This document shows positions 1 through 64,000 of a DNA stretch of 64,000 nucleotides, piece after piece (positions within the stretch are counted from its first letter, which is position 1; each line of letters begins with the position of its first letter). Origin of the DNA: Oceanispirochaeta sp. (lineage in GTDB: Bacteria > Spirochaetota > Spirochaetia > DSM-2461). The stretch is from contig CAXXXD010000003.1 in the NCBI GenBank assembly GCA_963663385.2, positions 864,001-928,000 of the forward strand. Direction: 5' to 3'. The notes under the pieces are model-generated. The model was not told where the DNA came from, ran no database searches, and saw only the letters and a program-made list of their open reading frames with translations. The translations under genes and the position numbers were made by a program.

Positions 1-2
1 CA

Positions 3-1805
3 GATCTCGCCCTGTTTCTCCAGTTTTCCGTAAAGGGAGCCATTATTGGTATCGGAGGGGTGATTGTATCCTTCCTTTCCGGCGCCTGGGCGGGAAGCCT
101 GCTGACAGGTCTTTCTCCTTTTGCACCGGTTAACCTTTTTCTGGGAGTCATATCCGTCGCCACTTCAGTAGGGATTACAGCCCGTATCCTGTCGGAACAG
201 AGAAAAATGGACTCTCCCGAAGGTGTAACAATTCTGGCCGCCGCCGTAATTGATGATGTTCTTGGTATTATTATCCTTGCAATTATTCTGGGTATAGTTT
301 CCGTTCTCACCAGTGGGGGAGCGGATGGCGTCAATTGGGGCGCTATCGGTATGATTGCCCTGAAGGCTGTAGGAGTCTGGCTGGGATTTACCGCAGTGGG
401 GCTGTTCTTTGCCAGGAAAATCGGAAACTCACTCAAAATTTTCCGATCTGAAACGACTATAGCCATAATGAGCCTTGGATTGGCTCTTCTCCTTTCCGGA
501 ATCTTTGAAAAAGCCGGTCTGGCTATGATTATCGGTGCCTATGTAATGGGCCTCTCTCTTTCCCGTACGGATATCAGCTTTGTTATACAGGAAAAAATCC
601 ATCCCCTGCAGGAGTTTTTTGTTCCCATCTTCTTCTGTGTCATGGGTATGCTGGTAAATGTAAATGAATTCCTGAATCCCAAAGTCCTTCTGGGGGGAGT
701 GCTTTTCTCCCTTATCGGAATCATCGCTAAAATTATCGGATGCGGCGGTCCTTCCCTGTTTCTGAACTTCAATATGCGTGGCGCCCTGAGAATCGGAGTC
801 GGTATGGTTCCCAGAGGGGAAGTCGCTCTGATTATCGCCGGTATTGGAATTGCCAGCGGTATCTTAAATGACAGTCAGTTCGGTATCGTCATTTTCATGA
901 CTCTGGTAACAACCATGCTTCCGCCGCCACTGCTGACGGCTCTTCTGAAAAATGGAAAAATGGGAACCCGGACAGAGATGAAGGGATCCAGTTCTGTAAG
1001 TTCTAAATTCGACTTCCCCTCCCGGGAAATGACCCAGATGGCTATCGCCAGGGTTATCTCAGCTCTGAAAGAGGAAGGATTCTATGTACACGAGCTTGAT
1101 GTGGAGGATCATCTGCTGTACCAGGCCCGAAAGGACGATGTGTTCCTGACAATTCATGAATATGCAACAATAATGGAAATTGTTTCCGACCCTGTTGATG
1201 TTTTCTATGCTAAAACCGTTGTATATGAATCTCTCCTGGGAATGCATGAAACCATTAATAAAATCAAGGATATCGCGAAACCCGAACAGTTGAAGGAAGG
1301 CATGAAGGATATGGCCGCCGATTCCAAAGCGCGGGTGCAGGAGGACTACTTCAAAAATATCCGGGAAGACTGTATCGCCATGGATCTGAAAGGGAAGGAT
1401 AAGGACAGTATCCTGGAAGAGATGTGTACCATGCTCTATGATTCAGGGCAGATCAAGGATTATGAAGCCTGTCTGCAGGCTCTTAAAGACCGGGAAGCAA
1501 CTATGAGTACGGGTATGCAGAACGGTATAGCCATTCCTCATGGTAAAGCTGACGGCGTAAATGAATTGATTGTCGGTCTGGGGCTTAAAAAAGAAGGAAT
1601 GGATTTTCAGTCTCTGGATGGAAAAGATACAAAAATCTTTATAATGACCCTGTCTCCCAGAACGACAACCGGTCCCCATATCCAGTTTCTGTCCTCCATA
1701 AGCGCCATACTGAATAAACCGGGGATCTGTGATGAAATCTTACAGTGTCCCAGTGCGGCTGATGTCAAGAACCTTCTGATACAGAAAGCCCTCGAAAGCA
1801 AATAA
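3..1805 (+). CDS. Cation:proton antiporter (CPA2/NapA-like) fused to a C-terminal PTS EIIA domain; 5'-truncated by the window edge
   Basis: Frame is open from base 3. CPA2 motifs ATSVGIT, AAVIDDVLG and GMVPRGEVALIIA are present. C-terminal REATMSTG..GIAIPHG is an EIIA phospho-His motif. Confidence 0.9.
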   Translation, partial: DLALFLQFSVKGAIIGIGGVIVSFLSGAWAGSLLTGLSPFAPVNLFLGVISVATSVGITARILSEQRKMDSPEGVTILAAAVIDDVLGIIILAIILGIVSVLTSGGADGVNWGAIGMIALKAVGVWLGFTAVGLFFARKIGNSLKIFRSETTIAIMSLGLALLLSGIFEKAGLAMIIGAYVMGLSLSRTDISFVIQEKIHPLQEFFVPIFFCVMGMLVNVNEFLNPKVLLGGVLFSLIGIIAKIIGCGGPSLFLNFNMRGALRIGVGMVPRGEVALIIAGIGIASGILNDSQFGIVIFMTLVTTMLPPPLLTALLKNGKMGTRTEMKGSSSVSSKFDFPSREMTQMAIARVISALKEEGFYVHELDVEDHLLYQARKDDVFLTIHEYATIMEIVSDPVDVFYAKTVVYESLLGMHETINKIKDIAKPEQLKEGMKDMAADSKARVQEDYFKNIREDCIAMDLKGKDKDSILEEMCTMLYDSGQIKDYEACLQALKDREATMSTGMQNGIAIPHGKADGVNELIVGLGLKKEGMDFQSLDGKDTKIFIMTLSPRTTTGPHIQFLSSISAILNKPGICDEILQCPSAADVKNLLIQKALESK

Positions 1806-1813
1806 TCGTACAA

Positions 1814-1895
1814 ACCCCTCTCAAAGTCTCCCCCGGGGGGGGGATGCGTTTTTAAGGTTGCACCCCTCCTTATGGAGGGGTTGGGGGAGTTTTTT
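1814..1895. repeat. GC-rich palindromic intergenic element (BoxC-like), probably acting as a terminator between convergent genes
   Basis: CCCCTCC-TTAT-GGAGGGG hairpin, a C5-G9 tract, and pyrimidine-rich/purine-rich flanks followed by a T run. Confidence 0.45.
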
Positions 1896-1896
1896 A

Positions 1897-2595
1897 TTAG
1901 TTCTGAATTTCCTCCGGAATGACCCCATTCCGTTTCATCGCAGCAGCCCAATAGATAAAGGGTGTGTCCATGGCGGCCACAATCCACTTGATGAAATAGG
2001 TTGAAAAGAGTATTTCCATCAGAACCGGAACGGGAAAAATTCCGGCAAAGGCAATTAAGGTAAATACAATCGAATCCAGAAGCTGACTAACCATTGTACT
2101 GGCATTGTTCCGGATCCAGATCATTTTTGTGCCGGGCCACTTTTTCTTCCAGAAGTTGTACGCCCAGACATCATGGATCTGAGATATCCCGAAAGCAGTA
2201 AGACTGGCCAGGGCAATACGGGGCATAAAACCGAACAGGGCTGACAGGTGCTCCTGGGCCCAGTCGTCTGCTCCGGGTACAAACCATAGGGCCCCCTGAA
2301 ACAGCAGGGTTGAAGCAATCAGGGACATAAACCCGATCAGAACGGCTTTGGAGGCAGATCTCTTTCCATAATTTTCAGACAGGATATCCGTTACCAGAAA
2401 GGACGTGGCATAGACAATATTTCCCAGAGTCGCACTGATGCCAAAAAGTTCGACAAGTTTAAGGACCTGAATATTGGCTACAATGACAGCAAGAGGAATC
2501 CAGACGTAGAGTCCGGTCTTTCCCAGAACCCTGTAAAAAAGTAAAATAGAGAGGAAGTTCACCATAAGCATGGCGAACCATAGAAGTTCGTTCAT
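1897..2595 (-). CDS. Queuosine precursor transporter (YhhQ/VUT family)
   Basis: Hydrophobic 232 aa with ANIQVLK, TDILSENYG, PRIALASL, RNNASTMVSQLLDS and DTPF motifs; preQ1-like riboswitch upstream. Confidence 0.92.
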   Translation of the reverse strand: MNELLWFAMLMVNFLSILLFYRVLGKTGLYVWIPLAVIVANIQVLKLVELFGISATLGNIVYATSFLVTDILSENYGKRSASKAVLIGFMSLIASTLLFQGALWFVPGADDWAQEHLSALFGFMPRIALASLTAFGISQIHDVWAYNFWKKKWPGTKMIWIRNNASTMVSQLLDSIVFTLIAFAGIFPVPVLMEILFSTYFIKWIVAAMDTPFIYWAAAMKRNGVIPEEIQN

Positions 2596-2599
2596 TCGA

Positions 2600-2694
2600 A
2601 TACTCCCAGTTTTGATTCAGGGATTGTCCCGTAGGGGAAACCCCATAATTAGGCGGGTAAAATCTGGCACCGCCTGAGCAGATTAACAATCTGC
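2600..2694 (-). ncRNA. preQ1 class I-like riboswitch with a 5' P0 hairpin and two hairpins inserted in L3
   Basis: P1 AGGCGG/CCGCCU encloses loop UGCCAGAUUUUAC. The tail AAUCAAAACUGG pairs with CCAG and overlaps the SD GGGAG. It lies directly upstream of the Q-precursor transporter. Confidence 0.7.
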
Positions 2695-2701
2695 GTCGTA
2701 C

Positions 2702-2730
2702 ATCTTACTGACTCCCCGTGGCTGTGGCAA
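2702..2730 (-). promoter_or_regulatory. sigma70 promoter of the Q-precursor transporter
   Basis: TTGCCA-17 bp-TAAGAT on the minus strand; predicted TSS just 5' of the P0 hairpin. Confidence 0.7.
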
Positions 2731-2769
2731 TACGGAAGGGGGCATAATCCGAATAATAAAGGAAAGGAT

Positions 2770-3486
2770 ATGGCGGAAAAAATTCAGGCAGTTATCTTCG
2801 ATCTCTTTACCACTCTTACATCTCTTACTCACCTGCCCGAAGCACCGGGAAGGTTTTCCCATGAAATCCTGGGCGTCTCAAAGGAAGCGTGGACTGATGC
2901 CCTTTTTAATCTGTCACGGGATCGTCTGGTCGGGAATATTACGGATCCTGTGGAAATCATCAGGGACGTCGCCTGGAAAATTGATCCTTCTGTTGCTGAA
3001 AATGTACTGGAAGAGGTGGCATCCCAACGGCGTATCCGTTTTGATTACTGCCTGAAAAATCCTCCGGATGGAGTTCTTGACTCTTTGCGGGCAATAAAGA
3101 AAGCAGGGTATAAACTGGCGCTGCTCAGTAATGCGGATGTCATAGAGGCAGCGGGATGGGCAGGATCCGGTTTCGAAAGGTACTTTGATACAGCTGTTTT
3201 TTCCTGTTATGTGGGGTATATGAAGCCGGATCCGGAAATCTTTCAGATATGTCTGGGGCGTCTGGGACTGACAGGCCCGGACTGCCTGTATGTGGGAGAT
3301 GGCGGGAATCAGGAGCTTATTGCCTCGGCAGAAGCAGGGATGACCGCTGTGCTGACAAGTCAGTTTCTCCGGAAGTCAAGACCGGAAAAAGTAGGGGAGA
3401 GGGCAAGGACTGTAAACCATCATATACAAAATCTGAATGAAATCCTTCCTCTTCTGAATTCGCTTGAAGCAGCCGGGGAATCCTGA
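2770..3486 (+). CDS. HAD-family hydrolase
   Basis: IFDLFTTL motif I, LSNA, KPDPEIF and YVGDG motifs. Confidence 0.85.
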   Translation: MAEKIQAVIFDLFTTLTSLTHLPEAPGRFSHEILGVSKEAWTDALFNLSRDRLVGNITDPVEIIRDVAWKIDPSVAENVLEEVASQRRIRFDYCLKNPPDGVLDSLRAIKKAGYKLALLSNADVIEAAGWAGSGFERYFDTAVFSCYVGYMKPDPEIFQICLGRLGLTGPDCLYVGDGGNQELIASAEAGMTAVLTSQFLRKSRPEKVGERARTVNHHIQNLNEILPLLNSLEAAGES

Positions 3487-3553
3487 GGTTCATGAAATCC
3501 GGGGAGGGATTGGATAATCACTATTTTTTTTCTATAAAAACAGTTATCCCTGT

Positions 3554-3582
3554 TTGACACTAACAGTCCATTTCCTTATCAT
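3554..3582 (+). promoter_or_regulatory. sigma70 promoter of the DEAD-box helicase
   Basis: TTGACA-17 bp-TATCAT. Confidence 0.65.
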
Positions 3583-3632
3583 CACCTGATAACGTAAAAT
3601 GCACCATGAAAATGAAATAATAAGGAAAATAA

Positions 3633-5387
3633 TTGAATTTTGAAGAATTGAATCTAAGTGATTCCATATTGAAGGCTATCGCCGAAATGGGCTTTACCGA
3701 GCCTACCCCCATTCAGGGAGAAGTTATTCCCATGCTTCTCGAATCAAAAGAAGATGTCATTGCACTGGCTCAGACCGGTACCGGGAAAACCGCGGCTTTC
3801 GGTCTTCCTCTTATTCATAATATTGATTCATCCGACAGAAAAACCAAAGGCGTAGTCCTCTGTCCCACACGGGAACTGTGTCTGCAGATACATACGGAAA
3901 TGACCCAGTTTGCCAAATACACCAGGGGTTTGCATATGACAGCCGTTTACGGAGGATCGGATATCGGATCACAGATACGCTCCCTTAAACAGGGTTCCCA
4001 GATTATCATCGCCACACCCGGCCGTCTTGTGGACCTCATTAAAAGAGGCGCGGCCGATTTAAGTTCACTCAGTTATCTGGTAATGGACGAAGCCGATATT
4101 ATGCTTAATATGGGCTTCCGGGAAGAGCTGGATTTTATCCTCTCTTCAGCTCCGGAAGAACGGCAGAATCTGCTTTTTTCTGCAACCATGCCCGCTGAGG
4201 TGGCTCGGATCGCCTCCGAATATATGAATAATCCCGCAGAAGTTTCCATGGGAAAGAAAAATGCCGGGACAGATACTATCGAGCACTATTACTATCTGGT
4301 TCATGCAAAGGACCGATATAATGCCCTGAAACGCCTGGTTGATTTCAACCCCGGTATCTATGGGCTTATTTTCTGCCGGACCAGGGCTGATACCCAGATT
4401 ATTGCCGACCGCATGCTTAAAGACGGGTATAACGTGGACGCCCTTCATGGTGATCTCTCCCAGCAGCAGAGGGAATATGTAATGAAGAAATTCCGGGACC
4501 AGAGTCTGCAGCTTCTGGTTGCAACGGATATTGCAGCCAGGGGACTGGATGTAAATAACCTGACCCATGTTATCCATTATGAACTGCCCGATGAAATAGA
4601 AGCCTATAATCATAGAAGCGGACGAACAGGCCGTGCCGGGCGGAGGGGAACCTCCTGTGCCATTATCAATATGCGGGAACGCTACAAGATTAAACGAATA
4701 GAAGCAATTCTTGGCAGAAAAATACTGCAGGCCCCCGTTCCCATGGGACCGGATATCTGTGAGCAGCAGCTGATGCATCTGATTGACCGTGTTCATACGG
4801 TCGACATTGATGAAGAGCAGATTGCTCCCTATGTGGATGTGATTGAAGATAAACTGAAAGATCTGGACCGCCAGACTCTTTTAAAGCATTTTATATCCCT
4901 TGAATTCAACCGGTTTCTGAACTATTACGGTAATGCACCCGATCTGATGCCCGTTAAACCCGAGAGGGGAAGGGAGCGGGAAGGCCGGGAATTCGGCAAA
5001 GACCGTCAGGGAGGCCGTCAGCGTGAAGGGAATATCCGGTATGCCCATATCAATTTAAACATCGGTCATAAGGACAGGGTAACTCCTCCCCATATTATCG
5101 GTCTTATAAACAGGTCTACCAAAGGCTTGCAGGTTCCGATCGGAAGGATTGATATCGGCCCGACCAAGTCCTCTGTTCAGGTAGCGGCGGACTGTCTGGA
5201 TATGGTGGAAGAAGCTCTGAAACGGATTCCGTTTGCGGGGAAGCGGATAAAAATAACAACCCATCCGGGCGGTACACCCACTTTCGAAGGCGGCAGAAGG
5301 GGCGGTGAAAGACGCTATGACAGAAAGAGCGGCGGTAAAAAGAACAAGTCCGGTGGAAAATACGGCAAATCCCGCAGGGAATCCTGA
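3633..5387 (+). CDS. DEAD-box RNA helicase with DbpA-type RNA-binding C-terminus (DeaD/CsdA-like); TTG start
   Basis: Q motif, AQTGTGKT, PTRELC, DEAD, SAT and HRSGRTGRAG; basic Gly/Arg tail. Confidence 0.92.
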   Translation: MNFEELNLSDSILKAIAEMGFTEPTPIQGEVIPMLLESKEDVIALAQTGTGKTAAFGLPLIHNIDSSDRKTKGVVLCPTRELCLQIHTEMTQFAKYTRGLHMTAVYGGSDIGSQIRSLKQGSQIIIATPGRLVDLIKRGAADLSSLSYLVMDEADIMLNMGFREELDFILSSAPEERQNLLFSATMPAEVARIASEYMNNPAEVSMGKKNAGTDTIEHYYYLVHAKDRYNALKRLVDFNPGIYGLIFCRTRADTQIIADRMLKDGYNVDALHGDLSQQQREYVMKKFRDQSLQLLVATDIAARGLDVNNLTHVIHYELPDEIEAYNHRSGRTGRAGRRGTSCAIINMRERYKIKRIEAILGRKILQAPVPMGPDICEQQLMHLIDRVHTVDIDEEQIAPYVDVIEDKLKDLDRQTLLKHFISLEFNRFLNYYGNAPDLMPVKPERGREREGREFGKDRQGGRQREGNIRYAHINLNIGHKDRVTPPHIIGLINRSTKGLQVPIGRIDIGPTKSSVQVAADCLDMVEEALKRIPFAGKRIKITTHPGGTPTFEGGRRGGERRYDRKSGGKKNKSGGKYGKSRRES

Positions 5388-5522
5388 AAGGAATACTTCG
5401 ACTGATGTCTGATGTATTCCTGTTCGGCAATGTCGCCTCTTTGGCAGTATTATCAGGGCGGTATCACGGGGCTGAGCCTTGTTTTATTTTCCCGTAATCC
5501 GAATAAATCCTGCTGATTCCTG

Positions 5523-5549
5523 TTAAGAAAAAAAATCAGTTTCCGATTA
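5523..5549 (+). promoter_or_regulatory. Candidate sigma28 (FliA) promoter of the rod genes
   Basis: TTAA-15 bp-TCCGATTA upstream of flagellar genes. Confidence 0.45.
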
Positions 5550-5613
5550 TGTAAATAGACACGGCCGGAACTAAGCGGCTGTTTCCCAAAAGGTTTAACA
5601 GGAGAATCGGCGG

Positions 5614-6465
5614 ATGATTCGGGGATTATACACCGGGGCCAGCGGAATGCAGGCTCAGCAGCACAGAATGGATGCGTTGGCAAATAACCTGGCCAATGTG
5701 GATTTGAACGGATACAAGCGGGACACTTCCGTCCATAAAGCCTTCCCCGAAATGCTCATCCGTCGCATGAACGACGATGTGCATCAGTTTCCTGTCGGCA
5801 GTGTCGATTCGGCTCCCATCGTTGGAAAACTGGGAACCGGAGTAGAATACAATGAATCTTTTACCGTTTTTGATCAGGGATCTCTGAAAGAGACATCCAA
5901 TCCCTTTGATATTGCCCTGGACGGGGACGGTTTTTTTTCCATACAGACAAACAACGGGGAACGCTACACCCGCAACGGATCTTTTATCCTGGGCAAGGAA
6001 GGGTATCTTCTTACTAAAGAAGGGTATAAGGTTCTGGGCGAAAACGGCCCCATACAGATCAAACTGAACAATTTCACCATAGATAAACAGGGACGTGTCT
6101 TTCAGAACGGTGCTCTGTCCGATAATCCGCAGCGGCTTGTTTCAATGGAAGAGAACGACTGGGCCGAAACCGAGCTGGTGGATAATTTGAAGGTCGTTCG
6201 ATTTGAGGGGAATGGGAACCGGTTCCTTAAAAAACAGGGCAGTTCCCTCTGGACAGATACTTTTGAGTCCGGTGAAGCCTACACAACAGCCCTGGGTGAC
6301 AGACCTAAGGTTCTGCAGGGCTTTCTGGAAGCCTCCAATGTGAATCCTGTAACCGAAATGGTAAATATGATAGAAGTTAACCGGGCCTACGAAGCCAATC
6401 AGAAAGTGATTACTTCCCAGGACGGCATGCTGAATAAACTTATAAATCAGGCTGCCCGTTACTAG
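5614..6465 (+). CDS. flgF: Flagellar basal-body rod protein FlgF/FlhO
   Basis: ANNLAN..GYK N-terminus, YTRNGSF, LEASNVNPV.EMV C-terminus. Confidence 0.85.
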   Translation: MIRGLYTGASGMQAQQHRMDALANNLANVDLNGYKRDTSVHKAFPEMLIRRMNDDVHQFPVGSVDSAPIVGKLGTGVEYNESFTVFDQGSLKETSNPFDIALDGDGFFSIQTNNGERYTRNGSFILGKEGYLLTKEGYKVLGENGPIQIKLNNFTIDKQGRVFQNGALSDNPQRLVSMEENDWAETELVDNLKVVRFEGNGNRFLKKQGSSLWTDTFESGEAYTTALGDRPKVLQGFLEASNVNPVTEMVNMIEVNRAYEANQKVITSQDGMLNKLINQAARY

Positions 6466-6484
6466 GGTTTAGGAGATAGATGGT

Positions 6485-7279
6485 ATGATGAGATCATTAT
6501 GGACCGCCGCTTCAGGAATGAACGGTCAGCAGTTTAATATCGATACGATTTCAAATAACCTGTCCAATGTGAATACGACTGGTTATAAACAGGTCAGGGC
6601 GGATTTTGAGGACCTGATCTATCAGACCAGCCGCATTGCCGGTACTCCTGCAACGGAAGATACAGTTGTTCCCACAGGTATTCAGGTCGGTCATGGTGTG
6701 AAAGTAGCGGCTTCCCAGAGGATGTTCACTCAGGGCTCTCTCCAGAATACCGGGAATGATTCGGATATTGCCATTATGGGCGAGGGATTCTACAGAACCC
6801 TGCAGATGGATGGCACATACGGTTATACCAGAGATGGAGCTTTTAAGATTGACAGTAACGGCCAGCTGGTAACTTCCAATGGAAACAAGGTCCTTCCGGA
6901 AGTGATTCTTCCAGAGGGTTTTATACGGGATTCTCTGGCTATCAGTCAGGATGGACGTATTAATGTCAAAATGCCGGGGAGTGACGATCCTGTCGAGGTA
7001 GGACAGATGCAGCTCTTCCGCTTTGTAAACCCGGCTGGACTTCAGGCTATCGGGGAAAACACTTTTAAAGTATCAAGCGCCTCCGGTGATCCTATCGGCG
7101 GTCGTCCCGGATTTGACGGGATGGGAAAGGTCTATCACAAATTTCTGGAAAACTCCAATGTGTCTGTAGTAAAAGAGATGGTCAGTATGATTGTGGCTCA
7201 GCGGGCCTACGAACTGAATTCAAAAGCTATTCAGACCTCGGATTCCATGCTGCAGATTGCTAATGGGCTGAAAAGATAA
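6485..7279 (+). CDS. flgG: Flagellar basal-body rod protein FlgG
   Basis: SNNLSNVNTTGYK, FEDLIYQ, YTRDGAF, LENSNV..V.EMV.MIVAQRAYE.NSK. Confidence 0.93.
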   Translation: MMRSLWTAASGMNGQQFNIDTISNNLSNVNTTGYKQVRADFEDLIYQTSRIAGTPATEDTVVPTGIQVGHGVKVAASQRMFTQGSLQNTGNDSDIAIMGEGFYRTLQMDGTYGYTRDGAFKIDSNGQLVTSNGNKVLPEVILPEGFIRDSLAISQDGRINVKMPGSDDPVEVGQMQLFRFVNPAGLQAIGENTFKVSSASGDPIGGRPGFDGMGKVYHKFLENSNVSVVKEMVSMIVAQRAYELNSKAIQTSDSMLQIANGLKR

Positions 7280-7293
7280 GGCGGATATAGAAC

Positions 7294-7638
7294 ATGAGTG
7301 ATAACATCAGCGCTTCAGGTCAGTTCTACTACCAGAATAACAGCCGTTCCGTGCTGGAAGCCTCTCTGAATACTGCAAAAGGTCAGAATCAGGCGGAAAT
7401 GGATAAACTGAAAGAAGCGTGCAGGGATTTTGAATCCCTCTTTGTAAAACAGATGCTGAATGCCATGAAGAAAACTGTAAACAAGACAGAGCTTGTCAAG
7501 AGGAATATGGGAGAGGATATCTTTGAGGATATGCTTTATGATGAATACGCCAAAAAAATGACCGAAACCGCAGGTTTGGGAATCGGTAGGATGATGTATC
7601 AACAGTTATCCCGGCAGCTTCCGGGAGATATTGTATAG
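7294..7638 (+). CDS. flgJ: Rod-binding protein (single-domain FlgJ)
   Basis: LKEAC.DFESLFVKQML.AMKKTV...F.DMLYDEYA...GLG; no muramidase domain. Confidence 0.82.
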   Translation: MSDNISASGQFYYQNNSRSVLEASLNTAKGQNQAEMDKLKEACRDFESLFVKQMLNAMKKTVNKTELVKRNMGEDIFEDMLYDEYAKKMTETAGLGIGRMMYQQLSRQLPGDIV

Positions 7639-7649
7639 ATTTTAATCCG

Positions 7650-7677
7650 GCCGGCTATTGAAAGCCGGCTTTTTTTT
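7650..7677 (+). terminator. Intrinsic terminator after flgJ
   Basis: GCCGGCT-6 nt-AGCCGGC followed by T8. Confidence 0.8.
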
Positions 7678-7845
7678 GGGTGATAGAATACATATTTACT
7701 ACTGATTTATGAGTTATAAAATAAGACTCTGTATAAAAAAATATACACATTAGACTCTCCGTATTGAAAGTGAAAAATAAAAATATTATATATTAAATGT
7801 TTTACAGTAATGAGATAATATTTTATTTGAGATGAAGTTTTTTTT

Positions 7846-7861
7846 TGGCCCTCTTTTTGCT
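7846..7861 (+). promoter_or_regulatory. sigma54 (-24/-12) promoter of the RpoS-like sigma gene
   Basis: TGGCCC-TCTTT-TTGCT (GG-N10-GC), 25 bp before ATG 7886, preceded by an AT-rich region. Confidence 0.7.
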
Positions 7862-7885
7862 TATATAAGGGTAGGGGGTGATACA

Positions 7886-8725
7886 ATGAAATATTCATCA
7901 GACACTAGTTTCGATTCCAGTATGAAATTTTATCTGGAAGAGATCTCCCGGTATCCTTTACTCTGTTTTGAAGAAGAAATGGACCTGGCCGAAAGAATCA
8001 GCAAAGGCGATATGATAGCCAGGCAGAAATTGATTAATTCCAATCTACGGCTTGTAGTGAAATTGGCAAGAGCCTATAAAGTATCAGGTGTAAGTCTTCT
8101 GGATCTTGTTCAGGAAGGGAATCTCGGTTTAATTAAAGCTGCCGAACGTTATGATTATAATAAAAAGGTCCGCTTCTGTACCTATGCCGTATGGTGGATA
8201 AAGCAGGCCATTACCAGATTTCTTACAGACAGGAGCCGTTCTATCCGTCTGCCCTACAGAAAGGAGGAAGCCCTTCGGCATATTCAGGAGTTTATCATGA
8301 TCTTTTCGTCCGAAGAGATGCGTTCTCCCTCGCTGAAGGAGATTTCCGAAGGTACGGGAGTAAAGTACAGCGATGTGGTTTCAATAATGGAGTTTTCGTC
8401 CAATCCGGTATCTCTCTATTCGGAAACAAATATTGATAACGGAACCCTTATCGATTTTCTTGAGGATAGTAACTATAATCCCGACAATGAGCTGTTTAAA
8501 AAATGTGCAGAAGAGGATATGCGGGATTCTCTGAGAAAACTGAAGCAGAAAGAGAGGGATATTCTGAAATTCCGCTACAATTTTGTGGATGGGAAGAAGC
8601 ATACACTGAAGACAATTGGAGAACATATGGGAATTTCTCCTGAAACGGTTCGACAGATTGAAATAAGAGCTCTGAAGAAGCTGAAGGAACAGGCCGGGGA
8701 CCTTAAGGAGTATATGCATTCCTGA
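7886..8725 (+). CDS. rpoS: RpoS-like alternative sigma70 factor (start moved to ATG 7886)
   Basis: Region 1.2 YLEEI.RYPLL, 2.1-2.4 NLRLVV/DLVQEGNLGL/TYAVWWIKQAI, region 4 TL..IG..ETVRQIE. SD GGGGTG precedes 7886; no region 1.1. Confidence 0.8.
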   Translation: MKYSSDTSFDSSMKFYLEEISRYPLLCFEEEMDLAERISKGDMIARQKLINSNLRLVVKLARAYKVSGVSLLDLVQEGNLGLIKAAERYDYNKKVRFCTYAVWWIKQAITRFLTDRSRSIRLPYRKEEALRHIQEFIMIFSSEEMRSPSLKEISEGTGVKYSDVVSIMEFSSNPVSLYSETNIDNGTLIDFLEDSNYNPDNELFKKCAEEDMRDSLRKLKQKERDILKFRYNFVDGKKHTLKTIGEHMGISPETVRQIEIRALKKLKEQAGDLKEYMHS

Positions 8726-8770
8726 TATCCATCGTATTGACGATACCTTCAATTATACTTAAATTAAGAG

Positions 8771-8802
8771 AGCAGAATCCTTTGGAGGATTCTGCTTTTT
8801 TT
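8771..8802 (+). terminator. Intrinsic terminator after the sigma gene
   Basis: AGCAGAATCCT-TTGG-AGGATTCTGCT followed by a T run. Confidence 0.75.
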
Positions 8803-8824
8803 CGTTCCGGACAAGGGAGTATAA

Positions 8825-9838
8825 ATGAAAGTATTGGGAATAGAAACATCCTGTGATGAGTGTGCCGCATCAATTGTGGAAGACGGCAGGATAATCCATA
8901 GCAATGTAATAGCCACACAGCTGGATCTCCATCAGCCCTACCAGGGGGTGGTTCCGGAAATAGCTTCCCGACTTCATACCGAGTGGATCCATTCGGTTGT
9001 TCTGCAGTCTCTTGATGAAGCGGGGATGACAGTCAGGGATCTGGATGCCGCAGCAGCTTCCAATCGTCCCGGACTGGTTGGTTCTCTTCTTGTTGGTGTA
9101 TCCTTCATAAAGGGCCTGGCATACGCTCTGGACATCCCTTTTGTGGGAGTTGATCATGTGAGAGCGCACCTTTATGCACCCCACCTTGAGCAGGATATCG
9201 AGTATCCCTATCTGGGTCTCCTTGTATCGGGGGGGCACTCTGTTATTTCGATTGTCCGGGGATTCGATGATATAGAAGTGCTGGGTACAACCATTGATGA
9301 TGCCTGTGGAGAAGCCTTTGATAAGGTGGCCAAGTTCTATAACATGGGGTACCCGGGAGGTATCGCCATAGATAAACTGGCACAGAGGGGCAATTCCAGG
9401 GCTTTTAATTTTCCCAGTCCCAACCTTCACAAGGGCGATCATGATTATGATGTTTCCTATTCCGGTCTTAAAACGGCGGTAGTCAACCAATTGGATCAGT
9501 TCTGGAACAGGGAATATGAAAAGACTCCCGAGAACATTGCCGCTTCCTTTCAGAAACGGGCTATCGGGATATTGATAAAGAAACTCAGGAAGGCCGTTAA
9601 AGATACGGGGATTAAACGGGTAGTAGCGGGAGGCGGTGTGTCTGCCAACTCCTATCTCCGTTCGGAATTGAAAAATATGAACCAGATTGAAACCTACTAT
9701 CCCTCTCTGAAACTCTGTACGGATAACGGTGCCATGATTGCAGGTATTGCCTATCATTATCTGAAAAGAGGAGATCGGGATGATCTGTCTCTCAGCGCCA
9801 GCGCCAGGGTACCTTCATTTAAACGGAGATACCCCTGA
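8825..9838 (+). CDS. tsaD: tRNA N6-threonylcarbamoyltransferase
   Basis: GIETSCDE, GVVPEIASR, H..AH, SGGH, DDACGEAFDK and CTDNGAMIA. Confidence 0.96.
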   Translation: MKVLGIETSCDECAASIVEDGRIIHSNVIATQLDLHQPYQGVVPEIASRLHTEWIHSVVLQSLDEAGMTVRDLDAAAASNRPGLVGSLLVGVSFIKGLAYALDIPFVGVDHVRAHLYAPHLEQDIEYPYLGLLVSGGHSVISIVRGFDDIEVLGTTIDDACGEAFDKVAKFYNMGYPGGIAIDKLAQRGNSRAFNFPSPNLHKGDHDYDVSYSGLKTAVVNQLDQFWNREYEKTPENIAASFQKRAIGILIKKLRKAVKDTGIKRVVAGGGVSANSYLRSELKNMNQIETYYPSLKLCTDNGAMIAGIAYHYLKRGDRDDLSLSASARVPSFKRRYP

Positions 9839-9937
9839 CAGCCTGCCGACTTGAATAAATCGGGTTTTATCGGTTATTGTAAATGGTCGTGTCAAATGGT
9901 ATTGCACGGCTATTTGTTTTTATAACAGGAGAAACTA

Positions 9938-10477
9938 ATGAGCAGTTCATTTAATCTGGATGATTCAATCCGGAAGGTTCCGGACTTCCCTCACAAGGGC
10001 ATACTCTATTACGATATTACCAGTATTCTGACTAATCCTGAAGCTTTTTCATGGTGTATTGATGAGATGTGTGCTTACTATGCGGATAAGAAGATTGATG
10101 CAGTGGCAGCAGTCGAATCCAGAGGGTTTATTTTTTCGGCCCCCTTTGCCAAAGCGATGGGGATTCCTCTCATCCTTGTTCGAAAAGCCGGTAAACTGCC
10201 AGGGGTCACACTCAAAAAATCCTATCAGCTGGAGTACGGCAAAGCGGAAGTGGAGATTCATCAGAAAGATGTTCCCCAGGGTAAAAATGTTCTCCTTGTT
10301 GACGACCTTCTGGCAACAGGCGGTACTATGGGCGCTGCGGTGGAGCTGCTGACTATGGGCGGCGCCAATGTAAAACATATATTCGGTGTTATCGGTCTGC
10401 CCTTTCTGGGATTTGCCGAAAAGCTTCCCCATATAGAAGTTAAAACACTTATCGATTACCATAGTGAAACTGTTTAG
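9938..10477 (+). CDS. apt: Adenine phosphoribosyltransferase
   Basis: PDFP..GI, ESRGF, RKAGKLPG, LEYG and VDDLLATGGT. Confidence 0.95.
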   Translation: MSSSFNLDDSIRKVPDFPHKGILYYDITSILTNPEAFSWCIDEMCAYYADKKIDAVAAVESRGFIFSAPFAKAMGIPLILVRKAGKLPGVTLKKSYQLEYGKAEVEIHQKDVPQGKNVLLVDDLLATGGTMGAAVELLTMGGANVKHIFGVIGLPFLGFAEKLPHIEVKTLIDYHSETV

Positions 10478-10531
10478 GACGCAGGTTTTAACCATAAAAA
10501 ATCAATCTGAGGAATTTTTTTTTGATTCGTA

Positions 10532-10560
10532 TTGACAGAAAAAGGCAATCATTATATTAT
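10532..10560 (+). promoter_or_regulatory. sigma70 promoter of the tRNA-Gln/Glu pair
   Basis: TTGACA-17 bp-TATTAT followed by GC-rich CGCC. Confidence 0.75.
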
Positions 10561-10624
10561 CGCCACAGATTGAAACAACAAGCCTGATGCAACAGCAGGT
10601 ACGGCAGGGTGTTTCAGGAAATAT

Positions 10625-10696
10625 TTCCCGATAGTGTAATTGGTAACACTGCAGATTCTGGTTCTGCCTTTGGGGGTTCGAGTCCTCCTCGGGAAG
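10625..10696 (+). tRNA. tRNA-Gln (CTG)
   Basis: Acceptor TTCCCGA/TCGGGAA; anticodon arm GCAGA-TTCTGGT-TCTGC; GTTCGAGTCC T-arm. Confidence 0.95.
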
Positions 10697-10712
10697 ATAT
10701 CCTACATACAGA

Positions 10713-10784
10713 GGTCCCTTCGTCTAACGGTGAGGACAGGAGATTCTCATTCTTCAAATAGGGGTTCGATTCCCCTAGGGACTA
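10713..10784 (+). tRNA. tRNA-Glu (CTC)
   Basis: Acceptor GGTCCCT/AGGGACT; anticodon loop TT-CTC-AT; GGTTCGATTCC. Confidence 0.95.
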
Positions 10785-10785
10785 T

Positions 10786-10814
10786 AACCGGCTCATTATT
10801 AAGCCGGTTTTTTT
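10786..10814 (+). terminator. Intrinsic terminator after the tRNAs
   Basis: AACCGGCT/AGCCGGTT stem followed by a T run. Confidence 0.8.
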
Positions 10815-10833
10815 GTAAATAAATGGTTTTTGC

Positions 10834-10872
10834 TATGTATATTTATTTACAAAATCTGTATAAATATTTATC
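10834..10872 (+). promoter_or_regulatory. Tandem ARG boxes (ArgR operator) upstream of carAB
   Basis: TGTATATTTATTTA at 10836 and TGTATAAATATTTA at 10857, 21 bp apart (18-bp boxes plus 3-bp spacer). Confidence 0.6.
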
Positions 10873-10885
10873 TGAGGGGTGTTAT

Positions 10886-12040
10886 ATGCAGGAAAAGGCA
10901 TACCTCGTTCTGGAAGACGGTACAGTCTTTCCGGGAAAGGGGTTTGGTGAAGCGGCTCCCAGGGTCTCTGCTCTGGCAGATGAGCCTGGGAAACCTTTTG
11001 GAGAAGTAGTTTTTAATACGGGAATGTCCGGTTACCATGAGATTCTTACAGATCCTTCCTATACCGGTCAGCTTGTAACAATGACATATCCTCATATTGG
11101 AAACTATGGAACCGATCAGGAATGGTCTGAAAGCGGACCGGAACCCGGTTCCCGAAAGGAGATTAAAGTATCCGGTTTTATTATCCGGTCCCTGTATGAT
11201 GGTCCTCTGCCCGAAGGGCGGATTTCTCTCCATTCTTTCCTGGTAAAAAGCGGGGTTTCCGGTATTTCCGGAGTTGATACGCGTCGTTTGACTCTCAGGT
11301 TGAGAGATCTCGGCAGCTGTAACGGTATAATTGTCAAACTGGATGACGGTAAAACGGTCTGGGATGATACTGATACAAAAAAAGTTATGGAATATTTACA
11401 ATCCCTGCCTTCCATGGAAGGGCAGAATCTCATTGGAGACGTCGGGACTGCCGAGTCTGTCGAAATTGATGGGGACGGACCTCATGTGGCGCTCCTTGAT
11501 TGCGGGATTAAAGCAAATATTATAAGGGAACTGGAATCGAGGAACTGTAGAGTTTCCCTATTGCCTTCGGACGCCGATTGGGATGATTTGAAAAAAATCA
11601 ATCCTGACGGCGTTTTTTTGTCGAATGGTCCCGGGGATCCTGCGGTGCTGCATAAACAGATAGATTTTGCCAGATCTGTTCTGGGGAAATATCCACTGGT
11701 CGGGATCTGCCTGGGGCATCAGATAATCGGACAGGCTATAGGGGCCAGAACCTATAAAATGAAATTCGGCCATCACGGCTGTAATCATCCTGTCAGAGAC
11801 GAAGAGAGCGGGAAGGTTTTCGTTACATCCCAGAACCACGGTTTTGCGATAGAAGAGGGTACTCTTCCCGAGGGTGTTACTGTTCGTTTCAGAAATGCCA
11901 ACGATCAGTCGGTGGAAGGCCTGGAATGGAAGGAGAAAAAGGTAATGTGCGTGCAGTACCATCCGGAAGCAGCACCTGGTCCTGTCGATTCCAGTTGGAT
12001 TTTTGATGCCTTTCTTGATGTAATTAAAGCTGATAGATAG
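10886..12040 (+). CDS. carA: Carbamoyl-phosphate synthase small subunit (start moved to ATG 10886)
   Basis: GEVVFNTGM, SNGPGDP, GICLGHQ, SQNHGF and QYHPEA; SD GAGGGG. Confidence 0.96.
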   Translation: MQEKAYLVLEDGTVFPGKGFGEAAPRVSALADEPGKPFGEVVFNTGMSGYHEILTDPSYTGQLVTMTYPHIGNYGTDQEWSESGPEPGSRKEIKVSGFIIRSLYDGPLPEGRISLHSFLVKSGVSGISGVDTRRLTLRLRDLGSCNGIIVKLDDGKTVWDDTDTKKVMEYLQSLPSMEGQNLIGDVGTAESVEIDGDGPHVALLDCGIKANIIRELESRNCRVSLLPSDADWDDLKKINPDGVFLSNGPGDPAVLHKQIDFARSVLGKYPLVGICLGHQIIGQAIGARTYKMKFGHHGCNHPVRDEESGKVFVTSQNHGFAIEEGTLPEGVTVRFRNANDQSVEGLEWKEKKVMCVQYHPEAAPGPVDSSWIFDAFLDVIKADR

Positions 12041-12058
12041 CGAGTGTGAGGAGAAATA

Positions 12059-15000
12059 ATGCCTGCCAGAAGAGATATACATAAGATACTGATTATCGGA
12101 TCGGGGCCGATTATTATCGGTCAGGCCTGTGAGTTCGATTACTCGGGAACACAAGCTGTGAAAGCTTTAAAGGAAGAGGGGTATGAAGTTCTGCTGGTGA
12201 ACCCCAATCCGGCTACGGTTATGACTACCCCCGGTATTGCGGACCGCATTTATGTAGAACCCCTTACCGTTAAATATGTAACCGAGATTATCCGGACAGA
12301 ACGGCCCGATGCCATCCTGTCTACCATGGGCGGGCAAACCGCTTTGAATCTGACTCTGGACCTCGAAGCTGAAGGGGTTCTGGATAAATACAATGTTGAA
12401 GTAATCGGCGCCGGAACAAAATCGATTCATCTGGCCGAAGACAGGGGAGAATTTAAAAAGGTTGTGGATTCTCTCGGTCTGGAATCACCCCGTTCCATAA
12501 CAACTAAAACCGTTGCGGGCGCTTTAAAGCTTGAAGGCGAGGTAGGGCTGCCTCTTGTTATCCGTCCGAGTTTTACTCTGGGCGGAATGGGTGGAAGCAT
12601 TGCCTATTCTCATGAAGAGCTTCAGGATCTGGTAGAAAAAGCCCTGAATGAAAGCCCTGTAGGGGAAGCTCTGATTGAAGAGTCTCTTATCGGCTGGAAA
12701 GAGTTTGAAATGGAAGTTATGAGGGATAAGGCGGATAATGCCATTATAGTCTGTTCCATTGAAAATATAGATCCCATGGGTGTGCATACGGGAGACAGTA
12801 TTACCATTGCTCCCATACAGACTCTGGATGACAGGGCGTTTCAGAAGATGAGAACCGCATCAATCGATATCCTCAGGGCTATCGGTGTGGACTGCGGCGG
12901 ATCTAACGTACAGTTTGCCGTTAAACCTGATACGGGACGGATGATTGTTATTGAAATGAATCCCCGTGTATCCCGGTCTTCCGCACTGGCCAGCAAGGCA
13001 ACCGGATTTCCTATTGCCCGGTGCAGCGCCAAACTGGCTGTAGGTTATACCCTGGATGAAGTAACCAACGAAATTACCGGTAAAACAGCCTCCTGTTTTG
13101 AACCGGCTCTTGACTACTGCGCCGTGAAGGTGCCCCGTTTTGAAATGGAGAAGTTTCCTACCGGATATTCTGCATTGGGAACGCAGATGAAGTCTGTGGG
13201 CGAGGCCCTGGCACTGGGAAGAACGACTCTGGAAGCATTGAATAAAGCTATCCGGGCATCCGAAACCGGTTTTGACGGCTTGACCGATCTGAAAGAACTG
13301 AGCGACAGCGATCTGAATACCATTCTGACTACGGCTCACCCCCGTCGTCTGCTGGGTGCCTATACATGGCTTAAGCGGAACAGGGAAGCTGATCTTCAGG
13401 TGCTGGCGGATATGACCGGTTTTAACAGCTGGTTTCTCTATCAGCTGAAGTCGATGGTAAACCTGGAGCAGGATATTTCAGAGGCGGGTGAGTTGAGTGA
13501 GGAACTTCTTCTGGAAGCCAAAAAAGCCGGGTTGTCTGATGCCAGAATCGCAGAGCTGACAGGAAAGGATAAAGAGGATATCAGGGTCCTCAGGGCTTCC
13601 TTTGGTATGGATCCCTCTTTTCACTTCGTAGATACCTGCGCCGGTGAGATTGATGCCTCCACGCCCTACTTCTATTCAACCTGGGGTGAGATTGATGAAG
13701 GAACTCCCACGGGCGAAGGCGGAGTGATTATTCTGGCCTCCGGTCCCAACAGAATCGGTCAGGGTCTTGAGTTTGATACCTGCTGTACCCTTGCTTCCAT
13801 GAGTTACAGGGAAAAGGGGTATAAGACCATAATGATTAACTCCAATCCGGAAACCGTATCAACAGACTTTAATATTTCCGATCGTCTGTATATGGAGCCG
13901 CTTACAGCCGAGAGTGTTCTTCAGATCATGAAAAAGGAGGATGTCAGAAAAGTTGTTGTTCAGCTGGGCGGGCAGACTCCCCTTAATATGGTCGAAGAGC
14001 TGGAAGCATCTGGTGCGGAAGTTATCGGTACATCAGTGGATAATATCAATATGGCGGAAGATAGAAAGCTTTTCTCTGCCGCCATGAATAAACTGGGATT
14101 GACCCAGCCCAATAACAAGAGTGCCGTAACCCCCGAGGAAGTGGCCCAGTTTTCAAAGGATATCGGGTTTCCCGTTCTATTGAGACCCTCGTTTGTTCTG
14201 GGGGGAAGGAGTATGTTTATAGCGTATTCCGAGAAGGAGCTGGAAATCTTCCTGAGTAAGGGCATTCCCATCTCTCAGGAGAGGCCGGTTCTGGTGGATC
14301 AGTTTCTGGAGGATGCATTTGAGTATGATCTCGATGCTGTATCAGACGGTGAGAATGTCTATATAGGCGGTATTATGCAGCACATCGAGGCAGCCGGTAT
14401 TCATTCAGGGGATTCCGCCTGTGTGTTTCCGCCCTATAAGTCCACTCCCGAAATTCTGGAAGAGATGGCAAGTGCCGCCGCTTCCATAGCAAGGGAATTC
14501 CAGGTGAAGGGTTTTCTGAATATTCAGTTTGCGGTCAAGGATAATGTTCTGTACATTCTGGAAGTCAATCCGAGAGGATCCCGTACGGTTCCGTTCCTTT
14601 CCAAGGCATCCGGTGTGAATCTGATTGATGCGGTTGTAAATGTCTGGAACGGGAAGGATCTGAAAGAGCAGGGGCTTGTTGATGATTCGGGAATGGGGCA
14701 GGGGTACTGCCAAACCGGGTGGGCTGTAAAGGAGGCTGTATTCTCCTTTGACAGGTTTGCCGGACTTGATCCTGTACTGGGCCCTGAAATGAAATCAACC
14801 GGAGAAGCTATCGGGATCGGAAAAACCTATGGAGAGGCTTTTGCCAAGGTCCAAGCCGCAACAGGCTGCTTTCTGCCTACAAAAGGCCGGGTTTTTGTTT
14901 CCATCAATGATAAGGATAAGGAGACGATTCTGCCTATTGTCAAAGACCTTCATGAAATGGGATTTGAAATCGCCGCCACAAGGGGGACGGCCGACTTCCT

Positions 15001-15277
15001 GTATAAGCAGGGGATTTTTGCCGAGGTTATTCTAAAGCTGCATGAGGGGCATCCCAATGTTGTGGATCATATGAGAAGCGGCAGGATCAACCTGCTGATC
15101 AATACGCCCCTCGGAAGGTTCTCTCAGATTCAGGATGAGGATATCCGGACGGAAGCTGTCAGAAGGAAGGTCCCCTATACGACGACGACCAGTGCTGCTC
15201 AGGCGGCGGTTGTTGGAATCCGTTATTTAAAGGATGAAAAAGTTTCGGTAGAACCCCTTCCGGAAACTATCCGTTAA
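12059..15277 (+). CDS. carB: Carbamoyl-phosphate synthase large subunit
   Basis: [17 protein letters not shown], duplicated ATP-grasp halves, C-terminal MGS domain. Confidence 0.97.
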
Positions 15278-15289
15278 CCTTGGGGCTAA

Positions 15290-15334
15290 AATAAATATGC
15301 AGGGACGGAGATCTCCGGTTCCTGCATATTTATT
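15290..15334. terminator. Bidirectional terminator between convergent genes
   Basis: 14-bp inverted repeat AATAAATATGCAGG/CCTGCATATTTATT. Confidence 0.7.
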
Positions 15335-15350
15335 ATTCCGGATCTGGCAA

Positions 15351-16088
15351 TTAATCAGCCCGGCTGACGTTACCCAGGCCGGTTACTTTCAAATTATTCC
15401 TGTCTGCTTTTCCTGAGTATTCAATGTTCCCCAGTCCCGACAGGTTTCCGCTTAGCTCTCCGCCGTCCATATTCAGGGTGATCGATCCCAATCCGCTCAA
15501 CTGGACGTCGGCGTTTACTGTTTTTACATCAGAAAGGTCTATGCTCCCTGTACCGGAGAGGGTTATAACCGCCTTGTCGAAACTGCTGTTTTCTCCCTCG
15601 ATATCAGCAACACCGCTGCAGTCTATGGTCAGTTCCTTCCCTTTGAATCCTGTAAAAACGATACTGCATACGGATTTGCCGGTTATTTTCTCAAGATTGG
15701 GAACTGTCAGGATCAACTGCGGTGTGCTCCGGCTGTTTTTACTGTCCCAATCGTTTTCCAGAATAAAGGTGTCTCCCCTTTCCACCCAGGTAATTCTTTC
15801 CGGATCATAAGAGTCCGGAAGGGTGAGAGTGGCCGAAGCTGCAGGTCCCTTCCGGATGCTGCAGTCCCAGATTCCTGATAATGTGAGGCTGTCGATAGAG
15901 CTGCCAAGGGAGATTGTGCGTTTATCCCCCTGCAGAGTTCTGCTATTGCTGTTCAGCAGGATTGCATTGCTGCCGCTCCTGTTACCGGCCATAAAGCGGA
16001 AAGAGATGATGAGGCTGAAGATAAGGATAATCAGGAAGATAACAAGTCCTCCCAGAATAGCTGTACTCGTTCGTAATTTATGTTTCAT
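15351..16088 (-). CDS. Membrane-anchored DUF2807/GIN-domain (beta-helix) protein
   Basis: N-terminal TM segment and repeated LSG.G.I beta-helix motifs; start placed at ATG 16088 after SD GGAG. Confidence 0.7.
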   Translation of the reverse strand: MKHKLRTSTAILGGLVIFLIILIFSLIISFRFMAGNRSGSNAILLNSNSRTLQGDKRTISLGSSIDSLTLSGIWDCSIRKGPAASATLTLPDSYDPERITWVERGDTFILENDWDSKNSRSTPQLILTVPNLEKITGKSVCSIVFTGFKGKELTIDCSGVADIEGENSSFDKAVITLSGTGSIDLSDVKTVNADVQLSGLGSITLNMDGGELSGNLSGLGNIEYSGKADRNNLKVTGLGNVSRAD

Positions 16089-16452
16089 TGCTGTTTCTCC
16101 TAAACTCGTCATAGTATTCAATAAGGGTATCTTTTCCTATTTTAAGCAGTTCCATAGTGCGGAACAGTTGAGGCAGTTCTTTCTGAAGAAACTGTTCCTG
16201 CCGGGAGGACAGGGTTTTTTGCGCTGCTTCCGGCGTCAGGAAATAGCCGATACCCCTCTGATTACGGATAATCCCTTTTTCCTGCAGATAGGCGTAGGTT
16301 TTGATAACCGTATTGGGATTGACCTGAAAGGAAGCCGCTGTCTCCCTGACTGAGGGAATCCGGTCCTCCGCCTTCAGAGAACCTGAAAGAACCTGATCAC
16401 AGAAATCATCTGCTATCTGGATAAATATAGGCCGGTTCTCTTTAAACTCCAT
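16078..16452 (-). CDS. GntR (YtrA subfamily) transcriptional regulator
   Basis: PIF.QIAD, IPSVRE.A...VNPNTV..Y..L, RGIGYF; short C-terminus. Confidence 0.9.
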   Translation of the reverse strand: MEFKENRPIFIQIADDFCDQVLSGSLKAEDRIPSVRETAASFQVNPNTVIKTYAYLQEKGIIRNQRGIGYFLTPEAAQKTLSSRQEQFLQKELPQLFRTMELLKIGKDTLIEYYDEFRRNSNET

Positions 16453-17209
16453 CTTTTACTTCCGCCTCCTTCAGTCGAAAATAGGCGGCTGCCCAGCAGG
16501 AAACAGGAATAATCCCCTGGAGAAGAATCCGCAGGGACGCTGCCAGTATTCTCCCGTCCATTATCCTGTGAGAAAGGAAAAAATCTGCAGCCAGACTGTT
16601 GAAATTCCCCTTCAGGAAACGGTACAGGAACATGTATCCCAGTCCCCCGCTGACCAGGCTGAGAAAAATCTGCAGGATGAACAGAGTCAGGATGGTTTTC
16701 AGGAAGTGATTTTTCCGGAACCAGGCTGCACCGAGAAAGAACAGGGGCTGAAGAGCCAGGTAGGCCTGCACCATATGCCACACAGAGATTCTGAAAGGGT
16801 TGAAGAAGGTCAGGGACTGTTTATATAGAATGGCATTGGCGATTCCTGTCAGAAGAGAACATATCCAGCAGGTTAAAGCTGAACCAATTATAATGCCCGC
16901 TGTTGAAAAGAGAAAGCGCACAAGGAATTTCTCAAAGGTTGAAGCCGGAAGCATGAGCCAGTTGTGGATGCTGTTACTGTTATGACGGTCTTTGAAAGTG
17001 GAGGAAGTTAAAATCAGCCCCGACAGGTACAGGATGCCTCCAAAAAATCCAAGAAAAAAATCGTTGGTCAGGTGCATGGATTTGCCAGCCAGCATACCGA
17101 TGAAAAGGCCGAATGCTGTGATCGTGGATGGAACAAGGATAAATTGCTTTCTTGTGAAAAAGAAATCTTTTCTGGCAATCAGATACACTCTTTTTGCATC
17201 AAAAATCAT
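16442..17209 (-). CDS. ABC-2-type membrane protein
   Basis: About 6 TM segments, WLMLPAS..EKF motif, translationally coupled to the ATPase. Confidence 0.75.
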   Translation of the reverse strand: MIFDAKRVYLIARKDFFFTRKQFILVPSTITAFGLFIGMLAGKSMHLTNDFFLGFFGGILYLSGLILTSSTFKDRHNSNSIHNWLMLPASTFEKFLVRFLFSTAGIIIGSALTCWICSLLTGIANAILYKQSLTFFNPFRISVWHMVQAYLALQPLFFLGAAWFRKNHFLKTILTLFILQIFLSLVSGGLGYMFLYRFLKGNFNSLAADFFLSHRIMDGRILAASLRILLQGIIPVSCWAAAYFRLKEAEVKDGV

Positions 17210-18030
17210 TTTTGTAAACCTCCCAGGCTGACAGTAAAGTTAAAAAGAACTTCAAGGTCTAAAGCTGATTCATCTTCTTCGGGCGTTTTTTTTCTGACAA
17301 TAATCTGCCCGCCCGGTACGGTTTCAGCATAAAGCGCATCCTGCGGGATCTCTCCCCTGGGGATCTGCTCCATTACGTATTTCCGGCTGACTTCCTCCAG
17401 TGACGCATTCAGCATCATTCTGCCCTCATCAATGATAATCAGCGGATCAATAAGGTTTTCCATATCCCTGACCTGGTGTGTGGATATCAGAATAATCTGA
17501 TCCTCTCCCAGAGCGCTTGCCACGGTACGGCGGAACTGGGATTTTGAGGGGATATCAAGTCCGTTTGTAGGCTCGTCAAGGAGGAGAAGTCTGACCCCCG
17601 AGGCAAGACCGAAAGCCAATAAGAATTTTTTCTTCTGGCCGTAGGACATTTTTGTCAGTTTTTCCGGACTTTCCGGGAGTTCGAACTCCCGCATATACCG
17701 GCTAAATCTCTCTGTACTGAATCGCGGATAGAAAGGGCTCATCAGGTTTGCGTACTGTTCAATGCTCATCCCGGGAAGGGAGAATTCTTCAGGAATATAA
17801 AAAATATCAGATAGAAAATTCGGATCCCGTTCTGAAGGGATAAAATCCTGAACCCGTATTTCTCCCCATTTATGGTACAGTTCTCCGCTGATCAATTTCA
17901 GAAGAGTGGTTTTTCCTGCTCCGTTCCGGCCCAGAAGTCCGTAAATGTTTCCTTTGCTCAATTCAAGATTCAGTTTGTTCAAGACCGGTTTTTTACCGTA
18001 TTGAAAATCCAGTTCTGTAATCTTTATCAT
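17206..18030 (-). CDS. ABC transporter ATP-binding protein
   Basis: GRNGAGKTT, MSYGQKK, LLLLDEPTNGLD and STH. Confidence 0.93.
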   Translation of the reverse strand: MIKITELDFQYGKKPVLNKLNLELSKGNIYGLLGRNGAGKTTLLKLISGELYHKWGEIRVQDFIPSERDPNFLSDIFYIPEEFSLPGMSIEQYANLMSPFYPRFSTERFSRYMREFELPESPEKLTKMSYGQKKKFLLAFGLASGVRLLLLDEPTNGLDIPSKSQFRRTVASALGEDQIILISTHQVRDMENLIDPLIIIDEGRMMLNASLEEVSRKYVMEQIPRGEIPQDALYAETVPGGQIIVRKKTPEEDESALDLEVLFNFTVSLGGLQK

Positions 18031-18049
18031 GTATATACCTCTATAGTAG

Positions 18050-18095
18050 TGTACTATCTAACTAGTACTGTATGATGCATAGGGCAGGTTGTCAA
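18050..18095 (-). promoter_or_regulatory. sigma70 promoter with overlapping YtrA-type operator
   Basis: TTGACA-17 bp-TACAGT on the minus strand; palindrome GTACTA-N6-TAGTAC (18051-18068) overlaps the -10 and TSS. Confidence 0.75.
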
Positions 18096-18189
18096 TAGGC
18101 AGAATAGCCGCTTCAGAATAAAATTTAAATGGGGGAATAGACAACAGAGATTAGGACTGATAAATCGGGAAGAGGAATGGGGGGTGTTA

Positions 18190-18219
18190 TACAGGAGCTG
18201 AAGGTCTTCAGCTCCTGTA
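18190..18219 (-). terminator. Stable hairpin downstream of cimA
   Basis: 14-bp inverted repeat TACAGGAGCTGAAG/CTTCAGCTCCTGTA; no clear U tract. Confidence 0.55.
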
Positions 18220-18229
18220 CAGGATGGGT

Positions 18230-19804
18230 TTACTGTTCAATAATAAAATTGTTGTAGTAATAATTTATAGCATCCAGAAGCGCCTCCCAGGACGCTTCAA
18301 TAATATTTTCAGAGACACCAACGGTGTCCCAGGTCTGCTCGTTGTCCGTATAGGTAATAAAAACGCGAACCCGTGCAGCTGTCGCATCCTCTGGATTGAG
18401 AACACGTACCCGATAGTCGGTGAGGTGGAGGTTTTTCAGAAAAGGGAAGCTGGGAATCAGAGCATCTCTTATGGAAGCGTTCAGAGTATCCACAGGACCT
18501 TCTCCGACAGCTGCGCCCATATGTTCAATACCCATGGCATTGAGGAAGAGCCTTCCTACGGTTTTACTTTTGCTTTCCATGGTTTTATAGGATTCCAGGT
18601 GATAATTCTGCAGAACAAACAAGGGAGTGAACTTTCCGAGGGCTTTGCGCATGATAACATCAAAGGAGGCCTCGGCAGCTTCGTATTCATAGCCTTCCAT
18701 CTCTTTCTGTTTAAGGCTTTTGGTCAGCTCATCGACAATATCGGATTTTTTATCGAATTCCCCGTACTTGGCCAGTTTCCGTACAATTGTGGATTTTCCG
18801 GCCAGTTCGGACAGAAGAATTTTTCGGGAGTTGCCGATGAGGGAGCTGTCGATGTGTTCCATCAGCTCAGGTGCTTTCAGAATTACATCCGCATGCTGCC
18901 CCGCTTTATGGCTGAAGGCTGCTTCTCCCACATAGGGCTGATTCTTCTCGGGGATGATATTGGCTTTTTCAGCACAAAACCGGGATAACTGGGTAAGATT
19001 AGCCAGATTTTCGCTGCAGCTCAGCTTTTTCTGCATTTTAAGAGACAGATTGGGGATGATCCCGCACAGATTGGCATTCCCGGCTCTTTCTCCCCATCCG
19101 TTTATTGTTCCCTGTACGTGAGTGGCTCCGGATTCAACAGACAGCAGGGTTCCTGCAATGGCAGTTCCAGTATCATTATGAAAATGGACACCGATAGGGG
19201 CAAGGTTTATGGATGACAGATCGCTTATAATTCTTGAAGCTTCCTGAGGAAGGGTTCCGCCGTTTGTATCGCAGAGCACAAGGCAGTCGGCGCCTGATTC
19301 AGTGGCTGTGTGAAGGATCTTCAGAGCATATTCCGGATTCCCTTTGTAACCGTCAAAAAAATGTTCCAGATCGAATATTATTTCCCGCCCCTCATTTTTC
19401 ATGTAGCGTATGGAATCGCTGATCATTTCAAGGTTTTCTTCCAGAGTTGTACCCAGAACCTGCGTTACATGGGCATCCCAGGCTTTTCCAACCACAACAA
19501 CCGTAGGGGTTTCAGCTTCAAGAAGGGCGTTGATATGGGCATCCTGAGCAGCGGAACTTCCAGGCCTTCTTGTAGAGCCGAAGGAGCATATTTTTGAGTG
19601 TTTCAGGTTAAGCGACCTAACTTCTTTAAAAAAGGCGGTTTCTCTTTCAGAAGCAAGAGGAAACCCTCCCTCAATATAATCAATTCCGAAATCATCCAGG
19701 AATTCTGCAATCTCCAGCTTATCCTTTAAGGTGAAGTTGATTCCTGTGCCTTGGGTACCGTCTCTTAGAGTAGTATCAAAAACAGCAATTTCAGATTTGT
19801 TCAT
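18230..19804 (-). CDS. cimA: Citramalate synthase
   Basis: DTTLRDGTQG, EHFFDG, LCDTNGG, H.HND, AFSHKAG.H; LeuA-type regulatory tail WDTVGVSENIIEASW. Confidence 0.9.
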   Translation of the reverse strand: MNKSEIAVFDTTLRDGTQGTGINFTLKDKLEIAEFLDDFGIDYIEGGFPLASERETAFFKEVRSLNLKHSKICSFGSTRRPGSSAAQDAHINALLEAETPTVVVVGKAWDAHVTQVLGTTLEENLEMISDSIRYMKNEGREIIFDLEHFFDGYKGNPEYALKILHTATESGADCLVLCDTNGGTLPQEASRIISDLSSINLAPIGVHFHNDTGTAIAGTLLSVESGATHVQGTINGWGERAGNANLCGIIPNLSLKMQKKLSCSENLANLTQLSRFCAEKANIIPEKNQPYVGEAAFSHKAGQHADVILKAPELMEHIDSSLIGNSRKILLSELAGKSTIVRKLAKYGEFDKKSDIVDELTKSLKQKEMEGYEYEAAEASFDVIMRKALGKFTPLFVLQNYHLESYKTMESKSKTVGRLFLNAMGIEHMGAAVGEGPVDTLNASIRDALIPSFPFLKNLHLTDYRVRVLNPEDATAARVRVFITYTDNEQTWDTVGVSENIIEASWEALLDAINYYYNNFIIEQ

Positions 19805-19850
19805 TTTGTCTTTTCCTTATACACGTTTTTTTGGTCCGACTTAGAAAGCG

Positions 19851-19879
19851 TTGCTAAATCATGCATTTAGCAATAAAAT
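19851..19879 (+). promoter_or_regulatory. Leaderless-type sigma70 promoter containing a perfect palindrome
   Basis: TTGCTA-17 bp-TAAAAT-6 nt-ATG; TTGCTAAAT-N5-ATTTAGCAA at 19851-19873. Confidence 0.6.
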
Positions 19880-19885
19880 AACCAT

Positions 19886-21583
19886 ATGCATAAAGATAAT
19901 GTATTTGACAGGCTTGTAAAAGACCTTTCCAGTGAAGATCGGTTGAAAATGATTGAAAAAATAGAGCAAAATATCCATGTCAATCAGGATCCTATCGATA
20001 TTAATGTTGAAAACGAGGTATCCTCAACTGTAGAAGAGCAATATAAGGTTCTGAATTGGTTGGAAAAGCTTGTAATATTTATTAAAATGTTATTTTTAAA
20101 GCAAAATAAGTATGAATTGACAAAAAAGTATATGTTACATGCTGTGGCAAGGCGGATTCAGTATATGAATTCACAGTATTTTAATGTAAAAAACGAATCT
20201 GTTACTCCCGAATTTTTCACTATAGTGTCAGATTTAGCTAAACTGGTAGGTCATATTAGAAAACCTCTTGAAGAATGTTTTAATAATGACAAAATGATGT
20301 TCTACCTTCTTCTTGGAAAACTGGAATTCCCTGAAGTGCATAATCTATTGGAGTCCGGATTGGATCCCTGGCGGATAAGTGAGGAGAATCCAACCATGGA
20401 TCCCCAGGATGTCAGAAAAAATCTGACCGAGGAGATGGAGTCTGTCATTATCCGTATAACGAAAAACGACAGAGTTAGAATGATGGAATCCACCAGGGTT
20501 CTCTATCAGATGTATCAGCTCAGTATTTTCCCTTTTCATCTGCTGCTCGGACAATTCCCGGCCTCTACGGAAGGAGGGGTTCTCCCCGCCGGTCTCTCTC
20601 TTGTTGCCAACTACTTAAATGAACTGGGCAGTATTCTGATGTCTTTCAACAAACCTCCCAGTATCAAACTGCTTGAAGCTGTTTTTCTTACGGATATGGC
20701 TAAAGAGGAAGACCGGGAAATGCCTATGGAAGAGAGTCTTAAAAACTCCATGGTAAAAACCGAGCTTCTGATAGGGCGAATCAGGGAATTTAACAGAAAT
20801 ATATACCTGCCTGATCTGTTGAAGCTGGTTAATGAGGATCCTTTCTTTGTTCCCGATGATATAGGCGGAGGGGAAGACTGGTTTCGTTATTATAACCAGT
20901 ACTGGCAGGATCTTATAGCTGAAAAAATGAAGAAGTATATCCGCAGGAGGGTTATTGATGCGGGTAAGAATGAACTTCTTCGTTACTGGGACAGGGCCGA
21001 TGTTCTCTCTCTGAACAACTATAACTCCCGGAATCCGAAAAATCGATACGCCGTATCCATAGCAGTACTGAACACATTTTTTAATGAGATCGTGAAGAAA
21101 GTCCTGTACTACCCCTTGCGGATTGTGCTGGTTGACGGTGAATTCTACAAAAAGAATAACCGCTCCGAATTTGAGGAGAAATTTGAAGCTATGATGAAAA
21201 TCGGGGACAGGATACGATGGTTTGAACACTACCTGGAACCCGATGGTGAGGGCGGGATGAAAATCAGGGATGCCATACATAAATCTGCAGGCAATGAATC
21301 TGTTGGTGAAGAGCTGCTGAAACCGATCTATGCACGGATCAATCAGGATGCCCTGATTATTCTGGAAGAATCGCTTCAGGTCTTTTTCTCCATGGGCAGG
21401 CTTCTTAATGGTATTGTTCTGGGGAACGGCGGAACCTATGATACCCTTGCCAATTTCTCCGATCTGGGCGGGAAGAGTAATGCCGAGCTGCGTGAATCCG
21501 TACAGAATTCAGCTGATCATATTCATAAACTCTCCTTCTCTCTGCAGGATATTTTGAATCAGGAAAAAGAGGATGATCTCTGA
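19886..21583 (+). CDS. Conserved spirochete protein (DUF5312-like)
   Basis: 565-aa helical protein; FDRLV.DLS.E.R..M N-terminus and GGGEDWF motif (family assigned from memory). Confidence 0.6.
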   Translation: MHKDNVFDRLVKDLSSEDRLKMIEKIEQNIHVNQDPIDINVENEVSSTVEEQYKVLNWLEKLVIFIKMLFLKQNKYELTKKYMLHAVARRIQYMNSQYFNVKNESVTPEFFTIVSDLAKLVGHIRKPLEECFNNDKMMFYLLLGKLEFPEVHNLLESGLDPWRISEENPTMDPQDVRKNLTEEMESVIIRITKNDRVRMMESTRVLYQMYQLSIFPFHLLLGQFPASTEGGVLPAGLSLVANYLNELGSILMSFNKPPSIKLLEAVFLTDMAKEEDREMPMEESLKNSMVKTELLIGRIREFNRNIYLPDLLKLVNEDPFFVPDDIGGGEDWFRYYNQYWQDLIAEKMKKYIRRRVIDAGKNELLRYWDRADVLSLNNYNSRNPKNRYAVSIAVLNTFFNEIVKKVLYYPLRIVLVDGEFYKKNNRSEFEEKFEAMMKIGDRIRWFEHYLEPDGEGGMKIRDAIHKSAGNESVGEELLKPIYARINQDALIILEESLQVFFSMGRLLNGIVLGNGGTYDTLANFSDLGGKSNAELRESVQNSADHIHKLSFSLQDILNQEKEDDL

Positions 21584-21713
21584 TCTCTCACGGAGGGGTG
21601 TTCATTGACTATTAAAAGGAATTCTGTTTAAATCCATTTAACGGAAAAGGTTGTTGACGGGATCCTTTCGGAGCCGGGAAAATAACCGACTCCTCCCCCT
21701 TGTGAGGCTGTAA

Positions 21714-23468
21714 ATGGATAATGTGAAAAGACAATGGATTAAAATAATTGCCGATGGACTGGCAAAGGCTGCCGAAGGCAAAGGAATTGAACTCGGTAAT
21801 ATTGAAGAGCGAATTATCGTGGAACGCCCCCCCCGGGCAGATATGGGAGATCTGGCTTTCCCCATGTTTCCCTTTGCAAAGGATTTTCGCGGTGCCCCGC
21901 CTATGATTGCAGGACTGGTGGCGGAAGCTCTTGGTGAGTTTAAGGCCGGATCGGTGAAAACCGTTGGTCCCTATCTGAATGCTTTTCTGGACAGGGGTTC
22001 CGTGGCTGCGGATCTTCTGAAAGATGTGGAGACCGAAGCTGAAAAATACGGGGAATCCGAACTATTAAACGGCCAGAAAATTATGGTGGAATTCTCCTGT
22101 CCCAATACAAACAAGCCCCTCCACCTTGGTCATCTCAGAAATGATGCGATCGGGGAAAGTATCTCCCGTATTCTGAAAGCTGCCGGAGCTGAAGTTAAAA
22201 AGGTGAACCTTATCAATAACAGAGGTGTTCACATCTGTAAATCAATGCTGGCTTATCAGAAGTTCGGGGAAGGCAAAACACCTGAAAGCAGCGGTATCAA
22301 GGGAGACCACCTGGTAGGGGAGTTTTATGTAAAATTCAATCAGTGGTCCAAAGAGGATGACACCGCTGAAGCTCAGGCTCAGGAAATGCTGCGTCAGTGG
22401 GAAAATGGTGATGAGAAAGTCCGGAAGCTCTGGGAAATCATGAACGGATGGACAATCGACGGTATTAATGAAACCTATAAAAATACAGGAATCTCCTTTG
22501 ATACCTACTATTATGAGAGTGAAACCTATCTTTCCGGACGGGATGAAGTTCTGAGAGGGCTGGAAAGCGGTGCTTTCTATAAGGATGAAGACGGCAGCAT
22601 CCGTCTGGATCTGTCGGATATCAAGATGGATACAAAGGTAATGCTTCGTTCCGACGGGACTTCCGTTTATATGACTCAGGATCTGGGAACAGCTATTGCC
22701 CGTCATGAAGACTATCCCTTTGACCGTCTTATCTATGTTGTAGGTGCCGAACAGGAGTATCATTTTAAAGTCCTGTTTCATGCTTTAAAGAAGCTGGGGT
22801 ATACCTGGGCTGATATGCTCTACCACCTGTCCTACGGAATGGTAAACCTTCCGGAGGGTAAGATGAAATCCCGGGAAGGTACTGTCGTAGATGCCGATGA
22901 TATCCTTGCCAAGCTTACAGAGATGGCTAAAGAGGAAATTATTGCAAAGGACAGGGCCGAAGCTGTAGGGGATGTTGATGAAACCGGTGGTAAGATAGCC
23001 CTTGCTGCTCTTCACTATTTTCTCCTTCAGGTATCCCCCTATAAGGATATGATTTTTAATCCGAAGGAGTCTCTCTCTTTTAACGGGAATACCGGGCCTT
23101 ATCTTCAGTATATGAGTGCCCGTATCTGCAGCATGCTCGAAAAATATGAAGCCCGTTCTGCAGAGTTCGAAGGCGCCGTAGTGGACAGCTCTCTTCTTGT
23201 CAGTGATGCGGAATGGGAGCTGATGAAACTCGTTTCCTCCTACCCGGCGCAGGTTAACCAGGCCGCTGCCGAGCTGAATCCTTCAGTAATTGCTGTTTAT
23301 CTATACGATACGGCAAAGGCATTCAGCCGTTTCTATCATGATTGTCCCATTTTAGGCAGCGGCGATAAAAATCTGACCTGTTCGAGGGTCGCTTTGACCA
23401 AAGCGGTGCTCCAGGTGCTCAAAAACGGATTTAATCTGGTTAATATCCCTTTTCTGAGTAAAATGTAA
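21714..23468 (+). CDS. argS: Arginine-tRNA ligase
   Basis: VEFSCPNTNKPLHLGHLRN, GKMKSREG, GNTGPYLQY; DALR-type tail. Confidence 0.96.
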   Translation: MDNVKRQWIKIIADGLAKAAEGKGIELGNIEERIIVERPPRADMGDLAFPMFPFAKDFRGAPPMIAGLVAEALGEFKAGSVKTVGPYLNAFLDRGSVAADLLKDVETEAEKYGESELLNGQKIMVEFSCPNTNKPLHLGHLRNDAIGESISRILKAAGAEVKKVNLINNRGVHICKSMLAYQKFGEGKTPESSGIKGDHLVGEFYVKFNQWSKEDDTAEAQAQEMLRQWENGDEKVRKLWEIMNGWTIDGINETYKNTGISFDTYYYESETYLSGRDEVLRGLESGAFYKDEDGSIRLDLSDIKMDTKVMLRSDGTSVYMTQDLGTAIARHEDYPFDRLIYVVGAEQEYHFKVLFHALKKLGYTWADMLYHLSYGMVNLPEGKMKSREGTVVDADDILAKLTEMAKEEIIAKDRAEAVGDVDETGGKIALAALHYFLLQVSPYKDMIFNPKESLSFNGNTGPYLQYMSARICSMLEKYEARSAEFEGAVVDSSLLVSDAEWELMKLVSSYPAQVNQAAAELNPSVIAVYLYDTAKAFSRFYHDCPILGSGDKNLTCSRVALTKAVLQVLKNGFNLVNIPFLSKM

Positions 23469-23594
23469 TTTCATGAACTGATCTGGCTGTAACAGCCGGA
23501 TCGGATCATCGGATAATTCTTGGCACTTGACCATCTTACGGGATAAATGGTATACCACCATAGTGCCAAAAAAATGATTGTTGAGGTTAAGTGA

Positions 23595-23909
23595 ATGTAC
23601 GCACTTGTAGAGATCAAAGGTAAGCAGTATAAAGCTGAAAAAGGCGCTGTGTTGAGAGTTGACAAGTTTAACAAGGAAGCCGGTGACAAAGTGGAATTCG
23701 ATTCCGTTCTGTTCCTTTCCGGAGAGGGCGAAGCCAAAGTTGGTGCGCCCTATGTGGAAGGTGCAAAAGTTACCGCTGTTGTTAAAGACACTATCAAAGA
23801 TAGTAAAGTCAAAGTCTTTAAATTCAAAAAAAGAAAAGGCTACAAAAGAACACAGGGTCACAGGCAGCAGTATACTCTGCTTCAGGTAGAGGAAATCCTC
23901 GGAGCCTGA
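23595..23909 (+). CDS. rplU: 50S ribosomal protein L21
   Basis: MYALVEIKGKQYK...GHRQQYT. Confidence 0.97.
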   Translation: MYALVEIKGKQYKAEKGAVLRVDKFNKEAGDKVEFDSVLFLSGEGEAKVGAPYVEGAKVTAVVKDTIKDSKVKVFKFKKRKGYKRTQGHRQQYTLLQVEEILGA

Positions 23910-23910
23910 G

Positions 23911-24249
23911 GTGATCAGGATTGTCCTTACCTTCGCGGATTCCGGTCTTCTTGAGACCCTGACATCCCAAGGTCATGCAAATAGGACGAATGACTTACTA
24001 AGCGAAGCTTGCGCGGGAGTCTCAATTCTGTTGAGAACCGCGGCAAGGCTTTTCAGCCATACCGACGGCTTGCATGTTGTCGGATCGGCTGATGAACCGG
24101 GGCATCTGGTACTGTCAGTAACAGATGTTTCCGACGGTTGTCTGGATTGGTATAGGGGAGCAGTTGATTATCTGCTTCTTGGCCTGCGGGATCTCGCAGA
24201 GGAATATCCGGGCAGTATTAAAATTGAATCAAACCTAAGGAAGCAATAA
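23911..24249 (+). CDS. prp: Ribosomal-processing cysteine protease Prp (YsxB/DUF464)
   Basis: GHA...CAGVS catalytic His/Cys, C-terminal GL..L...YP..I; lies between rplU and rpmA. Confidence 0.8.
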
Positions 24250-24506
24250 TGGCTCATAAGAAAGGTGGCGGAAGCTCCAAGAATGGTAGAGACTCCAATG
24301 CTCAGAGACTGGGTGTTAAAAGATTCGGCGGACAGCTTGTAAAAGCCGGAGAAATCCTTGTAAGACAGAGAGGAACAAAAATCCATCCAGGTGAAAACGT
24401 AGGTATCGGTAGAGATGATACTCTTTTTGCCAAGGAAACTGGTAATGTTCTTTTTCATGTTAAAAAAGGAAAAAAGCGGGTTTCTATCGTAGAAGCAGGT
24501 GAATAA
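24249..24506 (+). CDS. rpmA: 50S ribosomal protein L27 (no N-terminal extension)
   Basis: [26 protein letters not shown] overlap with prp. Confidence 0.97.
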
Positions 24507-24512
24507 GAATTC

Positions 24513-25499
24513 ATGCAGGGTTTTATTGATGAAACTCGTGTAGAAGTCTATTCCGGAGACGGAGGTGCTGGCAGTGTCTCCTTCCGAAGAGAAAAATATG
24601 TCCCCAAGGGCGGGCCTGACGGTGGTGACGGCGGGCGCGGCGGGGACGTTGTTTTTCAGGTTAAAAAAAATCTGAAAACCCTATCTCATTTGAATCACAA
24701 ACATGTCTTTAAAGGTAAAAACGGCGAAACCGGTAAGGGTAAGCGCATGCATGGTAAGAACGGCGAACCAGTCATTATTACTGTGCCTCCCGGCACTATT
24801 ATCCGGGATTACCAGACTGATGAGATTTTGAAAGACTTTTCCGAAAACATAGATGGAGAGGAATGGACATTCCTTAAAGGCGGCGAGGGCGGTCTGGGTA
24901 ACTGGCACTTTAGAACATCCCGGAAACAAACTCCCCGTTATTCTCAACCCGGAAAACCGGGGCAGTATGCTGAGTTGAAGCTTGAGCTTAATGTAATAGC
25001 CGATATTGGTTTTGTCGGTTTTCCTTCTGTAGGTAAGTCCAGTCTTTTAAAAGCGCTGACAAATGCCAATCCCAAGATTGCAGCATACCCTTTTACTACC
25101 AAGATTCCGAATCTAGGGATGCTCAGGCTTGGTGAGAAGGATGTTGTATTGGCGGATATCCCCGGGATTATTGAGGGCGCCTCTTCCGGACTTGGTCTTG
25201 GGATCCGCTTTTTGAAACATATTGCCAGAACAGCCTGTCTGGCATTCCTGATTGATCTGGGTGAACCGGATTTTACCGATACCTATGCGAAACTTCTTGT
25301 GGAACTGGAAGCTTATAATCCGGATCTTCTTGAGAAGAAACGTCTGATTATCGGTACAAAAATGGATCTGGAATGTGCAGAAGATAATCTGGCTGAACTG
25401 AGAAAAATGCATCCTGAACATGAAGTAATAGCTGTTTCCGTCTTTTCCCGCGAAGGGCTGGAGGATTTGAAACTTGCCATGCTTAAAATGGCAAAATAG
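24513..25499 (+). CDS. obgE: GTPase ObgE/CgtA
   Basis: Gly-rich Obg fold FRREKYVPKGGPDGGDGG; G1 GFPSVGKS; YPFTT; DIPG. Confidence 0.96.
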   Translation: MQGFIDETRVEVYSGDGGAGSVSFRREKYVPKGGPDGGDGGRGGDVVFQVKKNLKTLSHLNHKHVFKGKNGETGKGKRMHGKNGEPVIITVPPGTIIRDYQTDEILKDFSENIDGEEWTFLKGGEGGLGNWHFRTSRKQTPRYSQPGKPGQYAELKLELNVIADIGFVGFPSVGKSSLLKALTNANPKIAAYPFTTKIPNLGMLRLGEKDVVLADIPGIIEGASSGLGLGIRFLKHIARTACLAFLIDLGEPDFTDTYAKLLVELEAYNPDLLEKKRLIIGTKMDLECAEDNLAELRKMHPEHEVIAVSVFSREGLEDLKLAMLKMAK

Positions 25500-25502
25500 T
25501 CA

Positions 25503-26075
25503 ATGAGGCTTGTAATATTGGGGGGGACGTATAATCCTCCCCATATCGGGCATATTGCCATGGCTGATTTTGTTCGAAGGAGTTGTTCCTATGACAAAGT
25601 CGTACTGGTTCCCTCTTTCCAACCGGCTCATAAAATAGTCTCCACAGGCATTACCCCGCAGCAGCGCCTGGATATGGCGCAACTGGCGGCAGAAGAGATA
25701 GAAAATGCCTTTGTTTCGGATTGTGAAATCCGTAGAGAGGGCGTTTCCTACAGTATCGAAACGGTTCGTTATCTCAAAGAGTATTACCGGCTGGATTCGA
25801 AGCCCGGTCTTGTAATCGGAGATGATCTGATAAACGGGTTTCCTAAATGGCATAAAGTGGACGAACTGGTTAATGAAGCTGATATTATCGTTCTTCATCG
25901 TGGAGAGGATTTCGAAATGGGTCTCCCTTTCCCTCATACTTATCTCAGCAATGATATGATACCAGTTTCTTCTTCCGAAATAAGACAGCGTGTGCGGCAG
26001 CGTCTTTCAATCAGTGAGTATGTTCCTCCTTCGATAGCAGAGTATATTTTTAGCCGGGGGCTTTATCTTGAATAA
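25503..26075 (+). CDS. nadD: Nicotinate-nucleotide adenylyltransferase
   Basis: GGTYNPPHIGH, IG.D..W and VSSSEIR. Confidence 0.92.
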   Translation: MRLVILGGTYNPPHIGHIAMADFVRRSCSYDKVVLVPSFQPAHKIVSTGITPQQRLDMAQLAAEEIENAFVSDCEIRREGVSYSIETVRYLKEYYRLDSKPGLVIGDDLINGFPKWHKVDELVNEADIIVLHRGEDFEMGLPFPHTYLSNDMIPVSSSEIRQRVRQRLSISEYVPPSIAEYIFSRGLYLE

Positions 26076-26637
26076 CAGGGAAAAGAGTTTTTTTCTCGAT
26101 GCAGTACGCAATATGCTTCCGGAAAAACGATTCAGTCACTCTCTTCGCTGCGCGAACTGCGCTGCTGATCTGGCAGAAATATTTGAGGTGGATCAGGACA
26201 AAGCCTGGCTGGCCGGTTTGACTCATGATATCTCCCGCGGCCAGGAGAGAGAGACAATAAAAGAGTGGGCTGTTCTGGATAAGGGTTTTCTGACCGATTA
26301 TGAAAAAAAATATTTCAATGTTCTGCATAGTTATGCCAGTGCCTGGTATTTGAGGAATGAGCTGAAAATAGAGGATGAAGAGGTATTGAATGCTGTTCGC
26401 TTTCATACTACCGGTTCCCCCTGCATGGACGATCTGTCAAAAGTTGTTTTTGCAGCAGATTATATGGAGCCCGGTCGGGAGCATATGAAAAAGAAAGATC
26501 TTGATCTTCTGTCAAGCCTGCCCCTTGACCGTCTCATTCTGACTATACTGGAAGCTACCAAACACTATCTTGATAAAAAACATATACCTCTTGCACCGGA
26601 AAGCAGGGAGTTGTATCAAAAGCTGACAACACGGTAG
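26068..26637 (+). CDS. yqeK: HD-domain Ap4A hydrolase YqeK
   Basis: RFSHS, AGLTHD, AVRFHTTG and ADYMEPGR; follows nadD. Confidence 0.88.
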   Translation: MNNREKSFFLDAVRNMLPEKRFSHSLRCANCAADLAEIFEVDQDKAWLAGLTHDISRGQERETIKEWAVLDKGFLTDYEKKYFNVLHSYASAWYLRNELKIEDEEVLNAVRFHTTGSPCMDDLSKVVFAADYMEPGREHMKKKDLDLLSSLPLDRLILTILEATKHYLDKKHIPLAPESRELYQKLTTR

Positions 26638-26650
26638 AATAAGATTACAT

Positions 26651-27829
26651 ATGAAAGACAACAGACGCATAGATCCATCTCTGGTCATACTCAGTCTCAT
26701 TTTTCTGATTCTTGTAGGCCTGGGAACGTATATCCTTTTTTCAATGAAAATTGATGACTACAGGGAGATGGTAAACGATAATAAACTGATCTCCATTGCC
26801 CTTATAATTGAAGACGAGGGAATGCCGGTGGTAACAGAGTTGTTCTATTACCATCCTGAAACCAGAAAGGGGGCTCTTCTGAATCTGCCGGAGGATACGG
26901 GAGCCATTATCAAGTCGCTGAACAGGGTTGACCGGGTAGATGTGGTCTATCAGGCTCAGGAGCCGTCAGATTATCTGGAACAGGTTGCAGCATTAACCGG
27001 TATCGATTCGGATTTTTATGTGATCATTTCTGCGGGGACACTGGTCCATTTGGTAGACTTTCTGGAAGGGGTTGAAATTTTCCTTTCCAATCCTGTTGAT
27101 ATACAGGAAGAGGGCAAACTGATTCTGCTCCCCTCTGGCAGTGTTACTCTGGACGGAGATAAAGCCCTTGATTATCTGAAGTATGAGCAGGAAGGGGAAT
27201 CCGTAGGAGACCGGATCAGGAGGGAGCATGAGCTTGTGATGGGGATCCTCAGGAAGACCAATCAGCTCTATAGTCCTGTTATGGCGGAAAATCTGATGAT
27301 GTATCTTCTGCCCGGGATCAGAACTGATATGGATCAGAAGTCCTTCGGGTCTTTTCTATCGGAGCTTTCTTCCCTTGAGGTGGATCGTATGGTTTTTCAG
27401 GAAGTCCTTGGAACAAGGCGGAAGGTTGATAATCAGATTCTTCTTTTTCCCCATTATGACGGGAAGCTTCTGAAGGAAACTGTTAAGCAGATGGAAGATT
27501 CTCTTTCGGATTTTGATATACTGAAGGATGAGAAACTGATTGTTTCACTGGAGATTCAGAACGGAACAACAAGGAATGGCCTGGCCGGCAGAACGGCAGA
27601 GATCTTCAAAAGTTACGGCTATCAGATTTCCTCTATAAAAAATGCGGATTCCACCAAATATGAAAACACGGTTATCCTGGATAAAAAGGGTGATCCCTCT
27701 TCTGTTCAGCGGGTGGCGAATCTGATCAAGTGTACGAAAATCCATACGGAAGTAGACCGGAATCGGGACGAAACCGTTGATATCATAGTAATTTTAGGAA
27801 AGGATTTTGATGGAAGGTATGTCAAATAA
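26651..27829 (+). CDS. LCP family protein with LytR C-terminal domain
   Basis: N-terminal TM, LPEDT, LVD.LEGVE, LDG.KAL; C-terminal NGT..GLA...A..IIVILG.D. Confidence 0.8.
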   Translation: MKDNRRIDPSLVILSLIFLILVGLGTYILFSMKIDDYREMVNDNKLISIALIIEDEGMPVVTELFYYHPETRKGALLNLPEDTGAIIKSLNRVDRVDVVYQAQEPSDYLEQVAALTGIDSDFYVIISAGTLVHLVDFLEGVEIFLSNPVDIQEEGKLILLPSGSVTLDGDKALDYLKYEQEGESVGDRIRREHELVMGILRKTNQLYSPVMAENLMMYLLPGIRTDMDQKSFGSFLSELSSLEVDRMVFQEVLGTRRKVDNQILLFPHYDGKLLKETVKQMEDSLSDFDILKDEKLIVSLEIQNGTTRNGLAGRTAEIFKSYGYQISSIKNADSTKYENTVILDKKGDPSSVQRVANLIKCTKIHTEVDRNRDETVDIIVILGKDFDGRYVK

Positions 27830-28202
27830 ATCAGTTGAATGGAAAAAGCTGCTGGAAGTGGCTCTTGATGCTAAAGGGAATAATCCCATTGTTATGGATA
27901 TGGCGGCCCAGTGCTCGTGGGGCGATTATATGATACTGGTCAGTGCGAGCAGTCAGATGCATATGAAAGGTATATATAATCGTCTGGCTGACTATATGAA
28001 AGATCATGATGAGTTCAGTATGAATAACCATCCCGGGACGAAAGACGAAAACCGCTGGATTCTTATGGATCTCGGCTCTGTCATAATACATATAATGACA
28101 GAGGAAGCAAGAGAGTATTACAGTCTGGAAGATATCTGGTTCGAATCTCCCGTGTTATATAAAGAAGAGAATCAGTCGTCCAGTTCGTCCAGTTCGTCGT
28201 AA
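27819..28202 (+). CDS. rsfS: Ribosome silencing factor
   Basis: DAKG..I.VMD, WILMDLG.VIIHIM..EAREYY.LE.IW; start at 27807 or 27819. Confidence 0.9.
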   Translation: MSNKSVEWKKLLEVALDAKGNNPIVMDMAAQCSWGDYMILVSASSQMHMKGIYNRLADYMKDHDEFSMNNHPGTKDENRWILMDLGSVIIHIMTEEAREYYSLEDIWFESPVLYKEENQSSSSSSSS

Positions 28203-28456
28203 TCATCAAGCTCATCCTGGGCATCCTCCCGGATGAGCTTATCCTCATCATCGTTGTCCGATGGTTCTAGCTGGTCATCCAGGTCTTCATCGTAACTGTC
28301 TTCCAGTTCCGAATCGGCAATCCCGTCATCGTAATTCCTGTCCATTGCCTCATCGAAATCGTCAATATTCTGTTCAAAAATTTCATCTTCTTCGAAATCA
28401 AAAAAGCAGGACCCATCTTCTGATATTTCATCAATACCTGATTCTGACTGGAGCAT
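28172..28456 (-). CDS. Hyper-acidic small hypothetical protein
   Basis: 94 aa with about 45 D/E and 3 K/R by hand count; fills the rsfS-nadC gap; GAGGG upstream. Confidence 0.65.
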   Translation of the reverse strand: MLQSESGIDEISEDGSCFFDFEEDEIFEQNIDDFDEAMDRNYDDGIADSELEDSYDEDLDDQLEPSDNDDEDKLIREDAQDELDDYDELDELDD

Positions 28457-28563
28457 GAGTGTGGTTACCCTCTGTTCATATAGCGTTGGATTAGACTACT
28501 TTTTCATATCATTTTTTGAGTATATTGCCAACCATCGTCTAATAATTTAAAATAATTTTTATT

Positions 28564-29403
28564 ATGAATGATGCAAATTTCGACAAATTATTAAAGTTGG
28601 CTCTTAACGAAGATCTTGGTGATGTAGGAGATGTTACATCCAGAGCCATTTTTGACGACTCTCAAACAGTTACAGCTCTTTTGAAGAGTAAAGATACAGG
28701 GGTGCTGGCAGGGCTTCCTTTTTTTATTCAGGTATTCCATAAAGTGAATAAAGATATAGTCGTTGAAAAACTGAAGAACGACGGGGATGCTCTGAAACCC
28801 GGAGATCTGGTAGCCAGAGTGAGCGGGCCCGTCGCATCTGTGCTTGAGGCGGAAAGAACTGCGATTAATTTTCTGTCCTTTATGTCCGGCATTGCCTCTG
28901 TTACGGCAGAACATATAAAGGCGGCAAATGATAACGGCCATGTGGTCATACTTGATACAAGAAAAACCCTTCCCGGATACAGAACCCTTTCAAAGTATGC
29001 TGTTACCAAAGGAGGAGGGCAGAACCACCGTATGGGCCTTTATGATATGGTTATGATTAAGGATAACCATGCCGATGCGGCGGGAGGAATCACTCCTGCA
29101 GTTAACAGGGTCCGTGAGAAATGGGGTGAACTGTATCGTATCGAAGTTGAATGCCGGAATCTGGAAGAGGTAAAAGAAGCTCTGGACTGTGAAGTGGACG
29201 TTATTATGCTGGATAATATGTCTCCTGCCGAAACCTCTGAGGCTGTAGCTCTCAGGCGGGGCGATGTGGAGTTTGAAGCTTCCGGTAATATGGATCTGGA
29301 AAAAATCCGCCGCTACAACAACACGGGAGTTGATTATATCTCTATCGGAAAACTGACCCACTCCGTAACAGCCTTCGATTTTTCCCTTGTGATGGAAGCA
29401 TGA
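28564..29403 (+). CDS. nadC: Quinolinate phosphoribosyltransferase
   Basis: EDLG..GDVTS, DTRKTLPG, HRMGLYD..MIKDNH, IMLDN and EASG. Confidence 0.95.
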   Translation: MNDANFDKLLKLALNEDLGDVGDVTSRAIFDDSQTVTALLKSKDTGVLAGLPFFIQVFHKVNKDIVVEKLKNDGDALKPGDLVARVSGPVASVLEAERTAINFLSFMSGIASVTAEHIKAANDNGHVVILDTRKTLPGYRTLSKYAVTKGGGQNHRMGLYDMVMIKDNHADAAGGITPAVNRVREKWGELYRIEVECRNLEEVKEALDCEVDVIMLDNMSPAETSEAVALRRGDVEFEASGNMDLEKIRRYNNTGVDYISIGKLTHSVTAFDFSLVMEA

Positions 29404-29580
29404 TAAAAAGGGGAATACGGAGTATTCGGGTCCCTTTTTTAGTCATTTGCGGCAGAGACTTTTCGAAGAAAAGTGCTCGATAGCAAACCGGAGAAACATG
29501 ATAAATAGGGGAATCCGAGAGTATTCGGGTCCCTTTTATCATCTGTAGTAGAGATTTTTCGAAGAAAAGTGCTCGAAAGC
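29399..29580. repeat. Imperfect tandem duplication (98-bp period) of a two-hairpin element
   Basis: CATGATAAA.AGGGGAAT...GTATTCGGGTCCCTTTT...GAGA(C/T)TTTTCGAAGAAAAGTGCTCGA.AGC at 29399 and 29497. Confidence 0.85.
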
Positions 29581-29642
29581 GGGCAGGGCCGTATGGTAGA
29601 AAGGAAAAATGCGATAGCCTCAGAAGCAATCAAGGAGTAAGG

Positions 29643-31235
29643 ATGCCTGATTTCAGGAACTTTGATGTAATTATTTTAGGTACCGGGATTTCCGGTCTTG
29701 CTGCTGCTGTCACAGCTTCCGAAAGAGGACTGCAGGTCGGGATCTTCAGCAAAGCAGGATCACTTGAAGAGACAAATACCTTCTATGCCCAGGGCGGGAT
29801 TGTCGGAAAAAGCCCGGAAGACAGTTCCAGTCTGTTTTCAGAAGATATCCTGAAAGCAGGGGACTATCTTAATAATATGGAAGCCGTCAAAATGGTAAGT
29901 GAAACAGGACCTGATCTGGTTGATCAGTACCTTGTGGATAAGATCGGCATTGATTTTTCCCGTAAATCCGACGGATCAATTGATTTGACACGGGAAGCGG
30001 TTCATTCCATCAGACGGATCTATCATGAAAAGGATCGGACCGGTAAAGCTATCGAACAGGGAATGCTCGAGTATGTAAAAAAAACATCTGGTATTCAGAT
30101 CTTTCCGTTTCATATGGCTATTGACCTTATTTCCATCTGTCATCACTCTCAGGATCCACAGGCCCGGTATAAATCTAACCGTATAATCGGAGCCTATGTA
30201 CTGAACTGTGAAACAAAAGAGGTGAGTGCTGTTTTCGGCGGGGCCGTCATTCTGGCAACCGGCGGTGTGGGTAATCTGTATCAGCATACATCGAATCCGT
30301 CTATTGCGACGGGTGACGGGATTGCCATGGCCTATCAGGCAGGCGCTTCCATAATTAATGCGGAATTCGTACAGTTCCATCCTACAACCCTCTATCACAG
30401 GGACGCCGAAAATTTTCTGATTTCCGAAGCTGTCAGGGGGGAGGGGGCTATTCTCCTGAACAGCAGGCATGAGCCCTTTATGCAGCGGTATAACCCGAGT
30501 CTGAAGGATCTGGCTCCCCGGGATGAGGTCGCCCGCTCCATCTATATGGAAATGGAACGCTGCGGGAAGTCCTATGTCTATCTTGATACATCCAGAATGA
30601 AAGTGGATATACCCTCCCGTTTCCCCAGCATATATGAAAAGTGTCTTGAAGTCGGTCTGGATATAACAAAAGACCCAATCCCTGTGGTTCCGGCGGCTCA
30701 CTATTTCTGCGGCGGAATTAAAGTGGATATGAATGGCAGTTCAACTGTTCCGGGACTTTTTGCTGTTGGTGAAGTTGCCTGTACGGGTGTCCATGGTGCA
30801 AACCGTCTGGCTTCGGTTTCTCTTCTGGAAGGCTTGGTCTGCGGATTGAACACAGGTAATTATGCGGCAGATAACAGGGTGTCTACTTCTCTGGAGCTCA
30901 GACGAACTATTCCGGAATGGATCTATCCCGAGAATGAAGACAAAGTGGATCCTATTTTAATCAAGAGTGATATTCAGACTATTCAAAGTCTAATGTGGAA
31001 TTATGTAGGCATTATCCGCACAAAAAAAAGGTTGGCCAGGGCTCTGTCTGATCTGAATTATCACTCCCACAGGATCGACCGGTTCTACAGGCAGGCGGGG
31101 ATTACACGGGAGCTGGTGGAGCTGCGAAACTCTGTACTGGCTGCTACTGTCATTACCAGGGCGGCTTTTAATAACCGGAGATCCCAGGGGTGTCATCACA
31201 TTGTATCCAGAGAGGGAATCCGTGAAAAAGATTGA
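29643..31235 (+). CDS. nadB: L-aspartate oxidase
   Basis: GTGISGL FAD motif, AQGGI, EFVQFHPT, LAPRD.VAR, HYFCGG and HGANRLAS. Confidence 0.94.
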   Translation: MPDFRNFDVIILGTGISGLAAAVTASERGLQVGIFSKAGSLEETNTFYAQGGIVGKSPEDSSSLFSEDILKAGDYLNNMEAVKMVSETGPDLVDQYLVDKIGIDFSRKSDGSIDLTREAVHSIRRIYHEKDRTGKAIEQGMLEYVKKTSGIQIFPFHMAIDLISICHHSQDPQARYKSNRIIGAYVLNCETKEVSAVFGGAVILATGGVGNLYQHTSNPSIATGDGIAMAYQAGASIINAEFVQFHPTTLYHRDAENFLISEAVRGEGAILLNSRHEPFMQRYNPSLKDLAPRDEVARSIYMEMERCGKSYVYLDTSRMKVDIPSRFPSIYEKCLEVGLDITKDPIPVVPAAHYFCGGIKVDMNGSSTVPGLFAVGEVACTGVHGANRLASVSLLEGLVCGLNTGNYAADNRVSTSLELRRTIPEWIYPENEDKVDPILIKSDIQTIQSLMWNYVGIIRTKKRLARALSDLNYHSHRIDRFYRQAGITRELVELRNSVLAATVITRAAFNNRRSQGCHHIVSREGIREKD

Positions 31236-32112
31236 GATCCTCTCACCGGCTAAGATCAACCTTCATCTGGAAGTAGGGGATGCAAGAACTGATGGATTCC
31301 ACAGGATTATTTCCCTTTTTCAGGCGGTTTCGCTTTTTGACAGAATGGTGTGGGAAAATACATCAAATCCCGGAGAGTGTCGGATAGCGGGGGATTTTCC
31401 CTGCTCTTCTGAGGATAATCTGATTTTCAAGGCGGTTGAAAAATTCCGGAGTCTTAGCGGTTACAAAACCGGTGTCTCGGTTTCTGTTGAAAAAAAAATC
31501 CCCCATGAAGCCGGGCTGGGAGGAGGATCTTCCAATGCCGCTGCGGCACTGAAAGCCATGGAGGCTCTCTCCGGATTAACCCTGACCAGGGATGACCGGG
31601 AAACTGCTGCATCTTCGCTGGGAAGCGATGTCCCTTTTTTCCTGTATGGATCCGCTTCTGCTGTAACAGGAAGGGGAGAAGTTGTGGAACCTGTCAGACC
31701 GAGGACGGATTTTACAGTTGTGCTTGTCAAACCTGACAGTTTAGGCATTTCCACAGCAGACGCATACCGTGCAGTAGACCTCTGGAAAAGAGATAATCCT
31801 TCTAAGCAAAATATTCTATCAAAAGAAGATATGCTTGATTTCTATAAGTTCCGCCCACCTTCTGAATGGCCTTTTTACAATACCTTTTTTGAAACTTTTA
31901 AAAATCAATACAAACCTCTTGAGTTTATTTACAATCTTCTTTATGATTCAGGAGCTGTATTTGCCGGTTTGTCTGGAAGCGGCAGTGCTGTATTCGGGAT
32001 CTTTCCTTCCGGGAAAGAAGCCGAGTGTGCCAGAGTACAATTAAAAGGATATTTTCCATTTACGGAAAGAATTAATCCTCTTAATAGCATTCCGGCCGCG
32101 AATGTAATATAA
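31222..32112 (+). CDS. ispE: 4-diphosphocytidyl-2-C-methyl-D-erythritol kinase (GTG start)
   Basis: PAKINL.L, IP..AGLGGGSSNAA, GSDVPFF and LSGSGSAVF. Confidence 0.93.
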   Translation: MKKIEILSPAKINLHLEVGDARTDGFHRIISLFQAVSLFDRMVWENTSNPGECRIAGDFPCSSEDNLIFKAVEKFRSLSGYKTGVSVSVEKKIPHEAGLGGGSSNAAAALKAMEALSGLTLTRDDRETAASSLGSDVPFFLYGSASAVTGRGEVVEPVRPRTDFTVVLVKPDSLGISTADAYRAVDLWKRDNPSKQNILSKEDMLDFYKFRPPSEWPFYNTFFETFKNQYKPLEFIYNLLYDSGAVFAGLSGSGSAVFGIFPSGKEAECARVQLKGYFPFTERINPLNSIPAANVI

Positions 32113-32148
32113 TAATATATTATTGCGCATAAGCGGTAGGAGGAGCTA

Positions 32149-32436
32149 ATGGAAATTACTGACATCCGCATTCGTAAAGTTAATGCAGACGGTAAACTTA
32201 AGGCATACGTAACGGTCACATTTGATGAATCCTTTGTGGTTCACAACGTGAAGATTATCGAAGGCGACAGCGGAGTTTTCATTGCTATGCCAAGCAGGAA
32301 GACTAAGAATGGCGTATACAAGGATGTAGCTCATCCTATTAATACGGAATTCAGGACTGTCCTTCAGGACAGAATCCTGGATGAATATAACAATTTAGAT
32401 CCTGACGCGGAGGTTCATGCCGATGCAACGGACTAA
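32149..32436 (+). CDS. spoVG: SpoVG nucleic-acid-binding regulator
   Basis: MEITDIRIR...FIAMPSRK...DVAHPIN. Confidence 0.95.
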
Positions 32437-32457
32437 ATAAGAGATTTAACAAAAAAT

Positions 32458-32529
32458 TTGGACGTCGGCAAGCGGTAAGCCACCGGGTTTTGATCCCGGC
32501 ATTCGCAGGTTCGAATCCTGCCGTCCAAG
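32458..32529 (+). tRNA. tRNA-Gln (TTG)
   Basis: Acceptor TTGGACG/CGTCCAA; CCGGG-TTTTGAT-CCCGG; GGTTCGAATCC. Confidence 0.95.
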
Positions 32530-32562
32530 CTACTTTTTTTGTCGTTGCAAGGAGTTGATAAA

Positions 32563-33156
32563 ATGGAGCAGAAAACCCTCTCTGTTGTTGAGCGGAAAGA
32601 ATTCAAAAAGGGACCTGCAAAACAGTTAAGAAAAGAGGGAAAAATTCCCGCAGTTGTCTATGGACATGCGGCTCCTCTTCATATTTCAGTAGATGCCAGA
32701 GAATTCTCAAAAAAATTCAGGGTAGTAACCGAAAATACCATTATAATTCTGGATATGGGCGGTAAACAGACTGAAGTACTGGTAAAGGATCTTCAGGAAG
32801 ATATCATTACTGAAACTGTTAAGCACATTGATTTTTATGAAATCGAAAAAGGAAAAGTCCTTAAAACACATGTGCCCGTTCATCTGGTAGGAAATCCTAT
32901 CGGTGTTAAAGAAGGCGGACTTCTGGAGCATAAAATTGATCAGCTTGAGGTTGAATGTCTTCCCAAGGATCTTCCTGAAGACATTTCCATTAATATTGCT
33001 GAGCTGGCCATGGGTAATTCCATTCATGTAAGGGATATTGAGCTGCCTGAAGGTGTAAAAGTTCTTGATTCTGAAGAAAGAACTGTTGTTGTTGTAACAG
33101 CACCCAAGAGCGAAGTTGTAGCGTCGGACGAATCAGAAGAAGCTGCCGAGGCTTAA
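32563..33156 (+). CDS. rplY: 50S ribosomal protein L25/Ctc
   Basis: LRKEGKIPAVVYG, HIDFY, GVKEGG; start at ATG 32563 after AGGAG. Confidence 0.93.
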   Translation: MEQKTLSVVERKEFKKGPAKQLRKEGKIPAVVYGHAAPLHISVDAREFSKKFRVVTENTIIILDMGGKQTEVLVKDLQEDIITETVKHIDFYEIEKGKVLKTHVPVHLVGNPIGVKEGGLLEHKIDQLEVECLPKDLPEDISINIAELAMGNSIHVRDIELPEGVKVLDSEERTVVVVTAPKSEVVASDESEEAAEA

Positions 33157-33158
33157 TT

Positions 33159-33734
33159 CTGAATTTTCTGATGGCTGGTCTGGGAAATCCCGGATCAAAA
33201 TATCATAGGACCCGGCATAATGTCGGGTTTGATTTAATCGAGCTGCTTTCGGAGCAGCTTGTTTTGTCTCTGAAGAAGCCTCTTTTCAGACAGTATGAAT
33301 ATGCCGGAGATTTTTCAGGAACCAATTCTCTTCACCTGATCAAACCGTTAACCTATATGAATCGTTCCGGTGATATTATGCCCGGTTTGCTTCGAAGAAA
33401 AAAAATATCTACTGAAAGTCTTTTGATAATTACGGATAATATGGATTTACCTCCTGGAAAAGTCAGGATGAAAGCAAGCGGATCTTCCGCGGGTCATAAC
33501 GGGCTAAAATCCATTATTCATAACGTCGGTTCCGGCAATTTTTTCCGATTATACATAGGGGTCGGACGTCCTGAAAAAGGAACTTCTGTGGTGGATCATG
33601 TATTGGGAGAATTTTCCGGGCAGGATAGGGTAAAAGTGGATGAATCTCTTGAAAGATGCGCCCTTTTACTTTCAGGACTGCAGGAAAAGACCTTTATTCA
33701 GGTAATGAATGAAATCAATACAGGAAACAGTTGA
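33159..33734 (+). CDS. pth: Peptidyl-tRNA hydrolase (start CTG 33159 or ATG 33171)
   Basis: GLGNPG, TRHNVGF, KP.TYMNRSG and GHNGLKSI. Confidence 0.93.
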   Translation: MNFLMAGLGNPGSKYHRTRHNVGFDLIELLSEQLVLSLKKPLFRQYEYAGDFSGTNSLHLIKPLTYMNRSGDIMPGLLRRKKISTESLLIITDNMDLPPGKVRMKASGSSAGHNGLKSIIHNVGSGNFFRLYIGVGRPEKGTSVVDHVLGEFSGQDRVKVDESLERCALLLSGLQEKTFIQVMNEINTGNS

Positions 33735-35043
33735 AAGTAAAGTCTCATTATTTCTCGAATCCTGTCTGCCGGATGATGACTGCCACCTGATAGCAGCTTT
33801 TTCGGGAGGTCCCGATTCTTCCGTTTTGTTATATCTGTTAAAAAAACTCCAAAACAAGTTTGCCTATTCTCTCTCTGCCGCCTATATAAATCATAATATA
33901 CGTCCCTTTGAGGTTATGGAATCGGAACAGGATCAGCTTGTTAGAAGGGCAAAAGAGTGGGGCGTCAAACTCCATGTAAAAAAATATCCTCCCGGATTTA
34001 TAGACTACTTTGCATTGAAAACAGGTACAAGCCAGGAGGGGGCTGCCCGAAACTGCCGGTACCATTTTTTTAATAAACTGAAAAACAGGTATGAGCGTTC
34101 CCTGCTTGTGCTCGGTCATAACAGAAATGACCAGTTTGAGACGCTGGTTATGAGGATTTTTCAGGGAACAGGGATTGACGGTCTGGCTGGCATCCCCGCG
34201 GGAGATAAGAATTTGATCAGACCCTTACTGGATGTCTCCAGGGATGAGATCCTGGAATATGCAGAAAAAGAGAATATTCCCTATGTGACGGATATGACTA
34301 ATGAGACGGGGGATTACAGAAGGAACCGGATCCGGAGGGAACTCGTGCCGGTACTGTTTGATATTTTCCCCAACCCGGATGCGGCTCTTTTTGATGTCTG
34401 TAAAGAAATGCACCTGGCCGGGAAATTCTGTGCCGGCACTATCCACTGGCAGAAGAACGGGGATTCCTGGCAGCTGAAGGCTGAGGAATTTCTGATTCTT
34501 CCGCCGGGTGTCAGGAGAAATGTCCTTTTAAGGAAAATGGATGAAATCAATCGGGGTTTAATGCCCCGTGATACCCGTATTCCGGGGCGATTTCTCAAGC
34601 CACTTGATGACCTTGCAGCTGATACGGATGGTCCGGACAGGATCCTGGCGCGTGGGTACAATATTGAACTGGAAAAAAAAGACGGACTGGTTATTCTCCG
34701 GAAAAATATTAAAAAAAATACAGGCGGATTATTTCATATTCTGGAGGAGGACGCTCCTCTTGTTACAGAGGCTTTTACTCTTTCCCTGTGCAAATCCTTT
34801 GGGGTTGAGGATGAATCACCCGGTAACTTTTTAGTGCCTGTAAAATCGAATCTGTCTGTCCGGACAGGAAAAAAGGGGGATTTCAGTGTTATGGATGGTT
34901 TTGAGACTATTCTGAAACTGGATGAAAATGGAAAAATTATGTATTTTCTGTATGGAAATCAGAAAAAATCTGAAAAGATCCCAAACCTGAATGCAGATTG
35001 TGTTATAATTAAATTAGAGGTAAATTATGCCCCAGGAAGATAA
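33709..35043 (+). CDS. tilS: tRNA(Ile)-lysidine synthase
   Basis: SGGPDS PP-loop, AARNCRY, GHNRNDQ.ET, IRPLL and RNRIR. Confidence 0.92.
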   Translation: MKSIQETVESKVSLFLESCLPDDDCHLIAAFSGGPDSSVLLYLLKKLQNKFAYSLSAAYINHNIRPFEVMESEQDQLVRRAKEWGVKLHVKKYPPGFIDYFALKTGTSQEGAARNCRYHFFNKLKNRYERSLLVLGHNRNDQFETLVMRIFQGTGIDGLAGIPAGDKNLIRPLLDVSRDEILEYAEKENIPYVTDMTNETGDYRRNRIRRELVPVLFDIFPNPDAALFDVCKEMHLAGKFCAGTIHWQKNGDSWQLKAEEFLILPPGVRRNVLLRKMDEINRGLMPRDTRIPGRFLKPLDDLAADTDGPDRILARGYNIELEKKDGLVILRKNIKKNTGGLFHILEEDAPLVTEAFTLSLCKSFGVEDESPGNFLVPVKSNLSVRTGKKGDFSVMDGFETILKLDENGKIMYFLYGNQKKSEKIPNLNADCVIIKLEVNYAPGR

Positions 35044-36895
35044 TAACAACAACGGTAACGACAATTTCAATTTTAACAACAACAAGACAGCCCTGATGTT
35101 TCTGGGCCTCCTGATCCTTTTTTTTATGATTTTCTTTTCCTTTTCCAATCAAAATACATTGAATGAAATTCCCTATTCCCTCTTTCTTCAGTATGTGGAT
35201 AAAGGGATGATTTATGATGTACAGATTCTGGATCAACGTGAGATCCGGGGACGTTACGTTGATCAGTCCGATGCGAATCGCGGAGGGATATATTTTTCCA
35301 CTACCATTCCGTATTACGATGATAATCTGATGAAGCTCCTTATTGAAGAGGGAGTCAGTGTCAAGGGGGGAGAGCAGTCTGTTTCCTTTGGGCTGGTTAT
35401 GCTGCAGCTGCTTCCCTGGGGGCTGAGTTTCCTTTTTATATGGTGGATGTTCCGGAGTGTTCAGGGCGGCGGTAATAAAGCCTTCAGTTTTGGTAAAAGC
35501 AAAGCTCGTCGCTATGATCAGACCAGAGACAAGACTACCTTCGAAGATGTGGCAGGTCAGGAAGAGTCCAAATATGAATTGATGGAAGTTGTGGATTTCC
35601 TTAAAAATCCGGATAAATTTACCCGAATCGGCGCAAAGATCCCTAAGGGTGTACTCCTGGTAGGTAATCCCGGAACAGGGAAGACCCTCCTGGCAAAAGC
35701 TGTAGCCGGGGAAGCGGGGGTTCCTTTCTTTCATATGTCCGGTTCCGACTTTGTTGAAATGTTCGTCGGTGTTGGGGCAAGCCGGGTTAGGGACCTGTTT
35801 GAACAGGGGAGGAAGAACGCTCCCTGTATCCTTTTTATTGATGAAATTGATGCTGTAGGACGTACCCGGGGCGCCGGATACGGTGGCGGACATGATGAAA
35901 GAGAGCAGACACTCAATCAGCTTCTTGTTGAGATGGATGGTTTTGATACCCAATCGGCAGTAATCATTATAGCTGCAACCAACAGACCTGACGTTCTGGA
36001 TCCGGCTCTTCTACGGCCCGGACGCTTTGACCGGCAGGTTGTGGTGGATATGCCGGATGTGAAGGAAAGGGAAGCCATAATCGGGATCCATGCCCGAAAA
36101 ATTCACCTGTCTCCCAAGGTAAAACTGTCTGTTATTGCCAGGGCTACTCCGGGCAGTTCCGGGGCGGATCTGGCAAATATTGTTAATGAAGCCGCCCTGT
36201 TTGCCGCCAGAAGGGAGTCCGAGATAGTTGAAAATCAGGATTTTGAAGAAGCCCGGGACAAGGTTATGATGGGTGTAGCGAAGAAATCCCGCGTCCTTAA
36301 CATACACGAGCGGGAGATGACAGCCTATCATGAAGCGGGGCATGCCCTTCTGCATTATTACCTGAAGAATGCAGACCCTATTCACAAGGTTACCATCGTA
36401 CCCCGGGGGCGGGCCCTTGGGGTTACATTCTCGCTGCCTGAACAGGATCACTATGCCAGGAGCAGCGGATGGCTGCGTGACAGGATAACCATAAGCTATG
36501 GCGGATATGTTGCAGAGGAACTTCTGTACCAGGAAACAACCACGGGCGCCAAGAATGATATTGAGCAGGCAACCAGTATGGCCAGAAAAATGGTTTGTGA
36601 GTGGGGTATGAGTGATGAAATCGGACCAATTTCGCTTGGAAGCGATGATGAACCGATTTTTATAGGCAAGGAAATTGCCCAGCATAAAGATTATTCCGAT
36701 CAGACAGCTTTTCTGATTGACAATGAAGTCCGTCGTATATTAAATGAATCATTGGAACTGGCGAAGAAAATATTAAGTGAAAACAAAAAACAGCTTGAGG
36801 CTATTACACGGGCTCTGCTGGAAAAGGAAACTCTTAACGATGAGGAGATCCGCTTATTGCTGGGGCCTCAGTTTATGTTGAGTAAAGATAAGTAA
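35027..36895 (+). CDS. ftsH: ATP-dependent zinc metalloprotease FtsH
   Basis: 2 TM segments, [15 protein letters not shown] and HEAGH. Confidence 0.97.
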
Positions 36896-36900
36896 TAAAA

Positions 36901-38547
36901 GTGAATAAATATTTTACATTTCTTTTAGTGCTCCTGGTATCTGGTTCTGCTGTTCTTTCGGCACAGAGGTCTCCAGATCCCGAAATGGCAAGGTTATACG
37001 CCCGTTATGCCTGGAATGCCTATAAGGACAAGGATTGGCAGGAATTTGCCAACCTGGTAGAGAAAGGTGTTGAATTTGATCGCGAAAATCCTGATCTTCT
37101 CTGTTTTCAGGGGTTGATCCTGCTTCGGGAACGGGATTTCCGAGGTGTCAGTGAGAAGTACAATGCCGCCTTTAAACAATCTGATAGAACGGAATTCCTC
37201 AAATGTGAAGATATTCTCTCAGTACTGTCCCGAATGTTCTATCGTCTCGGAGAGTACCGTAAGCAGACAGACCTTTTCTATGCCGCATGTGAAGACAACC
37301 GGGATGATCCGGATTTTCTCTTTTATTCGGTACTTTCATTTTATGCCCTTCAGGAAAAAGAAACCGCTATAGCTCTGGCTGAAGAGGGAGTATACCGTTT
37401 TCAGGATCAGAGATTTCTTATTCTGCTGTGCGGATGGATGGAAAATTCCGGATATCCTGTGATTCTTGATGAATTCCTCAACCGGCAGGGGATGCTTTAT
37501 CCTGATTTGATGGCCCGTATAATCATTCAGTCCGGGGGAGATACGGAAACTCTGGCAAAGGAATATATAAGCCGGATTAAAGATCTGAACAGCTGGTATT
37601 TAAGGGGATTGAATCAGGAGGAGACAGCTGAATTCCTGTTGCCCGGTGATACTGCCGGATCAAGGGTATGGCCTTCTGATGTCATAAAGGAAGTATGGAA
37701 AGAATTTCCATCCCAGAGGGGGGGGCTTAATAAACTGATTCCCGGGGATATGCTTATAGATCAGTCTGGAGACGGGATCGAGGATTGGATCATCAGAAAC
37801 GAGGGAAATTCCTTTATCTGGATACGGGATGAGAATCAGGATGGATTAGCTGATTTCAGAATCCACTGGGAATCCGTTCAGAAACTGTCCTCTGTGGAGT
37901 ATTTTCCTAGGGATTACAATTTTAGCTGTTACTATTACGACTACCCTCATGTGGATCATATAAAGATCGGCGGCGAGGAACGGAATGTACGGGAATACCT
38001 CTATCTTCCGGGTTCCTATGATTTGCCGGTCCTGACCGCTTCGGATTTTACCTGGTTGAGTTGTTTTGATATCAATAAGGGAAACACTCCCTTCTGGATG
38101 CGGTTGAGCGAATCGGATCATATGAAATACTGTTACTCCTTAAAAGATTCTGTAACAGATTCGGCTTCCGGGTTGTTCAGAGAATATACCGTGATAAATG
38201 GTTCCATTAAACGGTTCAGAGAGGATTCCAATTTTGATGGATACTTTGACAGGATGGTTCTTCTGGAAGACTGGGCCCCGGTTGAGGGGTATCGGGATTT
38301 GAACCTGGACGGTGTCTTCGACCTGAAAGAGATCTATTCCGGAGGTCGTTTATCCGGGATTGAGGTTCAGGGTGATAGAAGCCGTATTGAAGAGTATTAT
38401 GATTTATGGAATAGTAAACGGTATCAATTGTGGAATTTTGACCAGACCAGTTTTTTTGATGCAATACTTATTCAGAATGCAGATTTAACCTGGGCTGAGT
38501 TATCACTGGATTCCAAAATTTTTATGCAAACAGGCAGTGATGAATGA
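36901..38547 (+). CDS. Exported hypothetical protein (TPR-like N-terminus, DxNxDG repeats)
   Basis: Signal peptide; DQSGDG, DENQDG, DSNFDG and DLNLDG motifs. Confidence 0.65.
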   Translation: MNKYFTFLLVLLVSGSAVLSAQRSPDPEMARLYARYAWNAYKDKDWQEFANLVEKGVEFDRENPDLLCFQGLILLRERDFRGVSEKYNAAFKQSDRTEFLKCEDILSVLSRMFYRLGEYRKQTDLFYAACEDNRDDPDFLFYSVLSFYALQEKETAIALAEEGVYRFQDQRFLILLCGWMENSGYPVILDEFLNRQGMLYPDLMARIIIQSGGDTETLAKEYISRIKDLNSWYLRGLNQEETAEFLLPGDTAGSRVWPSDVIKEVWKEFPSQRGGLNKLIPGDMLIDQSGDGIEDWIIRNEGNSFIWIRDENQDGLADFRIHWESVQKLSSVEYFPRDYNFSCYYYDYPHVDHIKIGGEERNVREYLYLPGSYDLPVLTASDFTWLSCFDINKGNTPFWMRLSESDHMKYCYSLKDSVTDSASGLFREYTVINGSIKRFREDSNFDGYFDRMVLLEDWAPVEGYRDLNLDGVFDLKEIYSGGRLSGIEVQGDRSRIEEYYDLWNSKRYQLWNFDQTSFFDAILIQNADLTWAELSLDSKIFMQTGSDE

Positions 38548-40343
38548 TACCGAAAAAAATACAGTTTCTTTTATTTTCCGTACCCGGTTTTCTTTCTCTT
38601 TTTATTTTCTCTTGCGCTACTGATTCTGAACAACCAGTAGACAATCCTGTTTATTATGATCAGGCTGAAAGAATTGTAGGACAGATAGATAGTCTCCTGG
38701 AAGATGAAAAACCCGCCGAAGCTCTACAGTGGATTATTTTTTACCGGGAGAGGGGCGAACGATCTGATCTGGATTTGAATACGCGGGAAAAGCTGGCTCT
38801 TTCCGATCTGGCTGAATTGTTCAAAAAGGCAATAGAGGAAAAGGATTATTCTAGAGCTCTTGGAATTTATGGTTCCCTGAAAACTGTTGGACATCATGAT
38901 ATTCTCGGAGAGGGAGTCAGCCCGGAATCCATCAAGACGGCGCATGTCCGCTCTCTTGCGGAGAAGGAAAGGGTGGGGGCTGCCGCATCACTTTTATCAT
39001 ACGCTTATGTTTCAACTGCGGATTTCAGTAAAGAAGATCTTGATTATCTGGAATCCAGTTTTACTGCGGGGGAGAACCGGGAAGCCCTCAGTAAGATTGT
39101 CGCCGAAAAAATGGAACGGAAAATGGAAATGAATGATAGTTCTGTTGAGTTATTGAATAAAGCTATCACCATGGAAGATCTTATAAGGGGTACAGTAACA
39201 GTCTGGGTTGATAAAGGGCTTCGGCTGGAGGGCGGAATAGGATATCCGGATCAGGTTATCGGCAGTGGGTTTTTCATTGACAAGAACGGTTACCTTCTGA
39301 CGAACTATCACGTAATTGAAAGTGAAGTGGATCCTGAATATCATGGGCATTCCAAACTGTTTATAAAGCTGTCTGATGACAGGGGTGAAAAAATACCGGC
39401 CCGGGTCATAGGTTGGGACCGTCACTTCGATCTGGCTCTGCTGAAAACGGAAATTGAAGCTCCCTATGTCTTTTCCTTCTCTTCTGAAGATGAATACAGA
39501 CTTGGACAGCAGATAATTGCCATCGGTTCTCCCGGAGGGCTGAATAACTCTATCACTTCCGGGACTGTTTCGGCTGTGAACAGGGCAATGCTTGCCATGG
39601 GGGAAACCGTACAGATTGATGTCCCGATTAACCCCGGTAACAGCGGCGGCCCTCTGCTGAGTCCTGACGGGCTGGTGAAGGGGGTTATTTTTGCCGGTAT
39701 CGAAGATTTCGAAGGTATTAACTTTGCCATCTACGGCAGTTATGTGAAAAAACTTCTCCCTGCCCTTTATGAAGGGGGCGCTCTGGTTCATCCCTGGCTG
39801 GGGATTGGTGGTTTTCAGGAGTATGGTTCTCTTGAAACTCTCTATGTCGTTCCCGATTCACCTGCCAGTCTGGCAGGTATAGTGAGGGGGGATGCGATTC
39901 TCAGTATTAACGGCGTTACCATAGAAAGGAATCAGGAGGCAAGGGATCAGATCCTTGCATTGGAACCCGGTACAATTGTGAATCTGGAGTGGGACAAGAA
40001 TGGAAAGGCAGTCAATTCCAAGATTGCCCTGGCGGAAAGACCCGATATTCCTTTTGTGTATGCCATTCATCATGACAGGAAGGATGATCTGATCCCGGCC
40101 TTTTTCGGCATGGTTCTTGAAAAAGTCAGGAAGGAACAGTACCGGGTAAGCAAGGTTTATACGGGCAGCTATGCCGACGAAGCCAGCATTTCGAACAATG
40201 ATGTGATTTCACTGAAAAAATGGCAGGTTTTTGAGGAGGAGGGTTATGTTTTGATGCAGTTCCTGTTCAAGGGGGTTAAGGTCGGTTATCTGGAAAGTGT
40301 AATCCAGCTGGGAGCCGCTCTGGAATCTGCTATCTTTTTCTAA
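38544..40343 (+). CDS. Trypsin-like (S1C/HtrA-like) serine protease with PDZ; probable lipoprotein
   Basis: FIFSC lipobox; GSGFF, TNYHV, DLALLK and INPGNSGGPL. Confidence 0.88.
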   Translation: MIPKKIQFLLFSVPGFLSLFIFSCATDSEQPVDNPVYYDQAERIVGQIDSLLEDEKPAEALQWIIFYRERGERSDLDLNTREKLALSDLAELFKKAIEEKDYSRALGIYGSLKTVGHHDILGEGVSPESIKTAHVRSLAEKERVGAAASLLSYAYVSTADFSKEDLDYLESSFTAGENREALSKIVAEKMERKMEMNDSSVELLNKAITMEDLIRGTVTVWVDKGLRLEGGIGYPDQVIGSGFFIDKNGYLLTNYHVIESEVDPEYHGHSKLFIKLSDDRGEKIPARVIGWDRHFDLALLKTEIEAPYVFSFSSEDEYRLGQQIIAIGSPGGLNNSITSGTVSAVNRAMLAMGETVQIDVPINPGNSGGPLLSPDGLVKGVIFAGIEDFEGINFAIYGSYVKKLLPALYEGGALVHPWLGIGGFQEYGSLETLYVVPDSPASLAGIVRGDAILSINGVTIERNQEARDQILALEPGTIVNLEWDKNGKAVNSKIALAERPDIPFVYAIHHDRKDDLIPAFFGMVLEKVRKEQYRVSKVYTGSYADEASISNNDVISLKKWQVFEEEGYVLMQFLFKGVKVGYLESVIQLGAALESAIFF

Positions 40344-40388
40344 TTGCCTTGATTGAAAAAAAATATAACTTCGTATATAGTGCAACCC

Positions 40389-42200
40389 ATGAAATACGAT
40401 CAGGAAAAAATCCGCAATTTTTGCATAATCGCCCATATAGATCATGGTAAATCCACTCTGGCAGACCGGTTCCTGCAGAAGTCTCATACCGTATCGGACC
40501 GGGATTTTCAGGAGCAGATGCTTGACTCCATGGATATCGAAAGGGAGAGGGGCATTACAATAAAATCACAGGCCGTTACTATCGAGTATAAGGCGCAGGA
40601 TGGAGAAGTCTATCAGTTGAATCTGGTAGACACTCCGGGGCATGTAGATTTCTCCTACGAAGTATCCCGCGCTATTACTTCCTGCGAAGGCGCTCTGCTT
40701 CTGATCGATGCTTCACAGGGGGTGGAGGCTCAGACCCTGTCCAATATGTATATGGCTCTGGATCACGATCTGGATATCATTCCCGTAGTGAATAAGATGG
40801 ATCTCCCCAGCGCAGATCTTCCCCGGGTTACGGAGCAGATTGAACATGATCTCGGCCTGGAAGAAGAGATGATCTACCCTGTTTCAGCCAAAACAGGCAA
40901 GAATGTGGAAGAACTCATTGAAGGACTGATCAAATGGATTCCTTTTCCCAAGGGATCCGCAGAGGCTCCTCTGAAATGTCTGATTTTTGACTCACACTAC
41001 GATGCTTACAGGGGAGTAGTCATCCATGTGCGTCTTTTTGAAGGTTCCGTCAAGGCGGGAGATGAAATTCTCCTTATGTCCAATTCTATAAAATATAAAG
41101 TTGAGGATGTGGGAACCTTTAAACTGGGACTCAGAAAAGAAAAAGCCCTTTATGCCGGCCAGGTTGGTTATATCATTGCCGGAATTAAAACAATTTCAGA
41201 TGTTCGGGTCGGTGATACAATAACCCTTGCTTCCAATCCCTGCGTGGAACCTCTGGAAGGATTCCGGGAAGTCAAACCGGTTGTTTTTTCCTCAATTTAT
41301 CCAGTGGATACCAATCAGTATGAAGAACTCCATGCTTCCATTGATAAATTGAGACTCAACGATGCTTCTCTGATATACGAAAAGGATGCATCCGCGGCCC
41401 TGGGATTCGGTTTCCGTTGCGGTTTCCTTGGTCTCCTTCATCTTGAAGTGATTCAGGAGCGTCTTGAACGGGAATTCGGTTTGAATATTGTGCTGACGTC
41501 CCCCTCTGTCCGTTATCGTATCACCCCGCAGAAGGGAGCGCCCTATTATCTTGATAATCCTGCGGAATACCCCGATCCAGGCACAATTGAGATGGCTGAA
41601 GAGCCTTTTATCTCAGCCGCTATCATTACTCCAACCGATTACCTGGGGAGTATCATGACTCTCTGTATGAATAAACGGGGGATCCAGACGCATATGAACT
41701 ATCTGGACGAAAAACGTGTTGAGATAAAGTTTGATATGCCCCTGGCGGAAGTCCTCTTTGATTTTTATGATAAACTTAAATCCATCAGTCGGGGATATGC
41801 TTCCTTTGATTATGAATTAATCGGATTCAGGGAGACAAACCTGGTTAAACTGGAAATCCTGATTAATGGAGACAAGGTGGATGCCCTGGCTCAGCTGGTG
41901 CATAGGGACAATGCCTATGACCGTGGAAAGGGTGTCTGTAAGAAGCTAAAAGGTGAAATCCCCCGACAGCAGTTCAAGATTCCCATACAGGCTGCAATAG
42001 GGAATACCATTATTTCCCGTGAAACCATTAGTGCTCTTCGTAAGGATGTTACTTCCAAGTGTTATGGCGGAGATATCTCCCGAAAACGGAAACTGCTGGA
42101 AAAACAGAAGGAAGGTAAGAAGAGAATGAAAATGGTCGGTAATGTTGAACTGCCCCAGTCCGCTTTTCTTTCCGTTCTCAGGACGGACGATGAAAATTGA
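40389..42200 (+). CDS. lepA: Elongation factor 4 (start ATG 40389, apparently leaderless)
   Basis: IRNFCIIAHIDHGKSTLADR and KCYGGDISRKRKLLEKQKEGKKRMK; TTGAAA-17 bp-TATAGT-7 nt-ATG. Confidence 0.97.
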   Translation: MKYDQEKIRNFCIIAHIDHGKSTLADRFLQKSHTVSDRDFQEQMLDSMDIERERGITIKSQAVTIEYKAQDGEVYQLNLVDTPGHVDFSYEVSRAITSCEGALLLIDASQGVEAQTLSNMYMALDHDLDIIPVVNKMDLPSADLPRVTEQIEHDLGLEEEMIYPVSAKTGKNVEELIEGLIKWIPFPKGSAEAPLKCLIFDSHYDAYRGVVIHVRLFEGSVKAGDEILLMSNSIKYKVEDVGTFKLGLRKEKALYAGQVGYIIAGIKTISDVRVGDTITLASNPCVEPLEGFREVKPVVFSSIYPVDTNQYEELHASIDKLRLNDASLIYEKDASAALGFGFRCGFLGLLHLEVIQERLEREFGLNIVLTSPSVRYRITPQKGAPYYLDNPAEYPDPGTIEMAEEPFISAAIITPTDYLGSIMTLCMNKRGIQTHMNYLDEKRVEIKFDMPLAEVLFDFYDKLKSISRGYASFDYELIGFRETNLVKLEILINGDKVDALAQLVHRDNAYDRGKGVCKKLKGEIPRQQFKIPIQAAIGNTIISRETISALRKDVTSKCYGGDISRKRKLLEKQKEGKKRMKMVGNVELPQSAFLSVLRTDDEN

Positions 42201-43803
42201 TCAGAAGGTTTGAAATAAGCCTTCTGTAATACCTTGCAGACTGAACGGCTCTCACCAGAAAGGCGGGTGCCGTATTAGGTAGAATTCCCGTATCGGGGAA
42301 ATGAAAATAGATATAGTCGCACTCTTTTAACAGGGGGAGCAGGTTCTCCGGTTCTTCCTCGTTATTGTTGATACTGTTCCATAGAGCAATAAGTCTTTCG
42401 AGCCGGTTCAGTTCTTCCTTGAGGAAGTGGTGAATGCGGCTTCTTTTATCTGTTTGTTCTGATATATGAGAAGTCTTTTGTTCATCCCTGTTAAAGCTAT
42501 GCGCCAGTTCCAGAGCTTCCTGGTGGGAAGCCCGGGGGATATTCAGATCAAGACCTCTTTCCGCCAGATCAAATACAGAGCGTTCCATGAGATTGGCCAT
42601 ATCCTTCAACTGCTTACCGTATCCAGCCAGTACCGGATTGGTTATCAGATTCTGCGTATTGTTCTTGCCCGGTGTTCTGATACCGGGACGTGATGAAGTA
42701 AACGCATACCAGCGATCACCGCTTAAGCGATTCTCTTTTAATCTGGACCAGTCATGAAAAGGACTCTCCTTGGCATGGGACTTACCCGGCAGATAGCTGA
42801 AATCCAATCCGCTCATGAATATGGGACCATCAGTAATTTCTCCTGCAACGTATAGGGCTGTAACGCCTACAGATCCTAATGCAGGAATCTCCGGAGCCAG
42901 CAGTTCCGATTTCGTCAACCGATCCACTAGAGCACATGTTCCAAAGCGGGACGAGAAATAGTACCTGTCCCCTTTAAAACTTCTCAGCGAGGCCGGATAG
43001 GCTGTCATATCGGCAAACTGTCTTACTTCCTGTCCCGATAGGGAATAAAAATCTTTCAGATTGTGAAACTGTGCTTCCAGATTGACCACGCCGTCCGGAT
43101 AAATCCCGCTGCGTACAAGGGTTTGTATTGCCGTATCAACGGCCAGAATAAAGAAGTCATTCCTTGATTCATTTATCAGCTGAATTGTCTTTTCCAGAGA
43201 TTCCCCGGCCCCAGTCAGGATGACGGCTTTATTCGTTTTGAACTGGTTTATACCCCTTCCCTCCGAATCAGACAGATTGGTAAGGAGGTTCTTGATCCAC
43301 AGTTTACCAAGTTTTACGGATGTCAGTCTGTTACGCCAGTAATTCTGCAGGAAATGTTCCAGTGATGAAAAAAGGCTGTCGTATTTATTCTTATGAAGCT
43401 GGTATCCGCTGTTAAGAGGAAGAAGTCTGCAGGAGCGATAGGATCCGTCATTTATACTGTTGAATACTTTATAGAGACTGAGAGCATCATCCAGTCGGTA
43501 AATCTGGCAGCGTTTCTGATCCTGGAAACGATGGATGTAGGGTGCTGTGACCGCCATTATTTCCTGATTGATCTCAATACCGACCAGGATGGAATCCTCA
43601 GGCAGTATGTTCAGAATAGACAATAGTCCGTAACCGAGAAGAGGAGAGGGAATAAGGTATATTGTGCGGGATTTTAAAATTATACTTCCGGCCAATTTCT
43701 CCGCAGATCCAGAGGGATTGTACCGGGAGTAGAGAGTTTTGCCGCAATACTGAATATTCAGCTCCCCATTACGGGATGGTATCAGATCAATCTGATTTTC
43801 CAT
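42178..43803 (-). CDS. Maf/DUF115 (MptE-like) protein, putative flagellin glycosylation factor
   Basis: LYSRYNP N-terminus, GAGESL, AVDTA....PD, GSV..TA and GLDFSY..GKSHA. Confidence 0.75.
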   Translation of the reverse strand: MENQIDLIPSRNGELNIQYCGKTLYSRYNPSGSAEKLAGSIILKSRTIYLIPSPLLGYGLLSILNILPEDSILVGIEINQEIMAVTAPYIHRFQDQKRCQIYRLDDALSLYKVFNSINDGSYRSCRLLPLNSGYQLHKNKYDSLFSSLEHFLQNYWRNRLTSVKLGKLWIKNLLTNLSDSEGRGINQFKTNKAVILTGAGESLEKTIQLINESRNDFFILAVDTAIQTLVRSGIYPDGVVNLEAQFHNLKDFYSLSGQEVRQFADMTAYPASLRSFKGDRYYFSSRFGTCALVDRLTKSELLAPEIPALGSVGVTALYVAGEITDGPIFMSGLDFSYLPGKSHAKESPFHDWSRLKENRLSGDRWYAFTSSRPGIRTPGKNNTQNLITNPVLAGYGKQLKDMANLMERSVFDLAERGLDLNIPRASHQEALELAHSFNRDEQKTSHISEQTDKRSRIHHFLKEELNRLERLIALWNSINNNEEEPENLLPLLKECDYIYFHFPDTGILPNTAPAFLVRAVQSARYYRRLISNLLINFHRPS

Positions 43804-43822
43804 AAATATTGCGGCAATAGAA

Positions 43823-45361
43823 TCAGGACTCTTTGAAAATCCGATTGAATGTTTTGTTGAAATTATCTTTCAGCTTGTCAGAACCAAGGAATACGGACTG
43901 TATGGCCGATTCTTTATACTGATTCAGTTCGCTGCCAAGCTGGGATTTAATATAAGTCCTGTACTCTTCCGGGTACTCAAAACCATCCTGTTCGCCTATC
44001 AAAGAGAATAGAGCAACACTTCTGTCGAGGATTACAGGTTCAGATACATCGCCTTCTGATTTGAGAGCGAAAGCTTTCTTGAAGAAGTCATCACTGTATG
44101 CCGCTGCACTGAGCAGACTGTTACCGGTTTTATTACCGGCACTGTTGATAATAAAAGGGATATTGCCGTAGGCAGGAGCTATAAATCCGGTTTCTCCGGT
44201 CTCAATACCCTGTTCAGCGGCTGATGTGCTGAGGTTTGAAGACTGAGCAACAACAGCAAGCGCTTTTGCCTGACCTATCAGATAGTCTTCAATTAACCCG
44301 ACTTCCTCTCGTTCCATATAAGAGCGGATGCCCGAGAGCACATCGGCGTTTTCCGTATCTATTCCGATAGCATTCCCGGCTGATTGAAAGATGTAGAAAC
44401 CTGAATCCGTAGAAATAACTCCGCTTCTGGAACCATTGCTTAAGGCAAATACTTCATCTGCCTGTTCGCTGCTCAGGTAGGTGAGGAGGTTATAGTATGC
44501 CACCTCTCCCAGGGAACCGCCGTTTTCGGCATAAGAATCCTGAGACATATTTCTGGCAACTTCATCAAAACCTGAACCACTTTCCAGTTTATTAAGTATT
44601 TCAATAGCCTCTTTTTCTGAACCCTTAACAGTAATTCTGTTAAGATTCATTTTTGTAAAAAGTCTGGCATTTTCATTTCCGTAATCTGCCACTTTTTCTG
44701 CAGGGTAGGATGAATAGGGGTAAAGGGCGTAAGAAAAGTTTTTTTCAGGAGAACCCATGGAGAGAAGAAAATCAAGCTCCTTATCGGACCTTTTAAGATT
44801 GTATAGAGCATCTTCGTAATAAATCTGCACACGAAGGTCCTCTTCGATGGAGTCTCTGATTTCTTTCATACGTGAACCTGATGTATTCATATAGGCTTCT
44901 TCATCAAAGCTTCCGTTAGAGTTAAACATACCGCTTGTTACAATAGCACGGTCAATTCTCTTGGAGGATACACCGGCCCCGGCGCTGTCTATTTCTTCAA
45001 GCATAGCTGTTCTGACAACAGTCTGGTTGAATGCTGAACGCCATATAAGCTGTCTGAGGAAATCAACATTACTGTTGGTTCCAAGAGAATCCCTATACAT
45101 ACTATTGATGGATTCTACCTGTTGAGAAAAATAATTCCCTTGTGCAAAAGAAATTGGAGTTTTCCCGTATTTTCCGAAAACCAATGATCCCCTGCTGCTT
45201 CCAGAGCCTGACAGGGCGGGAACCAGTACAAAACTGATAACTGTTATTACCAGAATGATTATGGTTCCTGTCATTAGATTTTTTTGTTTTCTCTTGTGCT
45301 GATCTGCTTTCTTAAAGACTGATTCTCTGGAATCAGAAAGCTTTTTTTCTTTCTTAGACAT
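43823..45361 (-). CDS. SurA-N/PpiD-like membrane-anchored chaperone/PPIase
   Basis: N-terminal TM, F...G.FD...Y, parvulin-like FDEVAR.MSQD..A.NGG.LG. Confidence 0.75.
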   Translation of the reverse strand: MSKKEKKLSDSRESVFKKADQHKRKQKNLMTGTIIILVITVISFVLVPALSGSGSSRGSLVFGKYGKTPISFAQGNYFSQQVESINSMYRDSLGTNSNVDFLRQLIWRSAFNQTVVRTAMLEEIDSAGAGVSSKRIDRAIVTSGMFNSNGSFDEEAYMNTSGSRMKEIRDSIEEDLRVQIYYEDALYNLKRSDKELDFLLSMGSPEKNFSYALYPYSSYPAEKVADYGNENARLFTKMNLNRITVKGSEKEAIEILNKLESGSGFDEVARNMSQDSYAENGGSLGEVAYYNLLTYLSSEQADEVFALSNGSRSGVISTDSGFYIFQSAGNAIGIDTENADVLSGIRSYMEREEVGLIEDYLIGQAKALAVVAQSSNLSTSAAEQGIETGETGFIAPAYGNIPFIINSAGNKTGNSLLSAAAYSDDFFKKAFALKSEGDVSEPVILDRSVALFSLIGEQDGFEYPEEYRTYIKSQLGSELNQYKESAIQSVFLGSDKLKDNFNKTFNRIFKES

Positions 45362-45461
45362 GTGGAGTCCTTGGTAACGTAATTTATAATATAAGGCAAC
45401 GAAAAATTAGCACGAAAGGGTATACCTGTCAACTTGCGCAGAAAAAAGATTTACCTGGGTG

Positions 45462-45491
45462 TTGACACAATGCCCGCCCATTGGTTAAAGT
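45462..45491 (+). promoter_or_regulatory. sigma70 promoter of the tRNA-Asp/Pro operon
   Basis: TTGACA-18 bp-TAAAGT with GC-rich discriminator. Confidence 0.65.
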
Positions 45492-45503
45492 ACGCCCTTG
45501 TAC

Positions 45504-45577
45504 GGAGGCGTAGCGAAGTTGGTTATCGCGCCGGCCTGTCAAGCCGGAGATCGCGGGTTCGAGGCCCGTCGCTTCCG
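45504..45577 (+). tRNA. tRNA-Asp (GTC)
   Basis: Acceptor GGAGGCG/CGCTTCC plus G73; CCGGC-CTGTCAA-GCCGG; GGTTCGAGGCC. Confidence 0.95.
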
Positions 45578-45587
45578 CTCCGTTTTT

Positions 45588-45617
45588 ATCCGGCAGTCTG
45601 ATACCGGACTGCCGGAT
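45588..45617. other. Inter-tRNA hairpin
   Basis: ATCCGGCAGTC/GACTGCCGGAT inverted repeat. Confidence 0.7.
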
Positions 45618-45627
45618 TAATTTATAT

Positions 45628-45699
45628 CGGGCTGTAGCGCAGGGGGAGCGCGCGCCGTTCGGGACGGTGAGGTCGGAGGTTCAAATCCTCTCAGCCCGA
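45628..45699 (+). tRNA. tRNA-Pro (CGG)
   Basis: Acceptor CGGGCTG/CAGCCCG plus A73; CGCCG-TTCGGGA-CGGTG; GGTTCAAATCC. Confidence 0.92.
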
Positions 45700-46265
45700 C
45701 TTTTTTCCCATCTGAAAGTTTATCATATAAAGTTTCTTAGCTCATAGAAAGCTGTTGAGAGGATTTGAAGCGGAACCTCGGCGCGAATACTTGGAGCGCA
45801 AATCGACACGATGTCGATTTAGAGGTGAAGCCGGCCGGTAATGAGCAGGCAGGATGCCTGTGAATAGACGGCAGGTCCTCTCAGCCCGACTTTTTTCCCA
45901 TCTGAAAGTTTATCATATAAAGTTTCTTAGCTCATAGAAAGCTGTTGAGAGGATTTGAAGCGGAACCTCGGCGCGAATACTTGGAGCGCAAATCGACACG
46001 ATGTCGATTTAGAGGTGAAGCCGGCCGGTAATGAGCAGGCAGGATGCCTGTGAATAGACGGCAGGTCCTCTCAGCCCGACTTTTTTCCCATCTGAAAGTT
46101 TATCATATAAAGTTTCTTAGCTCATAGAAAGCTGTTGAGAGGATTTGAAGCGGAACCTCGGCGCGAATACTTGGAGCGCAAATCGACACGATGTCGATTT
46201 AGAGGTGAAGCCGGCCGGTAATGAGCAGGCAGGATGCCTTCGATTGAAGAGCAAACCTCTCAGCC
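45686..46265 (+). repeat. tRNA-linked tandem array: 3 x 190-bp units, each starting with the tRNA-Pro 3' end
   Basis: TCCTCTCAGCCCGAC at 45686, 45876 and 46066; units identical up to 46239; degenerate CCTCTCAGCC at 46256. Confidence 0.97.
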
Positions 46266-46446
46266 AGGGTACCGGGAATGGTTCAATCAGAAATGAGACA
46301 GACTGTTCCTGTCGAGTGCCAGTGATCTGATTATTGGAAAAGCACAGAGCAGGATTTAATGAAAAATAGATAAATGGCGGCAAAATAAAAAAACATGCAG
46401 GTATTTCCCGTTTCAGTTCCGCAATAAAAAAGCCGAAAAAATAACT

Positions 46447-47286
46447 ATGTTGAAAGCCAGGAAGCAACTCACAGTTATACTACTCATTTTTCTGATGGCG
46501 GCCCTGAATGCCCAGCCCTACTATCATACATTGAAGAAGGGAGAGACCCTCTACAGTTTATCCCGAACTTATGGAGTGAGTGTTCAGGAATTAATGAGTT
46601 CCAATGAAATTACCAGCCCGGAAAATCTGATTGAAGGCTTAAAATTACTGATCCCCACGGAAAAAACACCAGATAATCATGAAAATTCTATAGAAATTTC
46701 TGAAAATACGGAAAATGTAAATTATACTGTAAAAAAAGGTGATACTTTTTACCGCATTGCCAAACTGCATGGTATGTCTGTTAATGAGCTATTAATGCTG
46801 AACCATTTTTCCGGAAACAATGTCTTGAAGCCGGGAGATGTTCTTATTGTGAAAGGGACATCCGTTTCAGCAGAGCCAATCGAAAGACCGCCAGTAAGGG
46901 GAGAAGAAAGCGGAGTAGTGATTACGTCTTCCGCATCCGTTTCCTGGCCAGTTGAAGGGGTTAAGAAAACTCTTACCGGCAAGCTGAGGGGCATTACAAT
47001 TGAAGCGGCAGAAGCTGCGCTTGTTCAATCTGTTGCCTCTGGAAAAGTCGTATGGACCGGTCCTTACAGGGGGTTCGGTCAGGTTGTGCTGGTGGATGTG
47101 AACGGATATATCTATCTTTATGGCGGAAATGAGGATATTTTTGTCAATGTGGGTGAATATGTACCTGCGGGAGCCAGAATCGGTCGTTTAGGCAACTCCG
47201 GTTTAGCTTCCCGAACTGTAAATATGTACTTTTCCGTTTTTAAAGACGGTATCCCTGTGAGTGTCGTTTCGGCTCCCAGGGGATAA
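46447..47286 (+). CDS. 2x LysM + degenerate M23 protein (NlpD-like)
   Basis: Signal peptide, two KGETLY/KGDTFY LysM domains, WPVEG...GKVVW.G..RGFG; no Zn-binding HxxxD/HxH. Confidence 0.85.
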   Translation: MLKARKQLTVILLIFLMAALNAQPYYHTLKKGETLYSLSRTYGVSVQELMSSNEITSPENLIEGLKLLIPTEKTPDNHENSIEISENTENVNYTVKKGDTFYRIAKLHGMSVNELLMLNHFSGNNVLKPGDVLIVKGTSVSAEPIERPPVRGEESGVVITSSASVSWPVEGVKKTLTGKLRGITIEAAEAALVQSVASGKVVWTGPYRGFGQVVLVDVNGYIYLYGGNEDIFVNVGEYVPAGARIGRLGNSGLASRTVNMYFSVFKDGIPVSVVSAPRG

Positions 47287-47308
47287 TTTTAGGGAGCCCC
47301 GGTCCAGC

Positions 47309-48265
47309 ATGATGAAAAGCATTGATGATGATACTCGTGAAGTGAATAATGAAACAGATCCATTGGCTCTGTATTTGAAACAGATTTCCCGTTACAGTCT
47401 TCTTACAATCCATGAAGAACAGGATATTGGTATCCGTCTTGAGAAAATCGGTATCCAGATTGATGAACTGCAGAATGAGCTGGAAGAAAATAATCTGTCC
47501 CATGAGGATTTTAAAATACAGAAACAGCTGTTCGAAGAGCAATCCAAAAGTTTAAAGAACAGGATGATTCAGTCCAATCTGAGGCTTGTTGTTTCCATCG
47601 CCAAGAAATATCAGCATAGGGGGATGTCCCTGCTGGATCTGATTGATGAGGGAAATATCGGACTGATCGAAGCAGTCGACCGGTTTGATTATACAAAGGG
47701 TTGCCGTTTTTCCACTTATGGCACCTGGTGGATTCGTCAGGCGATTATTAAATCCCTTGCCGATAAATCCCGGATAATACGTATCCCCATTCATATGCTG
47801 AATACCATAAAGAAAAGTTATCTGGTGACAAAACAACTGACCCAGGAGCTTGGACGTGACCCTCTTCCTGAAGAGATGGCGGAGTACATGAACCTTCCTA
47901 TTGAAAAGGTTAAGGAGATTATGTCCCTTTCCCAGGAAACAGCTTCTCTTGATACAACAGTTGATCAGGATCATATGACAAGGCTCAGTGACCTGATCAA
48001 GGACGAGAACAACAAAGAACCTATAGAATCTGTTTTTAATCTGTCACTGCAGGATACGATCGATACAGTATTGAAACAGTTGAGTGAACGGGAAATGAAG
48101 ATTATACAGCTGCGTTTCGGTCTTAATGGCACAACTCCCTTAACACTTGAAGAGACGGGAAAGGTCCTGGGGATTACCAGAGAAAGGGTTCGTCAGATTC
48201 AGGAAATGGCTATTTCAAAGATGCGGAACTTCAAGATTATCAGGGATTTGGAAGATTACGTCTGA
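47309..48265 (+). CDS. Second RpoS/RpoD-like sigma70 factor lacking region 1.1
   Basis: DPLALYLKQI, NLRLVVSIAKKY, DLIDEGNIGL, FSTYGTWWIRQAI and TLEE.G..LGITRERVRQI. Confidence 0.9.
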   Translation: MMKSIDDDTREVNNETDPLALYLKQISRYSLLTIHEEQDIGIRLEKIGIQIDELQNELEENNLSHEDFKIQKQLFEEQSKSLKNRMIQSNLRLVVSIAKKYQHRGMSLLDLIDEGNIGLIEAVDRFDYTKGCRFSTYGTWWIRQAIIKSLADKSRIIRIPIHMLNTIKKSYLVTKQLTQELGRDPLPEEMAEYMNLPIEKVKEIMSLSQETASLDTTVDQDHMTRLSDLIKDENNKEPIESVFNLSLQDTIDTVLKQLSEREMKIIQLRFGLNGTTPLTLEETGKVLGITRERVRQIQEMAISKMRNFKIIRDLEDYV

Positions 48266-48313
48266 ATCTCACCGGAAATATGAATTTTCTTTTTTTATTT
48301 CCGATAATGAAGT

Positions 48314-48565
48314 ATGGATTCTATTGGGCCCCTTTTTTATGTGCAGTTAAAAGACGATTTTGATGAAAACTGCGAAGTAAGAGAAAAAACACCCCTTTTC
48401 CCTGGAATGGATGATCCCTATCTTGAGGCACGGGAACATGTCTCCATGGGGAAGGTTTACCCTGTGCTTCAGGTAAAGGGAGACCGCGACCTTGTCATTG
48501 TAGATGATAGAGGATTCCTTTATCAAACTCCGAGGGATCTATATAAATTTGCGGAATCGAATTAA
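48314..48565 (+). CDS. Small hypothetical protein
   Basis: 83-aa ORF filling the gap, with globular composition (GKVYPVL..IVDDRG). Confidence 0.6.
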   Translation: MDSIGPLFYVQLKDDFDENCEVREKTPLFPGMDDPYLEAREHVSMGKVYPVLQVKGDRDLVIVDDRGFLYQTPRDLYKFAESN

Positions 48566-48684
48566 TTAGAATGCGGATGATCTTCTGAATAATCAGAATT
48601 AATATTGCCGCCTCCTCATTTAGTTCTTAATCCTTATGTAACATGCGTTTGTGATGAAGGATCTTTGAATCACAGGAGTACAGA

Positions 48685-49836
48685 ATGCGAAAAGTGCAGA
48701 ATCAGAAAGATCTTAAAAAGAACAATCTTGCTATGATATTTGATTATCTCAAAAAACATGATGTTGTTGTCAAATCAAAATTAGCACGGGAATTAGGGTT
48801 GAGTGTCGTTACAATTACAAAGATCTGTGATGACTTGATTTCGGCCGGAATCATTGAATATACAGACGAGAGAGAGTCCACTGGAGGACGAAAGCCTTTA
48901 GGGTTGCAATTGATTCGGGATTCAAGGTTTATTATAGCAATTGATTTAAGTGAAAAGGATCATGCCTATATCGGGCTTATGAACCTGGGGTATGAGGAAA
49001 TTTCATCAGATATAATCGAAATCGATCCCCATTGGAGCATTGATGAGTTCTTTGATGTAATGAAACAGAGGTTCAACTTTATTATCGACGGAATACCGGA
49101 GGAGAAAATCATCGGAGTCTCAATCTCAATACCTGCCATTTTTAATCCTTACAGCGGCATTATTGAAGAATGCAACAATCCCGTATTTATAAACCAGAAT
49201 TTTAAAAAAAGGTTTGGTGAGATCTATTCCGGTAAGGTTATCGTTGATAATGATGCCAACTTGGCCGCTCTGGGTCATTTCTTTAAAAACAGAGTTGAGA
49301 ATCTTATCTATGTGCATTTCACGGATGGAATTGGACTCGGTCTTATTCTTAAAGGCGAGATATACAGGGGATATGCCGGATATGCCGGAGAACTTGCCTA
49401 TCTCGGAGTACCCGGATTCCACGGTGGAATATGTACTGTTGAACATGCTTTATCCGAGGATAATCTGATCAGCTGTCTGGAATCTTTGACAGGTGCAGCA
49501 GAAGGGGCACTCAGTATACAGGACTATAGACAGGAAATATTGAATGAAAGTGAAAATGCAGAATTAATAGTAGGGTATATAAAGCAGACCATAGGCAGGT
49601 TGACAGCTTTGCTTATAGATCTGTTTAATCCTGAACAGGTCATTTTCGGGGGGGGGAAATTTGATTCCTTCAAAAACTATCTTCCTGATATCATAAAGAT
49701 TTCCAAAGAGTATTCTATGACCTCAAAGCGCATTACTGTAGAAATAAAGGAAGCCTCCGATGATACGGTACTTGTTGCCAAAGGCTGTTGTGAGCGATTC
49801 TATCAGGAATGGATAAGATCATCATCCATAATTTAA
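48685..49836 (+). CDS. ROK-family transcriptional regulator
   Basis: N-terminal HTH (LARELGLS..TIT), STGGRKP, DNDANLAALG and GIG.G.I..G.IYRG..G.AGE. Confidence 0.88.
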   Translation: MRKVQNQKDLKKNNLAMIFDYLKKHDVVVKSKLARELGLSVVTITKICDDLISAGIIEYTDERESTGGRKPLGLQLIRDSRFIIAIDLSEKDHAYIGLMNLGYEEISSDIIEIDPHWSIDEFFDVMKQRFNFIIDGIPEEKIIGVSISIPAIFNPYSGIIEECNNPVFINQNFKKRFGEIYSGKVIVDNDANLAALGHFFKNRVENLIYVHFTDGIGLGLILKGEIYRGYAGYAGELAYLGVPGFHGGICTVEHALSEDNLISCLESLTGAAEGALSIQDYRQEILNESENAELIVGYIKQTIGRLTALLIDLFNPEQVIFGGGKFDSFKNYLPDIIKISKEYSMTSKRITVEIKEASDDTVLVAKGCCERFYQEWIRSSSII

Positions 49837-49904
49837 TAGAACGGGTGATAAAAGAGGCGGTCGTAGGCAGAATATGATGCGTGTTTATAGCGGCATCGGG
49901 TTAA

Positions 49905-50699
49905 TTAAGTTTCAGATGATTTCCTGAGAAGACAGAAATAAAGCGGACCCCATCCATCCTTATCGGGAAGGATAAGCTTGCCGAAATCCGTATCCTCTCC
50001 TTCTGATACATCAGGGGGGATCACATCAAATAAACCTTTTCTTTTTTTCAGCATCTTACGGATGATACCGTCATTTTCCAGAGGCGACAGGGAACAGGTG
50101 CTGTAGAGCAGAAAGGCTCCGGGTTTTAAAATATCCAGGGCTGAAACCGCCAGGCTGTACTGCCTTACTGCCAGGTTTTTACTCCGGGCGGGAGACCACT
50201 TTCTCAGGTGTTCCGGCGAGTGGAGAAGGTGCCTTTCCGAGGAACAGGGCGCATCCAGCAGAACCGCATCAAAGACTTCCTTCTCGAAGAGACACCATCT
50301 GCTTCCGTCAAATCCTGTAACCTCTATGGAATCCATCCATTCTTCAGGCAGATGATCCTGCAGAACGGTCCTTAATCTGTTTCTCCTTGCCGGAGAGAGT
50401 TCATTACAGTTCAGGTTTCCGGTTCCTTTAAGCGCTGAAGCCAGTATAAGGGATTTTCCCCCGGGAGCGGCGCACATATCCAGAACTTTCATACCCGGTT
50501 TTACAGGCAGGGCTCCGGCTGCTACCCATGAGGCTCTGTCAAGGTAGTAGGTGGATTTCTCCTGATCAATCTGAAGTTCCATATGCTTCACATCCAGAAG
50601 AAGGGCACTCTTCAGACTGTCCCAGCGGTCTTTATAAATATCTCTGTAAAACTGGTCGAATTGTTCGGCACCGGGGATTCTGTTTTTTTTACTTCCCAT
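49905..50699 (-). CDS. Compact RsmB/NOP2/NSUN-family RNA m5C methyltransferase
   Basis: VLDMCAAPGGKS, LLDAPCS and YSTCS...END (both catalytic Cys present). Confidence 0.9.
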   Translation of the reverse strand: MGSKKNRIPGAEQFDQFYRDIYKDRWDSLKSALLLDVKHMELQIDQEKSTYYLDRASWVAAGALPVKPGMKVLDMCAAPGGKSLILASALKGTGNLNCNELSPARRNRLRTVLQDHLPEEWMDSIEVTGFDGSRWCLFEKEVFDAVLLDAPCSSERHLLHSPEHLRKWSPARSKNLAVRQYSLAVSALDILKPGAFLLYSTCSLSPLENDGIIRKMLKKRKGLFDVIPPDVSEGEDTDFGKLILPDKDGWGPLYFCLLRKSSET

Positions 50700-51786
50700 G
50701 GTTGGCTGTCTCCCAAAACACTTTATCGAATTTTTTAATCAGTATCTCCCAGGAATACTGTTTCATGGAGTGGCTCAGTCTTTTTCTGATACCCCTGAGA
50801 TCGGGATTTTTCATCAGGGAAAAAAAACAGTCACAGGCTTCCGGCAGATCCTTGAAGAGCAGGTCTTTGTGAAATTCGCCGGCCAGTACTTCGGGGTAGG
50901 CGAGTCTGCGGGGCAGCAGGGGGATGACTCCGTGGCTGGCCGCTTCCACAATGGAGATCCCGAAATTTTCCTGATTAGAGGTGCTGATGACAAAATCCGC
51001 CTTGCCGAGCCACTCTTCATATTCCATTATGCTCTTCGCATACCCGTAATGAATCAGTTCTTCCTCAAACTCGATTCGGGACTGCTTAAAGCATTCAGGG
51101 CTGGCGCTGTAGGACTCTCCCAGAAGGGCCAAACGGAAAGGAATCCCCCTGTTTTTCAGTATTCTCAATATTCGAAAGAAATCCTCCGGATTTTTATCAT
51201 GCTCCCAGCGATGATTCCAGATAATCAGGGGCGCCTGTCCGTTTTGTTCACACTTTAAGGATTCGTCCCAGGTTTCGGCTGTTTTACATCCGGGAGGTAT
51301 AATGGATATTTTATTCAAAATGGAGGTGAAATCTCTTTCAGGTTTACAATCGGGCAATTTTGTAATGAGTTTTTCCAGCTCAGAAAAAAAAGAGTCCCTG
51401 TTATAGGCTGAGTTGAACAGAATCCTGTCGGCGCAGAGCATATTGGTATAATCTGTCCAACCGTATTGAAAATCTCTCACTTCCCCGTCTTTTATGGGGT
51501 AGGCCAGTTGATTCTCATGTACGTAGAGTAAAACGGGAGCCTCCATACTCCGGTTAAAGGCCTTCCATTGACACAGGTCCATCAGGTTGCCCGCTACTAT
51601 CAGATCATATTTTCTGTTCTGATTCGTCATACGGCAGAATTCGATAGCTGCCCCTCTCATCCGCCACTTCCAGAAACGACCGGGCAGGGTTAATAAATCT
51701 ATATTGAATGAAGAGTTGTTAACAATTCCTTTTGCAAAATATTCATGGGAACCCCCATGGAAAGGTTCAAGAAACAGTATATCCAT
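50689..51786 (-). CDS. DUF3524 + GT-B glycosyltransferase; GTDC1/QTMAN (tRNA-queuosine mannosyltransferase) homolog
   Basis: EPFHGGSH, TLP.R.WKWR.R, HENQL.YP, RDFQYG, FNS.YN.DSF, WNHRWEHDKNP, ENFGIS.VEA and RLAYPE. Confidence 0.85.
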   Translation of the reverse strand: MDILFLEPFHGGSHEYFAKGIVNNSSFNIDLLTLPGRFWKWRMRGAAIEFCRMTNQNRKYDLIVAGNLMDLCQWKAFNRSMEAPVLLYVHENQLAYPIKDGEVRDFQYGWTDYTNMLCADRILFNSAYNRDSFFSELEKLITKLPDCKPERDFTSILNKISIIPPGCKTAETWDESLKCEQNGQAPLIIWNHRWEHDKNPEDFFRILRILKNRGIPFRLALLGESYSASPECFKQSRIEFEEELIHYGYAKSIMEYEEWLGKADFVISTSNQENFGISIVEAASHGVIPLLPRRLAYPEVLAGEFHKDLLFKDLPEACDCFFSLMKNPDLRGIRKRLSHSMKQYSWEILIKKFDKVFWETANHGK

Positions 51787-51871
51787 AACTCATCTATTTT
51801 AATCGGATTCCCTTTTTTGGGAAAGCCTGCTGTTGCTTGCCTGGAGGTTTGCTTTTCTGTAAGATAAAACA

Positions 51872-52552
51872 ATGAGCAGAACTGAGTATAAAGCAGTAAT
51901 TTTTGACCTGGACGGTACTCTGATTGATACGATCCGTGATATTGGAGAAGCCGTCAATTATGCATTGAAGCAACAGGGGATCACTCCCTTGACTACCGAA
52001 GAACATAGCAGAAATGCCGGTTGGGGACTCCGGGTGTCGCTGGAGAGGGCGCTTCCCGGAAAATCCAGAGATTTCATTGACAGGGCATTTCCGGATTTAA
52101 TGGAATATTACAGCCTGAATCCCTGTGTCTATACCCAACCTTACGATGGGATCCGGGAGTTGCTGGATACCCTTCAAAAGGAGGGGGTAAAACTCTTTGT
52201 CTATACAAATAAGGCAGAAACAATTGCAAAAAGCATTGTGAATAAACTGTTTGGGAAAAACTGTTTTACCGATGTTTTCGGTACGGTAGACAGGAGACCT
52301 CTCAAGCCCCATAAAGAGGGGATTGAATATGTAATAGGGAAAACCGGTCTGGATAAGAGGGAGATTCTCTATGTGGGGGACTCCGAGGTTGATATGGAAA
52401 CGGCTGCAGCAGGAGAGCTGGATTGTTTTGCCGTTACCTGGGGCTTCAGAACACCTGAACAACTGGCTTCCTACCCGAAAAAGGACATTGTGAATTTTCC
52501 GGATGAAATAGCAGCTTTAATCCTGAGAGATCCTATTGCGGATTCGTTGTAA
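51872..52552 (+). CDS. HAD hydrolase (phosphoglycolate phosphatase-like)
   Basis: FDLDGTL.DT, TNK, KP, YVGDSEVD and VTWGFR. Confidence 0.88.
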   Translation: MSRTEYKAVIFDLDGTLIDTIRDIGEAVNYALKQQGITPLTTEEHSRNAGWGLRVSLERALPGKSRDFIDRAFPDLMEYYSLNPCVYTQPYDGIRELLDTLQKEGVKLFVYTNKAETIAKSIVNKLFGKNCFTDVFGTVDRRPLKPHKEGIEYVIGKTGLDKREILYVGDSEVDMETAAAGELDCFAVTWGFRTPEQLASYPKKDIVNFPDEIAALILRDPIADSL

Positions 52553-52610
52553 TATTAACTATAATTTACATACTAAGCTGATAAAATAAAAAGAATAATC
52601 GGGAGAGTTT

Positions 52611-54358
52611 ATGAATACTGAAGAATTAAAACTTAAGGCGGAAAACTATCTTCAGCTGGAAAAACACGAACACTTCAGAAAAGAAGTGGCGGATCTGCTT
52701 CAAGAGGAAGACTGGGAAGATCTTAATGACAGGTTTTTTACGGATCTTTCTTTTGGAACAGGAGGTCTGCGTGGAGTCATCGGCGGCGGATTAAACCGGA
52801 TGAATCCCTATACGGTTACCAAAGCCACCCAGGGACTGGCAGAATATGTTGTTAAAAATGTTCCGGAACGGGACAGAAAGGTTGTGATTGCTTATGATTC
52901 CCGGCATTTTTCCGATCTTTTTGCCGAAATGGCAGCTCTGGTTTTTGCCGGAAACGGGATTAAAACATGGCTGTTTACCTCTCTGCGTCCTACTCCTGAA
53001 CTCTCCTATGCCGTCAGGAAACTGGGATGCGCTGCGGGTGTTATGGTAACGGCCAGTCATAACCCTGCCGAGTATAACGGGTATAAGGTGTACTGGTCTG
53101 ACGGCGGACAGATAACCGCTCCCCATGATCAGGGAATTATCAACGAGGTGAGAGCCGTAACGGATACTATTAATGTGGCGGATAAAGAGGAGGCTCTGAA
53201 GTCCGGCATGCTGACCATGATTGATAAGGAGATTGACGATTCCTACCTGGATATGGTTATTGCCGAATCCCTTCGTCCCGATATGGTAAAGGAGAAAGGG
53301 AAGGATCTTAAGGTTGTCTTTACTCCTCTTCACGGATGCGGAACCATTCCTGTTGAAACCGCTTTGAGCCGGATGGGGATAGAAGTAATTACAGTGAAGG
53401 AGCAGAGAGAGCCGGATGGCGCCTTCCCCACCGTTGCTTTCCCCAACCCCGAAATTACCCCTGCCATGAAAATGGCACTGGAGTATGCCCAACGGGAAAA
53501 AGCCGATCTGGTAATGGGTACGGATCCTGATGCCGACCGGCTGGGGATTGCCGTTCCCGAGGGAGACGGTTACACCCTGATTACGGGAAACCAGCTGGGA
53601 TGCCTTCTGGCAGACTATATATTTCACAGCAGGAAGGAACTGGCAAAATGCCTCCCAATCCGGCGTTTGTCAATACCATTGTAACAACAGATCTTCAGAT
53701 TAAGATTGCCGAGTCCTATGGAGCCGCTACCTTCAAGGTTCTGACCGGGTTTAAATACATCGGTGAAAAAATGCGGGAGTTCGAAGAGGATAACTCCTAT
53801 CAGTATATTTTCGGCGGAGAAGAAAGTTACGGTTTTCTGGTAGAACGGGATGTGCGGGACAAGGATGCCGTATCCGCAGCAACCATGGCAGCCGAAATGG
53901 CTTTATGGAATGTTGCTCAGGGGCGAACTGTTCTTGATCATCTTAATGATATCTACAAAAGATTCGGTTACTATGAAGAAACTCTGATCTCCCAGTACTT
54001 CAAGGGGCAGTCCGGACTCCAGATTATGGATAAGCTGATGAGTGATCTTAGAACGGCGCCTCCCGAAACATTGGGGGGAATTGCTGTATCGGCTATGAAG
54101 GATTATAAGGACGGTACCACACGAAACCTTAAAACCGGAGAGATGGATACCGATATTGATCTGCCATCCTCCAATGTTCTTCAGTTTGTTCTGGAAGACG
54201 GAAGCCTTGTAACAGCCCGGCCTTCCGGTACCGAGCCCAAGATCAAGTTCTATGCTTCCATCTGCGGCGCAGAAGGGCAGGAACTGGCAGAAGCAAAGAA
54301 AGATGTGGCTGCCAAGATCAAGGCGCTGGAAGCTGATATCAACATGATGATCGGCTGA
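52611..54358 (+). pseudogene. pgm: Phosphoglucomutase/phosphomannomutase split by a 1-nt frameshift near 53642
   Basis: ORF1 has FGTGGLRG, TASHNP and DPDADR; ORF2 has TIVTT, TGFKYI, EESYG and RPSGTEPKIKFY. One added G joins them. Confidence 0.85.
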
Positions 54359-54370
54359 TAATGAAACGAC

Positions 54371-54408
54371 CAGTTGTTGAGGATGCAGATCTGCGTTTTC
54401 AACAACTG
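54371..54408. terminator. Hairpin between convergent genes
   Basis: CAGTTGTTGA...TCAACAACTG inverted repeat. Confidence 0.55.
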
Positions 54409-54487
54409 GGATCTGTATTCCCTGCGGACTGGTTGATATAAATTATATGTAAAAATTATCTGTGGATTCTGCAGAAAATCGGGAAAA

Positions 54488-54778
54488 TCAATACCCGTAC
54501 CGCTTTCGACGCATCATGTCCATATCGTTCATAATATCCCTGATATGGCTTTCATCCAGGGTATTTTCATCCTTCTGGTCCTGCAGCTGCTGGATATATC
54601 GTTCTTCCATATTGTAAAGCTCATCGTTTAACTCTCCGGACCAGATATAGCGGATTATCTCATCGGGGTTATTAGAGTTTGACAGGAGCCGTTCTGTCAT
54701 TATATTGGACAGATACCATCTTACATCATCAATTTCCAGATTATATTCTTTTAACAGTTCCTGTATATTCAATTTCAA
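54488..54778 (-). CDS. Hypothetical protein
   Basis: 96-aa helical ORF, TTG start with SD AAGGAG. Confidence 0.7.
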   Translation of the reverse strand: MKLNIQELLKEYNLEIDDVRWYLSNIMTERLLSNSNNPDEIIRYIWSGELNDELYNMEERYIQQLQDQKDENTLDESHIRDIMNDMDMMRRKRYGY

Positions 54779-54859
54779 TCTCCTTGAATGAGAAAGGATT
54801 GTAGCAGAAAAATCCTCCTATCCCTATCCCTCAGGGAAAAAAACAGGTATTCTTTGCGT

Positions 54860-55312
54860 ATGAACAGGAATAGTAAAACCATAATTTACACGGACGGCGG
54901 CTGTACGGGGAATCCCGGACCCGGCGGGTGGGGTTGTGTGATTCTGGCAAATGGTGAGGAACATCACTTTTCAGGCGGAGACGAATCAACAACCAATAAC
55001 AGAATGGAAATGACGGCTGTCATCACGGCACTGAAAAAGATTAAAGAGATGAATCTTGGAAATGATGCGGAGATCTATACGGATTCCCAGTATGTCAAAA
55101 ACGGACTGACCCAGTGGATTCACGGCTGGATCCGGAACGGCTGGAAGACAGCTGCCAAAAAGCCGGTTAAAAACAGGGAACTCTGGATCGAGATGAAAGA
55201 ACTCTGTGACCAGTTCAATCTGAGCTGGCATTGGGTAAAAGGTCATTCAGGAGACAAGTACAATGAGCTCTGCGACCAGCTGGTAGAAGCAGAGAGAATG
55301 AAATTTGCCTGA
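54860..55312 (+). CDS. rnhA: Ribonuclease HI (start probably ATG 54860)
   Basis: YTDGGC.GNPGPGGW, TTNNRME, TDSQYV, KN.ELW and WVKGHSG..NE.CD. Confidence 0.95.
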   Translation: MNRNSKTIIYTDGGCTGNPGPGGWGCVILANGEEHHFSGGDESTTNNRMEMTAVITALKKIKEMNLGNDAEIYTDSQYVKNGLTQWIHGWIRNGWKTAAKKPVKNRELWIEMKELCDQFNLSWHWVKGHSGDKYNELCDQLVEAERMKFA

Positions 55313-55336
55313 AACAGACTATTCTGTCAAAATAGC

Positions 55337-55373
55337 AATCCCCGGATTCCACAGCAAACCGGGGATTTTTTTT
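55337..55373 (+). terminator. Intrinsic terminator after rnhA
   Basis: AATCCCCGG/CCGGGGATT followed by a T run. Confidence 0.75.
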
Positions 55374-55433
55374 ATGATTTTTTTTGAATTTTCTCTGACT
55401 AAATAAACATAGGAGGTGCAGGAGGGAAGCAGG

Positions 55434-56250
55434 ATGATTATTCGTTCCGACATGTTGAAAGAGGCTCTGATGCGGGTAGGGGACAGCAGCTGTTCCCATT
55501 CGGATTCTTTCTGGAAAACAGGGTATGTCTGATTTATACGATCTGACGGGTTATGCCTGGCTGAAACGGGCCCTGATGGTTGCAGCAGCCGGAGGTCATC
55601 ATCTGCTGCTGTTCGGCCCTGAGGATTATGTCAGGGATTCCGCCGCCGGCTTTCTGGAGTATCTGCTTCCGCTTCCGGAACGGGATCGTCTTATGGTTGC
55701 CCGGACCGGTCGGTCCTACCGGCTTTCGCCCCGCTCACAGGTGGTTATTACAGCAGATGCCTGCCCCTGCGGTAAACTGGGGATTCCCGATGAATACTGC
55801 GGGTGCGGCAGATATGATCTGCAGAGGTACTGGACCAATCTGGGAGGACGCCTGAAGAACCGGATCGATATGAGGATTCCCGTGGAACCTCTGTCCATCT
55901 GCAAAACCGCAGTCGGTCAACTTTCAGGATCAGCTGAATTACAGGAGAAGGTTCTTTGTGTCCGGTGTGATCAGAAGGAGCGGTACTGGAAGGAATCCTT
56001 CTGCTGTAACCGTGATATACCAGCTCTCAGACTGGAGGAATTCTGTGTTCTTTCTGATTCCCTCAAGAACTACTTCTCCCGAATAGCCGGGTATCTGAAA
56101 TTCTCCCCCAATGCTATGCATTCGGTTCTTAAGGTTTCCCGCACCATAGCGGATTTGTCCGGTCGCAGCACCATTATCCGGGAGGATCTGGAAGAGGCTT
56201 CCCTGTACAGACGATTCGGTGATCATCACTATTTCTGGTCCGGAGGATAG
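55434..56250 (+). pseudogene. Degenerate ComM/YifB (Mg-chelatase-like) paralog; possible frameshift near 55523
   Basis: KRAL.VAAAGGHHLLL.GP, CPCG..G....CGC, RIDM and LKVSRTIADL are present. Walker A is lost and the central AAA region is missing. A 32-codon upstream ORF with a good SD overlaps ATG 55525. Confidence 0.6.
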
Positions 56251-56324
56251 ATCGCCCTTTTCTGCGGTATTCCCTTCCCGGATACGCCTCATCCGCTCTT
56301 CATCCGCGTCCTGTTAATCCCTGT

Positions 56325-57077
56325 TTATACAGTGATAACTTCTATTCCCATTTTCCGGTATTGTTCCGTATGGCTGAAATCCCTGTCGGTTATCAATATG
56401 TCAACAAGGTCGGCATTGGCGAACTTTGCAAAGGCTTTGGCTTCAAACTTGCTGGAGTCGGCCAGGATGACTTTTCTTCTGGAAGCCTTCAACATGGCTT
56501 TTTTCAACCGCCCCTCGATAGCATTCTGGGTAAGAAAACACCCATCGGCCGTCATTCCGGTTGTTCCGATAAATGCCAGGTCAAACTGAAGTTGACTGAT
56601 TGAATCTTCTGCCAGGGGGCCTATAAAGGAGCCGGCGCCGGCTCTGAGATTTCCTCCAATTGCTGTAAGGGTTATTTCCCTTGATTGAGACAGCATATTG
56701 AGTACTTCCAGGCTGTTGCTTACAACCCTTAGCTGAAAAGATGCAAGTTTTTCTGCGAGAAGCATATTTGTCGCACCTGCATCGATACAGATACAATCAT
56801 CCTCTTCGATCAATTGAACTGCCGCGTCGGTTATTCTGTTTTTCTGGTCGAGGAGTGTGTTTTTCCTTGAACTGACAGGTGGTATCAGTTTTACCGATTG
56901 TGCCAGCCGTGCTCCTCCGTGATTCCTGATTACCAGGCCCGTTTCCTCCAGTCTGGTGAGGTCCTTACGGATGGTAACCTGGGAGACTCCCAATCGCTCT
57001 GTCAGGTCGGCGACACTTATCTGCCTGAAGTTCTTTAAAAGATTCAGTATCTTTTCGTGTCTGGGGTTTTGGGCCAT
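56325..57077 (-). CDS. DeoR/GlpR-family regulator
   Basis: VSQVTIRKDL..LE, R.HGGA, IDAGAT and LADSSKF. Confidence 0.92.
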   Translation of the reverse strand: MAQNPRHEKILNLLKNFRQISVADLTERLGVSQVTIRKDLTRLEETGLVIRNHGGARLAQSVKLIPPVSSRKNTLLDQKNRITDAAVQLIEEDDCICIDAGATNMLLAEKLASFQLRVVSNSLEVLNMLSQSREITLTAIGGNLRAGAGSFIGPLAEDSISQLQFDLAFIGTTGMTADGCFLTQNAIEGRLKKAMLKASRRKVILADSSKFEAKAFAKFANADLVDILITDRDFSHTEQYRKMGIEVITV

Positions 57078-57079
57078 AA

Positions 57080-58534
57080 TTAAACCTCATAGGTAGAAGA
57101 AGATACATTCCCCCCTGTTCCCGTCCAGTTTGTATGGAAGAACTCACCCCTTGCCTTATCGATTCTTTCATAGCTATGAGCTCCAAAGTAGTCTCGTTGA
57201 GCCTGAAGAAGGTTTGCCGGCAGTCTGGCAGTTCTATACCCGTCAAAAAAAGCAAGGGCTGTGGAAAGAGCAGGTACAGGAATCCCCAGTTGAACTGCTG
57301 TTGATATAACTCTTCTCAGGGCATCCTGGGCATTAACCAGAATCTCTCCAAAGTAATCATCCATTACAAGGTTTGAAAGCTCAGGGTTTTTATCATAGGC
57401 TTCCTTTATCTTTCTCAAAAATGCAGAGCGGATTATGCAGCCGCCTCTCCACATCAGAGCAATGGCGCCGTAATTCAGAACCCAGTTATTTACTTTTGCG
57501 GCTTCCCGCATCAGCATGAACCCCTGGGCGTAAGATATGATCTTTGCAAACAGAAGGGCCTGCTCAAGGTCTTTAATAAAGTCATCTCTACTGCCGGAAA
57601 ATTTCGTATCCGGGCCGGTTATTTTCCGAGACGCAGCCACTCTTTCATCTTTAAGAGCCGAAAGACAGCGGGCAAAGACAGATTCCCCGATAAGTGTAAC
57701 AGGCATACCGAGATCCAGTGCGCTTATCCCTGTCCATTTCCCAGTACCTTTCTGGCCGGCAGTATCAAGAATCTTTTCAACCAGGGGGTCCCCTTTTTCA
57801 TCCCTGAAAGCCATGATATCCCGGGATATTTCTATCAGGTAGGAATCAAGGGGGCCCTTGTTGTATTCACTGAAGACCTGATACATCTCTTCATGGCTCA
57901 TGCCTATTCCTTCATGGAGGAGCTGATAGGCTTCGCATATAAGCTGCATATCCCCATATTCAATACCGTTGTGAACCATTTTTACATAATGGCCGGCTCC
58001 ATCATTTCCAACCCAGTCACAACAGGCTTCTCCGTTTTCCGTTTTAGCGCTTATATCCTGGAAAATATTTTTAATATGAGGCCAGGCTTCCGCATTGCCT
58101 CCGGGCATCATACTGGGGCCGCGGCGGGCTCCTTCCTCTCCTCCGGAAACCCCTGTTCCAATGAAGCGGATGCCTTTCCCGGCCAGATCCTTTGTCCTTC
58201 TGTTGGAATCTGGGAAGTGGCTGTTTCCTCCGTCAATTATAATATCCCCCTGTTCAAGATACGGGAGTATGGCTTCAATAAATTTATCTACTACTTCTCC
58301 GGCTTTAACCATCAGCATTACCCTTCTGGGGCGTTTCAGCCGGGATATAAACTCTTCAATAGTTACTGTTCCGATAATTTTCGTATTTCCCCTGGCAGGT
58401 CCTTCCATAAAATCGATCATCTTTTGAGTTGTTCTGTTGTATACGGCAACTGTATAGCCGTGATCCGCCATGTTCAGCACCAGGTTCTGTCCCATTACGG
58501 CTAATCCTATTAAACCTATATCTGCTTTTGGCAT
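57080..58534 (-). CDS. gndA: 6-phosphogluconate dehydrogenase (decarboxylating)
   Basis: GLAVMG.NL, GVSGGEEGA, KMVHNGIEYGDMQ and QAQRDYFGAH. Confidence 0.97.
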   Translation of the reverse strand: MPKADIGLIGLAVMGQNLVLNMADHGYTVAVYNRTTQKMIDFMEGPARGNTKIIGTVTIEEFISRLKRPRRVMLMVKAGEVVDKFIEAILPYLEQGDIIIDGGNSHFPDSNRRTKDLAGKGIRFIGTGVSGGEEGARRGPSMMPGGNAEAWPHIKNIFQDISAKTENGEACCDWVGNDGAGHYVKMVHNGIEYGDMQLICEAYQLLHEGIGMSHEEMYQVFSEYNKGPLDSYLIEISRDIMAFRDEKGDPLVEKILDTAGQKGTGKWTGISALDLGMPVTLIGESVFARCLSALKDERVAASRKITGPDTKFSGSRDDFIKDLEQALLFAKIISYAQGFMLMREAAKVNNWVLNYGAIALMWRGGCIIRSAFLRKIKEAYDKNPELSNLVMDDYFGEILVNAQDALRRVISTAVQLGIPVPALSTALAFFDGYRTARLPANLLQAQRDYFGAHSYERIDKARGEFFHTNWTGTGGNVSSSTYEV

Positions 58535-59806
58535 TTAACTCTCCTTTGACCACAGGCCCAATGCCGGGTTCGAAATGAAATAATACTCTTCACCATTACG
58601 ATCCAGGTGAAATCCGTTATTCTTGTTTTCTATCTGAAACCGATTCATAGCTTTTGTTATATCTGCATATTGGTATCCAACGCTCTCGATTTCCTCTTTT
58701 GACAGGCGTCCCGGCGCATAGGTTATGGAAAAACGGCCATCACTTGCTCCATGGATCAAATGTGCTGCCGCGCAAAGGTTTTCTCTCAGATCTTCATTCT
58801 CCTCGACCTTTCTCATCGTTTCAGAGGTTGAAAAATAGCCGTATCTTCTGATCAGTGAATCGATCTGAGCGTCTTCTCCGAACTCCCTGAGCCCCGGGGC
58901 AAGTACAATAAGTTCTCCTCCATCCGCAATAGCCATACGGGTTCGATACACCGATTTATTCCCAAGCCAGGTACTTCTGAATTCTTTGGGGTCCAGATAA
59001 ACCACAACCCTTTTAAAGGGAGTCGCCACAGTTGTAATATTTACTTTTTTACTGAGGAGTGCGGCTTTTTCAAAACACTCGAAGCCATTCCCGATAAAAA
59101 GCCCTCTGGTGTGCAGTGTCCCCCGGCTGTCCGGGGATATTACGGTTTGGACGTACAGGATAGGAAGTTCCCCGGCAAAATTTACGGAAGCGTAGTTCAG
59201 TACTTTCCGGACCGGTGAGTCGGTATGCCCCATAATCCTTTCCTGGCCGTAAACGGCTCCCAGAAAGTGGGATTTATGGATCCCCTCGGAACCTCCGGTA
59301 CCAATAAAAATATTTTTATTATGGTTGGCAAAACCGATTACTTCATGAGGGACAACCTGTCCGATAGAAAGAATCAGGTCAAATCCGCCTTCTACAAGCA
59401 GTTTGTTTACCTGGGCCGGCCATTCGAAATCCAGTAAACCTCCGCTGACTTCCCTGATATACTCCCCGGGAACAGTCCCCAGAGTATGCAGGTCTGTCCG
59501 CCACCTGTGCGGACGGAAAAGGGTGTGGTCAATTCCCGCAAACATCTCATCCAGTTCCCTATCTTCCATCGGGTAGTGGGTTCCAAGAGCTGGAAGAATA
59601 TCTGTCAGTTTGTCTCCATAATAGTCTGCAGCAGCTTTTGTCAGTATGCCTGCTTTTGAATGGAGCCGTGTAATGTCCGGAGGGATAGCCAGAACCTTTT
59701 TTGTAGAACCGGGAGGGGAGGCTCTGTTCAGGGCTTTCTGTAATCCCAGGATCAGATCATCATCTGTAAGTGAGAGGTCTTCTCCGCCTCTTTCATAATA
59801 TAGCAT
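58535..59806 (-). CDS. LarA/DUF2088 lactate-racemase-family protein (sugar-acid epimerase-like)
   Basis: PPDITR.HS, ALGTH.PM, H.W and VVPHEV.G..NH.KN; start at 59806 after SD GAGGAG. Confidence 0.8.
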   Translation of the reverse strand: MLYYERGGEDLSLTDDDLILGLQKALNRASPPGSTKKVLAIPPDITRLHSKAGILTKAAADYYGDKLTDILPALGTHYPMEDRELDEMFAGIDHTLFRPHRWRTDLHTLGTVPGEYIREVSGGLLDFEWPAQVNKLLVEGGFDLILSIGQVVPHEVIGFANHNKNIFIGTGGSEGIHKSHFLGAVYGQERIMGHTDSPVRKVLNYASVNFAGELPILYVQTVISPDSRGTLHTRGLFIGNGFECFEKAALLSKKVNITTVATPFKRVVVYLDPKEFRSTWLGNKSVYRTRMAIADGGELIVLAPGLREFGEDAQIDSLIRRYGYFSTSETMRKVEENEDLRENLCAAAHLIHGASDGRFSITYAPGRLSKEEIESVGYQYADITKAMNRFQIENKNNGFHLDRNGEEYYFISNPALGLWSKES

Positions 59807-60023
59807 CAGTTTCTCCTCACCTTTTTGACTGATTCCCGTCAGGGTATTCATAGATAAATTATATCGTATTTATTCGTACTATTCTTTTTTGAATTCCCGA
59901 GCGGAATTCCTCGACACCGGTCGAATATCATTCCTTCCGGAAATTTTGTTCAGAACCCGGAACGATCAGATAATTCAAATATAGTTTCCTTTTGTTTCAT
60001 AAAAAGAACTGAAACGTAAATAT

Positions 60024-60052
60024 AGAATAATAAATAAACGCCTTTTTGTAAA
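60024..60052 (-). promoter_or_regulatory. sigma70 promoter of the larA-like-gndA-deoR operon
   Basis: TTTACA-17 bp-TATTCT on the minus strand; GTTTC/GAAAC repeats just downstream (possible DeoR sites). Confidence 0.5.
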
Positions 60053-60235
60053 CATTTTCAGTTCCTTACTCCTTCGAACTACACAGCTTTCAGTATGCTG
60101 TGATATGAGAGAATAATAGAAACGACCGGTTAAAAGGGAATGTTATATATGAGGGTGCTGTACATTTCTGCATCCAAATGCTATTTTCTGTTTCTGTAAA
60201 AATTTAAATAAGCCACTATGCGGCGGGAGATACAT

Positions 60236-61630
60236 TTGAAATTTGAAAATACAGGATTGATCCCGGAACTCCTCAAATCTGTGGAAGCCCGAGGATATAC
60301 AGAAACCACACCCATACAGGCTCAGGCGATCCCTGCCATACTGAATGGGAGGGATGTTATGGGAGGCGCTCAAACGGGAACCGGAAAAACCGCTGCCTTT
60401 GCCCTTCCCATACTGCAGCTGCTGGGAGAACCAGCCGGTTCTGCCTGTGCCCCCCGGGCGCTTATTCTGGCTCCCACCAGAGAACTGGCGGATCAGGTGG
60501 CCGAAAGTTTCGCCTCCTATGGTCAGTTCCTCCATCTTTCCATAACAAAGCTCTACGGGGGTGTTAAAATGAATCCCCAGATAACCAGTCTGAAAAACGG
60601 AACGGATATAATTATTGCGACTCCCGGGCGGCTGATGGATCATATTCTTCAGAAGAGCGTTGATCTTTCGCAGATAGAGATTCTGGTCCTGGATGAAGCG
60701 GACCGTATGCTCGATATGGGCTTTATCAATGATATAAAAGCCATTCTGGCCTCTCTGACGCAGAAAAGCCAGAACCTGCTCTTTTCGGCTACATACAACC
60801 AGGATGTGGAATCACTGGCAAAAAAAATCCTGCATAACCCTCTTATGGCGGAAGTGACAAAAAGAAATGCCGCCGCTTCTGATGTTAAACAGATACTCCA
60901 CTATGTGGACAAGGGGCGTCGTTTCGATCTTCTTCTCCATCTGATACAGGAGGGACAGTGGTATCAGGCTCTGATTTTTGTGAAAACAAGGCATACCGCC
61001 GACCGGATCGCCTCGCAGCTGCAGAAAGCGGGAGTTCCTTCGGCTGCCATTCACGGTGACAAGAGCCAGGGCGCCCGGAACAGGGCCTTGAAAAACTTTA
61101 AATCCGGAGACCTGCAGGCTCTGATCGCTACGGACGTGGCTGCCCGGGGGATCGATCTGCATGACCTGAGTCATGTAGTGAATTTTGAACTGCCCCAAAT
61201 CCCGGAGGATTATATTCACCGTATAGGAAGAACCGGCCGGGCGGGGAAGTCGGGAACAGCTATCTCTCTGGTATCCTTTTCAGAAAAGAACCAGTTGAAA
61301 AAGATTGAAAAAATTCTGAAATATCAGATCCCCGGTGTAATCGTTCCCGGTTTTGAACCAAAGCATGATATCGACACGGTGCTGGGAAAAAACCGGAAAG
61401 AAAAGGATACCGGTACAAAAAAGCCTGTCCGTAAAAGTTCTCCGGGAAAATCTGCTCCGGAAGATAAACGAATCGCCAGAGTAAAATCCGGCAAACCCCA
61501 AAGCGGTGATGCCAGGCAGGCACAATCCGGAAAACCGGGCAGGGGGAGCCGCCCCGGTCAGAACAGCGGAAAAAGAACTGACCGCAGAAAGAATATGTCG
61601 TCACGCAGACCCGGTCGCAGCAGAAAGTAG
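60236..61630 (+). CDS. rhlE: DEAD-box RNA helicase (RhlE-like); TTG start
   Basis: AQTGTGKT, PTRELA, DEADRMLDMGF, SAT, IHGDKSQGAR and HRIGRTGRAG; basic tail. Confidence 0.88.
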   Translation: MKFENTGLIPELLKSVEARGYTETTPIQAQAIPAILNGRDVMGGAQTGTGKTAAFALPILQLLGEPAGSACAPRALILAPTRELADQVAESFASYGQFLHLSITKLYGGVKMNPQITSLKNGTDIIIATPGRLMDHILQKSVDLSQIEILVLDEADRMLDMGFINDIKAILASLTQKSQNLLFSATYNQDVESLAKKILHNPLMAEVTKRNAAASDVKQILHYVDKGRRFDLLLHLIQEGQWYQALIFVKTRHTADRIASQLQKAGVPSAAIHGDKSQGARNRALKNFKSGDLQALIATDVAARGIDLHDLSHVVNFELPQIPEDYIHRIGRTGRAGKSGTAISLVSFSEKNQLKKIEKILKYQIPGVIVPGFEPKHDIDTVLGKNRKEKDTGTKKPVRKSSPGKSAPEDKRIARVKSGKPQSGDARQAQSGKPGRGSRPGQNSGKRTDRRKNMSSRRPGRSRK

Positions 61631-61740
61631 ATTCCTGTGAATATTTCCAACCGGTAATGTAGATGAACCGGATGATTCACTTGATGTAAGGCGGATTTCA
61701 TTCTATGGTCAAATAGACAGGATATTTTCGGCAGCAGAGG

Positions 61741-63492
61741 GTGATTCAGGTGGAAAAAATTCTTAAAACTATGCAGGACTCGGTGGAAAAATACGCAGCA
61801 GTTCTATCGGAAGTTCTCAAGGTCGATGTGGAAATCGCTGATGAAACACTCGAAAGGATTTCCGGAACGGGATCTTTCAAGGCAAAGGTGAATGAGACCA
61901 TGGCTCATGAAGGCTGTGCTTATGAACAGGTTATTCAAACCGGCCGCATGCAGATTATCGAGAACCCCGGTGTCGATCCGGTCTGTTCCAGATGTCCGAA
62001 ATTCGGACACTGTGAAGAGGTCTATGAGATCAGCACTCCCATTAAAATCGGAACTCAGGTTATTGGGGTAATCGGTTTTGTCTGTTTTACGGAAGAACAG
62101 AAAAGGCATATTCTGGATAACTTTAAAACCTTTGTCGAATTTTCCGGTCAGATCTCCGATCTGATATCCTCCAAGGCCGGCGAGAAAATTGAGAATAATA
62201 AAAATCTGACCTTTATGGATCTGCTGAAGAAAATCAATAACCGGATTGATCAGGGGGTTATTGTTCTTGACAGTCACTCCTGTCTTCAGAATATGAATGA
62301 TCTGGCAGGAAAAATGCTGGGGTTCAGCGGTGATTACAGAAATACGCCTCTCTCCATCAGGGCCACCGGTCATTTTATCCTTGATGAGGAAGAGTATCAG
62401 ATTCAGATAGGGGAAAGAATTCATAATTTTACCGGGAAGAAATTTGATATTAAGATGGGTGACTACCACAGCCTGTTCCTTTTAAAAGATGCCGATATGG
62501 TTCGTTCCTACGCCCTTTCGATCTCCACGAGTCAGCAGAAAATCGGTCTGGAAAGAACCAGAGGGGACTCCCCTCAGATCCAGCGGTTAAAAGAGAAGGT
62601 GAAGATGGTTGCCAAAACCAATTCCACCATCCTGATCCGCGGGGAGAGCGGGACCGGTAAGGAACTGCTGGCCAGAGCGCTGCACGAGGAGAGTCTCAGG
62701 GCCGGTGCGCCTTTTGTGGCCGTTAACTGCGGTGCCATCCCGGAACACCTGATAGAGAGTGAACTGTTCGGGTACGATAAGGGCGCCTTTACCGGAGCCA
62801 ATCCAAAAGGGAAGATCGGAAAATTTGAGCTGGCCCATAAAGGAACCCTCTTTCTGGACGAGATCGGGGACATGCCCCTCTATCTTCAGGTTAAGCTGTT
62901 ACGGGCGCTGGAGGAACGGGAGATTACCCGTATAGGTTCCACCAGGAATATTCCAGTTGATGTTCGTGTCATCACGGCGACTAACAGGGATCTGGAGGAG
63001 ATGATTGCCGAAAAGACATTCAGGGATGATCTTTATTACAGACTGAATGTAATCCCACTGCAACTGCCGGCTCTGCGTGAGCGGGACGGGGATATCAGGC
63101 AGCTGACCCTTTTCTTCATACAGAAATTTTCCAGAATGTTTAAGAAAAATGTGGCCGGTATCGAGGACAGCTTCTGGGCTTCCCTGGAAGAGTATGAATG
63201 GCCCGGGAATATACGGGAACTGCAGAACACGATCGAATATGTAATTATTATGCTTCCCGGTACCGGTGTTTTGAGTGCGGATCTTCTTCCCAACAAGATT
63301 AAGACAAAAGCTTTGAGTTTTGAAATTCAGGATCTGAATCTGGAAGCCATGGAGCGGAGAGTGATAGAACGGGCTTTTGCCCTGTACGGCTGGGATATTG
63401 ATGCCAAAAAAGTCATTGCCGAAAAACTGGGCATCGGGATAGCAACCCTCTACCGGAAGATAAAAAAATATGGTCTGGAAGAACCCCGGTGA
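61741..63492 (+). CDS. sigma54-dependent activator (YgeV/UacR-like)
   Basis: N-terminal C..CP....C.E sensory domain; [19 protein letters not shown] and WPGNIREL; Fis-type HTH. Confidence 0.9.
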
Positions 63493-63493
63493 G

Positions 63494-63549
63494 TTATCAA
63501 TATGATAATGATATATCAAAATGATAAAATTGCTTTATCATTTTGATAA
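63494..63549. promoter_or_regulatory. Three palindromic upstream activator sites
   Basis: TTATCA-ATA-TGATAA (63494), ATATCA-AAA-TGATAA (63513) and TTATCA-TTT-TGATAA (63535). Confidence 0.75.
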
Positions 63550-63609
63550 AAACACCGGAAAATCCCTTTTCTAAAGCTGTAATTCCATTATAGACACCAG
63601 AACGAGAGT

Positions 63610-63625
63610 TGGCACAGTGTTTGCA
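63610..63625 (+). promoter_or_regulatory. sigma54 (-24/-12) promoter
   Basis: TGGCAC-AGTGT-TTGCA, a consensus match. Confidence 0.9.
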
Positions 63626-63658
63626 AAATGATCTACATAATATTCCAGGAGGAATGCA

Positions 63659-64000
63659 ATGAAGATGTTTGATGAAGCATTCAGAATAAAAGCTGTTGCC
63701 ACAGAAACAAATTATAAGGATTATCCTTCTCTCTTTAATGAGAAGGAAGTGAGAAAAGTTACGAATTTCCATAAATCCGTTAGTGAATATGCCCAAACTC
63801 CGCTTATCAGTCTTAAAACCCTTGCAGAAGATATGGGGGTTAAAGGTATTTATGTTAAAGATGAATCCTTCCGTTTCGGTTTGAACGCTTTTAAAGCGCT
63901 GGGCGGGACCTATTCCATCGCCCAGGTTATCTGTGAAAGACTGGGAAAGAACATTGAAGATGTCACCTTTGACTATCTGAAGTCCGAAGAGGTCCATGAA
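63659..64000 (+). CDS. dpaL: Diaminopropionate ammonia-lyase, 3'-truncated by the window edge (not in the ORF track)
   Basis: Hand translation gives ...FHKSVSEYAQTPLISL...IYVKDESFRFGLNAFKALGG; SD AGGAGG. Confidence 0.9.
   Translation, partial: MKMFDEAFRIKAVATETNYKDYPSLFNEKEVRKVTNFHKSVSEYAQTPLISLKTLAEDMGVKGIYVKDESFRFGLNAFKALGGTYSIAQVICERLGKNIEDVTFDYLKSEEVHE

Follow-up and report, generated by a model that had tools for sequence, protein, structure and literature searches.

Repeats that follow stable RNA genes and copy their ends have been known in Escherichia coli since 1978, with no accepted function to date (PMC8144298). Ten loci together hold 22 of these tRNA-linked repeats (TLRs) (Egan and Landy 1978, Rudd 1999, citations taken from PMC8144298). 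What the repeats share is a stretch of 18-19 bp that duplicates the 3' terminus of the RNA upstream; their conservation is described in that article only within Enterobacteriales. The transcripts RrA, RrB and RrF lie between two terminators, are made by read-through and also interact with Hfq. RrB, the TLR that was assayed and probed in detail, binds CsrA with a KD near 100 nM, and mutation of three GGA motifs abolishes this binding (PMC8144298). According to the same article, deletion of rrA, rrB and rrF in E. coli changed CsrA phenotypes only modestly, and the 19 TLRs of tRNA operons score below 0.01 in a CsrA-sponge predictor. CsrB, as summarised in a 2020 review, carries about 18 CAGGA(U/A/C)G repeats in hairpin loops; the SELEX consensus of CsrA is RUACARGGAUGU, the selected hairpins mostly have four pairs or fewer, and binding is maybe disfavoured by very stable stems (PMC7652899). 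The same review regards joint control of CsrA by FliW and small RNAs in any one bacterium as an open question (PMC7652899). Spirochaetes are absent from the literature that we found on RtT/rttR and under the term "tRNA-linked repeat".

The array described here lies in a 64,000-nt stretch of an Oceanispirochaeta sp. genome (the window, whose numbering we use throughout), and is best explained as three copies, in tandem, of an element from a spirochaete tRNA-linked repeat family, with a design as in the E. coli TLRs. All features of the locus are on the forward strand. The anchor gene, tRNA-Pro(CGG) at 45628-45700, in which CCA is not encoded, is preceded by tRNA-Asp(GTC) at 45504-45578 (both found by ARAGORN; 60.4 and 66.6 bits, respectively, with the Rfam tRNA model). 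Upstream of this pair, a consensus scan places a sigma-70-like promoter at 45462-45491 (TTGACA, 18-nt spacer, TAAAGT; 10 of 12 matches), which is a pattern match only. Tandem Repeats Finder delimits the array at 45686-46239 with a period of 190, 2.9 copies, 100% matches and zero indels, which confirms the 190-bp tandem array behind tRNA-Pro given in a preliminary description of this DNA; its first base falls within the tRNA gene, at the T-loop.

Unit 1 contains a spacer formed by a T run and an A/T-rich stretch (45701-45755), and the first element copy spans 45751-45893 (138.4 bits with our covariance model R1). Its 5' arm, TGAGAGGATTTGAA (45756-45769), is perfectly antisense to tRNA-Pro positions 45680-45693, which comprise the T-loop, the 3' strand of the T-stem and two nucleotides of the acceptor. 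The 3' arm (45876-45890) is an exact copy of the final 15 nt of the tRNA, TCCTCTCAGCCCGAC, a sequence found at 45686, 45876 and 46066. Between the arms stand two hairpins, P4 at 45800-45820, with the loop CACGATG in this copy, and P5 at 45845-45861, with a loop of the CsrB-repeat type, CAGGATG, at 45850-45856. Copy 2 (45941-46083) also scores 138.4 bits, and copy 3 (46131-46273), which is diverged past 46239, scores 113.2 bits. That each unit holds a tRNA 3'-end copy together with an exact antisense, as claimed earlier, is borne out by the sequence, and the degenerate fourth junction proposed there is seen as the tRNA-end copy AACCTCTCAGCCAGGG of unit 3 at about 46254-46269. The suggestion that the distal copy is the oldest fits this diverged end. 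The array is flanked by genes for a SurA-like isomerase and a LysM/peptidase M23 protein (the latter, downstream and outside the element, at 46447-47286 by Pfam), and the earlier statement that no ORF, integrase or transposase is nearby holds. An Rfam scan of 45300-46500 at E up to 10 returned the two tRNAs and rows at chance level only, with neither RtT nor a Csr/Rsm family.

An identical tandem array could in principle be a single real unit multiplied by the assembler, and in one low-depth sequencing run a Logan contig indeed omits 380 bases, or two units, joining 45685 to 46066; this skip may reflect either a collapsed repeat or a one-copy strain. Such an artefact is nonetheless very improbable. 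Two runs, each from a different study, contain a 76-nt unitig that crosses the unit-to-unit junction (45830-45905), and in these runs the word depth of a 174-nt unit unitig is about 2.6 and 3.6 times that of the flanking contigs, a depth that is not a copy number. Moreover, unit 3 has its own diverged end, and the tandem state recurs in a second triple array of this genome, with a 171-bp period behind a tRNA-Met gene, as well as at 14 of 62 loci with matches in relatives. In the sole RNA run examined, coverage at the locus consists of tRNA words only.

The minimum-free-energy structure of one unit is a multibranch fold (-59.6 kcal/mol, z = -4.27), as well folded as none of 200 shuffles, and it reproduces the fold with two hairpins drawn in the preliminary description. 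Within an element unit of about 145 nt, the arms pair as a closing helix, P1, round a three-way junction that is conserved; P2-P3-P4 extend from one side of it and P6-P5 from the opposite one. The core comprises five helices with strong compensatory change. In an alignment of 78 distinct sequences and 27 pairs, pairing is found in 91.7% of cells against 65.6% in shuffles, a value that none of 500 shuffles reaches, and it falls to 29-49% when the partners are slid; changes on both sides occur at 23 of the 27 pairs. G-U combinations outnumber A-C combinations by 33 to 11 in the fold alignment, although the G-U share of standard pairs is just 1.7%, which is low for an RNA and also compatible with a hairpin at the DNA level. 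Inspection of the alignment by eye revealed no consistent junction pairing of GAA-NN-GGA with AG-NN-GGC.

The element is not confined to tRNA-Pro. Model R1 finds 14 copies in this genome at E < 1e-9, located at 9 tRNA or tmRNA loci, and related genomes of the class contain matches in 52 of 101 cases. Hosts include at least 15 tRNA isoacceptors and tmRNA in about half the genomes of the class. A same-strand tRNA lies upstream of 69 of the 80 matches in fetched loci, and at least four of the other 11 follow a tmRNA gene or a truncated tRNA. First copies mostly start 40-51 nt past the tRNA and in its orientation; in arrays, units 2 and 3 are 200-600 nt distant from it. A terminator-like hairpin stands ahead of the element in 46 of 57 first copies, though not at the tRNA-Pro array, and past the element in 28 of 57; the sequence of these terminator spacers varies from locus to locus. 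A pattern scan of a genome collection yielded 92 stretches. Those outside Spirochaetes have no adjoining tRNA, and none of the seven tested scored with the covariance model, so we count the non-spirochaete stretches as chance matches.

The arms of each element follow the tRNA beside which it resides, and the check proposed earlier, whether units at other tRNA genes carry an antisense to the local tRNA, was thus passed. Among 56 first copies, the median length of the exact antisense match is 11 nt (range 5-19) with the element's own tRNA and 5 nt with other tRNAs; for the exact tRNA-end copy the medians are 18 and 5 nt. In 32 of the 48 copies that retain at least 12 nt, the tRNA-end copy covers the final 15-19 nt of the tRNA and therefore begins in or adjoining the T-loop. 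At the Gly(TCC) locus, where the 3' copy is degraded, 18 nt of the arm still match the tRNA. Antisense remnants that have no core are present behind tRNA-Met, tRNA-Glu and tRNA-Gly genes; they reach a few bases into the 5' strand of the T-stem, in alignments that are short and gapped.

Exact complementarity to the own tRNA, its persistence at Gly(TCC) beside a decayed 3' copy, and the position of the element near the tRNA and on its strand would all suit a cis regulator of tRNA maturation, in which base-pairing of the 5' arm to the tRNA's 3' half in read-through transcripts, or a diversion of processing enzymes to the tRNA-end copy as a decoy, would tune the yield of mature tRNA. We consider this explanation quite improbable. 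Within the unit itself the arm can pair with a closer segment, which is the one used in the minimum-free-energy fold; the terminator-like hairpin mostly separates tRNA and element; and units 2 and 3 of arrays lie as far from the tRNA as given above. A large conserved core with loop motifs would be needless for such a regulator, and in this genome, which has 59 tRNA or tmRNA genes, just 9 are followed by an intact element, with copies of mixed identity. In preference to a role in tRNA targeting or maturation, we interpret the arms as forming the closing helix of a small RNA whose end imitates that of the tRNA; the published tRNA-linked repeat class has this design (PMC8144298).

A different account of the same arms regards the element as a selfish, non-autonomous DNA without RNA function. 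Through the inverted copies of the tRNA end, its single-stranded form would fold into a mimic of the tRNA gene from the T-loop to the 3' end, and a recombinase encoded elsewhere would integrate it at the T-loop, giving rise to tandem arrays. Folded DNA serves comparable ends in the CTX phage, whose DNA mimics dif, and in the folding attC sites of integrons. The very need for an antisense arm finds an explanation in this account, and the sharp inner limit of the tRNA-end copy is what T-loop-specific integration would leave. It is likewise favoured by an orientation that is always that of the tRNA, by the tandem arrays, by helices that are nearly all Watson-Crick, and by copy numbers that range from 0 to 25 matches per genome, with many copies truncated or decayed. 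In a tree of 79 cores (about 105 nt each, arms removed), cores behind different tRNAs of one genus group together, which also speaks for this account; the tree, which groups neither by tRNA nor cleanly by genome, is too noisy to tell transposition from concerted evolution.

No enzyme could be linked to such a movement. The preliminary description had proposed looking for a co-occurring recombinase, HUH nuclease or reverse transcriptase; the 88 flanking ORFs of 35 loci contain no integrase, reverse transcriptase or HUH gene, and the nine Phage_integrase (tyrosine-recombinase) matches in this genome all map elsewhere than the element loci. Of the 101 genomes, 30 have Y1_Tnp; it was not found in four element-rich ones (G006, G024, G028 and G099, with 19-25 matches each), and a Y1 transposase was rejected as partner since its distribution fails to follow that of the element. 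This genome's group II intron reverse transcriptases and its IS110 copies were discarded as candidates as well, being located away from element loci. One unrelated IS66 transposase is present among the 88 flanking ORFs, and a Y1 gene with its own short repeats beside a decayed copy behind tRNA-Cys is read as an unrelated insertion. Two degenerate patterns found no copy in viral contigs. Features at the RNA level also speak against a purely selfish DNA: GGA is 12-fold more common on the sense strand (6.9 per element) than on the other strand (0.56), the conserved loops match an RNA-binding consensus that would be superfluous in a DNA mimic of an attachment site, and the terminator spacers differ in sequence among loci. 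In our opinion the selfish-DNA account is unlikely.

The loops lead to the binding partner that we favour for a small RNA of this kind. The preliminary description had overlooked GGA loops of the CsrA type. Both conserved hairpin loops read CAGGA(U/C/A/G)G, which is the CsrB repeat and the core of the CsrA SELEX motif, in forms such as CAGGATG, CAGGACG and CAGGGATG. GGA is present in the P4 loop of 68 of 78 elements, in the P5 loop of 45, and in at least one of the two in 75. P4 is CAGGAYG in most family members, and P5 is often CACGATG, without GGA; in the tRNA-Pro array it is P4 that reads CACGATG and has no GGA, so that the full motif occurs in P5 only. Compared with dinucleotide shuffles (4.7 per element), the sense-strand frequency of GGA represents a modest enrichment. 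The P4 and P5 stems measure 6-9 bp, longer than the few pairs of most SELEX hairpins. On these sequence grounds the P4 and P5 hairpin loops look like CsrA binding sites and are candidates for this role.

The genomic context is consistent with this candidate role. This genome carries flgL-fliW-csrA, and the P5 hairpin, GGCAGGATGCC, is close to a hairpin in the flaB leader, GGCATGGATGCC; three of the four flagellin leaders possess a hairpin GGCA(T/A)GGATGCC together with CA(T/A)GGAGG over the Shine-Dalgarno site. The loop-in-hairpin motif occurs 178 times in the genome, 16 times within about 2.4 kb of elements and four times in flagellin leaders. CsrA was detected in 49 of 52 element-bearing genomes against 36 of 49 others (odds ratio 5.9, p = 0.006, kinship being ignored). 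The element was not found in any of the 11 genomes of six families that lack CsrA, 36 genomes have CsrA and no element, and CsrA went undetected in three element-bearing drafts (79-95% complete).

A TLR-like structured small RNA might instead act with a partner other than CsrA, for instance Hfq, an RNase or another protein, the GGA loops being incidental or serving another binder. Fold and conservation would be identical to those expected under CsrA binding, P5 often has no GGA, and the reported contacts of RrA, RrB and RrF with Hfq, like the other 19 TLRs that are not predicted to bind CsrA (PMC8144298), provide precedents. We nevertheless hold a non-CsrA partner to be rather unlikely, given loops that equal the CsrB repeat letter for letter, their resemblance to the genome's own flagellin-leader hairpins, and the families devoid of both CsrA and the element.

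Our main proposal, to which we assign about even chances, is that the element is a TLR-like small-RNA module that is transcribed with the tRNA operon and binds CsrA; its transcription, binding and spread are all things that we infer. The module would be transcribed from the tRNA promoter, with the first terminator, where present, being read through, and its tRNA-like end may then be trimmed and stabilised by the enzymes that process tRNA 3' ends. GGA motifs, chiefly the CAGGA(N)G loops of P4 and P5, would bind CsrA dimers in competition with flagellin mRNA leaders, and transcription of stable-RNA operons would thereby feed the FliW-CsrA circuit. Tandem copies would multiply the sites, and the repeated tRNA ends might allow such copies to come and go through recombination or slippage. 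How exact arms originate at each new tRNA is a matter that this proposal leaves unexplained.

More tentatively, and with some doubt, TLR- and RtT-like modules may be widespread protein-titrating small RNAs on stable-RNA operons, which in spirochaetes would constitute the missing RNA arm of the FliW-CsrA-flagellin circuit. If so, the modules borrow a copy and an antisense of the 3' end of their host RNA in order to be processed and stabilised alike, the transcription of tRNA operons, and hence growth rate, determines how much CsrA is free to repress flagellin, and array length is an evolvable dosage knob. The CsrB-type loops bear on the question of combined FliW and small-RNA control raised for CsrA (PMC7652899). 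The many tRNA identities, the co-varying arms and the structural selection on the core imply that the design recurs and is selected, rather than being the curiosity of a single operon.

Comparison with described systems places the spirochaete family closest to the TLRs. CsrB/CsrC and RsmX/Y/Z resemble it in their tandem modular build and in presenting CAGGA(N)G or GGA repeatedly, both in hairpin loops and in single-stranded parts. They are, however, genes in their own right that BarA-UvrY regulates in Gammaproteobacteria, a group without FliW, whereas the spirochaete modules, for which Rfam gives no homology to these RNAs, are carried on tRNA operons in a phylum that possesses FliW.

RrA, RrB and RrF (of rrnA, rrnB and rrnD) share multiple GGA motifs with the family, two of them in hairpin loops (PMC8144298), and a P5-like hairpin, GGCGGGCAGGACGCCCGCC, after which the end of the preceding RNA is copied. 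Unlike the spirochaete elements they are anchored to 5S rRNA, are single-copy and have no P2/P3 part. CsrA binding is demonstrated in vitro for RrB, while it is only predicted for the spirochaete family (PMC8144298 for RrB). With model R1 the top match on the rrnB tail is the TLR itself, a weak match (11.5 bits, E = 0.0017) under a rough calibration.

The likeness to the rtT repeats of E. coli tyrT, pointed out in the preliminary description, is apt, as rtT consists of an antisense arm, a core and a 19-nt tRNA-end copy. RtT (rttR; RF00391), which follows tyrT/tyrV, has a similar unit length (178 against 190 bp) and a similar copy number, 3.14 against the 2.9 of the tRNA-Pro array. In the Rfam consensus, its antisense arm GGGGAAGGAT makes up the closing helix together with the copied tRNA-Tyr end, and it also has two internal hairpins with identical loops. 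These loops are GCA where the spirochaete family has GGA, E. coli encodes the CCA end, and no terminator separates tRNA and unit there. We rejected homology to RtT, as model R1, run unfiltered on the tyrT locus, scored no more than 5 bits, and identity with it, as RF00391 (45-bit gathering threshold) gave no match at E up to 1 in the whole genome, with a positive E. coli control.

With the E. coli TLRs in general the family shares its position directly behind a tRNA or rRNA gene and on the same strand, its non-coding nature, its occurrence in one to several tandem copies, and a 3' end that copies the end of the upstream gene, 15 nt of it in the tRNA-Pro array (PMC8144298). An antisense arm that co-varies with the tRNA is a feature of the spirochaete family for which the account of TLRs in PMC8144298 contains no mention. 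The spirochaete elements differ from TLRs in belonging to another sequence family of another phylum and in the breadth of their tRNA and tmRNA hosts across roughly half the genomes of a class. They add a second, sequence-distinct family to the TLR design of an arm, a folded core and a 15-19-nt tRNA-end copy, often between two terminators and often in tandem.

Directly behind tRNA-Pro(CGG) (45628-45700), which follows tRNA-Asp(GTC) (45504-45578; both genes called by ARAGORN and Rfam), Tandem Repeats Finder reports a single array at 45686-46239 with 2.9 copies, 100% matches and no indels, at the 190-bp period that the preliminary description had read from the sequence. The array starts inside the tRNA-Pro gene. 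The 15 letters TCCTCTCAGCCCGAC of the tRNA end (the end of the T-loop, the 3' strands of T-stem and acceptor, and the final base of the ARAGORN call) are repeated at 45876 and 46066, and TGAGAGGATTTGAA at 45756-45769 is the reverse complement of tRNA-Pro 45680-45693; the repeated tRNA end and the antisense segment claimed in that description are both exact. Past 46239 unit 3 diverges from units 1 and 2, with a degenerate junction at about 46254-46269. The multibranch fold was likewise reproduced for one unit at -59.6 kcal/mol (z = -4.27), and none of 200 shuffles folded equally well. A unitig spanning the unit-to-unit junction is present in independent short-read contigs from two runs of two studies, in which the word depth of the unit is about 2.6x and 3.6x that of the flanks; in a third, low-depth run a contig joins across two units. 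We therefore take two units as the real minimum and three as likely. The array is flanked by a SurA-like isomerase gene and a LysM/M23 peptidase gene; the latter forms, with the gene for a sigma-70-family factor behind it, an nlpD-rpoS-like pair at 46447-48265, immediately downstream of the repeats.

The array belongs to a dispersed family. A BLAST search of the unit against the window's own genome, part of what had been proposed, recovered six further, diverged core copies (71-78% identity), all directly behind a tRNA gene and on its strand. With a covariance model trained on nine copies, 14 strong matches were found at 9 loci of this genome: behind Pro-CGG (three copies), tRNA-Met (three, 171-bp period), a second tRNA-Met, Asp, Val, Gly-TCC (two), Leu-CAA, Arg-CCG and tmRNA. 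These are 9 of its 59 ARAGORN genes, and decayed remnants lie behind several more tRNAs. Within the class, 52 of 101 genomes and 26 of 55 genera have matches, with a maximum of 25 per genome; in an even sample of the phylum, matches occur in 11 of 150 other genomes, 7 of the 11 outside the class. In a collection of species genomes, a pattern scan picked out 92 stretches. Those that are genuine come from records titled, for example, Spirochaetales, Spirochaetaceae, Alkalispirochaeta or Spirochaeta; seven others tested with the model did not match.

Loci in the window's own genome share one order: first the tRNA, then in most cases a hairpin terminator and its T run, an antisense stretch, the conserved core and often a copy of the tRNA end. 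Among the fetched loci, 69 of 80 matches have a same-strand tRNA upstream; the distance from it is mostly 40-51 nt for first copies, and about 200-280 and about 415 nt for second and third ones. Of the 62 loci with matches, 14 hold two or more copies. The 11 matches without a tRNA call comprise two loci of the same sequence and one more locus behind truncated tRNA 3' parts, two behind the end of tmRNA, one cut by a contig end, and otherwise tandem members or solo copies. In relatives, two elements lie behind 5'-less genes for Gly(TCC), present from the anticodon arm onward (L026/L089), and Leu, present from the variable arm onward (L028), the front of which may have been displaced by some other insertion.

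The antisense stretch at each locus is complementary to the T-loop, the 3' strand of the T-stem and part of the 3' strand of the acceptor of its own tRNA, and the copy often matches the last 15-19 nt of that tRNA exactly. Whether the antisense segment follows the adjacent tRNA had been posed as a check, and in 56 first copies the exact run of this 5' arm has a median of 11 nt (range 5-19) against its own tRNA versus 5 nt against other tRNAs; for the 3' arm, the copy of the tRNA end, the medians are 18 nt (range 3-21) and 5 nt. The own tRNA is strictly the best match of the 5' arm in 17 of the 56 and tied best in 23. Since the inner part of the arm, T-loop and T-stem, is common to many tRNAs, it is chiefly the acceptor part that carries the co-variation, real as this is. 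The copy is intact in 32 of 48 cases, spanning the last 15-19 nt of the tRNA and hence starting within the T-loop or beside it; about a dozen repeats continue through the terminator to the next unit. In the window's own genome (G000, contigs C1-C4), the tRNA-end copies at Gly(TCC) (L010, G000:C3:1005365-1005944) and Leu(CAA) (L015, C1:573110-573400) are cut short by a common stretch CGTTCCCGAA(A/G)AAAAC(A)ACC, near which a second short repeat, CCCTCGACT(A/T)CGCTCGGG, recurs; another small repeat family may have landed at the same places. Coreless T-arm antisense copies, reaching into the 5' strand of the T-stem (GAA(A)CCC), follow the terminators of tRNA-Met (G000:C2:1183304-1183400), tRNA-Glu(TTC) (C2:1490991-1491060) and tRNA-Gly(GCC) (C4:282563-282630).

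Exact arms at each new tRNA could be produced at the DNA level, either by a single strand that folds into a mimic of the end of the tRNA gene or by template switching at the T-loop's palindrome TTCGAA. Such a mechanism is compatible with an RNA function of the element. The suggested search for a co-occurring recombinase, HUH nuclease or reverse transcriptase yielded none among 88 ORFs of at least 110 codons at 35 loci, which are surrounded by housekeeping genes of various kinds. Of 101 relatives, 30 have Y1 transposases, and none were found in several element-rich genomes; two patterns searched in viral contigs returned nothing. The tyrosine recombinases, group II intron reverse transcriptases and IS110 copies of the window's own genome all lie away from element loci. 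Spread over several contigs, that genome holds nine near-identical group II intron-type RT genes, ten identical IS110-family transposase genes and three copies of a tyrosine-recombinase pair, signs of an active mobilome that has nothing to do with the element. At G000:C4:603892-604440 a decayed element behind tRNA-Cys is cut off by short repeats (GGAGAAGGGGAC...) adjoining a gene for a 170-aa Y1 (RAYT-like) transposase; five diverged Y1 genes in this genome suggest REP/RAYT systems.

The core of the element is a selected fold. Across 78 distinct sequences, five helices and 27 pairs, in an alignment fitted to the model and thereby favouring structure, 91.7% of cells pair versus 65.6% in column shuffles, none of 500 reaching the observed value, and sliding the partners by 1-3 columns leaves 29-49%. 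Two-sided changes occur in 23 of the 27 pairs. A plain MAFFT alignment of nine copies, however, had already shown compensatory changes in 22 of 27 pairs when folded with RNAalifold. G-U outnumbers A-C by 33 to 11, but makes up just 1.7% of standard pairs. An element has 6.9 GGA on the tRNA-sense strand versus 0.56 on the opposite strand, which identifies the sense strand as the meaningful one.

The two most conserved hairpin loops, P4 and P5, read CA(G/C)GA(N)G. GGA is present in the P4 loop of 68 of the 78 elements (CAGGATG 27, CAGGACG 18, CAGGGATG 10) and the P5 loop of 45 (CAGGATG 22, CAGGACG 10), in at least one loop of 75 and both of 38; it is further conserved in the P3 loop (57/78) and the first junction (62/78). 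The repeated element of CsrB, CAGGA(U/A/C)G, is sited in hairpin loops, and the SELEX consensus of CsrA is RUACARGGAUGU (PMC7652899). The window's own genome encodes flgL-fliW-csrA, and three of its four flagellin (flaB-like) genes have leaders, outside the window at G000:C3:1228528-1229770, 1145590-1145734 and 1437995-1438139, with two predicted CsrA sites, a hairpin GGCA(T/A)GGATGCC 39-48 nt upstream and CA(T/A)GGAGG over the Shine-Dalgarno site. The hag leader of B. subtilis has the same two-site arrangement. The layout makes an intact FliW-CsrA-flagellin circuit probable; PMC8668096 cites, for Borrelia flaB, binding of CsrA over the Shine-Dalgarno site. In a strict search, CA(N)GGA(N)G loops closed by at least three base pairs number 178 in the 5.3-Mb genome, both strands counted, with 16 of them in the roughly 2.4 kb of elements and four in flagellin leaders. 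CsrA was found in 49 of 52 element-bearing genomes versus 36 of 49 others (odds ratio 5.9, Fisher p = 0.006, a statistic that ignores kinship), and the six CsrA-less families (11 genomes) have no elements.

The simplest account of position, orientation, arms, fold, loops and the E. coli precedent would be a small-RNA module resembling the tRNA-linked repeats (TLRs) of E. coli: co-transcribed with its tRNA, it would mimic the end of that tRNA in its closing helix and present CsrA-type sites, the number of which would rise in tandem arrays like this one of three units. Its weak points include that the full motif within the tRNA-Pro array is found only in P5, that the stems are longer than those of SELEX ligands, and that effects in E. 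coli are modest.

The region downstream of E. coli tyrV has the same design. Its 178-bp RtT unit runs from GGGGAAGGAT, antisense to tRNA-Tyr, through a core to the 19-nt copy AATCCTTCCCCCACCACCA, and in the Rfam RtT consensus these arms form the closing helix; no similarity was detectable with our model on the tyrT locus or Rfam RtT on the window's own genome. [quoted passage not shown] The same source places three, RrA/B/F, behind 5S rRNA between two terminators as read-through products whose transcripts show interaction with Hfq and with CsrA; it reports RrB-CsrA gel shifts with a KD near 100 nM, lost on changing three GGA, and proposes an analogous end-mimic idea for RrB and RNase E. Like RrA/B/F, the spirochaete elements tend to sit between two terminator-like hairpins, found before 46 and after 28 of 57 first copies. 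The top match of our model in the rrnB tail is the TLR found there (11.5 bits, E = 0.0017), with a P4-like hairpin (loop CGGGAG) and a P5-like GGCGGGCAGGACGCCCGCC, then a 13-nt copy of the 5S end, which weakly supports distant homology. The TLR class is already published; our literature searches turned up no earlier account of the spirochaete family, of how widely it ranges over tRNA identities and tmRNA, of arm co-variation in quantified form or of its CsrA-type loops.
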